From Octopus vulgaris (taxonomy: Eukaryota), in NCBI GenBank assembly GCA_951406725.2, contig OX597814.1:203484001-203548000 (forward strand): a stretch of DNA of 64,000 nt. Direction: 5' to 3'. The notes under the pieces were generated by a model. That model had not been told where the DNA came from and searched no databases. It worked only from the letters and a program-made list of their open reading frames with translations. The translations under genes were made by a program, and so were the position numbers. Below are positions 1 through 64,000 of this stretch, in pieces (the first letter of the stretch is position 1; each line of letters starts with the position of its first letter).

Positions 1-66
<66 letters not shown>

Positions 67-300
67 TTTACATCAGCTTCCCATGCTGGTATCAGCTGAA
101 TGTGTTGTCATAGTCCCAATTGCCTCCCTTTAGGAGCTACCCCGCCTCCCAAAGAAGTGGTGCTCATACACGTCACTTAGTTTGTGCTCTATAGCTGGAT
201 GCCCTCCCTAATGCCAACCACTTTACAAAATGTGTTGGGTACATTTTGAGGCATCAACACCAGAGAAACTGAATAGTTCTTGGTGAGACAGGATCAGAGA
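1..300 (-). mobile_element. (CAT)n tail plus decayed RTE-related short repeat (family C)
   Basis: (CAT)n at 1-66, followed by the family motif gctggatgccctccctaatgccaaccac that recurs throughout the window and at the 3' end of the RTE copy at 12946-14310. Confidence 0.7.
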
Positions 301-764
301 AACCTTATAACCTTACACTTTCTCTGCTTCTTCAGCCAACCATTTTACAGTATGAACTGTAGGTGTGAAGGTATCTTGAAATCCCACCAAGGTTTCTGAA
401 CAGTCTCCACAATACAATCTGTTCATGATAGAATATTCTTTTCTGCTCTAGGCACAAGACCCAAAATTTTGGTGAAAACTGGAAAGAAAGAATACAGTAC
501 CAACAATGTGCTGGCACTAAATTACACTATGGTAGACTAAAGCAATGTGAAATGAAGTGCCTTGCTCAAGAATACTATGTACCACCCAGTTATGGAATTG
601 AAATCACAAATTTATGATTGTGAGGGCCAACAGCCAACCACTCAGCCACATGGTTTACATGGGTACCCCACCCTATCCCATTCCTTTATTGAGCACCCTT
701 TGAAAATGTTATGAAAGCAGTGTTTAGTTGGTTTTCTTTTTTCGTTTTTTCATTTTTGTTATTG

Positions 765-1221
765 GGTTCGGCAAAAAGAGACCGATAGAATAAGTATTGG
801 GCTTACAAAGAATAAGTCCCGGGGTCGATTTGCTCGACTAAAGGCGGTGCTCCAGCATGGCCGTAGTCAAATGACTGAAACAAGTAAAAGAGTAAAAGAG
901 TAAAGAGTAATATAGATAAGCATTAAATGCTTATCTATATTACTCTTTACTCTTTTTGCCGAACCGCTAAGTGACGGGGACGTAAACACACCAGCATCGG
1001 TTGTCAAGCAATGCTAGGGGGACAAACACAGACACACAAACATACACATACATATATACGATGGGCTTCTTTCAGTTTCCGCCTACCAAATCCACTCACA
1101 AGGCATTGGTTGGCCCGAGGCTATAGCAGAAGACACTTGCCCAAGATGCCACGCAGTGGGACTGAACCCGGAACCATGTGGTTGGTTAGCAAGCTACTTA
1201 CCACACAGCCACTCCTGCGCC
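765..1221. mobile_element. tRNA-derived SINE (family A), internally rearranged: 3' part on +, head on -
   Basis: 765-908 matches the 3' half and (GTAAAAGA)n tail of the intact copy at 35165-35575. 950-1221 is the reverse complement of its 5' half. Confidence 0.85.
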
Positions 1222-1299
1222 TATATTGTCTGAATAGCCAAATACATTGACAGAAAAAATAGAGGGACAAATTGATAAATAGTTAAATAGGTGGGTCAA

Positions 1300-1533
1300 T
1301 AGACAAACAGGCAGGTAGGAAGACAGATAGGCGGACAGACAGACAGACAGACAGACAGACGGATAGACGGACAGACGTACAGACAGACCGACAGACGGAC
1401 AGACGGACAGACAGACAGACAGGCAGACAGACAGATAGACGGACAGACAGGCAGGCAGACAGTACTGACAGACAGTCAGACAAACAGACAGACGTACAGA
1501 CAGACAGACTGACAGGTAGATAGATAGACAGAC

Positions 1534-1596
<63 letters not shown>

Positions 1597-1605
1597 CAGA
1601 TAGAT
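1300..1605 (+). repeat. (GACA)n/(GATA)n compound microsatellite
   Basis: Direct reading. Confidence 0.95.
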
Positions 1606-1779
1606 TGATGAACTCAAATGAAATTTAAAAAATGAAGATAATCTTGATTGCAAATAACTTGGACTGAACCAGGTAACTCGTAAGTATAATGGGGATGGTG
1701 ATGGTGGTAGTGTTAGGATATTGGTTAAAGGTGGTGGTAAAATGGGGCATTTAAAACTTTTTATAGCGTCCATGATTTT

Positions 1780-1789
1780 ACGCATGCGC
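1780..1789. promoter_or_regulatory. NRF1-like palindromic motif (ACGCATGCGC), candidate promoter element
   Basis: Close to the NRF1/ewg consensus GCGCATGCGC. Lies in a CpG-retaining unique stretch about 60 bp upstream of an ATG that is followed by a splice donor. Confidence 0.35.
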
Positions 1790-1846
1790 TTTAGTACAAT
1801 AAATTATCGTCTGCTCAATCAAAACTTTTATTTTTTTTTATAAAAG

Positions 1847-1897
1847 ATGGACACCAACAGACGACATCAGTGGAACGGGAAGAATAAAAGTTTTAGG
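1847..1897 (+). CDS. Candidate first coding exon (MDTNRRHQWNGKNKSFR), product unknown
   Basis: ATG at 1847, 17 open codons, then AGG|GTAAGA donor in phase 0. No homology recognised. Confidence 0.3.
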
Positions 1898-2364
1898 GTA
1901 AGATGTTTTTATAGATTTATTTTAATAACCGTATTGAAATTTCTCAAAACTTTACCAACGTACTGTAGCAGAATAATATTATAGATAATGTCTATGGTTT
2001 TATTCCATAGTTTAAATTGTTTACTTCTTTGCATAAAGGGGAAAATTATAGATAACAACTCACCAAGAAGACAGAATATAACTTTCAGAAATGTTGTTTC
2101 TTGAGATTCTACCAAAGTGAAATGTTCAATCATTTCAAGAACCGAATGTTTCAAAACAATATACAATTTCATCTTACAGTTTTCAAAGTAACCGTGAAAT
2201 TTCCACAGTTACTGCTATTTAAGTATAAATGTTTTTAGTTCAATCAACATTCGTTGAAGTTTTAAAAATTATAGTTCTTGATTTTAATTTCAAGGCCGGC
2301 AGTTTTGAAGAGAGAGGGAGTTGGTTGATGCTATTACCCCAAGTACATGACTGGTACTATATTT

Positions 2365-2793
2365 CATCCGACGTCTGGCAGCTGACTTGGCAGACACCCA
2401 TAAAATTATTAACCATCTTACAAACAATAACTCTGAGCACCTCTTCAAACTCCTCCTGTCTAACACCCGTGGACATGTTTACAAAGTCAGAAAACAGCAC
2501 AGCTCCCATGACTTCAGGAAACATTTTTTCACGCTGAGAGTTGCTGAAGCATGGAACAAACTACCGGCATCAGTTGCTAGTTGTCGGAGCACTGCATCCT
2601 TCAAAACTTCCATGCTTCCTGAGATTCGCCAACACTACACCTGATTTTCTCCCCTCCATACACACGCAAGCATGTATCTGGCTCATACACTGTTCACTTC
2701 CCAGACATTTGTACATTACTGCATATGCTTTATATGCACTTTTGGCAAGTTGTGGTGCACCTGAGCACTGTATACAATAATTTTATTATTATT
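2365..2793 (+). mobile_element. CR1/L2-group LINE 3' end (ORF2 C-terminus, 3' UTR, (ATT)n tail)
   Basis: Translation TRGHVYKV...RKHFFTLRVAEAWNKLP matches the RGH...FF..RV...WN.LP C-terminal motif of CR1-group ORF2. Stop at 2642-2644. Confidence 0.85.
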
Positions 2794-2872
2794 ATCGACC
2801 TGGGAGAGATGGAAGGCTAAGCTGACCTCACCGGGATTTGAACTCAGAACGAAAAATAGCCAGAAGAAATAC

Positions 2873-3102
2873 TTATTTCTTTATTACCCACAAGGGGCTA
2901 AACACAGAGGGGACAAACAAGGACAGACAGACGGATCAAGTCGATTACATCGACTCCAGTGCGTAACTGGTACTTTATTTATCGACCCCGAAAGGATGAA
3001 AGGCAAAGTCGACCTCGGCGGAATTTGAACTCACAACGTAACGCAGACGAAATACCGCTAAGCATTTCGCCCGGCGTGCTAACGTTTCTGCCAGCTCGCC
3101 GC
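2873..3102 (-). mobile_element. Young tRNA-derived SINE (family B) with 8-bp target site duplication
   Basis: Reverse complement of the copy at 62753-62983. AGAAATAC is duplicated at 2865-2872 and 3103-3110. Confidence 0.9.
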
Positions 3103-3612
3103 AGAAATACCGCAAAACATTTTTTCAACTTTGGTTGAGAAAAGTCTAAAAAATAATAATTAATAGGATATCTAGCAATCATCTGTCTGGTCGTTTCAAC
3201 TCTATGAATACCGTGTGTTACTTTTTACGTGTTCAAATGATTATAAAGAGTCCATTGCTGGTGTGTCCTCACACTTGCAAATGTGTAATGTAAGTCTGTT
3301 TAATCTATGAAGACCTAAATACTAATCCATTAGTAGCCTTCTGTTGCACCCGTTTCAAAAATCAATAAATATCGAAGATTATTCAGCATTCATTGCATTT
3401 ACATAATAAATAGATAACAATGAACAGACAATGCAGGAGTGTAGGGGTTATGATCAAAGTTTAGGGGTTAGACGACGTTCAATGAGGCACACAAAACTGT
3501 TTTAATAGAATCGAATATCGATCAAGACAGTTAACGAAAAATTATTCTGCTGAAAGATACTCTCGTAAAATTTCATGTTTATAATGAGCTGCCTTACTTT
3601 AATCGTTTGTAT

Positions 3613-3634
3613 ACACACACACACACACACACAC

Positions 3635-3699
<65 letters not shown>

Positions 3700-3782
3700 A
3701 CACGCACACACACACACATACACACGAACAAGCGCGTGCATGTACACAGAGACTGGTACACAGACAGACGGACGGTCGGATG

Positions 3783-3852
<70 letters not shown>

Positions 3853-3903
3853 CAGGCAAACAGATAGGTAGATAGATAGGTAGATAGATAGATAGACAGG
3901 CAA

Positions 3904-3936
<33 letters not shown>

Positions 3937-4014
3937 CAGGCAAATAGATAGATAGATAGATAGATAGGCAGATAGATAGATAGATAGATAGACAGGCAAA
4001 TAGATAGATAGATG

Positions 4015-4064
<50 letters not shown>

Positions 4065-4071
4065 CAGGCAA

Positions 4072-4106
<35 letters not shown>

Positions 4107-4107
4107 T

Positions 4108-4189
<82 letters not shown>

Positions 4190-4190
4190 T
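3613..4190 (+). repeat. (CA)n followed by a long (GATA)n array
   Basis: Direct reading. Confidence 0.95.
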
Positions 4191-4347
4191 AGACAGTCTT
4201 AACTGCGATTCACCTTGAACGGAGTGACTCATCAAATTATTTCTAGTAAGCAAACTTTGCAATACACAGTACAGCAAACTGTCTTTCGTTTGTCAACAAA
4301 ATCCTATATATAATTATATACAAGTAAATGGTGCTACCGACCTGGTA

Positions 4348-4419
4348 GCCGTGATCGTCTAGTGGTTAGGACCCCACGTTGTGGCCGTGGTAACCCAGGT
4401 TCGAATCCTGGTCACGGCA
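4348..4419 (+). tRNA. tRNA-His, anticodon GTG
   Basis: 72-nt cloverleaf: acceptor GCCGTGA/TCACGGC plus discriminator A; anticodon stem CCACG/CGTGG with GTG at 4381-4383; T-arm CCAGG-TTCGAAT-CCTGG; intact A and B boxes; TATA-rich upstream flank. Confidence 0.97.
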
Positions 4420-4421
4420 GG

Positions 4422-4434
4422 TTTTTTTTTTTTT
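4422..4434 (+). terminator. RNA polymerase III oligo-T terminator of tRNA-His
   Basis: Run of 13 T beginning 3 nt after the discriminator base. Confidence 0.9.
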
Positions 4435-4593
4435 AAATGATTATGTTTGGCTGGTAATCATTTAAATATTACTTTTTTTCTTTTCTTCTTCTTTCTCTCT
4501 TTCTCTCCCCATCTTTCTACATCACTTTTTATGGGTTATGTGACTTCAAATGGGATATGTTGAAGGAAAGATAGGAAGGAGGAAAGAAAAAAA

Positions 4594-4759
4594 CAGACAA
4601 ATAGATGGACAGATAGACAGACAGATAAATAGATAGATAGTTAGATAGATATATAGATAGATAGATAGAGACAGACAGACACACACACAGCCAGACACAC
4701 ACACACAGACAGACACACACACCGACAGACAGACAGACAGACAAATAGATAGATGGATG

Positions 4760-4815
<56 letters not shown>
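4594..4815 (+). repeat. (GACA)/(CA)/(GATA)n compound microsatellite
   Basis: Direct reading. Confidence 0.9.
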
Positions 4816-4816
<1 letters not shown>

Positions 4817-5269
4817 GAAAGAAGGGTATCTGGCTGCAGATAATCTGCCCCAATGTACTCTGTCCAATCAATACAAGCATGAAAAAGTAGGCTTAAAATG
4901 ATAATGATGATGATGATGATGAAAATTGTTTCTGTTTAGCCCAGGTAATCTTTGGTTGAGTAAACCTCTGATCAGAGACGTTCCAGCTTGATCATCATCC
5001 CATCTTTCTGCATGTGTAGGATTACATTGTTCAATGTGTCCTTCTCGTTCTTTTGAAGATGCTATGTTGTGATAAAAGGTGTTTGGTTCTTATTTCTAGT
5101 TGTTTGAATGACTTATTAGAAGCTTCCCATGTTTGTTAAATAAATGGAACTGCAGTCAGCCGATGGACTAAATGCTGAGCAGGTTAATCTCTGTGCCATA
5201 TGCTTGCTTAGTTGGGGAGTGTTGAATTGAATTGCACAATGTCAATGCCATTACCGCCCTGCTATCTCC

Positions 5270-5761
5270 ACCATTACCACAACCACTACCATCCCCAACA
5301 ACACCATCAACAACAAATAAACAAGTAAACAACAAAAATACAGCAATAACCACCATTGGCACCAGCACCACTACTACCATCACTAAAATCACCAACATCA
5401 CAACAAAAACCAACAATATTACCACCACTACTACCTCCAGCACCATAACCATCGCCAATAACCAGAGTACCACCACCACTACCAATACCACAACTACTTC
5501 AACCACTACCGTCAGCATCATGACCACTACAACCACCATCTACTGCAACAAGGTAGCTTCTACATGGTTGCTCAATTGGCTTGACAGAGCAGCCAAATCT
5601 CGCCTCAAATAACACTACTATGTCTTATATAGGAAAGGATCTGTTGCGTAATGCAGTTTAAGAAATTTCACTTAAAATGATAGGATAGTCACAACAAGAA
5701 TCGCTTTGATCATTGGTCTGCATGATCAAGATTGATTTGTCGTTAATCAGCAAAAGCTGCC

Positions 5762-5793
<32 letters not shown>

Positions 5794-5836
5794 CACCACC
5801 ACCACCACCACCACCACCACCACTACCACCACCACC

Positions 5837-5907
<71 letters not shown>

Positions 5908-5980
5908 GACTACTGCTACTACTGCCTCCACTGCCTCCACTGCCACTGTCACCACCGCTGCCACCACAACCACTACTATT
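5270..5980. repeat. Degenerate (ACC/AAC)n tract (5270-5545) and (ACT/ACC)n tract (5761-5980)
   Basis: Direct reading; source of the Thr-rich and poly-His/Tyr/Val ORFs in the track. Confidence 0.9.
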
Positions 5981-6551
5981 ACAACTTATCTGTCTGTCAA
6001 TCTGTCTATCTATCTATTGAGATTAACTTTTTACTACTATTATTAACACAAAGAATCACTAGTGAGAAAGTTATGAGATAAATTACATTTTACAATAGAC
6101 TTAGCTCTTGTACTTCACTTAGTTTTTGGAGTTTTTCCGACACAAAAAATACATGAATTGAGTGAACTTCAAACAGCAGAAAGATTTTTAAAAAACAATA
6201 ATAAAAAGATCCCAAATACAATGTAAAAAGGTACCAAATTGGCAAAATGTTCAAAGGATGAATTGATGAAAATATCTGCGGTATGATAGAAAAAGATGTA
6301 TGTGTGTGTATGTATGTGTGTGTGTGTGTGTGTCTGTGTCTCTGTTTGTGTATATATATGTATATATATATATATACGTACGTATATATGCACACAAATT
6401 TCTTCACACAGACATACACAAGCATATATATATATGTATATATGTACATACAGAAGAAAGAAAATTGATTGCATGTCACTTTGATTTATTAGATACTAGA
6501 TATACATTAATGTTTTAAAGCAAAGAACTCAAAACATGAAACATCTTGTAG

Positions 6552-6695
6552 GACAGGCGGCATATTTGGCTATCTTTGATGTTTTTTGAAAATTCTAAAA
6601 GTATTGAAGGATTGTTGATTATCTCAAAGTATAATAAAGAAAGACTTATTAATTTTTGGAGCAAATTTCTGGCCAATTTTGTACAAAAGATTTCA
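6552..6695 (+). CDS. Candidate internal exon (DRRHIWLSLMFFENSKSIEGLLIISKYNKERLINFWSKFLANFVQKIS)
   Basis: cttgtag| acceptor with a weak pyrimidine tract, 144 nt open in phase 0, TCA|GTAAGT donor. Phase-compatible with 1847-1897. Confidence 0.2.
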
Positions 6696-9600
6696 GTAAG
6701 TTATTTGTGTATTAATTATTATAAAAACTAAAACAAATGTAATTGATGCTGATTATATTTGCAGCACAGGAACAAATTTGTAATAGCATCATCATCATCA
6801 TCATCATCATCATCTGTCATCACTGTCATCATCATCATCATTGTCAACCAAATTCAGTCATAAGACTTTGATTAGCCCAAGGCTCTAGTAGAAGGCATTT
6901 GCTCAAGGCACCATGATGTGGATGGAACTGAACACAAAACAACATGGTTAAGAAGTTCACTTCTTTTGTTTTCCAACTATGTGGTTTTCCAACAAAGTTC
7001 CATTGTGAACTTCTTAACCACACGGACATGCTTACACTTATTCATGCTTATACCCATAGTTATAAAAGTAAAAAAAATTATTGATATTATTTTCATATCA
7101 GTAATCCAATCTGCTTCCCATGCTACAATGTGAATAAATTATTTACCCCAACACAAGGTGTCCACACCTCACTCAGGTCTTATTAAACAACTTGTACTGG
7201 TTTAAAATTTAGTGAAATCAGCTGAGTCTACATCCTCAACTACTTTTACCAAAATATCTAAATTGATACATAAAGTACCATGAACTCTTATTCATGTGTA
7301 CAAAATACCAAACTAGAATCAAAACAAGAACTTTTATTTCTGAACTAAGGGTAGCAATAACATATTCACTTGTTCACTAATGTATGTTACAACATTAGAT
7401 TATTTATATTAATCTTTCACTAAAGGCAACCATTTGAGTTAATTTTAATACTAGACTTACTAATTGGGGTGTAAAGTTAGCATTATATTTAGTTTTTCTT
7501 TGAAATTTTTCTAAGTACTCTCTATGGTTCTCTACCAATTATGGAAATTTCATTCCATAGCACTTAATGATTTCCTTTTTCACACCAGATGTTTAACCAA
7601 TCCTGATTTGGACATTTCTTTTCTCATTAAAGCTGCCCAATGTTCTATTCTATATTTAGAGGCCATCCAGTTCTTCTTTTGTGATAAATTCTGTACATAC
7701 ACACTATATTATAGAGTTTTAATTTCTAGCCACTTATGGATAATTACTGTTGTGAGTAACTCCATAATATGATATTCCTTTTGGGCACATTTTAGATGTT
7801 ACACATGTAGCAGGTTCTCTGAATTTTCTTAGACAAAATGCGAGAAGTAAAATAGAGACAAAGTGGAGTTTAGCTTAACATTTTACTTTGTGTTTGAGAC
7901 AAGATGAGCCATGTATGTTTTACATGATTAATTTCTACTTTTTAATCTGATACATTAATCCAGATATTTTTGCCTAATATTGCAGACATTTGACAGTTCC
8001 TTTCTAAACACTGTATACATGATGAGACTCAAAGTTCAAGTAGAGACTAGTGGTAGATGGCTTTCTTTATACTAATGTTCCATCACTTGATTCTGTCCTT
8101 TGCCATTCTAGAGTGAAGAAAATTGAAGTTTTTGTAAGTTTTTTAATGCAATAAATAAGAACTTAAACATTCTCTTAGTGGTGACAGAGTATAAATGCAT
8201 CCTTCATGTATCTTAACCAAGCTGTAGATCTTAGTGTTACATCTTTTAGAGTCATGTGTTAGCCATGATTGGTGCTAATGGTGATCCTATAGCCATACCT
8301 TCCAATTGATGATATATCACTTTTACAGAAAGATATCTATAGTAACCTAAAATTATGTGTGTCTGTGGTCTACAGATAAAAACATTAATACCCTTAGTTT
8401 GGAAATAAAAGTTCCTAATTGAATCTAAGTTTAGTGCTATATATACATCCAGGAATTGGACATCAAATGACGATCAGATATCAAAACATAGTGTAGATGT
8501 AAATATATAATTATAAATATTTCTTCTTTAAAGAAGAGGTGAACAATTTAAAAAATTAAGATCGTATTCTTGGATATTTAGACAATGTATCATTTCATAT
8601 TTCAAATCGTATAATACATGTGGAAATACTGGCTCAAAACTATCTGTACAGTACAATTAGCATTTAACTGGAAAAATTTTAATCCTAAGCAACTAACTGT
8701 TTCAAATTGGCATCAAGATAAATTGTAAGGTATTTTTGCCAACTGGCATCAAGATAATGGTAAGATATTTATGTCTATATTTTTATAGTGTCAGGTTGCA
8801 AAAGTGCACAAGGTTGTTATAGATTCTTCTCTTTTATAGACACAAAAGAATATCTTATTTTAGATGCAGTAATATCTGGGTCTTGTTGCAATATTTACTG
8901 TAAGACAGAGCTTGCATTCAGCCTTTATTGGCTTAGAATAAAATGAATAATGGTTATGATATTTTTAGAAATTAACTTCATAAAAACAAAAACAAAAAAC
9001 AAAAACGTTGTGGATAAATTGCAATTATTGGTATACAACAGTCTTGAAATAAAGTAAAACCATTTTCCTTGTTTAGTCTCTTTTAGTCACTTGCTTCTTG
9101 AGCGTGCCTTCTCTGCTATACAATTGTCAAGAGGTTTTGCTGCAAATTTCATAAATGAAAACAAAACCTGCTGTTTGTGCTCCACTGTTGTGCTCTAAGC
9201 CCCACATTCACATCTGCTTATCCCTTTCTTTGGGGGTTTCACTCCAGCTCACACAATCTTCTGTTAATGCTTACTAGGTCTCAGGTTTCCTCCTCCTCCT
9301 CCTCCTCCTCCTCACCATCATCATCATCATCATCATTATCATCATCATTATTCTAATGCCTATTTTTCCATGTTTGCATGGGTCAGATTAGTCATTATTG
9401 GTGCAGAGTTTTCTATGGACAGATACCCTCCCAATTACAGACAGCCCTACTTCTATGTAAGATAATAATCTCTCTGTCTATAACTAATGAGTGAAACATC
9501 TGTAGGTGAGTAAAATATGAAATAACTCACACAAACATAGACATACACACACACATGGCTGACTTCTTTTAGTTTCTGCCCGCTATATCCATTTACAAGG

Positions 9601-10559
9601 CTTTCATCAGCTTTGAGCTATTGTAGAAGATATTTGCCCAAAGGATCATACAATGGAACTTTGTTGGAAAACCACATAGTTGGAAAACAAACTTATTATC
9701 CACATACCTGTGTCTGTCTATAGACATTTCTGACAGATCTCGTGATTAGCAGAAAAAGTCTTTTTGCATATCAGACACTATATTGTTCAATGTATCTTTT
9801 TTATTCATGTAGGACAGTAATGTGTAATATGAGGAGAATTTATCTACTGTTTCTAGCATGCAGAGACTTTTTCGTTGGCTCATAACAATTCCAATGTCAT
9901 GTCTCTAGAGAGCTTTGTAGCTGAAACCAGATTTTCAAGTGGTCTGGTGCAGATGACCAGCTTATCATAGAGATCAGTGTCATGTGTTTAACATGGCCAA
10001 GTTAAAACATGCATCATTAAAGAGAGCAGCACATATACTACTTACAGATGAAAGGGTGCATGTGTATACTAGTCAGAAGACTTCCTTGTTACATATGTTG
10101 CTTTTTATGTGATTCTCAAACTTTTCTAAGGAATATAACTGAAATAAATTTAGATTTCAAGGCTGTTGGATCATGAAATCTTAAAACCACAGAGCAGTTT
10201 GATCAGCTCTTATACAGGTCTTTTAGGTGCTTTTGGTCCCAGGTGCTGTACCAAAAAAGTACACCCATCCTGGATCGATCCCAGCACCTATAACATCTAC
10301 TTTAAGGTGTTACTATTTATATACCTCTAATATACATTTTGGTGTCAATGATAGTCTTAAAATTTTCCAAATCAACAAGAAAATAAAAACCTTCTTGAAG
10401 AGAGGTTTCATTTTGAGAGAATTCTCGAAGACAAGTGATTTTTTTTATGTTGCTATCTTTCTGTTGTAGTGATTGAGAAAGGAGTGTCTCTCTCTAAACT
10501 TCGCAAATCACTACTTCATACATTCCCTAGCCACACTGACAGCTCCAATGAGATCTTTA

Positions 10560-11830
10560 AAAGCTGATGGATATCAGCCCCACTATACTCAGGAATAACT
10601 GATACCCTTTCAGCCTAGATGTTGTCTTCCTCTACACTTCTGTGCCCACTATCCAGCCATCAATATTATTATTGACCACATCATAATCTCTCTTTTTGTC
10701 CCCTCTTCTCCCCCACCTATTTCTTCCTCTCCTCCTCACTCTTCTTTTTCCTCTTCCTTTTCAGCTTTCACCAACCTTCACCATTTTAATCTTACACCTT
10801 TGGACATCTGTAAACTACTAGTCATTATAGCAGGTAACACCCACTTCTAAAACAGTGGTGAGGTATGTAAACAGATTTCAGGTCTACCAATGGGATCTAG
10901 CCCCTCAGGCCTGCTGGCCAAGCATAACATCTGTCACTCATGCTTCTTCTTCTCAAGGTACGTTGGCGACATCCTGTTGCTTACCTCTTCCTGGGAAGAG
11001 GTGATTGTCATGCATCAAAACCTCAACAACATTGACAATCACATTAAATTCAAAATTCAACACCTGGACAAATCTGAAATCCTTTCTCTGTTAGATTTCC
11101 AAATCAAGATCACAGAGGAGGGTTCTATCTATACAAATTGTTATAGAAAAGCAGCCAGTAGGTATCTATTCATACACTATGAATCAGCTCTGTCCACCAG
11201 AGCCAGAGCCACATGTGTGCAGAATGAGATCACATGTTTAAGAGACAGATGCAACAAAGCAGTGGACAAAGCAACCAACACCAAGTGGTTCCCTGGGAAC
11301 TTATCACACAACGGCTATCTGCCATCTGTAGCTTAACAACTGCATCCATGAAACACTAAAGTAGGTAAACAACATAAGAAAGCCCATAACACCAAGTCAG
11401 AAAAGTGCTTCTTTAACGTGCCCTACATCAACGACAGAACAACTGCAAACATTCAACATGCAGTCCGCAAAGTGGGACTCAATATATAGATGGTACACAT
11501 TGGTCCATCCCCGAGGAAAGTTCTGTTGAGGAAAAATGCCACAGATAGCACCGTTGGGTGCACATCACCAACCACCTTATCAACGACATCAAAACATGCT
11601 TGAGGGCCTATGAGGTATATGTAGTAGCTTGCAATAAATGTGGGGCATCCAACATAGGAAGCACTACGAGGAAATTGCATATCCATATAAAAGAGTACAT
11701 GCACACAGACATGTCAATAAAGAAACATCTTAGGAAGTGCCAAACCCAGAATTTTAAAGTTTCCATCAGGGCAACCCAATGCAACAGGAGCAGTCTCAGA
11801 ATCATGAGACTTTTGGTGCCATTTTAATCA
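10560..11830 (+). mobile_element. Decayed Penelope-like element (RT and GIY-YIG endonuclease)
   Basis: GLPMGSSPS, RYVGDILL (RYVDD), LLDFQI, YRK and HYES motifs of PLE RT; downstream EVYVVACNKCGASNIGST resembles the GIY-YIG motif. Multiple stops and frameshifts. Confidence 0.85.
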
Positions 11831-11989
11831 CAGTGAAGATTTTCCCCATGGTACATAAATCAGAATTCCTGCAGGTGCAATAACAATGATTGGTGCAAAA
11901 ATGCCAGGTGAAATAATTTATTAGAATTGAAATTATCAGCAATATCTGAATTTAGTAACAATCGTGGATAAAATATTGAATATAGCAAA

Positions 11990-12190
11990 TTTCCTTAAGG
12001 GTGTACATATTTTTGTAATATTTGAAAATTAATATTTCATTCATATCCTTGAAAATGCTTATTGTTTTGTATTCCAAACTTTTATGTTTGCATGTATAAT
12101 ATACTTTTTCAGTATAAATTTTGTTTGATTTCCTTTGATATTATCAGAATAGTGGCGATTTAAGGGTATACATACTTCTGTGAGATACTG
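11990..12190. mobile_element. One end of a Tc1-like transposon with IR/DR structure
   Basis: Ends ...GAGATACTG|TA (CAGT terminus with TA target). Inner and outer direct repeats taagggtgtacatatttttgt (11996-12016) and taagggtatacatacttctgt (12161-12181). Confidence 0.55.
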
Positions 12191-12377
12191 TATATATGTA
12201 TATTATTAATATAAATATCTATATATTTATATTCAAAAATTCATCATTTGAAAGTCTCTCCACATTTTGCTTTCTCTCATTTTGCATGTATACATATATA
12301 TATACATATTTTGTATTTCATATCTAAACTATCATATTTAATATGTTTAATGTATCTAATTTGTTTATCTGCATAAT

Positions 12378-12421
<44 letters not shown>

Positions 12422-12945
12422 TACAATGCAAGCTATATGGTGATCTCACTAGTGGCACTGGCATCATTAAAAAGCACTCAGTACAAACTGTAATGTGGCT
12501 GGCATTAGGAAGGGCATTCAGTCAAAGCTGACACATGAGTATGATGCAGTTCTTGACTCATTGGCTCCTTGTAAAACTGTCCGACTCATGTCAGCACGGA
12601 ACATGGACATGAAATGATGAGGATGATGATGATGATGAGTGTCTTTCAGTTTCTATCTGCCTCACAAGGCGTTGGTCAGCTTGGGTCTTTAATTGAAGAC
12701 AGTAGACCAAGGTGCCTCCCACTATATGTCTACACATATATACACACACATATATATATTCTTTTAGTTGTTACAGTCATTTGACTGCGGCCATGCTGGA
12801 GCACTGCCTTTAGTTGAGCAAATTAACCCCAGGACCTATTCTTTGTAAGCCTAGTACTTACTCTATCGGTCTCTTTTGCCAAACTGCTAAGTTACGGGGA
12901 GTAAACACACCAGCATCAGTTATCAAGCGATGTTGGGGGAACATC

Positions 12946-14310
12946 ATTTAATGTCCATTGTCTATGCTGGCACAGGTTGGACAGTTTGACTGGGCTGGCA
13001 TGTTGGAAGGCTGCGCCAGACTCCAGTCTGATTCGGCATGATTTTCTATGGCTGGATGCCCTCCCTAACGCCAACCATTCCACGAGTGTAATAGGTGCGT
13101 TTATATGTCACTAGCACAGGTGCCATTTGCACGATACCAGGGTGCATTTATATCCCACTGCCAAGGGTGCCAATTTGTATGACACTGGTATCTACCATGA
13201 CTGCAATTTTGCTCAAGTTGATGGGTCTTCTTCTCAAGCAAGACATAATGCCAAAGATCTCAGTCATTGTCTCCATGAGGCCCAACACTAGAAAGGAACT
13301 TAGCCACTTTGCCCCTGTGAGGCCCAAAACTTGAAAGGAACTCATCCACTTTGCCTCCATGAGGCCCAATGTTTGAAAGGTGTTCTTTACATACCACTAA
13401 CATGGGTACACTTGACTTGACAGGTCCTCACAAGCACAGCACATCGCCAAAGGTCTTGATCATTAGTCATTGCCTCTGTGCGGCTCAAAGTTTGAAGATC
13501 ATGCTTCACAACCTTGTTCCATGTCTTCCTGAGTCTATCTCTACCACAGGTTCCTCTAGGAACTGTCCTTGTCCATATGCATCACATGACCATACCAGCA
13601 CAGCTACCTCTCTTGCACACCACATTTGATACTTCTTATGTCTAACTTTTCTCTCAAGATGCTCACACTCTGTCAAACCTTCACACTGGTATTGCACATC
13701 CAGCGAAGTATACTGACTTCATTTCTTTCAAGCCTACAAATGATCTCGGTTGTCACAGTCAATGTTTCACTGCCATGCAGCATGGCTGTTCACATACAGG
13801 CACCAAACAATCTGCCTTTCACTCTGAGAGTGAGGCCCTTTGTTGCTGACGGTGAACTTTGCCCACCCTAATCTTATTCTCACAGCTATGTTCTCAAAGC
13901 ATCTACCTCCACTACTAACTCGATCACCTAGATAATGGAAACTATCTACTATCATGAGCTTACCTTCATGGCAGTTGACGGAGTCTATTTTCTGCTTATT
14001 TTCGGCATCTTCTGCATACAAAAGTTAGTTTCCCTGTTAACCTTCCACTGATATTGCTGCACTGGGTGCAACTTACACTGGGTGCAACTTACACTGGGTG
14101 CAACTTAGGGAGTTTCTACCTACACCTTTTCTACAGATTGAGCAGAGATTTGTGATTTGTCTGCCTTCTTACTTATTAAGACTTTAGTGTTTACTAGGTT
14201 AACTCAAAAGCCCTTTGATTCTTGACCTTGCTTTCATACCTGAAACTTCTTCTATAGATCAGGTAGCAATTGAGCTATAAGAGTAAGGTCATCAGCATAG
14301 AGGAGGTCCC
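12946..14310 (-). mobile_element. 5'-truncated RTE-clade LINE (RT 3' half and 3' UTR)
   Basis: Minus strand reads DLLYADDLTL near 14281-14310, then VDSFHYLGD and RIRLGWAKF. The 3' UTR carries family C motifs. A 16-bp unit is repeated three times at 14060-14107. Confidence 0.9.
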
Positions 14311-14339
14311 TATTAAAGCAAAAGCAGGAGTTGTATAAT

Positions 14340-14975
14340 TACATCATTTTCTATGTAACCTTCTTACTTTTCAATGCACTTCTTCCAGTGGTCCACAAGC
14401 TTGCTTATTCCATTGCAGAACAAGTTTTTTAGCTGGTCACACTGCCATTTATGTACTGCTTCCTGTGCTTCTTTGTCTATAGCACATCGAGGACTTCGTA
14501 AAAGATGTTTGAAGAATCTAAAGAGGTGGTAGCTGGAAGGAACTGCATGTAAGGTGCATGTAAGTAAATTAAAACCTGATGTTTCAATGGTTTCAGTGAT
14601 GTGGGTAGCTGTCCGAGGGTGTGCATAGTCATGCAACAATAACACTTGATTTGACCAAAGACCTAGGTGTTTGGTGCAAATTGCTGGTTTCAGTTTGTTG
14701 GCTAGCATTTCACTACAACTTATATGCTCCAGGCCCTTTTTCTGCAGAAGATTGAGTCTTGAATTTCTTTTTTGCTGGTGATTCAGGGCGTTTCTACTCC
14801 ATATTTTTTGATTTTGGCTCAAAGTGATGGACCCAGGTCTCACCTCCTGTGACTATTCTCTTCAGAATGCTTTGCCTTCATTGTTTTAATGGTCAAATAA
14901 GCATTGATAGATCTCCACACGATTGTGCTTGTGTAATTTAGTAAGTCCTCTTGGCACCCATCTCACACACATAAA
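14340..14975 (-). mobile_element. Mariner transposase remnant
   Basis: RWVP, LLLHDYAHP (LHDNARPH), PSSYHLF (PSDYHLF), GISKLVDHWKKCIE. Confidence 0.9.
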
Positions 14976-15711
14976 TATGATGGAAGAAATGAAATAAGGA
15001 TTAAGAACAATATAGTAGTTTTATCAGTTTTAATCTATCAATATAAAAATAGATGAAGAGATCTTCTGTGGTTTTTATTATAAAATGATAACAAAGATTC
15101 TTCTTTGAATAAAAATCCAATTTAAACTTTCAATAAAGAGATTGTTTTCATAATCTTTTCTTTCATGTGTTTGTAACATATATAATATAAAAGTCTGTTT
15201 GAAATCAGTCTATTGCTAGAAGACCACCATCAACACCCTCCACGTCTTCACCACTACCACCACCCATGTGTGACATCATCCCTCTGCCGGATGCTGGTGC
15301 CTGATAGGACAATGAATTGTTGATTTTATTTTTATTCAATATTCATGCTGTTTACTGTTATTTTGTCTACAAAGAAACAAAAATGACTAATAAATAAACA
15401 AACTATCATTGAACTGGAACTATTTATTACCAATTATGTTTAATAACAATGAAGAGTCCCTACATAGTCGGCATGCCTACTAGAAACAGCAGCCAGATAA
15501 CCCCCTTCAAATCACACAAGTGCTATAAAAGCAACATTAAGGATATGTGTAGTTCCTGACATATACAAAAGATGAGTCGCTTATGGTACAAAAATTTTAA
15601 CACAATTCATTGGCATCTTTGGCAAGTGTCTTCTACTATAACCACCTCCACCTTAGGTTGACCAATGCCTTGTGAAGTAATTTGGTATATGGAAACTGAA
15701 AGAAGCCCATC

Positions 15712-15749
<38 letters not shown>

Positions 15750-15760
15750 TACATATATAT

Positions 15761-16078
15761 ATTTTTAAGTTTATCTCTTACAGATTTTCTGTATAATTTA
15801 GAGCCAGTACTGAAGGTTATGATGTTTCATATATAAATATGTGTATGTAAACAATGTAAACAAAGTGGCTATTTAAGCAATGTATTCATGGATAGTTAAT
15901 AAGTTGGATGTGGTGCTGAAGAAGGAGAAATAACTCCTGAAATATGCATATAAATCCATTACTTGTTTTCCTGTGTTCACTTATATTGTTTACATAGATG
16001 TTTTCATGTAGGAAACGTTGCACCATTCAGTGGTGGCTCAAAATTCTATGGAAAATTTGTAGAGATAAACTTGGAAAT
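15761..16078. repeat. Fold-back element with ~100-bp imperfect arms and a hammerhead-like motif in the spacer
   Basis: aagtttatctc...tatgtaaacaatgtaa pairs with ttatattgtttacata...gagataaactt. Confidence 0.85.
15912..15957 (+). ncRNA. Type I hammerhead ribozyme motif with decayed stem I
   Basis: CTGAAGA (15916-15922), stem II AGGAG/CTCCT, GAA, palindromic stem III ATATGCATAT, then A. Confidence 0.6.
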
Positions 16079-16580
16079 GAAAACAACACACTGCTAACAT
16101 AAAGTAGGACACAGTATTGACTTATAAATCTTTAATATACTTGACACTCTAGTATGGTTGCAAAACGAAATATGGTGTCCCTATTAGCAATTAACATTTG
16201 TGTGTGTGTGCTTGCTTTCCAGCCATGTAGATTTGCTAGACAGAAACTGAAAGAAGGCTATCCTATATATATATAAATATATATATATATATTCACACAT
16301 ACACACACATGTATACATATATATGTGTGTGTGTGTGTTGTGTGTGTGTGTGTCCTCTTTGCAGTACATGATAGTTGTAAATGGTTGTCCTGTCATACAA
16401 GCAGTGTCATTCATTTCTAATATTCTGCGAGAGCATGGGATAATATTACTCTGCTTGAAAACAAGTGAGGGTTGGTGACAGGAAGAGCATCTGGTAGTTG
16501 AAAATATGCCTCGATAAACTCCATCCGATCCATGCAAGCATGGAAAAGAGGATGTTAAAAAGAGGATGATGATGGTGATA

Positions 16581-16613
<33 letters not shown>

Positions 16614-17934
16614 TATTTTACAAAGTCATATGCACTTGCCAGTCAAGGCTGACTGTGCTCCTATGATACAGAACAAATCTAATTTTTTAGAAACCCTGTA
16701 ATTGATTCCACGTTTTGTTAAGCTCCCAAAGTACAGTACAGCTATTCTATTGCAAAGCTTTATCTATTCTTCCAATGAAACTACAAAAATATCCACTTAA
16801 TACAACTTTTTCAAAGTAAAAGACTAAAATTGATGTACCATCCACATCTGCTGTATTTCATTACAGTTTAGTTCATAGTTTTCTCCACTAGCTTTGCTCC
16901 TATCTTATAAAATTAGACATGTTATATAATACATAGCAGGAGAATATAATACTTGGTTCCAACATAGATTCTAGGGAAGCTTTTATTTAAATTGTATTTT
17001 TTCTATCCTTTTTGTTTTCTGAATGTATTTTCTTACACAATGAATGCGATCTGTTTGAAAGAGTATTACAGTTGTAACTCAATGAAATCTACATTCAAAC
17101 AGATGAAGTACTTTTAAAAACTAAAAAGTAGCTTTTCTATTACATTATCTGTTAGAAACATTTTGTTATTTCTCAACTTTTATTGTATTGAATTACCTAC
17201 TGACTGCCTTGAACCAATGTGATTGTCTTTTATGTTCTTCCTTTGCTAGTTATGTAGAATTTGCTTTCTTTGTATAAAACTTCTCAACTTCAGCTACATA
17301 TCAGTAAAACACCCATTTGTAGCAGATTAAATGTCTTAAGTTAATCTAATTTATTTTCATTATTTTAGTATGAGTGAATTTGCAGAAATGTTAGTGTTGG
17401 AAAATACACCTTGCAATATTTGTTCCAGTTTTATTTTCTGATTTCAAATCCTGCCAAGGTCAACTTTGCTTTTCCCAGAGCTGACTATATATCTCTTCCA
17501 GGTGGTGCTATCAAATTACACATAGCCTGAGTCAACTTTGGCCAAAACTTATCTAAGTAATCTAATCTATGCTGTAACCTTTTAATCAAAGCATGACAAT
17601 GTGGGTAGAGGCTGATATCTTTTCTGTTGGTCTTAAGTATAAAAAAAAAAATTATTAAAGATTTATATAGAACTACATTCAGAGTATGTCTATAAGCTAT
17701 TGTGTTTAGACCTGGTTTCTATCCTCAAACTGTTCCGTTTTGTAGATGCATTTTTTTTTTAATGAAGCACTCCAAAATTAGAAAAATCAAAAATCTGCAA
17801 CAATCTTGGTCCCATGAATATCGGATAATGGATTTTCAATTGTGTAAAGAAACTGATTGTGGTGATCATAGTTTTGACAGTGATTGTGGTGAAAGCTGAG
17901 ACAGTATTGATGATGATGATGGTCGAGATAAGTA

Positions 17935-18056
17935 TGGGAGGAGGTTATGTTTTTGCCGGCGTTGATTTGGGAAATTGGGTGATTTTCATCATGTGTGTAT
18001 ATGGGTGGAAACGAACTGCTTGGCAGAGGTCTGTGCTCTCCGAGTGCTTTTCTAGT
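17935..18056 (+). mobile_element. Possible non-autonomous Helitron/Helentron-type 3' end
   Basis: Short hairpin GTGCTC-TCC-GAGTGC a few nt before CTAG|T (18052-18056). Confidence 0.4.
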
Positions 18057-18659
18057 TTGTGTAAGTGCCAACCTCCTTGAATTTCAGTCTGGTTTGGAGA
18101 GTAAACAAGTTAGTTTTAAAGTGTTTTCAAAAAATTCTTATATATTATTTAAAGAATAATGCGATTTCATGAGGACAGTTCTTAGAATGGCCTCTCTTGT
18201 ATGAGGTTTAAGATGTTTGGAGTATTCCCACAAGGGCCAGGAAAGAAATGAACAACATGACCTTCAAACAGCCATTTTTGAATGAGTTACTTTTATTCTT
18301 TTGTTCTTTTACTTGTTTCAGTCATTTGACTGCAGCCATGCTGGAGCACCACCTTTAGTCGAACAAATCACCCCCAGGACTTATTCTTTGTAAGCCTAGT
18401 ACTTTTGTATATATTTTTTAAAAATCCATAAAAATTAGCATTTTCTGCCTGACTTTCCTACAATATTTCAAAATATATTCAGATAACAGATAATTCATGA
18501 CAAAACTAGTTCACATTATCTGCTGAATGATCAGAAATGTGAAACTCAGAATACTAGAAATTAAAAACCATTCGGTTAAAAGATCTAAATTTATATTCTG
18601 AGTTTGTTGATTTGTACTTTTTTGGGGAATCAGCAGAAATTCACACAAACACATATCAC

Positions 18660-18713
<54 letters not shown>

Positions 18714-19691
18714 GAAATATGGTGTGCTTGAAAAGACTCAGCAAGCCAAGTGAGACAGTAACTGTGGCCTATGCTAGTGCAGCATAACCAGCCCATTTAA
18801 GGGTACTCTCCAATCATTGGACAATAAACTGTGCTTGCAAAGACCTGTTAAGGCAAGTGAAGTCATCAATGTGGCCGATGACAGTAGTGCCTGGTTGGCA
18901 CCTGTGCCAGTGGAAAGTATAAAGCACCATTTACATGAACACCACCCTGTACTTAACTCCATGTCCCCCTACATGGCCTTGCTATTTGATTTTGAGCCAA
19001 ATTAACTAACTAACTAACTAACATTTGACCATGGTTGATGCCAGTGCTGCCAGGTCCCGTGCCTGTGGCACGTAAAAAGCATTATTCAAGCATGGTTGAT
19101 GCCAGTACCACTTGACTGGCCCTCATGTCGGTAGCATGTAAAAAGCACCCACCACACTCTTGGAGTGGTTGGCATTAGGAAAGGCATCCAGCTATAGAAA
19201 CATTGCCAGATTGGATTGGTGCCTGGTGCAGCCTTCTGGCTCGCCAGCCCTCAGTCAGACTGTCCAACCCATGCCAGCATAGAAAGCAGATGTTAAATGA
19301 CGATGATGATGATGACAATCAATATATATATATATATATAATCATCATCGTCGTTTAACGTCCGCTTTCCATGCTGGCATGGGTTGACTGAGGACTGGGG
19401 AGCCAGAGGCTGCACTAGGCTCAATCTGATCCGGCAAAGTTTCTACAGCTGGATGCCTTTCCTAATGCCAACCATTCCAAGAGTGTAGTGGGTGCTTTTA
19501 CGTGACACCGGCACGAGGGCTAGCCAGGCGGTTCTGGCAACGACTATGCACAAAAGGTATTTTTTACATGCTACCTGTACGGGAGCCAGTCCGGCTGCAC
19601 TGGCAACAACCACGCTCAAAGGACAACAAGCTTTAAGGCAAGGCGAACATCTCAAGTTATATACATTATTATTATTAAAAAAAAATTCAAA

Positions 19692-19747
19692 GTCTTACAG
19701 CTGTTTCTGGGATATCCCCGAGTATGGGATATTCCGCCATGAGAAAC
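19692..19747 (-). ncRNA. Degenerate type I hammerhead motif
   Basis: Minus strand: GTTT-CTCATGG (mutated CTGATGA), long stem II (ATATCCC/GGGATAT), GAA-ACAGCTGT-A-AGAC; palindromic stem III and GUA site. Confidence 0.55.
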
Positions 19748-19846
19748 AAATTGGAAAAAATAGGAAAAATGAGAAGGGTATATACTAATGGAATGATGAG
19801 TAAAGGAATAAGGATATGAAAAGAGAGAAGAAAAAAGAAGCATAAA

Positions 19847-19972
19847 AGTTCCTAGTTCAATTTTCTGATGTTGTAGAAACAAATGCATAAGTTCTTGGGT
19901 GCAATCCTGCGTATATTGTAGCTAAGGACTTATGCATTTGTTTCTACAACATCGGAAAGTTGAACTATGAAC
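19847..19972. repeat. Inverted repeat with ~50-bp arms
   Basis: tagttcaattttctgatgttgtagaaacaaatgcataagttctt pairs with aaggacttatgcatttgtttctacaacatcggaaagttgaacta. Confidence 0.9.
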
Positions 19973-21721
19973 TGTATTAAAGAGAGAAAGTGAGAGAGAG
20001 AGATCAGGAATGAAGACTGAAACAGGTGCACAACTGCAAGGGAAATACATGGTTACCCAACCTGAGGGAAGTGCAGGAGAAGAGGAGAGAGTGTGGAAGA
20101 TAATAGGATAGAGATTTTGGCAAAATGCTGAGCATACTCACAAGGGACGGAGATCAGAATATAAATGGGATGGTTGAGTAAAGGAAGAGAGAGATATAGA
20201 TGGTGGCAAGTACCAGGGCATACCCTTGAGGTTTGAACACCATAATATAAGTGGCAAGATATTGTGAAGGAAGTGTGAGAGGAGGAGGCATTGGAGGAGG
20301 TGATGATGAAATGGTTATAATGAGACAGATACAGGTGTCTTGCTGTAGAGGAACTACAAGGTTACCTGGCCGGAGAGAGAAAGATCAGGAATGAAGACAG
20401 AAACAAGTGTGCTACCGCAAAGAAAATACACAGTTGCCCAACCTGAGATAAGTGTAGGAGAAGGAGAGAGAGAGAGAGAGAGAGAGAGACAGCAGGATAG
20501 AGATGGTGGCAAAATGCCATGCATACTCACAAAGAATGGAGATCAGAATATATATGAGATTATTGAGTAAAGGAAGAGAGAGATATAGATGATGGCAATT
20601 ACCAGGGCATACCTTTGAGGTTCAAATGCCATAATATAAGTGACAGGATATAGTGAAGGGAGTGTGATTAAAGAGTGCAAATAAGTGGCAAAAGACCTTG
20701 GTATATATAGAGTTGGAGGGGCTACCTGATAGTAATGATACAGAAAAACAGGGGTGTGAGGACAGGATTGGGGAGTGAGAGCTAGGCATAGTGTATGAAG
20801 GAGGAAATGTGAGAAAGAGAAGACATATAGATTGGTTTGTTGGGGTATCACCAAGTACTTGGTAACACTTAAAAGTACCCAGTCCACGGCATAAAGTGGT
20901 TGGTGTTTGGAAGGGCATCCAGCTGTAAAAACCTTGCCAAAACGGACCTAGCCTGTGTTTGTGCCATGTAAAAAAGTACTAAGTTCACTCTGCTAAGTGG
21001 TTGGTGTTAGGAAGAGCATCCAACTGTAAAAATCCTGCCAAAACAGTCACAGAAGTCTGGTGCAGGCTTCAGCCTGACCAGCTCTTGTGGTACCATCCCA
21101 CCCATGCTAGCATGGAAGATGAATGTTAAATGATGATGATGATGGTGGTATGTCATCATCATCATCATCATCATCCTTTAACATCCATTTTCCATACAAT
21201 GGTCTCTTTTCAGTTTTCATCTACCAAACCCATTCATAAGACTTTGGTTGGCCTGGCACTATAGTTGAAGATACACAAGGTGCTATATAGTGAGAGCAAA
21301 CCCAAAAGCATGTGGTTGGGAATTGAACTTCTTAACCACACAGACATACCTGCATATGTATTGATTCCTTTTGACATTTGAAGAAATAATTATCTTACTG
21401 TACATAACCTAAGTCAAAATCTGTAATCAATGTTATTCACTAATTATCAGTTTCACATTATTATCTCTAGTTAATGAAGTAAATGCATTAATTATTACTA
21501 AAAATAACTCTACCGTAAGGCACACTAAAGATAGTTGCACATTAATCATCAAACTCTTTTAATATCAAATTGCTCGAACCCACTTATTCTGAAGTGAGTG
21601 TTCATATGTAAATTAATACCTTCTTCAAAATTGATTATTATATTAACAATACTGTGAGATTTCAGGCGGTAATCAACAACATAATATATCTATATATTTC
21701 TCTCTCTCTCTGTCTCTTTGT

Positions 21722-21772
<51 letters not shown>

Positions 21773-21788
21773 TGTGTATGTGTGCATG

Positions 21789-21827
<39 letters not shown>

Positions 21828-22030
21828 CATGGAGAACAGACATTAAACGACGATGATGATGATAATGATGATGATGATGATATATATATATACATATATA
21901 TCTAATATATATATAAATTTAATGGACAATATATGGAATTAACTAATCCAGTGGTACTCATAAAAAAGCTCATTTAATAGATCAGGTCACAAACCACAGA
22001 GTAAGCTAAAACAAAACAAAGACATGTATT

Positions 22031-22077
22031 GTATAGTCTGATGAAGTTGAAATAGTAAATCCAATTGCTAATTATAC
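22031..22077 (+). ncRNA. Degenerate type I hammerhead motif
   Basis: Stem I GTATAGT/ATTATAC flanks CTGATGA (22038-22044), and a CAATTG palindrome precedes the site. Stem II and the GAAA box are decayed. Followed by (TA)n. Confidence 0.4.
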
Positions 22078-22439
22078 ATGATATATATATGCATAATGTA
22101 TATGTATACATATCTGTACATATGTGTGTGACCCTGCCATGGCAGGTGCGACTTAAAAAGCATCCAGTCCACGCTATAGAGTAATTGGCATTTGGAAGGG
22201 CATCCAGCTGTAAAAAGCATGCCAAAACTGACCTTGCCTGTGCTGGTTCCTCGTAAAAAGCAGTCAACCCACTATGTAGAGTGAGTGTTAGGAAGGGCAT
22301 CCAGCCATAAAAAACTATGCCAAAACAGACTCAAAAGTATGGTGCAGGCTCCTACTTGGCCAGCGCCTGCTGGACCACATCCAACCCATGCCAGAATGGA
22401 AGGAGAATGTTAAATGATGATGTATACATACATATTATA

Positions 22440-23210
22440 TCAGGCTGAGTAAAAAGTAAGCAACGTTTTGAAACATGAACTTCATCACAATATATTTCAA
22501 CAATGCAGAAATGTTATTCATCAAAGTAAGCACCATTACAATCAACGCAATTTTGTCAATGAGTTACAAGTTTGTTTATTCCAGTAACATAAAAATCTGG
22601 AGTTCTGGAGCTGATGAACTATTTGAATGCACTTTTAGCATCAGTTTGACTTTTGAGCTCCTTCTCTCACAGGAAACCATCAATGTGCTTAAAAACATGG
22701 TAGTTGGTAAGAGAAAAGTCTAGGAAATAAGTTGGGCGGGGAAGAACTTCCTAGCCAAGTTCCCTCAACTTCTGGAATGTCATTAGTGAAATGTGTGTGG
22801 TCGAGCATTGTCATGAAGGATGATTGGTCCCCTTCTGTTGACCAGTATGGGATGGAGGAGTAGCAGTTATTTGTTCGTTTTGATAATTTCATGGCAATAT
22901 GTTTCTGCTGTAATGGTTTTTCAAGGTTTTAAGAAGTTATAGTGGATTAGTCCAGCAGTACGCCACCAAACAGTCACTATAACCTTCTTTTTGAAGAGCT
23001 CAGGTTAAGGGAAGGTTTTTGTAGTTTCATTTTGGTCCAACTGCTGTGAAGAACATTTTTTATTATTGTACAGACTCCACTTTTCATTGCAAGTCACAAT
23101 ATGATCAAGAAATGGATTGGTCTGGTTATGGAGAAGAAGTGATGAGCAAATTTCATATCTGTGCATTTTCTGATTTTCATTTAAATCATGTGGTACCCAT
23201 TTGTCGAGCA
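22440..23210 (-). mobile_element. Mariner remnant truncated by a PLE fragment
   Basis: WVPHDL...EICSSLL...FLDHIVTCNEKW; terminus TA|TCAGGCTGAGTAAAAAGTAAG at 22440. Confidence 0.9.
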
Positions 23211-23750
23211 TTACTCAACATTTAGGGATAGGAATAAACGTAACAGTACAGGGCTCAGTAAATTAATTTGGGATCTAAAAGACCACAATAAACAATTTAA
23301 TTTAGAATGGTTGATTCTCTCAATCTTGATACCTTATGATAAAGGCAAGGTATTAAACACGGTTATAGAACGTGCATACCGATGTAAGCATTGGCAAAAC
23401 ACACCTTTAGTTCATATAAGTAATCTCTATCATTATATATAATTTAAAAATTAATTTTCTTTTTATATTTAACATTCACTAAAAAAATATCCCTCCTCTT
23501 TCTATAGACTACTTCTGATGTTATATCATATAACGTTTTTTCAAACAATATTAATAGCATTCAGTATATCACTATACTTATACATCATTTTCTGTTAAAA
23601 TGTCTTATTGATGAGTTTCATTTCTTCACTTCTCTGAAGAGAAGATTACATTGTTTTAACCATTTATTCCTTTGGAATAATATCAGTGAAATCTTCGAAA
23701 CATGTGTCAGAAGTAAAAGTATTTGAATTATACCTACGTTAAACTCTATT
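23210..23750 (+). mobile_element. Penelope-like element 3' end (GIY-YIG C-terminal part and HHR-bearing terminus)
   Basis: HYSTFR...NSTGLSKLIWDLKD...LEWLIL is homologous to HTHSFR...QTTLAAHIWYLKR...KWKLL of the PLE at 24387-25590. Ends in (TA)n. Confidence 0.85.
23628..23714 (+). ncRNA. Type I hammerhead ribozyme with canonical core and GUC site
   Basis: Stem I ACTTCT/AGAAGT; CTGAAGA 23634-23640; stem II GAAGATT/AATCTTC with a branched extension; GAAA 23697-23700; stem III AC-ATGT-GT; predicted cleavage after C23708. Confidence 0.85.
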
Positions 23751-23787
23751 TATATATATGTATGTATATATATATATATATATATAT

Positions 23788-23883
<96 letters not shown>

Positions 23884-23885
<2 letters not shown>

Positions 23886-24329
23886 CATCATCATCGTTTA
23901 ACGTCCGTTCTCCATGCTAGCATGGGTTGGGCAGTTCGACCGGGGATCTGGGAAGCCAGAAGGCTGCATCAGGCTCTGGTCTTATCTGGCAATGTTTCTA
24001 CAGCTGGATGCCCTTCCTAACGCCAACCACTCCGTGAGTGTAGTGGGTGCTTTTTACGTGCTACCTGCACTGGTGCCAGGCGAGGCTGGCATCGGCCACG
24101 GTCGGATTGGTGCATTTTACGTGCCACCTGCACGGAAGCCAGTCGAGGCGGCACTGGCTTCGGCCACGATTCGGATGGTGCTTTTTACATGCCACCGACA
24201 CGGAAGCCAGTCAAGGCGGCGCTGGCATTGGCCACGATTCAGATAGTGCTTTTTACATATCTCCAGTCCAGGGGTCCTGGCATCTGCCGGGTGCCAGTCA
24301 TAGGATTGGTTCAATTTTGATTCCGATTT

Positions 24330-24330
<1 letters not shown>
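23884..24330 (-). mobile_element. Young RTE-related short element (family C) with 63-68-bp internal tandem units
   Basis: Near-identical to 30978-31350 (inverted) and 61603-61980; CpGs retained. Confidence 0.85.
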
Positions 24331-24385
<55 letters not shown>

Positions 24386-24386
24386 G

Positions 24387-25590
24387 TCAGCATGGGTGCT
24401 AACGACTCTGCTGAAATAAGTGACCTAGTGGGCCTTTTCATCCTCCATAGGCTGAAAACCCTATTCACAGGCCTCTCCGGTGGTCTTTACCGAGATGACG
24501 GCCTTTTCGCCCTCCACAATATAAACCCCAGGACCACGGATGGGTTCCGGAAAAATCTTCACACCTTCTTTAAAAACTTAGGCCTTAGGATTACCCTAGA
24601 ATCCAACTTAACAAAGGCTAACTTCCTCGATGTCACCCTCGACTTAAAAACCTCACTTTATTACCCGTACCACAAACCAAATGAATCCCTTAGATATATA
24701 GATATCAATTCCAACCACCCCAAAAATATATTAGATAACCTAGTAAAAAGTGTCTCAATTAGAATCTCTAGCCTGTCCGCCACGGAAGATATCTTTAAAG
24801 CCGCAGCCCCCTATTACAACGAGGCCCTGGCCCGCAGTGGTTTTAAAGATAAGATTACCTACACTAGTATAGCCCCACGCCAACCCAGGAAAAATAGACG
24901 AAGACACATTAGCTGGTACAACCCCCCTTCAACCGTGAGGTCGCTACACCTGTAGCTAAGATCTTTTTCACTCTCCTACAGAAACACTTCCCCACCCAAC
25001 ATAAGTACTACACTATCCTAAATAAGAACACTATTAGACTCTCCTACTCTACCACGCCCAATCTAGCCAGGAACCTAGCCAACAACAATGTGAAAAAACT
25101 TAACATATCTACTTTCTCCGGGGCCCATCCAACGTCCGATAGCAGTTGCAACTGCCATGATAAAACCACCTGCCCCCTCAACAACAACTGCCTACAGAGG
25201 GACCTAGTATAGAAATGCGAGGTAAGATCAGGCCTTGACGATAAAAGTAAATCCTACATTGGAATGACGTCAAACAGCTTTAAGACCCGCTGGTACGCAC
25301 ATACACACTCGTTCCGGCGACAGGATAAATCCAACCAAACTACCCTCGCCGCCCACATCTGGTACCTTAAAAGGAACTCAATCCCCTTCAAGACCAAGTG
25401 GAAACTACTACAGAAGGCGCGCTCGTACACAGGAGGACATACCTGCTGTGACCTATGCATATCAGAGAGCCTAGAGATCTTGTTCGCCAAAGGCCCTCTC
25501 CTTAACAAATTTTCAGAACACTCCCCAAATTGCATGCATAAGAAGTATGCGAACTACAAGAACTATAGACCTACCCGGCAACCTGATTGA
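24387..25590 (+). pseudogene. 5'-truncated Penelope-like ORF (RT, Cys-rich linker, GIY-YIG; Neptune-like layout)
   Basis: SMGANDSAEISDLVG, LYRDDG, FLDVTLDL, PYHKPN, SNHP, WYNPP; frameshift in the C run at 24922-24927; CNC...CPLNNNCL linker; LV*KCEV...SYIGMT with TAG at 25210-25212 replacing Tyr; C-terminal CDLC...CMH; stop at 25588-25590. Confidence 0.93.
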
Positions 25591-25679
25591 TGACAACCCC
25601 CCCCCCTACAACCCCCCCAACCCCACTGTTCCCCTAGCACCCCCGATTACCTTTTCTCCTAAGACCTTTCACATATTGT

Positions 25680-26524
25680 ATGTGCACGCTTGTATATGTG
25701 TATCGTATGTATGTATATGTGTATAGAAATGCATGGGTACAGTAGGAATATACGCATGTATTATGTGTGTGTGTGTGTATGTATGCATGTAAAAATATAT
25801 ATATGTATATATATTTGCATATATGTATATATATATATATATGTATGTGCTTGTATGTGTGTGTGTGTGTATATATGTATATGTGTTTGTATGTATATGT
25901 GTATATACGTATATGCATATGTATGTGTAAATGTATGTGTTCATGTATGTGTATGTATGTATAAAATATTATATAATTAGGGCTTAGTAAAATAAAATAA
26001 ATTACTTTGCCACATACTAAACTTTCTAGAAATAGCAGCCAATAAAGTCTTTTAGCCTCTTCCACTACTTAGAGAATTTTTTTCCCTCTAACATTGTTTA
26101 CTCAAAATAATAATGGTCCCTTTACATACTGAATACTTGGTGAAATTGATTAATAACTAATTAACTTTACCCTCCCTTGTTGATATATATATATATGTAT
26201 ATGTGTACATGTATGTATATATGTGTGTGTGTGTATGTGTGTATGTATGTATTTGTATATGTGTGTGTGTATATGTATGTGCGCGCGTGTGTGTGTATGT
26301 ATGTGTATGTATATTTGTATATGTATATGCATGTATATATATGTGTGTGTATATGTGTATTATGTATGTATTTATATAGATATGTAATTTATATATATAT
26401 GTATGTATATGCATCTGTCTGTGTGTGTGTATGTGTATATATGTGTATCATTATTGCGTATGTATACATGTATATGTGTATATGTATGTATGTGTGTGTG
26501 TGTGTGTATATATATATATGTATA

Positions 26525-26569
<45 letters not shown>

Positions 26570-26652
26570 ATGTACATGTATATATATGTGTGTGTATATG
26601 TATATATGTTTATATGTGAGTATGTAGAGATATAAGTATATGCATGTGTATA

Positions 26653-26685
<33 letters not shown>

Positions 26686-26854
26686 GTATGGGTATGTGTA
26701 TCAGTGTATATGTATATATGTATGTGTGTGTGTATGTATATGTATGTATATGTGTATATATGTATGTGTATATGTGTATATATGTGTATATATATATATA
26801 TGTACGTATGTGTATGTGTATGTATATGTATGTGTGTATGTATGTGTATGTGTA

Positions 26855-26916
<62 letters not shown>

Positions 26917-27405
26917 TGCGCGTGTGTGTATGTATGCATATATGTATGTATGCATGTATATGTGTATGTATATATGTGTGTAAGTGTGTGCATATATGTA
27001 TATGTAAGTATGTGTGCGTGTATGAGTATGTATGTATGCTTGCACACGTGTATATATGTGTGTGTGTGTATATATATGGATGCGGGTGCGTGTGTGCACG
27101 TGTATGGGTACGCATGTATATGTGTATGTGCGTGTATGTGTATGTATGCATATATGTATGTATGCATGTATATGTGTATGTATATATGTGTGTAAGTGTG
27201 TGCATATATTTGTATATGTAAGTATGTGTGCGTGTATGAGTATGTATGTATGCTTGCACACGTGTATATATGTGTGTGTGTGTATATATATGGATGCACG
27301 TGCGTGTGTGCACGTGTATGGGTACGCATGTATATGTGTATGTGCGTGTATGCGTACACGTGTATGTATGTATGTGTGTGCGTATATTTGTATATGTATG
27401 TGTGA

Positions 27406-27444
<39 letters not shown>

Positions 27445-27650
27445 TGGGGGTGTGTGTATGCGTATAAATGCATGTAAGTATGGATGTATGGATGTATGTA
27501 TGTATGTATACGTATGTATGTGTTTGTGTGTATATGTATGTATGTGTGTGTATGTGTGTATATATATATATATGTGTGTATATATGTTTGTGTATGTATA
27601 TATATGTGTATGTATGTGAGTGTATATATATGTGTGTGTGTGTATGTATG

Positions 27651-27716
<66 letters not shown>

Positions 27717-27759
27717 GGTATGTATCTGTATGTAGGAGTATATGTGTGTGTGTGTATGT

Positions 27760-27791
<32 letters not shown>

Positions 27792-28111
27792 TTATTGGTG
27801 TATATGTATAGACTAGCCTCCTAAAGTGTAGACACGAATCTGTAGGTACGAGTACGTATGTGTATATACGTGAACGTATGTAGATGTTTGTATGTATGAA
27901 TATAACGCGTGCGTACGTGTATGTGTATGAGTGTACGAATGGGTGAATGTACGTGCTAATGAGTGTGCGTGCGGGAATGAGTACTTGCCTTCTAGTAGAC
28001 AGACAAATGGACATGCTGCCATAGCCAGGATCCTTAGCTCTAGCGATCAAAGATAACAAAAGTAATAAATGAAGATAATAAAATTAAAATTAGGGAATGG
28101 GCCTGTATTGG

Positions 28112-28156
<45 letters not shown>

Positions 28157-28261
28157 GTGTATGTGTAGGTATGTATAGGTACACATGTGTATGTGTGTGT
28201 GTATGTATATGTGTATATGTATGTATGTGCACACATGTATATATATGTATGCGTGTATATG

Positions 28262-28296
<35 letters not shown>

Positions 28297-28600
28297 GTAC
28301 ATATGTGTATGTGGGTGTATGTGTATATATAGGTGTAAATATGTGTATATAGGGAACTAGGTGTGTTGTGTGTGCATGAGTGTATGTGCGTATGAATATA
28401 TATTTTTCTGTGTATATATGTATGTGTGGTCGTGTGTATATATATACATGTGTGTATGCGTGCATGCATGGGAGTGAGTGTATGCATATATACGTGTGTG
28501 TATGTGTAGACAGGTATATGCATGTGCATGTGTATAAATTTGTATATGTGGGCGGGTGTATGTATGTGTGTATGTAGATATGTATGTATATGTGTATATA

Positions 28601-28642
<42 letters not shown>

Positions 28643-28690
28643 TATATATATATGTGTGTAGATACGTATACATGTGTGTATAGGTACAAG
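25680..28690 (+). repeat. ~3-kb degenerate (TATG/TG/TA)n field with unique islands and a ~210-bp internal tandem duplication
   Basis: Direct reading. Islands at ~25975-26180 and ~27810-28110; duplicated block at ~26920-27345. Confidence 0.9.
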
Positions 28691-29011
28691 TGAGAATCTC
28701 CTTATTTACCTATAACTCTATCCCCCCTTTTTTTATATATATATATTTTTTTTATATATATATTTTTTATATATATTTTTTATTTTTTATATTTTTTTAT
28801 TTTTTTTTTTATTTTTTTTATTTTTTTATTTTTTTTTATTTTATTATTTTATTTTTTTATTTATCTATTCTTTCATCTAACTTACCACTGACTCCTTGAC
28901 CACTCCCCCAAGTATGATATTTTGCGCTATGCCTACCCCCAAAAAAGTCCCCCACCACCACTCCTTTAAACCTGCCTAAATGTATAAATGCTAATACAAT
29001 TCTTGTTAAAT

Positions 29012-29062
29012 AGCTTCCTGAAGATTTCTCTTGAATGAAACAGTACTAGTCCTGTAGAAGCT
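29012..29062 (+). ncRNA. Type I hammerhead ribozyme with GUA site
   Basis: Stem I AGCTTC/GAAGCT; CTGAAGA 29018-29024; stem II TTC/GAA with a T.T at its base; GAAA 29037-29040; stem III ACAG/CTGT enclosing an ACTAGT palindrome; predicted cleavage after A29056. Confidence 0.8.
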
Positions 29063-29076
29063 CCTTCTATATAATA

Positions 29077-29224
<148 letters not shown>

Positions 29225-30346
29225 ATTAGAGATAAAACCACTAATTTTTCCCTGTAAGTTTGGATATACTCCCTAATATTATTATTATTATATATATATA
29301 TATATATATATGTTTGCGTATGTGTGTGTGTAAGTCATCTAAGCGTCCATATATAAGTATATATGTCTGCGTATATATTTCCAAGGTTCCACTAACTATG
29401 AAACACACACACACACACATGTTATTGAAAATATATGAATGGAAAAAAATTGAAAAGAAGTAAGGTGCCTATTTGACACATCCATCTGGACATTACTGAA
29501 TAGCGTCAGTATTTTCACCCTCATTTTGAAATCACGATGATCCAAAAGAAAACTCAAATTAATTGAAACATAGTTAGCTAGTTAGAAATGCTGTTACACA
29601 AGGGTTAAGATATGGCGGAATCTCTTTGTGAAATGATATTATGACTGCATAGCAGTATAAAGTAGTTTGGTTTCTGTTACAAAGTGATTCTTCTTCACAA
29701 CAGGCTAGCACATAGAGAGTTTGTTTTAATGCTTAGCTCACTTCATGTCATCTAAATGTGATAGAATAAGTGAAGCAAAACATTAGCAGCATGCCATGGC
29801 CATGCTTCACTAATAGCATGTAGTCTTTAAGATTGTTAATGTAGACTGCTTTTTTGTTTTCTCAGTACAGGCTTTTACAAAGAAAAACTTAAAAGCATTG
29901 ACAGATATAGGTATTCCACTGTGTGTGGTGTGTAGAATTATATATATATATATATATATTAGATACGTGTTTGTATATATACTAAAAAAAAGGTTTTGAA
30001 GAACTAAAGATGTACACAAAACTGCCAGATGTAATGTTTTTGACTGCTTCCTGTTGAGGCCAGTAAATTTATCGGTAAGTAATGTTAGACAGAACTTAAA
30101 AGAGTAATATCAGTATTAAGTTATCAATAAATAAGGATAACAGTTTTATACACAGTTAGTGCAAGCATGTCTACTGTTAAGAAGCTAGCTTCCCAACCAT
30201 ATAGTCTTGGGTTCAGTCACATTTTATGGCACCTTCTGAAATTTCTTCACTTATAACCCCAGGTCAACCAAGGACCTTTCTAGCCAAGTCAGCATGGCAA
30301 ACATACTGGGTTGGATTTGGTTGAGAGAATCTGGAAGAAGCCTGTC

Positions 30347-30413
<67 letters not shown>

Positions 30414-30977
30414 CATCATCAACATTATCATCTTCGTCGTCGTCATTGTCATCATCATCATCATCATCATCATTTACCATCCAATTTCCATGATGGCATG
30501 GGTTGGATGGTTTGACAAGAGCTGGCAAGGCCAACAACTGCACCAGGTTCCTGTAGTCTGTTTATATATAATATATGTATACATATATATATATATATAT
30601 ATAAAAAGGTAAAGAATTATTAATTTAATAATAAATAAATTTTACCAAGTAGTTTCAGTATGGAAAGAGAACCATTATCGGTAGGAACTTTTATAAAAAG
30701 TTTCTTTATATATAAATATAATTAAGGGTTAAGCAGCAAGTTGCTTCACCACATACCGAAAATTTAGAAATAGCAGCCAAAGACAGCTCATTCCTTTTTG
30801 CTACAGATATTACTCCACAGATAACAATATTTGTAACTCACATAGGCAAAAAGAAGACAAATAACGAAATCAAACAGTCTTTGATTAATTATGGATGCGT
30901 TTCTGTGTTAGAATTATACAAATTCATTGCCATCCTCTGCACAAAATTTTGATAATTCATTATATATATATATATCT

Positions 30978-31350
30978 AAGCACTATCCGAATTGTGGCCG
31001 ATGCCAGCGCCGCCTCGACTGGCTTCCGTGTCGGTGGCACGTAAAAAGCACCATCCGAATCGTGACCGAAGCCAGTGCCGCCTCGACTGGCTTCTGTGCC
31101 GGTGGCACGTAAAATGCACCAATCCGACCGTGGCTGATGCCAGCCTCGCCTGGCACCAGTGCAGGTGGCACGTAAAAAGCACCCACTACACTCACGGAGT
31201 GGTTGGCGTTAGGAAGGGCATCCAGCTGTAGAAACATTGCCAGATAAGACCGGAGCCTGATGCAGCCTTCTGGCTTCCCAGATCCCCGGTCGAATCGTTC
31301 AACCCATGCTAGCATGGAGAACGGACGTTAAACGATGATGACGATGATGA
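30978..31350 (+). mobile_element. Family C RTE-related element with (GAT)n tail
   Basis: Reverse complement of 23884-24258. Confidence 0.85.
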
Positions 31351-31489
31351 TGATATATTAGAAGATTTGGAGATGATGTACATTTATTATATATTACAAG
31401 AAATGAGGTACTCAGAAATCTGGATGATTTTATATTTACAGATATTTATTAATATGTCACATGCTTTTATAAATCATATATTAGCGCTT

Positions 31490-32200
31490 GCGTCTACACA
31501 TACCTAACACTCACAACCCCACACATACATGTATATACACCCACATACTCATGCACACACAACTACATGCACATACACATGTACACATACACACACATGC
31601 ACATGCATGCAGACGCAAAAAACGCACCTATACCCCCTACACAACCCCTCATTCACACACACAAAATACACACGTACATACACACACACATGTACACAAG
31701 CACATACACTCACACGCACACACGTATATACACACACACACACACGCACACGCAAATGAACCCACACATACCTTCCAGACACACACAGCATAATTCATAC
31801 ATACACGCACACAATTATACATGCATGTACACACACACACGCACATCCAAGCACACACGCACACATACACAGAGTAAAGTACAGTTACTCCACACATGCA
31901 TCCCCACGCATACACACATACACACATGTACACACACATACATACATACACACACATACACTGCAAACAAATCACACACACACTACATATACATACACGC
32001 ACACACACACATACTTCAAACTAACTGTACCTTCTACTGACCATTCTCCTCCACACATGTGTCGGTAGACACACAACAGGAGCCACTCCTACCAAAATTA
32101 CTATAAATTCTTCCTATGACCTTAAAGGATACTAAGCCCAACCACACACATAGATAAACAGCCACAACCACACACACACAGACCTTCGTGCACGCACGTA
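31490..32200 (+). repeat. Degenerate (CA/CATA)n field upstream of an HHR-bearing repeat
   Basis: Direct reading. Confidence 0.85.
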
Positions 32201-32340
32201 CCCACACATACCTATTTCTCTTGCACTCTCTTGTCTTTGGAAGAACTTTTTCTTCACCCATTCCCTTCTGGTCATTTCAATATGTGACTGCGTTGTTGGC
32301 AATTTTCTCTCTCCATCTTCCTTTCTTTGGACTTTTCTAT

Positions 32341-32375
32341 ATTTCTGACGAAGAGCTCCGCTCGAAATGTGAAAT
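32341..32375 (+). ncRNA. Minimal type I hammerhead motif with an extra A (site mutated to GUG)
   Basis: ATTT-CTGACGA-A-GAGC(TCC)GCTC-GAA-ATGT-G-AAAT, within a repeat shared with 33585-33787. Confidence 0.65.
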
Positions 32376-32504
32376 CCTCCTTCTTTCTTTCCTTTCCTGG
32401 GCGTCCAATAACACTGTACTTATTCCACATCCTCACGTTGTTGCTTTTTCTTGCTTGTTCATGTTTGGATTAACTATATATGTATGTATGTGTATATATG
32501 TGTC

Positions 32505-32539
<35 letters not shown>

Positions 32540-33659
32540 ATATGTGAGCTAGCATGTTTTGTATGTTTATATGTGAGCTAGCATGATCTCCCCCACCTCC
32601 CCTCCCAAATCAATATAAAAAAGTACATTTCTATCAACAAACATTCCAAAACTAACATTGTTTTTTTTTTCTTTCTGCTATCATCTCCTTTTTATCACAA
32701 GACATGTATCTTACACCTCATTAACAACACCTCACCCCAGACACACACATAAACTCATCTTTAACATAGAAAATTACTGAAGCTTCTCTTTATAAAATTA
32801 AGATAGCTGATTCAGCCATAAGAAAAGAATTTGAAAAACATCTGACCATTATATTTTTCCCCAAAGGTCAACTATCCAAATGGAACCAGTAGGAGGGCAC
32901 TTTCACAAGCCCTTCATAAAACACTTCATAAACACCCCACCATCTCCTAACTCCACTCTCAATCAATTATCTTGTTTTCACCATTCACTATTTTCTTTCA
33001 GTTCTTGTTCATCAAGAACTCCTTCACTCCCACATTTATTAACAAACCCCAATCCCACCCCAGATACATTCAAATGTCTTATATATAAAATCACACAGCA
33101 CAACACAACCTGAGATCAATTTGACAATCGTCACCAATGAATGTGAGAAAGTTCTCCAGAAAAGTTAACAAGGAATCTTTAAAAAATCTCCCTATGGAAG
33201 TTAACAAAGAATTTAATAGATCTACTAACCAAACTGTAAAATTATATCATTAAAAAATTAAATTGACAAGAACTACCAGTGAGCTCATTCTTTTCCTTTT
33301 CCTTATATATATATATAAATTTAAATTTAAAACGAGGGTGAGAAATTAGATATTAATTTAATTAACATCGATTTCACACCAGTGGTCTAGCATATAAAAA
33401 AACTGAAGGTTCAGTAAAATTGTATTATATGGATATTTTTATTGCTTTTTCTTTTGTCTTGCTCGATTATGTTTTGGTTGTTTTGGTAAATTTTTCTTGA
33501 GAACATTTCTTAGTGGTAAGACCATAGCAGATCTATTTCTAGCATAAGGGTGTCCACACAGTGGTTTCCCTCTAATATGTATATATATGTGACCTCGTGT
33601 GTACTGTTGGCGATTTTTTTTCCTATGTTTTCCCTTCTCTGGATCTTTCCTTCTCTTAT

Positions 33660-33694
33660 GTTTCCGACGAAGAGCTCCGCTCGAAACGTTAAAC
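33660..33694 (+). ncRNA. Minimal type I hammerhead motif with an extra A
   Basis: GTTT-CCGACGA-A-GAGC(TCC)GCTC-GAA-ACGT-T-AAAC; palindromic ACGT stem III; the element ends in (TA)n. Confidence 0.7.
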
Positions 33695-33782
33695 CCTCCT
33701 TCTTTCCTGAGCGTCCAATAATACTATATTTGTTCCACATCCTCGCGTTGTTGTGTTTTTTTGTGCTTTCTTGTTTGGATTA

Positions 33783-33817
<35 letters not shown>

Positions 33818-35164
33818 CATATCAGGGAAATATATATATTTGTATACTCATTTCCATTCAGACTTTTCTTGCTATTTTAATTTGTACCAGTGAACATGTG
33901 TAATAGCATTTACAGCCTGCCATTAATTTGTGTATATGTGCAAGAGTTTATATAAGTAATTGTATGGTTGTGTATGTTTATGCATATGTGTAACACCACC
34001 CACATAAATTTCTCGTTTATAAGTGTGTTTACTGTTTAAATATTTTCTTTTACACTGTACACAATAACTAATATTAATTCTTACCAAGAAAGCTGAAAGA
34101 ACTATTTTTGTTTAAGATATAAGATACAAATATAAAGGTTATTTTACATCCCAATTTCTAGTTGGTTGATTATACACTTTAAAGGATTATATCTCTGTTT
34201 TAATTTCTTTTTCTTGGTTTATTTATAGACATTTTCCACATCTGGTTTTCATTACAAGTAAATGTTGACTAATTGTGGGAATTAGTACATTTGTTTGAGT
34301 TGTTCATGCATATTATATTTTTCTGTTAGATAATTATCCTAATGTTAAAAAATCAAAGCTAAACCAACCATTGGTAGTGACTATTTTCAGTTTGGATTTC
34401 ACTGAAACAAAAACAAAAAAAAAAAAAACCTCAAAGTCTATTTGAAATCCTAACCTTTGTGTTAAGAAACAAGTACTTGTAGCACTTTTAACTACTGAGC
34501 TACTCTTGTGGACACAGTATAAATGATTGGTTAGAAATGTATGCTTCACAATCACTAAGTCCCCAGTTTGATCATATTGCATGGCATTTTGGGCAAGCGT
34601 CTTTTATCATTCTTTTGTAGTGCCCGAAACCTTGTAAGTGAAATTGGGTTGGTAGAAACTATGTGGAAGCCCATTAGGTGAATTGCACCTGTAATTTAAA
34701 GATAAACCTTATTACACACTGTATCCCACTGATTCTACCTGGGGATTATGTTAGTGGTTTGTAGAGTATTCAGATATTTATCTATACAGGGACTCTGAGA
34801 GAAATTCGACAAAGTGGAACAAAAGTGCCTTTCAGGTCCTGGAAGGTTGAGTTGTGTGTGATATTTTAGGGAAGGTTCCTGCAGATAACTATGGTTCTCC
34901 TTCTTGGATCTCTGGACCTCACACTGATATACCAGCTGACCCCTACTGTTATAGGTCTCACACTTCAATGCTAATTCAAAGAGCAAGTAATTCAGTTGAT
35001 TGAACAACTGAAACCTCATCACTAAAACTAACAAAGAACTATTTCTTTTTTTGAGTGTGTATGCAGCAAATAGCATGAAACCTTAATATCAATATTTCTT
35101 AGGGTCAATCCTATTGAATAAAAGGAAAAATTTGATCAAATGTTTCTTGTAACTGTAATGTACA

Positions 35165-35575
35165 GGCGCCGGAGTGGCTGTATGGTAAGTAGCTTGCTAA
35201 CCAACCACATGGTTCCGGGTTCAGTCCCACTGCGTGGCATCTTGGGCAAGTGACTTCTGCTATAGCCCCGGGCCGACCAATGCCTTGTGAGTGGATTTGG
35301 TAGACGGAAACTGAAAGAAGCCTGTCGTATGTATGTATATATATATATGTGTGTGTTTGTGTGTCTGTGTTTGTCCCCCTAGCATTGCTTGACAACCGAT
35401 GCTGGTGTGTTTATGTCCCCGTCACTTAGCGGTTCAGCAAAAGAGACCGATAGAATAAGTACTGGGCTTACAAAGAATAAGTCCTGGGGTCGATTTGGTT
35501 GACTAAAGGCGGTGCTCCAGCATGGCCGCAGTCAAATGACTGAAACAAGTAAAAGAGTAAAAGAGTAAAAGAGAG
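35165..35575 (+). mobile_element. Full-length tRNA-derived SINE (family A)
   Basis: A-box-like TGGCTGTATGGT, B-box-like GGTTCAGTCCC, CORE-like cttgggcaagtg, internal (TA/TG)n and (GTAAAAGA)n tail. Further full copies at 44407-44835 and 52658-53075. Confidence 0.9.
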
Positions 35576-35833
35576 AGTACCACCTTTTGCTTGAGCTGTT
35601 TCAGACGGTAGTTGTTGCTGTTATTATTTAATCCTGGGTCAAGACTGATTCAGCAGACACATGGTCAAAGGTATTCCAAACATAATCATCCAAAGTGTCC
35701 TATTTTTAGAATGATAGGATGATGAATTAGTGGAATTGTTTCAGTATTGGAGAGAATGCTAAGCAGCATTTGTTCTGCTTTCTGCAAAGCTTTGCTAAGC
35801 TGGAATTAATTAATTAGAGGTGCACTAAGCAGC

Positions 35834-36194
35834 ATTGATTGAAATATAGGTGTGTACAATTATATTTAATTTGTTTGGGTACTCTTATACCTGAAAAGAC
35901 CTTCAAAACAGAAATTGTCTCAGGAGAAGAATTCTTATAGACAATGTATATGAAAGCACTATTGGGCTGTTCTTAGTGGACTGCAAATGATGGATTTGGT
36001 GTCTCTAACTGATGAAGCATAACATGTCTCTAATGGTCCAATGACATCATTCATGGCCCATGGATGTGTTTTTTCATACATGTTGTCTATAAGGTGAATT
36101 TCTATCCTGAGGCAAATTCTGCTGCAAAGGTATTTCTATGTTTGTGTACATGAATATGCTACATATAATTGTACGCACATATATTTTAATCAAT
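35834..36194. repeat. Fold-back element with ~140-bp imperfect arms
   Basis: attgattgaaatat, gtgtgtacaattatat, cagaaattgtctcagga and cttatagacaa each have an inverted partner in 36052-36194. Confidence 0.85.
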
Positions 36195-37132
36195 ATTTTT
36201 TCCTACTGAGGTATCCATGTATCTACTTTACAGCAAGACACCAATATCTGTTTGCTCTATACTTTAAATCTCTCCAATGACACAAAGCCACTACCCCTCA
36301 ATACTACTCCCCCCCATTCCATTTGAGGGGGTTTTGTCTCGTAAAGTACTTGGTGACCCTGTTGGTGCTGATGCCAAGTAAAAAGTATTAGTGCTGGTGC
36401 CACATAAAAAGCACCCAGTACACTCTGTAGAATGGTTTGCATTCAGAAAGGCATGCAGTTGTAGAAACCATGTCAAAACAGACAATGGTATCTAATGTGG
36501 CTCCTGGCCTTGCCAGCTCCTGTCAAATCATCCAACCCTTGTCAGTATGGAAAATGGATGTTTGATGAAGATGATGATGATGTTGAAAGATGATGTTTAG
36601 AGTGCCTCCAGCTAATTAATTGAAGCAAAATTTAAATCTACTTAACTCAAAATTTAATTGCTTGTGTACACATCTATAAAGCCGTTTTTGTATTCGTCAA
36701 ACATTTTAAAAACTTAAGTTATTAACATATTTTATTCATTTTATCATAAGGCTCAGATTGCTTTGCTTTTTAATAAGAAAATTCTTTATTTAAATTATCT
36801 CATCTCAGTTTTTCTCAGATTGCAATAAATGAGTTATAATAAGGAAGTATTTTGAAAAGAGTATTCCCCAAATAATGAAAATTATTATTTTGCTCAAAGT
36901 AAGGATGTGAAAATGCTATCAAAATAACTTCTGCTAAATATCTTGTCAACTTTTCACAAAAACATTTCTGTTTAATATTAAGGATGAAATGAGTCAAAAG
37001 ACACCCACTCCCCCCATTTTTTTCCCCATATTGACAGTTAAAAGAATTTTGACAGTTTGCAGATTCCATGTAATAAAAAATGTTTTTTCATGTATTTTAC
37101 AGCAGGATTCACAAAAAATAAAATGGCATGGA

Positions 37133-37280
<148 letters not shown>

Positions 37281-37534
37281 CATGTGCAAATTCAAGCAGA
37301 TACAAAAGCATAAACATGAACTCTCACACACATCCAAGCACATTCATAAAAAATGTACTCATATTTAACACAGAAACCCAGACACACAAACACATGAATA
37401 TAAACTGACAACACATAGAAACACATACATGCAAGCACACACATACACATCTGCAAATGTATATACAAACTTACACACACACTTTCTCCCTCCCTCTCTC
37501 AATAAATAATGTGCTATCATTTAGAAATATTAAA

Positions 37535-37822
37535 ATATTAAAAGTAACATGGAAGATACAGGATAGAAGGATGAGGCTAGCTGGACACTGCATCAGACAC
37601 ACTGATGAAATTGCTAACAAGCTAGTGCTCTGGCAACCAATGGAAGTGAGAACCAGGAGAGGAAGGAGGAAGATGACCTATATCGACGACTTGCTGGAAG
37701 ATACTGGTATGGAAGGGGTACAGAAGCTGAGGACCATTACGGAAGATCGAGATGAATGGGGGAAACATGTGGAAGCAGTCTTGGGGCATCCTGTGGGACG
37801 ACCAAGATAGATAGATAGAGAG
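37535..37822 (+). mobile_element. RTE-group LINE 3' end with (AGAT)n tail
   Basis: IQDRRMRLAGHCIRH...LVLWQP...RGRRKMTYID...EDRDEW is a typical RTE ORF C-terminus; the stop overlaps a short GATA tail. Confidence 0.85.
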
Positions 37823-40259
37823 ATTAATTCCTGATGAATTATATGTTGTTAATTAAAGACAGTGTATATATGCATAAGTGTATATTTATGTATGTATAGA
37901 TATCTGTACTAAGTTTTAAGCAGAGACTTGAAGTTTTGTAGAAAATATTTACAATAGATGCCTTGCAGTGGAACTGAACCGGAAGCCATATGATTGCATA
38001 GTGAAATACTTAACAATGCAACCCAACAATGCTTGCTCCTGTACATACATAATACATACATACATACATACATACATACATACATACAGACATACATACA
38101 TAAAGAGAGAGAGAGAGAGAGAAAAGAAAGAGTGATGGAGATAGAGTGTGTATGTGTGCAAGTGCACACGTGTGTGTGTATATGTTTTAAACTACAAACC
38201 CCTATAAAATGATGCATGTTTCTTGGAGACATGATTATATGGGAAGGTTAGCCACACTGGGGTCGATGTAATCGACAAGTCCTCTCCCCCACAATTTCAG
38301 GCCTTGTGCCTTTAGTAGAAAGGATTATATCTTTACTCAGAGTTCACTTCAAGCAGGGATTTTACACTTCCTTACCATCAACCTATGATAAACACCATTA
38401 TATGCATCCTCACTATATGAATATATATGTATAACTCTGCTTTTAGAACACCGTGTATGTCTACGTTAACCCTTTAATAACAACCCATCCAAGACTGCCC
38501 TGGTTTTTATGAAATGAAAGTGTTGTTTTAACATGATCTAAATAAAAATCTTCTATCAAAATTCTATGTTAATTTATGTTCCAAACATCAGTTTTGCAAC
38601 TACAAGTTTTCTTTACTTCATTATGTTCAAAATTAATTGAAACAAAGGTAGTGTATTTTAAGAGAAAATTGGAACAGTTAATCAACTACACAAATTTTCT
38701 TCATTAAACAACTTTAATTCATACCAAGCCATTAACCAAATTAACCATAAACAGATATTTTTGTCGATGTGATTGGCACTACCCACTATCTTCCCCAGAT
38801 TAGGGAGGAATCACATCCTTCAAGAAGACCAAGAACTATGGCAGAAAATAAATATTCTAGAACAATGAAAGTAATATGAAATATTGGGTGGCAAGCTGGC
38901 CGAATCATTAGCATGCAGGGCAAAATGCTTAGTCGCATTTTGGCTGCCTGTGTTCTGAGTTCAAATTCTGATTAGGTCGACTTTGCCTTTCATCCTTCTG
39001 GGGTTGATGTAATCAACTTACCACTTCCACTCCACGCCTGAACTTGCTAGCCTTGTGGCAAAAGATTCAAAACTTGTGCGAAATATTAGGATGGCATGGT
39101 TGATAAGATGCTTGCCAAACATACTCAAATGACACTGCATACTGTTTCCTGTTTTATCAGTTGGACTACATTGCACTTTTAAAGAATTTTATTTACCATA
39201 ATTTTATCTAAGCTTGTGACAAAATTCATTACTTTGTCACAAGTTCAGATGAGCTGGAAAGCATTATGATGAACACATCATCATCATCAACATCATTTAA
39301 CGTCCATTTTCCTGGTTGGCATAGGTTTGACAGGAGCTAGCAAATTGGAAGTTGTACCATGCCCCAATTGTCTGATTTGACATGGTTTCTACAGCTGAAT
39401 GTCCTTCCTAACACCAACTATTTTACAGAGTGTACTATGTGCTTCTTATGCGGAACAGGCATGGGAACTTTTTATGCAGTACCAACACAAGTGCTTTTTA
39501 CATGGCACCAGCATGGGTGCATTTTACCTGGCACTATTGTGGGTGTTTTTTATGTGAAACCTGTGGGGTCACTAAATATCTTGCAAGACAAGGACCTCTC
39601 ACCTGAGAGAGAGAGTGAAACTGAGAGAAGTGGCCATGTGTCAGGTGAAAAGTTGAAGTTTGATAGAAGGACAGGGATATCTGTCTTACTACAGAGAAGA
39701 TACTTGGCTACTCTAGCAGGACGAGGAAGGTGTGTGTGAGACTCAGAGATAATTAAAATTACTTATGCATACTCATACAGAGTGCAGTAGAAAAACCTCC
39801 CATATTTTACACAGTCAAAGGTGTGGCATTAGTAAAATTAGATAAATGGGAAAAGTATTTTCATATAACTTATTTTATTGCTCTTTTTTCAGCGACCATT
39901 ATGGTTTAAACTGGTACATACCACACCAAGTTTTTGTTATTAAAACATTTGTCAACCAGTACATAAAAAGGTCTTATAAAACTAATATTACTGACAGCGA
40001 TAGTATAATGCTGAAAAGAATGCTTCTTTACTGTACCTACTTTTGTTGTTGTTATTTTGTGCTTAACCTGGAGAGGAAAGTGCAGTGTATTGCCCGATAT
40101 GTGATTAAGAACTTTGCTTCCCAACCACATAGTTTCAGAAAGTCTCAGGTTCAGTCCCTTTGTGTGGCACCTTGTGCAAATGTCTTTTATGAAAGCCCTG
40201 GGCTGACCAAAGCTTTGTGAATGGATTTGGTAGATGGGGTCTGAAAGAAGCCAGTCATA

Positions 40260-40347
<88 letters not shown>

Positions 40348-41016
40348 TGGTGGTTGTAAATAAGTTCCACTGTCATTCATTTCCAATATTCTACATAAAC
40401 ATGTTTGGGTATGAGAAAATATTTCCTTGATTGAACACAAGTGAGGGTTGACAGCAGGAAGGACATCAGTCTGTAGAAAATCTACTTTGAGAAACTCTGA
40501 CACATGCAACCATGGAAAAGTGGACGGTAATGCAATGATGATGACTGATGTATGCATTCATTCTCACCACACTCTTGTACACTTGAACATGAAGATGGAA
40601 TTCTTGCTATTGGGTTTTGTAGCAGAGAAAGGCTTCTCCCAATAGACAATGTGGGTAAACAGTACACTGCACCATAAGTAAACTTACTAGAACTTTCAGT
40701 GTAATTGCTGCACCTTGAGTTGTAGCTACCATTCAGTCCTTTGGGAGCTAAAAGATGCTGCCAACCATCATCTCTTTTGAAGCAAGATAATATTTTCTCT
40801 TGGCCAGGCATGTTTTTCACGAACAGTATTGCTTGTATGACAGTGATGTTCATTTAGAGCCATCATGTGATATCAAGACAAGGGTACACTCAAATACACA
40901 TACACATATACATATATCCATCATCATCATCATACCTAAGCATCCATAAGTCAGAAAAAATAGGCAATTGCATATTTGTTAATAAAGTAGGTATATTAAA
41001 GTACACAGTATTGTAG

Positions 41017-41531
41017 ATCTATTTCAGCCAATCTTACCAATTGGTTGCCCACCAGGTATTAGATAACCAAATACTAATAATAATAACCAAGTATTAGATA
41101 GCAGGATAGTTATCTAAATGCAACGTGCTCATCAGAGATGGCAGGTATGGAAAAAAAAACAAAAAAACATGGTGACTGCTCTCAGTTATTGGAGGTAAGA
41201 AAATGTCACACTTGGTTTGTGGGTGCTGGATATATTTTCACCCAGACTCTCACTGCTTTACAACTAACTCAAGAATTTTGGAGTCAAGAGACATAATTCT
41301 TGATAAATCTCTTGCATAACTGCCTCCTGCAACTTTGTTTTGTCTTTTTCCACAATACTCACAAATTGAACATGACACTTTCTCACCTCCAATAACTAGA
41401 AACAGTCACCATGCTTTTTCTATACCTGCTATCTCTGAAGAGCATATGTATTTAGATAATCACCAGGTTATCTAATATCCAGTTATTTTATACCTGATGC
41501 AAAAGTGATTGGTAAGATCAGCTGAAATGGA
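41017..41531. repeat. Fold-back element with ~180-210-bp arms, each carrying a decayed hammerhead
   Basis: gagatggcaggtatggaaaaa/tttttctatacctgctatctc, catggtgactg/cagtcaccatg, agttattggaggt/acctccaataact and atcttaccaat/attggtaagat. Confidence 0.9.
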
Positions 41532-41632
41532 TGTCATACTTTATGCCTTAATTAACATATGCCATGATGGATCGTTAACTCCTACACACATTTTTTTCTC
41601 TCCTTGTTTCTCTCCTTATTTTTTTCTGTGTA

Positions 41633-41670
41633 TCTTTCTATCGAAGAGCGTGGGCTCAAAACGTAAAAGA
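41633..41670 (+). ncRNA. Degenerate minimal hammerhead motif with an extra A
   Basis: TCTTT-CTATCGA-A-GAGC(GTGG)GCTC-AAA-ACGT-A-AAAGA. Confidence 0.5.
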
Positions 41671-42165
41671 CTTTTTCTATTCCTGAGCGCTATACTAATA
41701 CATTTGTTTGTTTGTACTCCACCTGCCTTCGTCTTTTGTTTATTTTCGTAAACTTTCCCTTTATATACATGACATGTTTGGCTTCTTTCAGTTTCTGTCT
41801 TAAAGTCACTCACAAAGCTTTGGTTGGCATGGGTCTATTGTAGAAGCCTCTTGCCCGAGGTACCACACAGTGAGACTGAATACAAAACCATGTGGTTGGT
41901 AAGCAAGTTTCATAACCACATGCCACTCCTGTGCCTATTGATGAGATTGCAAATGGTAATGAAAAGGCTCTAACAAACTGTTTGATTGAGTAATTGAAGG
42001 ACTAATCAAGCAATCAATTGGTTAATTGGTTAATTAGTTTGCTATTTGATTAATAATAATAAAGAAAAAAATAAAATAGGACCAGTGGGAATATTTCTTA
42101 TTAGTAAACTGACTCTACTCAGATTCATCAGTTATAATATTGGACTACACTATGCTAGTACAGCT

Positions 42166-42198
<33 letters not shown>

Positions 42199-42684
42199 TC
42201 TCTCTCTCTCTCTCTCTCTCCACTTGCCACATCCTGGATATTCCACTGGGTAAAGAGAGTGGAAGGGCCATGGCTGTTCACAGATATATAGGCACCTAAA
42301 CCAATAAGTGAAACCTTAGTACATTCTACCAAGCCATATTCAAGATTAACTACTATAGTAGTTTAGCTTTTTAAAGGATAAAGAAAAGATGAAGATTACT
42401 ATTGAAAAAGAATCTGAAATATGAAACTTGTGATCAATAAGCCAGCCTCTAAGGCAACAGAATTTGTTAATTTTATTCGCATCAGCCTTTCACCTTTCAC
42501 CTTATCCAATATCAATAACTACACATAACTTTGAATAACATTATTCAGAATTGTACATGTGTATTATTGATACAAATATAGTTTTCTGTTGTAAGGATAA
42601 TTCCAGTGGCTATACTGAAGAGATGGTAAATTCAAGGCATGTCTATAGAAAATATAAGGAATTCTTTGAATACATATGATATAT

Positions 42685-43548
42685 GAGATAGTATCAAAAA
42701 ATTCCTGGACTAGTTATGTTTAAAAATAACTTATTTACCTAAGTTGTAACATCATCTCCTTCAAAATAGTCACCTTGCACAGCAATATACTGGTCCTAGT
42801 ATTCCTGCCACTTTTTGAATCCAGCCTGGAAATCATTTTCTGTGAGTCTTTTCTGCTTTGCTCTTCATCTTGACGACAGTGTTAAAACAGTGACCTTTGA
42901 ACTGAATTTTCATCTTTGGGAAGAGATGGAAGGCCTCTGGTGCTAAATCAGGCGAATAGGATGGGTGCAGAAGTGATATGTTGCTTTTGGCAAGAAACTC
43001 ATGAGTGAGAAGGGCTTGGTGACAGGTTGCATTATCGTGAAGAATCCAATTCCTGTATGGACCCATACAACAGACCACCAACATCAGCAATGTCGTTGAT
43101 TGTCCTATGATGATTCTCATGCATAAGCTGATGAATTTTCTCCACATTCCCAGGGGTGACGCTCATGGCAGGTCTTCCAGATTGCTCATCATCTTCCAAG
43201 GACATTCTTCTGCTTTTGAAGTGCTTGTGCCACTTGAAACATTGTGTATAACCCATTGCCTCATCACTGTAAGCTTGCCAAAGTATGCTCAATGTCTCTG
43301 TAACAGGCTTCCCAAGTTTAGTGCATAATTCCACCTTGGCTCTCTGTTTCAACTTCCTGTCATGACAAAAATCACATACTACAGCATACATGTGATCACA
43401 AAAACACAAATTCCACAACTTGCAAAATAAACACAGTAATATCACTTGGCACATTGCCTCATGAAGATCACTGCTAGCTCTCACTGTGCATACAACCATG
43501 TGCAGCTATCTGTTGGTGCATTACAGAACTAACCCAGGAACTTTTTGC
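42685..43548 (-). mobile_element. Internally deleted mariner with both TIR remnants
   Basis: SLEDDEQSGRP, LHDNATCH and HPSYSPDLAP..FHLF motifs; caaaaaattcctggactagtt is inverted relative to aactaacccaggaactttttg. Confidence 0.9.
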
Positions 43549-44406
43549 TTATTTATTTTTCAATTTACCTAATAAAAATCTTGTTAAGAAATATTTTGTT
43601 TCTCGAAACAACCTTCTTGTTTGCAAGAAGTAAATTAACATTATCATATATTTGTACTGATAAAAACAAATGAGAAAACTACTTCGTGTTGTTGAAGCCA
43701 AATTTCCCTCCGATAACATCTTATCACCTTAGAAAAGGATATATAGGATAATGTGGTTCTGGATTACCTGCATACTTATTCCTGTTAACCCTTAACACAG
43801 CACTTTCTCTTTCCCCTAACACTGTCACGGCTATTCTCTCCACTAATACCTTCTGCTAACAATAAACTTTTTCTTCCTATGGTACTTCTCAACATCTCAC
43901 ACCCAGTATTGCTAGTCTCTTTAGTCTTATAAGATACAAACTGACCTCACTAGAGTGTACCAGATGCCATGATATAAGCACAGAGTGCACTCTGTAAATT
44001 GGTTGTCTTTAAAAAGGGGATCCAGCAGTAGAAACCATGCAAGACTGAGACATTGGAATAAAATGATGTTCCACTGACTTGTTAGATCCTGTCAAACCAT
44101 CCAACCTATATCAGCATGGAAATCATACATAAAATAATGATGGTGATGGTGATGGTGGTGGTGGCAGCTGCAGTGGTAGTGATGTGATGGTGATGATGAT
44201 GGTGTTGGTAGTTGTAGTGTGATGCTGGTGGTGAAATCACTGATTATATGTTTTCTCAATCCCACTTAAATAATTTAAAAAATACACACATTACACATAC
44301 ATTTCCCTCGACTACATTCCACACAGACAACATTGATCAACTTGAGGTTATAGAAAACAACACTTGCCTGAAGTACCACACACTAGAATCAAACCCAGAA
44401 CTATGA

Positions 44407-44571
44407 GGCGTAGGAGTGGCTGTGTGGTAAGTAGCTTGCTTCCCAACCACATGGTTCCGGGTTCAGTCCCACTGTGTGGCACTTTGGGCAAGTGTCTTCT
44501 ACTATAGCCTTGGGCCAACCAGAGCCTTGTGAGTGGATTTGGTAGACAGAAACTGAAAGAAGCCTGTCGTA

Positions 44572-44616
<45 letters not shown>

Positions 44617-44835
44617 ATGTGTGTGTATATGTTTGTGTGTCTGTGTTTGTCCCCCTGACATCACTTGAGAACTGATGCTGGTGTGTTTACATCCCCAACT
44701 TAGCGGTTCAGCAAAAGAGATGGATAGAATAAGTACTGGGCTTACAAAGAATAAGTCCTGGGGTCGATTTGCTCGACTAAAAGGCAGTGCTCCAGCATGG
44801 CCACAGTCAAATGACTGAAACAAGTAAAAGAGTAA
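44407..44835 (+). mobile_element. SINE family A
   Basis: Aligns end to end with 35165-35575. Confidence 0.9.
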
Positions 44836-47436
44836 ACAAATTTCTTAACCACAAAACCATGTCTGTCCAACACAGCCATACCTTAATCAATGCTTTGCCT
44901 CTCCACAGGCATTTAATTCCTTAATCATTTCTCTTTTTAAATTCTAAATTTAAAATGATATTTGAAAAGATTACATAACTCTTATTATTCTCTAGACTTT
45001 TTTTTTACCATTTACCTTCTCATAAAATATTAGTTTATTTATTCACAAAAAAAATATATATTTCAATATTTTTTGCATAATATCTTCCTTTTTCTTTAGG
45101 ATAATTAATGCAAAAATTGGACATTTTAGGAATATTTCTTCAAACTAATGATAGAATCTGTGATCCTCACAGCTGTGCAGGAAAATATATGATGTTGTAA
45201 ACAAATTAAGAAACAAACCTCTATATTGTCAAGAATGGCATCATTAACCATCATCTCTAGCAGCTTACTTCCATTTTTCTCTTCTATTTGTTTTCTAACA
45301 AATAACAGGAATACTTTCTCACCATTTTTTTTTTGTAATGAAAAATTGAAATAAGCATAGAAGGAGTTGTATCTAATGAGAACAAAGCTCCTGTTTAATA
45401 ATCTTTTGAAATATTATTTTCTTCATGTAATTTCCTTTTCCAACTTATTTTATTTCAGCCTGATAATCACCTACCTGTATTTTACCAATCACCTGTTTAT
45501 AATCTACCAATCACATATATTCTATCAATCTGAACACCACCTCTCTGTGTTGCCAATCACCTTTACCTATATTTTATCAGACTTGTTTTCAACTATCTAT
45601 GTGCTATTACAGACTCAATGCTGCATTACCTCTTATATTTGCCAAGTCAATGAAGGAGACCTTAAGGAATTGCTCAGCCTTCTGGGAATAACAGCCAAAT
45701 TGCCTTCAAATCACACCCTACCATTTTAAAAAGCAGAGATAATGCTTGAATATATTTCATCATAGGTTTGTTCTATGAAGGCCAACTCAAGATTAATCAA
45801 ACAACAGCTTCTCATGTTTGTTTACAAAATGTTTTGGTTAAATATTAGGTGCTGGTATGGCTGTATTAACAAGACGTTTGCTTTACAATCCCTGGTTTCA
45901 AGTTCAGTCCAACTGCACAGTAGCTTGTGTAAGTGTCTTCTATTATCACTCCATACTGATCGATGCCTCATGATATAATCTGGAAAGTAGTACCCATGAC
46001 TTTTCACAGGCTCTGCAAGATGGGAGAGAAGAAAGAAGTTATCCTCAAACCATAGACCTGACCCAAATACTTGCAATTGAGTGGATTCCACTAAAGGTGG
46101 CCAAATGCCAAATGTTGGAGTTAAACTAGGTGAACAATTAAGTCTCCCTCCTAAGTGAACCATGAACTCATGATGCAATGAACTGGAACAAATACTGCAA
46201 GGCATCCAGTCCAATGTTCTTACAGTTCCACCAAACTTCTCCCTAAATCGGTACTTTTGTTTTAACTCTTTAGAGTTAACACAAAAGTATAAAAGCTAAA
46301 ATCAACCTTAGTATGATTTGAACTCAAAGAGTAGACAGTCAGACCAAATATTATGTAACATTTCATCCAATGCTGTAATGATTCTGGCTATTGGCCTGCC
46401 TTATTTAGAAAGAGAAACATAAAAAGTGAAAAAGAAGAAAAGAGAGAAAAAGAAATAAGAAACTTGTAGACAGTTACAACGGAATTTGTTGTTTTTCTAT
46501 AAGTAATAAGTATCTGGTTATTTATTTGTGTGGGAAGATATTAATTTCCATTTCTATCTCTGTGCCTTTGTCACTCTACACTGGTTGTCATGACACCACA
46601 TGACAATCAGAGTTTGCTTGTATCCTCTCAGCAAAATTGAGACCAATAAAATAAATACTGGGGTCGAATTTATTGACTAAATTCTTCATTGTAGTGCCCC
46701 AGCAAGGCCACTGATCTATGACTGAAAGAGATAAAACAGATAAATGCTATATTTCCTGGTTTGTTGTGAATGAATTTTAAACCTTTATACAGTATCCAAT
46801 TTCACTGAGATACATAACAAGACATTAACAAAGCAAAAAATGGAGAATGTGAACATAGTTTGGCTTAATTGCTAAACTTTCGGAATTTAGAGGAAATGGA
46901 AAGAAAAAGTTGGTGCTTTGTCATTAGAGTTTGGCTAGCTTGTCAATAGTTTCTAGTGGGTTGGTATTACTGAAATTTAATGAACAATTAAAAACAATAA
47001 AGAAGACAAAATACATTCAGGCAAACGTCAACACTCACTCAAACAGCTGTTTCTTCATGCTGGCATGGCAAACATGTTCATGTTTAGGAAATATGTACAG
47101 AAAAAAAAATTACTATGCAGGATCAAATGAAAGGAATTTATACCAATTACAGATGGTAATTGTAAAACATGTTAACAGAATAAAATGACTAATGTGTTAT
47201 CCTGTATTAGAAAATTTGAAAAATATCTTTTATCTAAAAATAAACCCTTAACTTCATTAGTTTAGAATTCTGTACTTTAATTCTTCTTCCTCTTCTACTT
47301 CATCATTTTTCTTTTACTCTTCTTTGTTTTGCTTGTAGGTTTTTAAAAAAAAAACTTTTCTTTTTCTCTTTTCTTTCTCCTTCTTTATTTTCTCTTCCTA
47401 ATAATTCATGATGTGCATTCAGAGCAGCAAGAGTAC

Positions 47437-47663
47437 TAACAATGGTGTATATATTAATTCTCAATAAGTTCTGGCAGATATAAACATGAATATCTGATCA
47501 CTGTTGTTTTTTCAGAGAACATCTCCCTTCAGATGATTTGTGTTTGTAACACACAAGATTCATTGGGGAGGAGATGTTCTCCATTGACGAAAAACAATAG
47601 CAATCAGCATATTCACTCATGAATCTGCCAGAACGTACTGTGAATGAACAGATACATTATTAT
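47437..47663. repeat. Fold-back element with ~105-bp arms and almost no spacer
   Basis: gttctggcagat/atctgccagaac, tgaatat/atattca, agaacatctcc/ggagatgttct and ttgtgt/acacaa. Confidence 0.85.
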
Positions 47664-47839
47664 TTTCTTTTCAGTCTTCCTAGAATGATTATTATTGATG
47701 AAAGAGTTTTGTTGGCTAAAGATATCTAATGTTTAGCTGGAGCTAATAACAGTTGCTCTAATAAGTCAACAAAGATGCCTTAACGTGGTTGCTCACTCTG
47801 CTAAAAATAGCAAATAAATTTCCTTCAAAGCACATCATT

Positions 47840-48780
47840 TAAGTGCTGACCACTCAAAGTGGATGGCACCTGTGGAAAAGGGAGACCCAGGAAGACATGG
47901 GATGAAGTAGTGTGGGTCAATCTCAAGATGTTGGGCCTCACAAAGGAGATGAAAACAGATTGGGATGTCTGGTAATATAGGATTCTTGAGAAAACCCACC
48001 AACCTCAATAAAATTGAGCCCTATGTATTCCACCCACATGTAACATTAATTCACACACCCTACCCCCAGTGAATCAAGTTATATCTCTTCCTTATACACT
48101 AAGCTTATCTTTCCATCACCAATCCTGCAACTTAACACTGCTCTGTCATCTCTCTCTCCTGTCCTCCCCTACCAACTGTATTGTTGCTATCCTGTTGTCC
48201 CCACCCCCAACCATATAATCACTCACTGCAGTTCCACTCTTTATTTCCCCTGTTCCCTTTCGCACTTTTATGAACTCTCTGCTCACACATCCTGGGCAAT
48301 CCTCTACTATTCCATTTATGTTCACATCCTTGTACCTTAAAAGTATGCCCTGGCACATCACCACCATCTTTCTCGCTCTCTCTCTCTCACTCTCTCTTAC
48401 TCTCACTCTCACTTGCTCTCCCTCTCTCCCTCTTACATGCTCTCCCTCTGACTGGGATAACCATATATCTTCTCTACAGCAAGACACCTGTTTCTGTCCC
48501 TCAGTCATACACTACCTTCTCATCATCTGACACAAAACCAACCCCCTTAAACCACTCGTATTCTCAGTTGAGGGATCTTTGTCATGCAAGTTACTTGATA
48601 ACTTCACTGGTGTTAGTACCATATAAAAAGCACCTAGTCCACTCCAAAAAGAGGTTGGTATTAAGAAGGACATCTAACCATAAAAACTATGCCAAAGCAG
48701 ATGGGGGAGCTTGGTACATACTCTGGCTTACTAGCTCTTGTTAAACTGTCCAACCCATACCAGCACAGAAGATGATAAAT
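47840..48780 (+). mobile_element. RTE LINE 3' end remnant
   Basis: GRPRKTWDEVV at ~47880-47912, then a pyrimidine-rich UTR and family C motifs. Confidence 0.7.
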
Positions 48781-49334
48781 GCTGTGGTTGGCATTAGGAA
48801 GGGCATCCAGCCATAGCGATCATGCCAAATCAGACTGGAGCAGCTCTCTGGCTTGCTAGCTCTGGTAAAACTGTCCAACCCATGCCAGCATGAACAATGG
48901 ATGTTAAATAATGATGATGATGATGATGATATATATAATGGGCTCTCCTGTCGTTAGATGATGTATGAGGGTTTGACAATTTCTTATCGGACAACCACAC
49001 AGACGATTTGCTTATAGGGATCAAATGTTTGTGTAGACATAAGCTCACTCCTTTCATCAAATTGATATTACCTGTACAGGTGCAACTGGGTGACACATGT
49101 CAGATGTTGAAATGATTGCAGTGCAACATGAAATGAAGTACTTTCCTCAAGAACACAACACAATGCCTGGTCTGGGAACTGAACCCACGATCTCGCAATC
49201 ATGAGTGCAACACCCTAAACACTAAGCCATGTGCCTTCACAAGCATGACTTCACATGTGCCTTCACACACACACACATGTATATGTGCATGTATACATAA
49301 CATACACATACATACATACATACATACATATACG

Positions 49335-49383
<49 letters not shown>

Positions 49384-50849
49384 TCTTTTAGTTAATCAAC
49401 TGCAATCTTCTATCCTATCTTTAGACCATCTCAGAAATTCTTCAGCAGTGCTTCCATCCAAATCTATGTTTTAGTTTATTTTTGTACAAAAACTTAATAT
49501 GAAAATAACTTTGCAGAAATTATGTTATTATTTTCTGCTGAATTTATCTGGAGTAATGTAGTTGGAACCTCATCCCTTGAGGCATATTTATATATTAGAT
49601 AATATGGCATATGCTCTCTCTTTTTCTCTTTTTGTTGATCTCTCAGCTTATTTTCACACAATTTGCAACATATGTACTTGTTGTACACCAAACATGCTCA
49701 CCTTAGTCATTCTTGACTTACAAAATACTAACAGAGAAATCATTGCTCTTTAGACATGCCAGAGGAATTTTATTGCTGGAAAGCAAATGTTTTGATGTTA
49801 TTACACACATCTACACACACATACACACGCACAACACAGGCAGAGACACACACTTACAGATACATGCTTCTGTCTGGCAAGATTGCAGCATGCACCTTAG
49901 ATGCTTGTGAAGATCTTTCTGGAGGTGTGCAATAATGAATGTGGTAATATATCAGCTTTCTTTTTGCAGCACTGCTTGATATTTTCTAGAAGAAACTGTG
50001 CAGTAGATGCAACTGTAACATTATCCATATGCCAAGAATCAAAATATATTTTTATACATGCACAAACAGACACAGATATGCGTCAATCAAAGAAGGAAGG
50101 CCAGTGCTTATAACTATTTTTAGGGCTTCTGATATGGGTGGAAAGAAGTGACCCGTAAATTTAAAAACCTAACCCAAACATTTGCAACAGAATAAACTCT
50201 GCTAAAAAGGAATCATGTGGTTGTGTTAAACAAGCTGATGACCCAGTGTTGGCCTTAAGATTATGATGTTGATTTATGATTTGTAATTTTGTTTTTTCAT
50301 GTTAGAGACATGTTTCTACATTTCTTCCTGAACTGTATTCATGCACGTGTGCATGAGCACACACGCACATGTGTGTGTATAAATACATATGCATATATAT
50401 ATATACATACATCATCATCATCCTCTTCATCATCATTTAACATCTGTTGTCCATATTGGCATGGGTTGGACTGTTTGACCAGTGTTGGCAAGATGGAGAT
50501 CTTCACCAGGCTCCAGTCTGATTTGGCAGGGTTTCTACAGCTGGATGGCCTTCCTAATGTGAACCACTTTACAGAGTGTACTGGGCGCTTTTACATGGCA
50601 CAATATGAGCACTCTTTCGTGGCACCAGCACAAGTGCATTTTATGTGACACTGGCATATCATCATCATTTAATGCCCTTGTTCCATGCTGGCATGGATTG
50701 GACGATGTGTGTGTGTGTGTGTGTGTATGGTTGGATGGATGGTCCAAAGTATGATTGTTGGTATATGTTAGTACAAGCTAGCTGATCATGGAGGGCTTGA
50801 AATTTTCCAGCATTAAATTGCATGTTGTTTTCTTCTGCCCATTTATGTA

Positions 50850-52315
50850 CGGCATCTAGACCTTTTGTAGAAGATTAGCATCAGAAGGTTCCTTGACTGC
50901 TTTTGTGTTGTTGGCATAGCTAGTAAATGTGGTTGTCTGTATAACTGATGGCATGTCTGAAAGAGCCACCATAAAGAGCAGCAGCCCCAAGACAATTCCC
51001 TGAAGCACTCTACTTGCTATTACTGTCTCCTTGGAGGGGGATCCATTAACTGCATTGCCTAGCTTCTGTCTTTTAAGAAGACATATAACCACCCTCCCAG
51101 TTTTCCGGCTATGCCAAGTCTTCATAGCTTGTGATATATCATCCCATGATCATCCTTATCAAATGCCTTTGCAAAATTAAGATATATCACACCCACGCTT
51201 GAGTGATTCACTAGTTGTTTCAACACCCAGACATAATGTTGCGATAGGTGTGTAAGACAGCTTCTTCCTGAGCAGAAGCCATGCTGGGTGTCAGGTAGCA
51301 AGTCATAATCTTCCAGAAGCGTGATCAGTTTCCTCTTGACAATACATTCCATGAGTTTGCTGACATGGGAGCTTAGGAAGATGGGCCTATAATTTTTAGC
51401 ATCCATTCTGCTACCTCCTCTATGGATAGGATGTATTATGCCTTCCTTTAACATAAGTTTCAAGAAAGCTTTGGAAGAGGATCTGTGGTTCTTGCTAGAG
51501 CCCCCTTTGCCTTTCTTCAGGAGGATTACTGGGAATCCATTATGGCCTGTGGTTGAGTCTAAGCACATTTCATCAATGGCTGATACTACATCAGTTTCCC
51601 CTATTTTGATGTTATCAAAAATTGCCATCTTTTTGTGTAGAGCTATGGTATGAAAGAACTCATCTGGCATAGCTACTTGCAAGTGCCCCAATGGAATTGT
51701 GAAAACACTTTTGTATGGCAAATTCAATATTTCACTTATCCTCTGAGGGTTTGCAACAGGTGAGCCATTTTCTTCGAACAGTGGCCCTATCTTGTACAGT
51801 ACTAAAGAAGACTCTTTTGCAAATCTATAGAAGGTTTTAGGGCTTGTTTTTACACTTTTTACAGCCCTGGCTTCCTTCTCTGTCCTTTCCTTCTCATGGG
51901 AATGTTTGAATCCTTTCAATCTCAAACAACCTCTGAAATAGGATTCTTTGCTATCCTTTAGTGGCCCACTTACTTTGAGATCTTTGTTCCTCATCTCATT
52001 ACAATCTTCCTATCCCTGGTTATTATGGTTTTTTTGTCAGTTTGTCATTCTCTCTGGAGCAAACTTACTGCATATGCCATACACAATGTTCATAAAGTTC
52101 TGTAGCTGTATGTCAATATTTTGTGTAGAGAAACCTGGAGACCAGTTTTGTTCCATGACTGCTTTCTGAATACCCTTCCAATCAGCTTTGTGAAAGTTTA
52201 GGCTGGAAAGAAGTTGGATGCTTCTAGTAGCCTGCATATCTGCAGTTCTCTGGGACCATATATTGTTTGTTCTATTAAGTTATGGTCCAAGAGAATCATT
52301 GGTATCACTTTAACA
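50850..52315 (-). mobile_element. Decayed CR1-group LINE ORF2 (RT)
   Basis: KNYRPIFLSSHVSKLME, LPDTQHGFCSGRSCLTHL, VIYLNFAKAFDK, LQGIVLGLLLF and SYANNTK (FADDTK). Confidence 0.92.
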
Positions 52316-52332
52316 TAATGGATATATATATA

Positions 52333-52360
<28 letters not shown>

Positions 52361-52364
<4 letters not shown>

Positions 52365-52518
52365 GATCAAAACAGTATGATTCAAATTCGTTGGTACTCT
52401 TGAGTTTCAAGCAGGATACTAGTCATTAGCCATGTCTTCTTACAAATAGCTGATGACTAGCATCACACTTGAAACTCAGGATTACAACGAATTTGAATCA
52501 AACTGTTTTGATCCATAC
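52361..52518. repeat. Fold-back element with ~70-bp arms, each hammerhead-like
   Basis: tggatcaaaacagt..tgattcaaattcgttg..tgagtttcaag..ctagtcattagc is inverted at 52449-52515. Confidence 0.9.
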
Positions 52519-52565
52519 AATAAATTGGTTGAGTGCCTTTCTTTCGTTTGTCCACTCACTCATAT

Positions 52566-52627
<62 letters not shown>

Positions 52628-52657
52628 TGTGTGTATGTGTGTGTGTGTGTATATATA

Positions 52658-53075
52658 GGTGCAGGAGTGGCTGTGTGATTAGTAGCTTGCTTACCAATCA
52701 CATGGTCCCAGGTTCAGTCTCACTGTGTGTCACCTTGGGCAAGTGTATTCTACTATAGCATTGGGCCGAACAAAGTCTTGTGAGTGGATTTGGTAGACGG
52801 AAACTGAAAGAAGCCTGTCATATATATATGTATGTATGTATATATGTGCATGTGTTTGTGTGTCTGTATTTATCACTCCCCCCCCCAGTCAATTGACAAC
52901 CGATATTGGTGTGCTTACATCCCTGTAACTTAGCAGTTCAGCAAAAGAGACTGATAGAATAAGCACTAGGCTTACAAAGGATAAGTCCTGGGGTTGATTT
53001 GTTCGAATAAAAGGCGCTGCTCCAGCATGGCCGCAGTCAAATGACTGAAACCAATAAAAGAATAAAAGAATAAAG
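52658..53075 (+). mobile_element. SINE family A
   Basis: Aligns with 35165-35575. Confidence 0.88.
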
Positions 53076-53449
53076 GAATATATATACATATAAGAATTAA
53101 GGAGTGCATGCGTCACATAAATGATATTTTCAGGATTAAATAAAAAGAAGACAACAAACGGAAAATTTGATGGAATAAAAGGTAGTTCTAAACACTTTTA
53201 AAAGGACAGGGTGGTCATGCCTGGAATTCTTTTGATTACACATATGCTGTTAGGGATGACGTAGTGATGGAGAACTAAACAACAAATACAACTAATATTG
53301 CATGTGCCTTTACTAGAAAACAAAGTATGGTATTTAGACAGTGAAAATGGTAGGAAATATGAAATAATAATGAAGGAAAAGTGATGTGATACACTTTCAG
53401 AAAAGTAGTTTGAGTATCTGATTGGAACAGTGGAGAACTGACCAGGAAA

Positions 53450-53818
53450 GTGATGATGATGACAAAGACGATGATGATAATGATGATGACAGTGATGATG
53501 ATTATAATGATGACAATGATGATGATGAATATGATGATACTAAAGATGACAATGACAATGATGACGACGAAGATTATGGTGATAATGCTGCTGTTGCTGA
53601 TGGTGATGATAATGTTGATATGACAACAATGCTGGTGATGGCAGTGATGATGATGATCATGATCATGACTATGATGATAATGTGATAAAAATGATGACAA
53701 CAATGACATTGGTGACAATGACAAAGATGATGACAACAACGAGGATAAGGACAATGATGACAGGCAATGATGATGATGATGATGATGATAATGTTCATGA
53801 TGATAACAATGACAATGA

Positions 53819-53852
<34 letters not shown>

Positions 53853-53860
53853 GGTGGTGG
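53450..53860 (+). repeat. Degenerate (GAT/GAC/AAT)n ending in (GGT)n
   Basis: Direct reading. Confidence 0.9.
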
Positions 53861-54374
53861 TTTTTCTATTATTTGTAGTGTACAGTGCGATTTATAATTT
53901 ATAATTTACAGATTGTGACAAGATTCTTGTAATTTAGCCCACTTCTTAACCACAGCATCTCAAAGCAATATTGGCACAGAAGACTTTTTTTCTTTTTGTC
54001 CATTCAGCTCCAGTATATTAATTATCTTTTCAGTCTAATATTTCTAGTGATTCATATAAATATTTTCTGATGTAATTGCTTTAGTAACGTAAATTAATTC
54101 TGATTAGAATAACATTTTCAGAATGACTAATGTTTAATAAAACAAACCTATAAACATTACTGATTAGAAAGCATTACTCCTATCATATTTCATATTCTTT
54201 TCAAGGTCATAGCAGCAATGTATTATGAGTACTGAATATTGTAGTTGTTGCTGCTGCTGCTGTTGTTGTTGTTCAGCTTTGGTCAGCTCTGATTCAGTAG
54301 ACCTGTGATCAAAAGAATGCACACATTGGTTGATAAGTTCATTTCACGACTGCATGATTTTTGCTTCATTTTAC

Positions 54375-54417
<43 letters not shown>

Positions 54418-55037
54418 TCTTTAGTCAGGAGAGAAGGCAGTGTCAGTGACCTGTTATAGGCCTCTAAGACTGGATGGAAGGGAGGAAACTCGGCACAAAT
54501 GCTTGAAACAAAGTGTACTCAATTAAACTGAGTGACAGGTCAAGTCTGCCTCCCAAGTCTACTGCCCAAGATATCTTACAGTGTGGTTAAGTGGTAAAAT
54601 TGGTAGAATAATAGACAAAGTACCTTGTATTTAGCTGTGTCCTTTGACATTCTAAATTCAAATCCCACCAAGGATGTGATGACTTTACTTTTCATCCTTC
54701 TAGTGGTCTACTGGCTACAGTGTTGGATTCAGGGTTTAATTCTTGGCCCAAATAGCAGGTTGTGTCCTTAAGCAAGGCACTTCATTTCATGTTGGCCAGA
54801 TTTATTTAACTGAGTGCTGGTGCAGACTTTTCTGCTAGCAGTACATCTAAGATATTCCACTGGGTTAAGATTTGGAGAGCTGAGAGAGAGTCTGTGTTTG
54901 CTCCTGACTACATAAGCCCCTTAAACAGTTAGCAAGAGCATGGTAAATGCTAAGTCAGTCATGCTTGCAAGTAACAGCTATGGTGATCAAATGTGTGTGT
55001 GTGTGTGTGTGTGTGCGCACGCATGCATGAGTGTGTA

Positions 55038-56220
55038 TCAGGTCATTCCATAAGTAATGTTGTTTTTTGTAGTAGGCTTTGAAGAAATAATAAAAAGCTA
55101 GGAAGGTACCAATTTAATTAACCGCATATTCCCCATCTGAATCAATAACATTTCTCTGACACTATAAAAGGTTTTTTTATGCCATTCCTATAGAAATCAG
55201 CTGGCTTAGAAGAGAAAAACTCTTGAAGGTCTGTTTCAAGTGCCTCTAAGGAATTGTATTCTTTTCCATCAATAAAATTTTGCAAGCTTCAGAATAAAGG
55301 ATAATCTGAAGGAGCAAGGTCAGAAGAATATGGAGGAAGTGGAAGCTTTTCCTAGCTTAACTCCTCAATCTTGACACAGGCGATCCTTGCACTATGAGGC
55401 CTGGTATTGTCATGATGGAAAATGACACTCTTTTGACTGACTACAGAACACTCTTCTTCTGTAAGTTTTTCATTCAATTTATCAATTTCTACACAGTACA
55501 CTTGATCTGTATTTGTCTGTTTTTTTATAGCAAGGTTTCAAAGTGTATTACACCAAACATGTCCCACCAAACGCTAAAGAAAACTTTGCAAGGATGATGA
55601 TCTTGTTTTGGATGGGGTCTTGCTAGTTCTCTTGGTTGAACCCATTGACTTTGGCATTAAAATTCTTATGTAGTATCCATTTTTCTTCACTGGTCACTAG
55701 GCAGTTCAGAAATGGAGATTTTTCTCATGTGAATAAAGAGCAGTGCAGATACTGACATGCTCTCTTTGAATGTCTTTATTCAGTTCATGTGGAGCCCATT
55801 TGCCAAGCTTAGATACAATTCTAAGTTCTTGCAAATGGCAATGGACAGTTGATGATGATGAATTAACCTCTTCTGTTAACTCTTCAATAGTTGCCTATGG
55901 ATTTCTTCCAGTAGTGGCTTTCAACAAAGAGACAGAATGCCCAGAGTGGCAGGCATCTTCCAAGCTAAAGTCCCCTTGTTAAGATTTATGGAACCATCGA
56001 TGACACTTGCAAATATCCAAAACACTTTCACCATACACTTCTTGCACATTATAGCATTTGTTGCATTGTTGCCTTTTTAATACTTGTAAAGCATAATGTA
56101 TTTAATGTTCCCTTCTGTGACCTTCATTTTCATGAGGGGTTAATAAAGCAACAAATTATTGTCAGGATCTATCTAACAGAAACTTTCTTTGCTCTGTAGT
56201 TTTTATGAACCTGTGAAAAA
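55038..56220 (-). mobile_element. Highly decayed mariner element
   Basis: Terminus TA|TCAGGTCATTCCATAAGTAATG. The minus strand encodes remnants of HHDNTRPH, PPYSSDLAPSDY and WAPHEL. Confidence 0.85.
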
Positions 56221-56412
56221 ATCTTGCTTAAATGTGTTAGAGCATAGTACAACAGCAATATAGTAAATGGCAGAATTGGTAGAGAGTTGAGTATATTGTG
56301 TAACTGGACTTAATTTACAACTCTCAATGTTTTGAATTCCAATCTCAACAAGGTTAATTTTTGCTTTTCATTTCTCTTATGTGAATAAAATAAAATATAT
56401 AACAGTAATATA

Positions 56413-57355
56413 TTGGGTCATCCCATAAATAATGCAGTTTCTTATACTTCTTTTATTTTTTTAAATTAAGATAAACAAATTGTTTTTAAATCTAAAGTAT
56501 ACTCTCCAGCTTCTATGATGCTCTTCCATCTATCTGGTAGACTTGCAAGGCCCTTCTTCCAAAATTCACTTGTCCATGACAAAAAATACTCCTCCAGTAC
56601 TGTTCTGAACTCTTCTATAGAATTCATATTTTTTTCCATCCAAATGATTTTGAAGACTGCAAAATAAATGATAATCAGATGGAGCAATATCAGGTGAATA
56701 TGGTGGCTGGAGCATCATTTCCCATTCGAACTGCTCCAACTTTTGGAATGTCATCCTCGCTGTATGTGGCTGAGCATTATCCTGATGGAAGAACACCTTT
56801 TGCCTTGAGACCAAAGATGGTCATTTTTCTTCTAGCACTGACTTAATCCGCTCAAGCTGCTGACAGTAGATCTCCTTTGTTATCGTTTGGTTTGGGCTTA
56901 AAAGTTCAAAGTAGACTAAACCTTTCATATCCCACCAAATAGATAATAACACCTTATGTGGGTGAAAGCCTTCTTTAACCTGGGGAGCTGGTGTTTCTCC
57001 TTTCCCTATCCCCTGTCTTTGGTACTTGACATTTTTATAGAGAATCCATTTCTCATCACCAGTCACTATTTGGTCCAAAAAAAGGTTCATTCGTGAGATG
57101 TGACAGCAAAGAAGAGCACACATTCACTTGCTGCAAATGATTAGACTCAGAAAGTTTGTGAGGAATACATTTACTCAATTTGCTGACTTTTCTGTTGGCA
57201 CACAGGTACTGATGAATGGTTGAATGACCAAATCCAAGCTTTGCTGCTAGTTCCTCAACAGTTACCGTGGGATTTTGTTCCACCAGGGTTTGCAGGACAT
57301 TCTCATCAAGCTTCCAGGATGAGGCTCATCTTCTAGACTGTAGTTTCCCAAATTT
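56413..57355 (-). mobile_element. Mariner element, 5'-truncated
   Basis: IVTGDEKWILY, KVLLSIWWD, FHQDNAQPH and PPYSPDIAPSDYHLF; terminus TA|TTGGGTCATCCCATAAATAATG. Confidence 0.93.
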
Positions 57356-57548
57356 TAAAACAAACTTATAATTTTCTTATGTTTTCTTAAACATTCTCTA
57401 GAACAATACTTTGTGCAAAACCAAATACATGGCACCTTAGTCATAACACCAACTTGAACTTGTAACTCATTCTTTGAGGTCTCTGAGTGAGACCCTAACC
57501 CTAACCCTAACTTGTACAAATACAAAGCAAAAGTCAAACATATAATAA

Positions 57549-58300
57549 TCTTACTATAATGGGTGTTATGTCCGTCTGTCTGTACCCTCTTCATGGTCAA
57601 ACAGCTGGACCAATGGTCACAATGTTTTTCAGAATTATGAAAGTGGTAATCAGACAGGTTTTTAGTGAAAAAAATGTGAAAAAGTATGATTATTTAGTGG
57701 ATATTGAGGGTAATTGTTGAGTTTACGGGTATAAAAAAAGGAAATAAAAATTAAGGGGGAGATAACTAATAAAAGAAGCCAAGGGAAGTAAGTCAACTTA
57801 CTTCTCTACTGAATTATGCCATATACAAAAGTTTTAGTTTAGGATAGCTTTTTTAAGGAATGATTGTGATGGCTTTGGCTCATCTTTAATCAGTGTTGAG
57901 TTTTGAATTAATAAATCACCCTTGTTTTTTTGTTTTTTTAATTCCAGCAATGAGGATTAACTCTGGTTTCCTTACCCCACCCCACTGTATAGTTTGTGAA
58001 TTTAGAGGGTTTAGATTTGTGATACTATCCCTTTATTTCCCATTGTAGATGGGCAGATTCCTAAAGATTCTGCTTACACATTCACAGCAAACAAGGCACA
58101 GGGCCAGACTTTAGACTGTGTAGATGTATTTTTACCCACTTCAATGTTTACACATGCTATGAGTAGAGCAACGGACTCCAGTAATTTGAAAATTAGTGCC
58201 AACCAAACAAAAATATCGTCTACAAAAAGTTTTGTAATCATATTGATATTATCGAAAGGAAAATGATTCATAATTTAAATAAAGAACTTTGTGAACTTTG
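57549..58300 (+). mobile_element. Helitron remnant with PIF1-family helicase C-terminal motifs
   Basis: From 58054: QIPKDSAYTFTANKAQGQTLDCVDVFLPTSMFTH-AMSRAT, matching Helitron helicase T.NK.QGQT and A.SR motifs with GQLYV deleted. Possible 5' end A|TC at 57549. Confidence 0.75.
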
Positions 58301-60689
58301 ATTGTATAAGAATATAAACAAGCATAAAATAGTGTAAACAACTAAAACAAAAGTATATCTAAATAACATTTTTTTGTTAATACTTTTTATGTAGTGGTCA
58401 AAGGAAGCTCTAGCTTTTGTTAGGAGTGGTCCACATAACCATTCATCATATAGAGCCTGGGAGTGAATCATTGTCACATGCTACTTAGTCCAAACATATG
58501 TCATATCGATCACTCCTCGGTATTCTTATCAAGTCCATTTACACATTTCTCAATACATACTTCCCCCACTCATTTTATGCCTCCATCATAGATGGGTAGA
58601 TTTGATAGTAATAATAGCAACAATTTCTAACATATATGGCCATACAATTAAAAAGTTTGTGTTTCAGCCATGATGGCTCAAGGCCAACCAAAGCCTTGTG
58701 TGTGGATTTGGAAGACAGAAACTGAAAAAAACTTCTGTCATACATACATCCGTATGTATGTATGTATGTATGTATGCATGCATGCATGCATGCATGCATG
58801 CATGTATGCATGCATGTATATACGTAGTATGTGATGTGTGTGTGTGTGTGCTTGTGTATGTATGTGTGTTTATGTATTCATGTGTCTAGGTGTATGTGTC
58901 TATATTTCCCTTGTCTTTATGTGTTTTCACTTGCTGGTTGTAAACAGAGGCTTTGCAAATAATGTCATTTGCTTGAGTTCACCATAAAAGCATGTCCAGG
59001 CTTCTTAACATGTTTTGATATGTTGTGTGATCTTTGTAAAGAAAAGACTAATTCATGCAGTGTCATTTGTTTCCATTTCTCTGCATAAAACATATTCAGG
59101 CTGTTTGTTGATCAACAGACTAGGAGGCCAAATTTGGAAACAAATGGTGATTGGCAACAGGATGGGGATTAGCACAAATGGTGCTTGGCACAAATGATGC
59201 TGGGCAGCAAGATGGGGGTTAGCATCTGGCCATAGAAAAATCTGTCTCAATATACTCTCATCTTGAGAATATGTTGTTGCAAGCATTGAAATGTGAATGT
59301 TAAAACAATGATGATGATGATGATGATGATAATGATGATAACATGAGACCAAAACTTTAGGTTTTGGTTTTTATAGACTAAATCAACCTTAGCACTTGAC
59401 TTGTACTAATTTTATCAACCCCATGCTACCGCCCTTCAATAGGACGAAGGGAAAAGTCAACCACTCAAGATTTGAACTCAGAAGATAAAAGGACACAGCT
59501 AAATACCACAAAACAATTAAGTCTGATGCCTTACTGATTCTGCCAAGTAGCAACAGCAGCAACAACAGCATCAATAATTAAAAATAACCAATAAAGCAAA
59601 GAAGAAAAAGCTGCTAATGGTATTTAAGAACTCATCTTTTCAATGACTAGAATTTAATTTGATGTTCAAAGTAAATTTTCATTTGTATTGAAGAGAGGGA
59701 AAAAAATTTTTCGTTCTAAATTACTAGGGTGTTTTGGTAAAAATATTAGCTGCCTCACTGACATTTTAAAGCTATAGTCAGATCAAACTAACATGTTATT
59801 TGATTTCATTATTGATCTGCTAAATCAGACTGTAAATTTCATTCGAGTGCTTTTCATATTTCGATAGTGGAAACATTTAGAGGTTCCAATGAAAGAGATC
59901 TGCAAAAATATATTTGTTCTTATATTTTCTCAAAGTTAAGGTTTCCACATAATGGCTCTCTTCGAATAAAAGAGCAAAGCATTAGGATTAGAGGCTAGAC
60001 TCACAAGATTAATGTTTGTTTGAACTTCTAAAAAGAAAATAAATATAAAAATAAAAAGAATAAAAAGATATAATAACAATGGAAAATTCCAGAGAACAGT
60101 ATTAAAAAACAGTTGCCATATGATTTGAAATATGGTTTTTGAGGCTTGGTCAAATGATGGTAATGGAGTTGGAGTGTTTGAGTGTATATGATGGCTTAAG
60201 TGGTTTAATATAATATCAGTGGCCTCTTAGAAGAGAAAAAGATAGTTTACAAACAACAGAAGCGTAAATAAAAAAATGAATACAAACCAAATTGAAGACT
60301 ATCGTTTTACCTTACTCAAATACCATCCCCTTCACCACCACTACCACTCTCAGCCCCCCCTCCAGTCATTTTCCTACAAGAAAATGGTCATGATGTTTTT
60401 CTCTGTTTCTTTGTCAGTAAAAGAAAAAAACAATTCCCCGCCAAAATTTATCAAAAACTAAAACAACAACAAAAACAACAATAAACAGGATATTGATATT
60501 TTATGTTTTGAAAAAAAAAAGTGTTAAAATTTGAAGTAAAGCCATAAAAGGAAATTATATTTCCCAATCAAATTGTTGTTGCTGTCATTGTTTAAATATA
60601 AGTCTGTTACATTGGAAGCATTTCATACAAAATGGTATTTCAGTTTAAGAAAGATTTACTTTTAAGTAGTATGTGTGCATGTGTATAAG

Positions 60690-61230
60690 CATCATCATCA
60701 TCGTTTAACGTCTGCTTTCCATGATGGCTTGGAACGGACAGTTTGACTGAGGTCTGGGAAGCCAAGGGCTGCACCAGGCTCCAATCTGAGCTAGCAATGT
60801 TTCTACTGCTGGATGCCCTTCCTAACACCAACCATTCTGAGAGTGTAGTGGGTGCTTTTTACTTACCACTGGAAAGGAGCCAGTCAGAGGGCACTGGCAT
60901 TAACTACATTCAGATGGTGCTTTTCGTGTGCATGTATATATATATATATGCCATCCGATCGTGGCCGTTGCCAGCCTTGCCTTGCTCCCATGCCGGTGGC
61001 ACGTAAAAAGCACCATCCGATCGTGGCCGTTTGCCAGCCTCGGCTGGCACGTAAAAAGCACCCACTACACTCACAGAGTGGTTGGCGTTAGGAAGGGCAT
61101 CCAGCCATAGAAACATTGCCAGATCAGACTGGGCCTGGAGCAGCCTTCTGGCTTCCCAGACCCCAGTTGAACTGTCCAACCCATGCTAGCATGGAAAACG
61201 AATGCTAAACGATGATGATGATGATGATGC
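60690..61230. mobile_element. Two head-to-head family C fragments
   Basis: (CAT)n tail on the left and (GAT)n tail on the right, with family motifs inverted relative to each other. Confidence 0.8.
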
Positions 61231-61238
61231 ATATATAC

Positions 61239-61271
<33 letters not shown>

Positions 61272-61601
61272 CTAGCAGTATCACCCGGCGTTGCTCGGGT
61301 TTGTAAGAAATAACTATATAAGCATTTTTAGAGAGTTATAGCCAAAAAATAGCAAAAAAATGCATTAAAAACGGAAAAAAAATGATGGTAAATTTTTTTT
61401 AAATCGTTGACTCATCGTAGACATTTTTAGAGAGTTACTTCCCTTATATAATAGCGAAAAAATGCATAAAAATGGAAAAAAAATGATGGTAAATTTTTTT
61501 TTAAATCGTAGACTCATCGTAGACGCGTGCTAATACCCGGGAGTAGTTAGGAATCTAAATCGTAGGAGACAGACACACAACTTCTCTTTTATATATAAAG
61601 A
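61272..61601 (-). mobile_element. Complete non-autonomous Helitron (330 bp)
   Basis: Minus strand starts A|TCTTTATATAT and ends with hairpin ACCCG-agcaacgc-CGGGT followed by CTAG|T. No TSD; ~100-bp internal tandem duplication. Confidence 0.88.
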
Positions 61602-61602
61602 T

Positions 61603-61980
61603 CATCATCATCATCATCGTTCAACGTCCGTTCTCCATGCTAGCATGTGTTGGACGGTTCAACCGGGGATCTGGGAAGCCAGAATGCTGCACCAGGCTCC
61701 GGTCTTATCTGGCAATGTTTCTACAGCTGGATGCCCTTCCTAACGCCAACCACTCCGTGAGTGTAGTGGGTGCTTTTACGTGCCACCTGCACTGGTGCCA
61801 GGCGAGGCTGGCATCGGCCACGGTCGGATTGGTGCATTTTACGTGCCACCTGCACGGAAGCCAGTCGAGGCGGCACTGGCTTCGGCCACAATTCGGATGG
61901 TGCTTTTTACGTGCCACCGACACGGAAGCCAGTCGAGGCGGCGCTGGCATCGGCCATGATTCGGATAGTGCTTTTTACGT
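61603..61980 (-). mobile_element. Family C RTE-related element
   Basis: Near-identical to 23884-24258. Confidence 0.85.
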
Positions 61981-62752
61981 ATATATATATCATCATCATC
62001 ATCTAATATCACTTGTCCATGCTTGCATAGGCCAGACAGAGTTTGTTAAGGTAGATTCTCTGTGGCTAGATGACTTTCCTGTCACCAACTCTCTGTTTCC
62101 AAGCAAGACAACATTTTCGCATTGCCAGGCATGGGAAGACTGAAAATGAGCAACTTTGCTTGTATGCTGATGATGCTCGTTTCCAACTATCACCTGATGT
62201 CTAGACACTTAAACACACACACACGTGCGCGCGTGTGTGTGTTAACCAAATCCACTCACCAATGTTTTGATCAAACTGAAGCCATAGTTGAGGACACTGG
62301 CCCAAGGTGTCACATAGTGGATGGCTGTAACTATCAGAGTTTCGAAATAAAGTCAAATTAAGCTTGGTCCAAACTGAATGTGAAATAGTCTCTATGAAGG
62401 AGATGAATAACCAAGATTCATTTAAAAGTTGTGGAGGAGTAGGCATTATGAAATATAGGAATATGGACCTGTGGTTGAGCGATGGGCACATAGCAGAGAT
62501 CTAAGGATGTAGAGTAAGAAAGCCTGAACAGGTGACTGGTAATAGGGATTAGTCAAGAGATTAAAGCATGAGAAAGTGATGAGGAAGAAGTAAAGTGAGA
62601 TAGGATAAAATGAGAAAAATAGAAGAAATAAAATAAACTCATAATATTCCTTTCCACTATTGGCACAAAGTCTGAAATTTTAGGAGAAGGGGTTAGTCAA
62701 TTATATTGACTGGGGTCAATATAATTGACTAACCCCTTCTCCTAAAATTTCA

Positions 62753-62983
62753 GGCGGCGAACTGGCAGAAACGTTAGCACGCCGGGCGAAATGCATAGCC
62801 GTATTTCGTCTGTCGTTACGTTCCGGGTTCAAATTCCGCCGAGGTCGACTTTGCCTTTCATCCTTTCGGGGTCGATAAATTAAGTACCAGTTATGCACTG
62901 GGGTCGATGTAATCGACTTAATCCCTTCGTCTGTCCTTGTTTGTCCCCTCTGTGTTTAGCCCCTTGTGGGTAGTAAAGAAATA
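62753..62983 (+). mobile_element. Young SINE (family B) inserted into an older antisense family B copy
   Basis: tRNA-like head with GGTTCAAATTCC B box; TATATTGAC duplicated at 62702-62710 and 62984-62992. Confidence 0.9.
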
Positions 62984-64000
62984 TATATTGACCCCAGTAC
63001 TTGACTGGTACTTATTTTTATCAACCCCGAAAGGATGGAAGGCAAAGTCAGCTTTGATGGAACTTGAACTCAGAATGTAAAGACAGACGAAATGCCATTA
63101 AACATTCTGTCAGGATTGCTAGTTCACTGCCTAAGGAACTCCTAATATTGATTTTGTACGAGTTTTAGTTTTGGGTTTCTATAGCATTCACGTTCTCTCT
63201 CTCTATGTATATGTCTGTGTGTGAATTTTGTATGTGCATGGGGGTGGGGATTGCCTCCTTGTCTTGATATCACACAATAGTTGTGAGTGTCACTGTCATT
63301 CAAGCAATGTTTTTAGTTCCAATTTTGCATAAAAAAAAAGAACTCCGTTAGGTGGTTGGTGTTAGAAAGGGCACCCAGCCATAAAAGCCATGCCAAAACA
63401 GACAGTGAAGCCTGTCTTAGCCAACTCCTATCAATCCATCCTACCCATGCCAGCATGGACAATGGATGTTAATTGATGATGATGATAATGATGTCTGGTC
63501 ATGGGAATATATTACCTTACTTGGAAATGGAAGAGAGGGCATCTGACCATAGAAAATCTACTTCACTGAATTCTGTCTGACCTATGGGAAATGGTTAAAG
63601 AAATAATGTCAAATGAAAAGTGAGAGAGAGAGAGAGTCAGAGAAATAAAGCAAAAGAGGGAAGATGTAGAAGTTGTGTAGGAGGAGAGGCAGGGCTAGCC
63701 CATGTTATATATGGGTAGATAGTATGGTACAGAGGAGAGATGTCTAAGATGATGATGGTCAGGCTATATCCTGAGGGTAACATGTCCAAGAGAGCATGGT
63801 GACAGGAGAGTAATGGAGAGCAGACAAAGATTTACATTTTACAAAGCTTTACATTTGACTTTTGACAATCTTTTTCTAAAAAAGTGAAGCCAGTGAAGTG
63901 AATAAACATCTTTAAAATTGCATCTTCAAACCTTCTTTCATATATATTTCCACTCATGCGGTACCTTACAATTTCACTTTGTTAAATATATATATATTAA

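Follow-up and report, generated by a model that had tools for sequence, protein, structure and literature searches.

What kind of DNA carries two hammerhead ribozyme motifs back to back on opposite strands, and does such a pair do anything? The question is raised by positions 41017..41531 of the window (the whole stretch of 64,000 nucleotides analysed here), where a reading made from the letters alone, which I call the sequence-only reading, had seen a divergent pair of hammerheads with long stem II in one palindrome and had taken it for a possible self-inhibiting switch or a device for two-polarity processing. I conclude that the palindrome is made of two head-to-head copies of a dispersed repeat family with core-mutated hammerheads, and that it is very probably a dead Penelope-like insertion consisting of a longer and a shorter inverted copy, both 5'-truncated, with a tail at one side only. 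The longer copy would lie at approximately 41225-41556 on the forward strand, and the shorter inverted copy with its one-sided tail at 41224-40938 on the reverse strand.

The inverted arms themselves are real. In local alignment, 137 of 176 aligned letters are identical, with 39 mismatches (31 of them transitions) and 32 gap columns, and the score of 144 compares with a maximum of 43 among 500 shuffles. A 541-nt strand across both arms folds with z = -16.3, and none of 100 shuffles folded equally well. Each arm contains one type I hammerhead motif directed outward from the centre, the two cores lying 300 nt apart. On the forward strand, the right motif (41431..41518) reads ATCT at 41431-34, CTGAAGA at 41435-41, GCAT at 41442-45, ATGC at 41497-500, AAAA at 41501-04, GTGATTGG at 41505-12, TA at 41513-14 and AGAT at 41515-18. 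On the reverse strand, the left motif (41031..41139) reads ATCT at 41139-36, CTGATGA at 41135-29, GCAC at 41128-25, GTGG at 41052-49, GCAA at 41048-45, CCAATTGG at 41044-37, TA at 41036-35 and AGAT at 41034-31. All letters of the two arms quoted in the sequence-only reading were found in place.

To go beyond the single copy at the locus, I used contigs from 4 of 24 public sequencing runs (X1, X6, X8 and X15), placed on the locus at 80% likeness; their summed depth is a rough guide only and gives no copy number. The inverted pair is no assembly artefact, because two of these contigs cross parts of it: X8 record 30 covers left flank and left arm and reaches 41297, and X6 record 21 starts at 41297 and enters the right arm. 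Among the contig pieces listed, none spans both arms whole. I rejected a continuous palindrome through the centre, as 331 of 1000 shuffles were as self-complementary as the 132-nt spacer (41225..41356), which judging from these shuffles and from contig depth is likely a further 5' part of the longer, forward-strand right copy. Thus, of the single palindrome first described, the inverted arms stand, whereas the centre is not palindromic and the element is larger, beginning at 40938 and ending on the right likely near 41556.

Where the element ends is clearer on the left than on the right. Alignment to the right arm together with family contigs delimits the left copy (40938..41224, reverse strand) as a short, inverted, 5'-truncated terminal (pLTR-like) region of the family, and contig pieces at 40938-41046, 40938-41041 and 40942-41046 set its outer limit, so that the family reaches 79 nt past the boundary first noted, while on the right side family pieces end at approximately 41532. 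The outermost part of the left copy is a candidate tail (40938..40990, reverse strand) with no clear counterpart at the right end. Here the summed depth in X1 is 1727-2145 against approximately 4550 at 40996-41051, a step partly confounded by divergence of the copy at the locus, and 28-32 contigs in X1 and X6 cover 40967-40971. The right copy (41357..41556, forward strand) is clear to 41532 and weaker from there to approximately 41556. Beyond 41532, it shows 15 of 22 ungapped matches to the left arm in one of nine registers, and this is the register predicted by two extra letters that the orthologous contigs carry behind 41534. All orthologue differences past 41532 (41533 G>C, GA behind 41534, and 41547 C>T) shift the sequence toward the left arm. 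A free local alignment of 41533-41600, which 197 of 2000 shuffles matched, counts against the extension, but from the sequence the right arm probably continues to approximately 41556. Depending on whether the right arm runs to 41565 or to 41556, approximately 30 or 53 nt of family sequence at the left end find no match on the right.

The right end is blurred, and adjoins another repeat at 41561. This repeat (41561-41760, forward strand) is of very high copy, with a summed depth thousands of times that of a single contig, and contains a short hairpin whose two sides carry GAAGAG and AAAAC-GUA, like a minimal hammerhead in which the first core half is non-canonical; a consensus of loose-end contigs suggests that its family lacks CUGA too. 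No target-site duplication emerged beyond a chance-level direct repeat of 5-6 nt among the 672 end pairs tried. The best of these, TCATAC at 40930-35 and 41534-39, sits in flanks rich in CAT and ACATAC, and the two extra letters of the orthologues fall inside its right-hand copy; I rejected it as a target-site duplication.

Would either hammerhead still cut? An intact type I core reads C3 U4 G5 A6 N7 G8 A9, G12 A13 A14 A15 and U16 H17, and core substitutions of the kind seen in each arm are treated as disqualifying where such a core is defined in PMC3088659; neither arm has an intact core. The left hammerhead retains a CUGAUGA core, a GUA site and an intact stem III (CCAAUUGG) and has an 80-nt stem II region, with GCAA replacing GAAA (A13>C) and G replacing C at position 11.1, which leaves a G-G mismatch at 10.1-11.1. 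The right hammerhead has a CUGAAGA core, a 59-nt stem II region and a GUA site, with AAAA replacing GAAA (G12>A) and the 5' side of stem III altered at three letters, so that the stem is broken. The two arms carry different lesions, just as the sequence-only reading had it. G12 is the proposed general base of the hammerhead (PMC6257768). The right-arm G12>A falls at an ancestral CpG, and 8 contigs of X1 have C>T at 41500 (among the 40 of 100 variants listed), which fits decay of that CpG.

Predicted folding points the same way. Both arms can in principle form a stem I of 4 bp, which is extendable and has a probability of 0.16-0.45 when the arms are isolated, and the closing pairs of stem II have a probability of at most 0.003 even then. 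When full strands are folded, stems I and II of both hammerheads have a pairing probability of 0.0 on both strands. The earlier expectation that read-through RNA from either strand would bury a hammerhead in its own antisense is thus upheld in predicted folding, and the antisense arm is always transcribed first. From their sequence, then, neither arm would be expected to cut.

Neither arm matched Rfam at gathering or E-value thresholds. A hammerhead descriptor allowing one core mismatch gave 8 matches in the window against 1-6 in each of 10 shuffles, and one arm alone would therefore be unconvincing; the motifs are credible because the arms are duplicated and a repeat family exists, not from the motifs alone.

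The window at large is animal DNA rich in AT and in microsatellites, with scattered repeats of octopus-like appearance, a single tRNA gene (4348-4419, forward strand, Rfam 62 bits, anticodon loop GTG) and weak reverse-transcriptase and mariner-type remnants. The strict hammerhead descriptor matched three times in it and not at all in 10 shuffles. At 23625-23720 (forward strand, core 23634) there is a type I motif with an intact core (CUGAAGA and GAAA), a stem II region of 56 nt and a GUC site. A (TA)n run comes next; the motif is unrelated in sequence to the family of the inverted pair and has no inverted partner. A hammerhead-like motif with an intact core lies at 15905-15965 (forward strand, core 15916), with a 5-bp stem II and a fold z of -3.8, its predicted fold differing from the full hammerhead form, and another at 29008-29066 (forward strand, core 29018), with a weak stem II and a 4-bp stem III, adjoins a (TA)n run. 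Four other hammerhead-like motifs of the window lack an inverted partner in the 700 nt upstream of them (scores of 21-30 against 89 at 41017-41531), and their sequences are unrelated to the family. Among other repeats, a SINE-like dispersed repeat is present in three copies (40100-40340, 41802-41936, inverted, and 44406-44650), two of which end in microsatellites; an inverted pair of 60 nt, 75% complementary and 299 nt apart, lies just left of the hammerhead pair (40397-40456 and 40756-40815); and a GC-rich unit of 68 nt occurs in approximately three tandem copies each at 24046-24256, 30978-31183 and 61769-61980. Mariner-type remnants lie on the reverse strand at 43035-43505 (HTH_48, E 7e-5) and 56824-57325 (Transposase_1, E 6e-22), and a weak RVT_1 match (E 1e-4) sits at the end of a 294-codon frame at 51122-52006, also on the reverse strand.

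The two lesioned arms together had led the sequence-only reading to an ancestor with GAAA, and other copies bear this out. The arms are members of a dispersed family with copies in the tens: in each run the outer arms are matched by tens of contigs, and a variant at 41013 was found in 54 contigs of X1 and 62 of X6. At place 41047, the change G>T, which restores GAAA in the left arm, is carried by all 19 covering contigs of X1 (depth 1226.5 of 1226.5), by 20 contigs of X6 (1317.8 of 1369.8), by 13 of X8 (98.6 of 102.1) and by 3 of X15 (22.5 of 22.5). One further family copy reads GAAA directly ahead of CCAATTGG (among the 12 of 22 records listed), both CUGAUGA and CUGAAGA are present among family copies (place 41131), and the family has G10.1-C11.1. 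The family majority thus has the intact core letter at 41047; place 41501 lies outside the 40 of 100 variants listed. Sequence and family contigs together support for both arms a type I hammerhead ancestor that had GAAA, a GUA site and a stem III complementary to itself, the last two likewise features of the ancestor first proposed.

Family cover along the locus is uneven. Relative to single-contig depth, the summed depth in X1 is approximately 85 at 40996-41051, 22 at 41136-41191, 9 at 41192-41219, 1-3 across the spacer, 4-5 at 41360-41415, 24 at 41416-41443 and 40 at 41500-41527. Cover thus peaks over the 3' half of the hammerhead and the sequence beyond and drops toward the centre, the spacer (41225-41356) having approximately 1-4 times single-contig depth and few family copies at 80% likeness; the unevenness is partly due to divergence of the locus and to its expanded stem II, a dip at 41080-41107 coinciding with the expanded stem II of the left arm. 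In some other contigs, too, left-arm and right-arm sequence are joined, at 40962>41414, 41046>41425 and 41067>41498 (among the 15 of 37 joints listed) and at 41027>41415 and 41044>41501 (among the 12 of 22 records listed). Each joint is one contig per run at 80% likeness with a short side (20-32 letters where given), and I treat them as hints, but their differing places are as variable truncation predicts. Run X15, guessed to be RNA and with contigs that show neither strand nor level, yielded few family pieces (e.g. 41468-41532) and left the central bins uncovered.

Within the 64-kb window, the arm sequence has only these two inverted copies and no third. I found no description of the family in the papers searched, the supplement of PMC8557442 included, and the family may already be catalogued. 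In metagenome contigs, an 18-nt motif of GAAA, stem III and stem I occurred at 120 loci. None of them has CUGANGA in the 130 nt upstream, and the element's best blast match among them is 24 nt long; I attribute these occurrences to chance.

The long stem II proved a feature of the family and not of the locus alone. From CUGANGA to GAAA, two other copies measure 37 and 43 nt and form a single hairpin (among the 12 of 22 records listed), against the 59 and 80 nt of the right and left arm. Each arm contains two copies of the same 11-nt unit, taken from the 3' strand of the stem II hairpin, and from the sequence it appears that a helix II already long in the family was lengthened further at the locus by slippage. 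In a contig from organism C (X6, a single case), 20 nt are missing from the left stem II region at 41072 (41072..41091), and X8 record 30 has only 1 gap; the difference would reflect recent slippage or polymorphism. The long helix II is the one mild novelty of the family.

How old is the insertion? Contigs from the orthologous locus in two related species, organisms C and D, differ from the window in 2-5 letters per 166-379 nt (approximately 1-2%), whereas the two arms differ from each other in 22% of aligned letters, so that the insertion is much older than those species splits. At place 41047, the depth that does not carry the restoring letter equals that of the orthologous contigs (52 for X6 record 18 and 3.44 for X8 record 30), and organisms C and D therefore share the left lesion. 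For the right arm, X6 record 23 of organism C has three differences, two of them listed at 41533 and 41547, which leaves at most one unlisted and makes at least three of the four right-arm lesions common to organism C.

What, then, produced such an arrangement? In published descriptions, Penelope-like elements insert with their 5' part truncated, frequently have at the 5' end an inverted copy that is itself 5'-truncated, and bear a tail of 30-40 bp at one end (PMC8557442); head-to-head inverted pLTRs with a 31-bp tail have been attributed to self-priming on an antisense template (PMC3846280). The hammerheads in Penelope terminal repeats are of type I, have a palindromic stem III and act as dimers (PMC4209133; review PMC6765202), and in Schistosoma mansoni hammerhead pairs lie on opposite strands 100-700 bp apart (PMC4209133). 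The locus agrees with both descriptions, with a type I hammerhead and palindromic stem III in the terminal repeat and 5'-truncated copies beside an adjoining inverted 5'-truncated one. Like the endonuclease-bearing insertions of PMC8557442 (Fig. 2 legend) and PMC3846280, it has unequal head-to-head inverted copies whose 3' ends face outward, family sequence that seems to extend further at one end alone, inner breakpoints that vary and a hammerhead near the 3' end; unlike them, it has no ORF and no clear target-site duplication, and its candidate tail is 30-53 nt against the 30-40 printed there. With the Penelope hammerheads described in PMC4209133 it shares type I topology, a short stem I by the core, G10.1-C11.1 (in the family), a palindromic stem III, a longer-than-usual helix II and an opposite-strand pair. 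It differs in the length of helix II (6-8 bp there, 37 and 43 nt in two other copies of the family and 59 and 80 nt in the arms) and in stem III, which is absent or 1-2 bp there and a full 10-nt palindrome in the family at the locus.

The likely course of events would begin with a Penelope-like element whose terminal repeat contained the hammerhead. Reverse transcription from the 3' end would have halted early, giving a 5'-truncated terminal copy, and the inverted copy would have arisen as the element inserted, through self-priming or template switching; the arms, identical at that moment, would then have decayed neutrally. Read-through RNA would form a long imperfect duplex, as a by-product of insertion and not as a selected switch.

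An autonomous Penelope-like element contains an ORF with a telomerase-like reverse transcriptase and a GIY-YIG endonuclease. A stump of 600 nt is not expected to hold it, and no reverse transcriptase or GIY-YIG sequence tied to the family was found at the locus, nor any Penelope-type domain near the element in the 27 of 223 stop-to-stop frames of the window that were scanned. An 82-residue frame across the spacer and right arm (41227-41472, with one stop), whose faint likeness had suggested an endonuclease C-terminus, has no relatives among 1.84 billion proteins and no Pfam family, and I rejected it. The name Penelope-like is therefore drawn from architecture and ribozyme type, because no Penelope protein was found.

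Two other kinds of mobile DNA deserve consideration. A non-autonomous fold-back DNA transposon (MITE-like, as defined in PMC8969392), whose long terminal inverted repeats had captured a hammerhead and which moved as a whole palindrome, would account for inverted arms of approximately 200 nt flanking a spacer, for the 6-nt TCATAC repeat, and for the left-to-right-arm joints. However, such copies should be uniform in length, have both inverted ends and share one interior, and this is not what was found: the ends are unequal, family cover varies along the element and is almost lost in the spacer, the family reaches further at one end, the joints fall at differing places, and the 6-nt repeat is only the best of 672 end pairs, with two letters added within it in the orthologues. 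I regard this origin as distinctly improbable. It is just as hard to credit that the family consists of non-LTR retrozymes, copied via circular RNA, with the locus an aberrant inverted dimer or two independent back-to-back insertions. With its type I hammerhead and a stem III of 4 bp, the short non-coding repeat does resemble the metazoan retrozymes of PMC7229834 and bioRxiv 2026.07.22.740005, and the latter argues that retrozymes derive from Penelope terminal repeats. Yet retrozymes are defined by head-to-tail tandem hammerhead units of 150-450 bp (PMC7229834), and there is no such array at the locus or in the window, where the family instead appears as an inverted pair, with dispersed truncated copies elsewhere. 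Two independent landings 132 nt apart are unlikely, because the family has tens of copies and no third copy in the window, and the same doubled 11-nt stem II unit in both arms suggests one template.

The functional proposal is a different matter, since it concerns what the locus does. If the locus were a switch or two-polarity processor, antisense would shut the hammerhead in read-through RNA, and one ribozyme or both would be released in RNAs that begin in the spacer. Both motifs are indeed shut in full-strand folding, isolated arms can form stem I, the locus is present in organisms C and D, and a possibly bidirectional promoter has been proposed in Penelope terminal repeats (PMC3846280); my promoter scan of the locus found none, with a bacterial consensus that does not apply to animal DNA. 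A switch needs an active state, however, and each arm has a disqualifying core substitution and a damaged stem adjoining the core. The closing pairs of stem II scarcely form even in isolated arms, the open state, RNAs from the spacer included, would still carry a mutated core, and the orthologues retain the left lesion in both cases and at least three of the four right lesions in one. Given these lesions, and a layout known as a by-product of Penelope insertion, the switch and the two-polarity processing are unsupported, and I consider either highly improbable.

With a Penelope-like insertion as the preferred reading, the locus matters little as it stands, being a single decayed copy whose insertion architecture is known. 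It nevertheless offers a clean case in which two lesioned arms predicted an ancestral ribozyme core that other copies then confirmed. How inverted terminal copies form is the subject of existing proposals: PMC3846280 proposes self-priming, and for one Penelope-like element PMC11167929 finds in vitro that the tail lies between two reverse-transcription start sites, that the hammerhead is protein-assisted and that its cutting is not needed for insertion. Against this background, the family may be worth a look, since its helix II exceeds the 6-8 bp of Penelope hammerheads (PMC4209133) several-fold. An unlikely extension is that the family carries an active hammerhead variant with a single helix II hairpin of approximately 18-19 bp and a 10-nt palindromic stem III, in which the hairpin is the site where reverse transcription folds back, and the contig joined at 41067>41498 does connect both arms inside stem II. 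If this were true, the ribozyme's own stem would explain the head-to-head insertions of Penelope elements.
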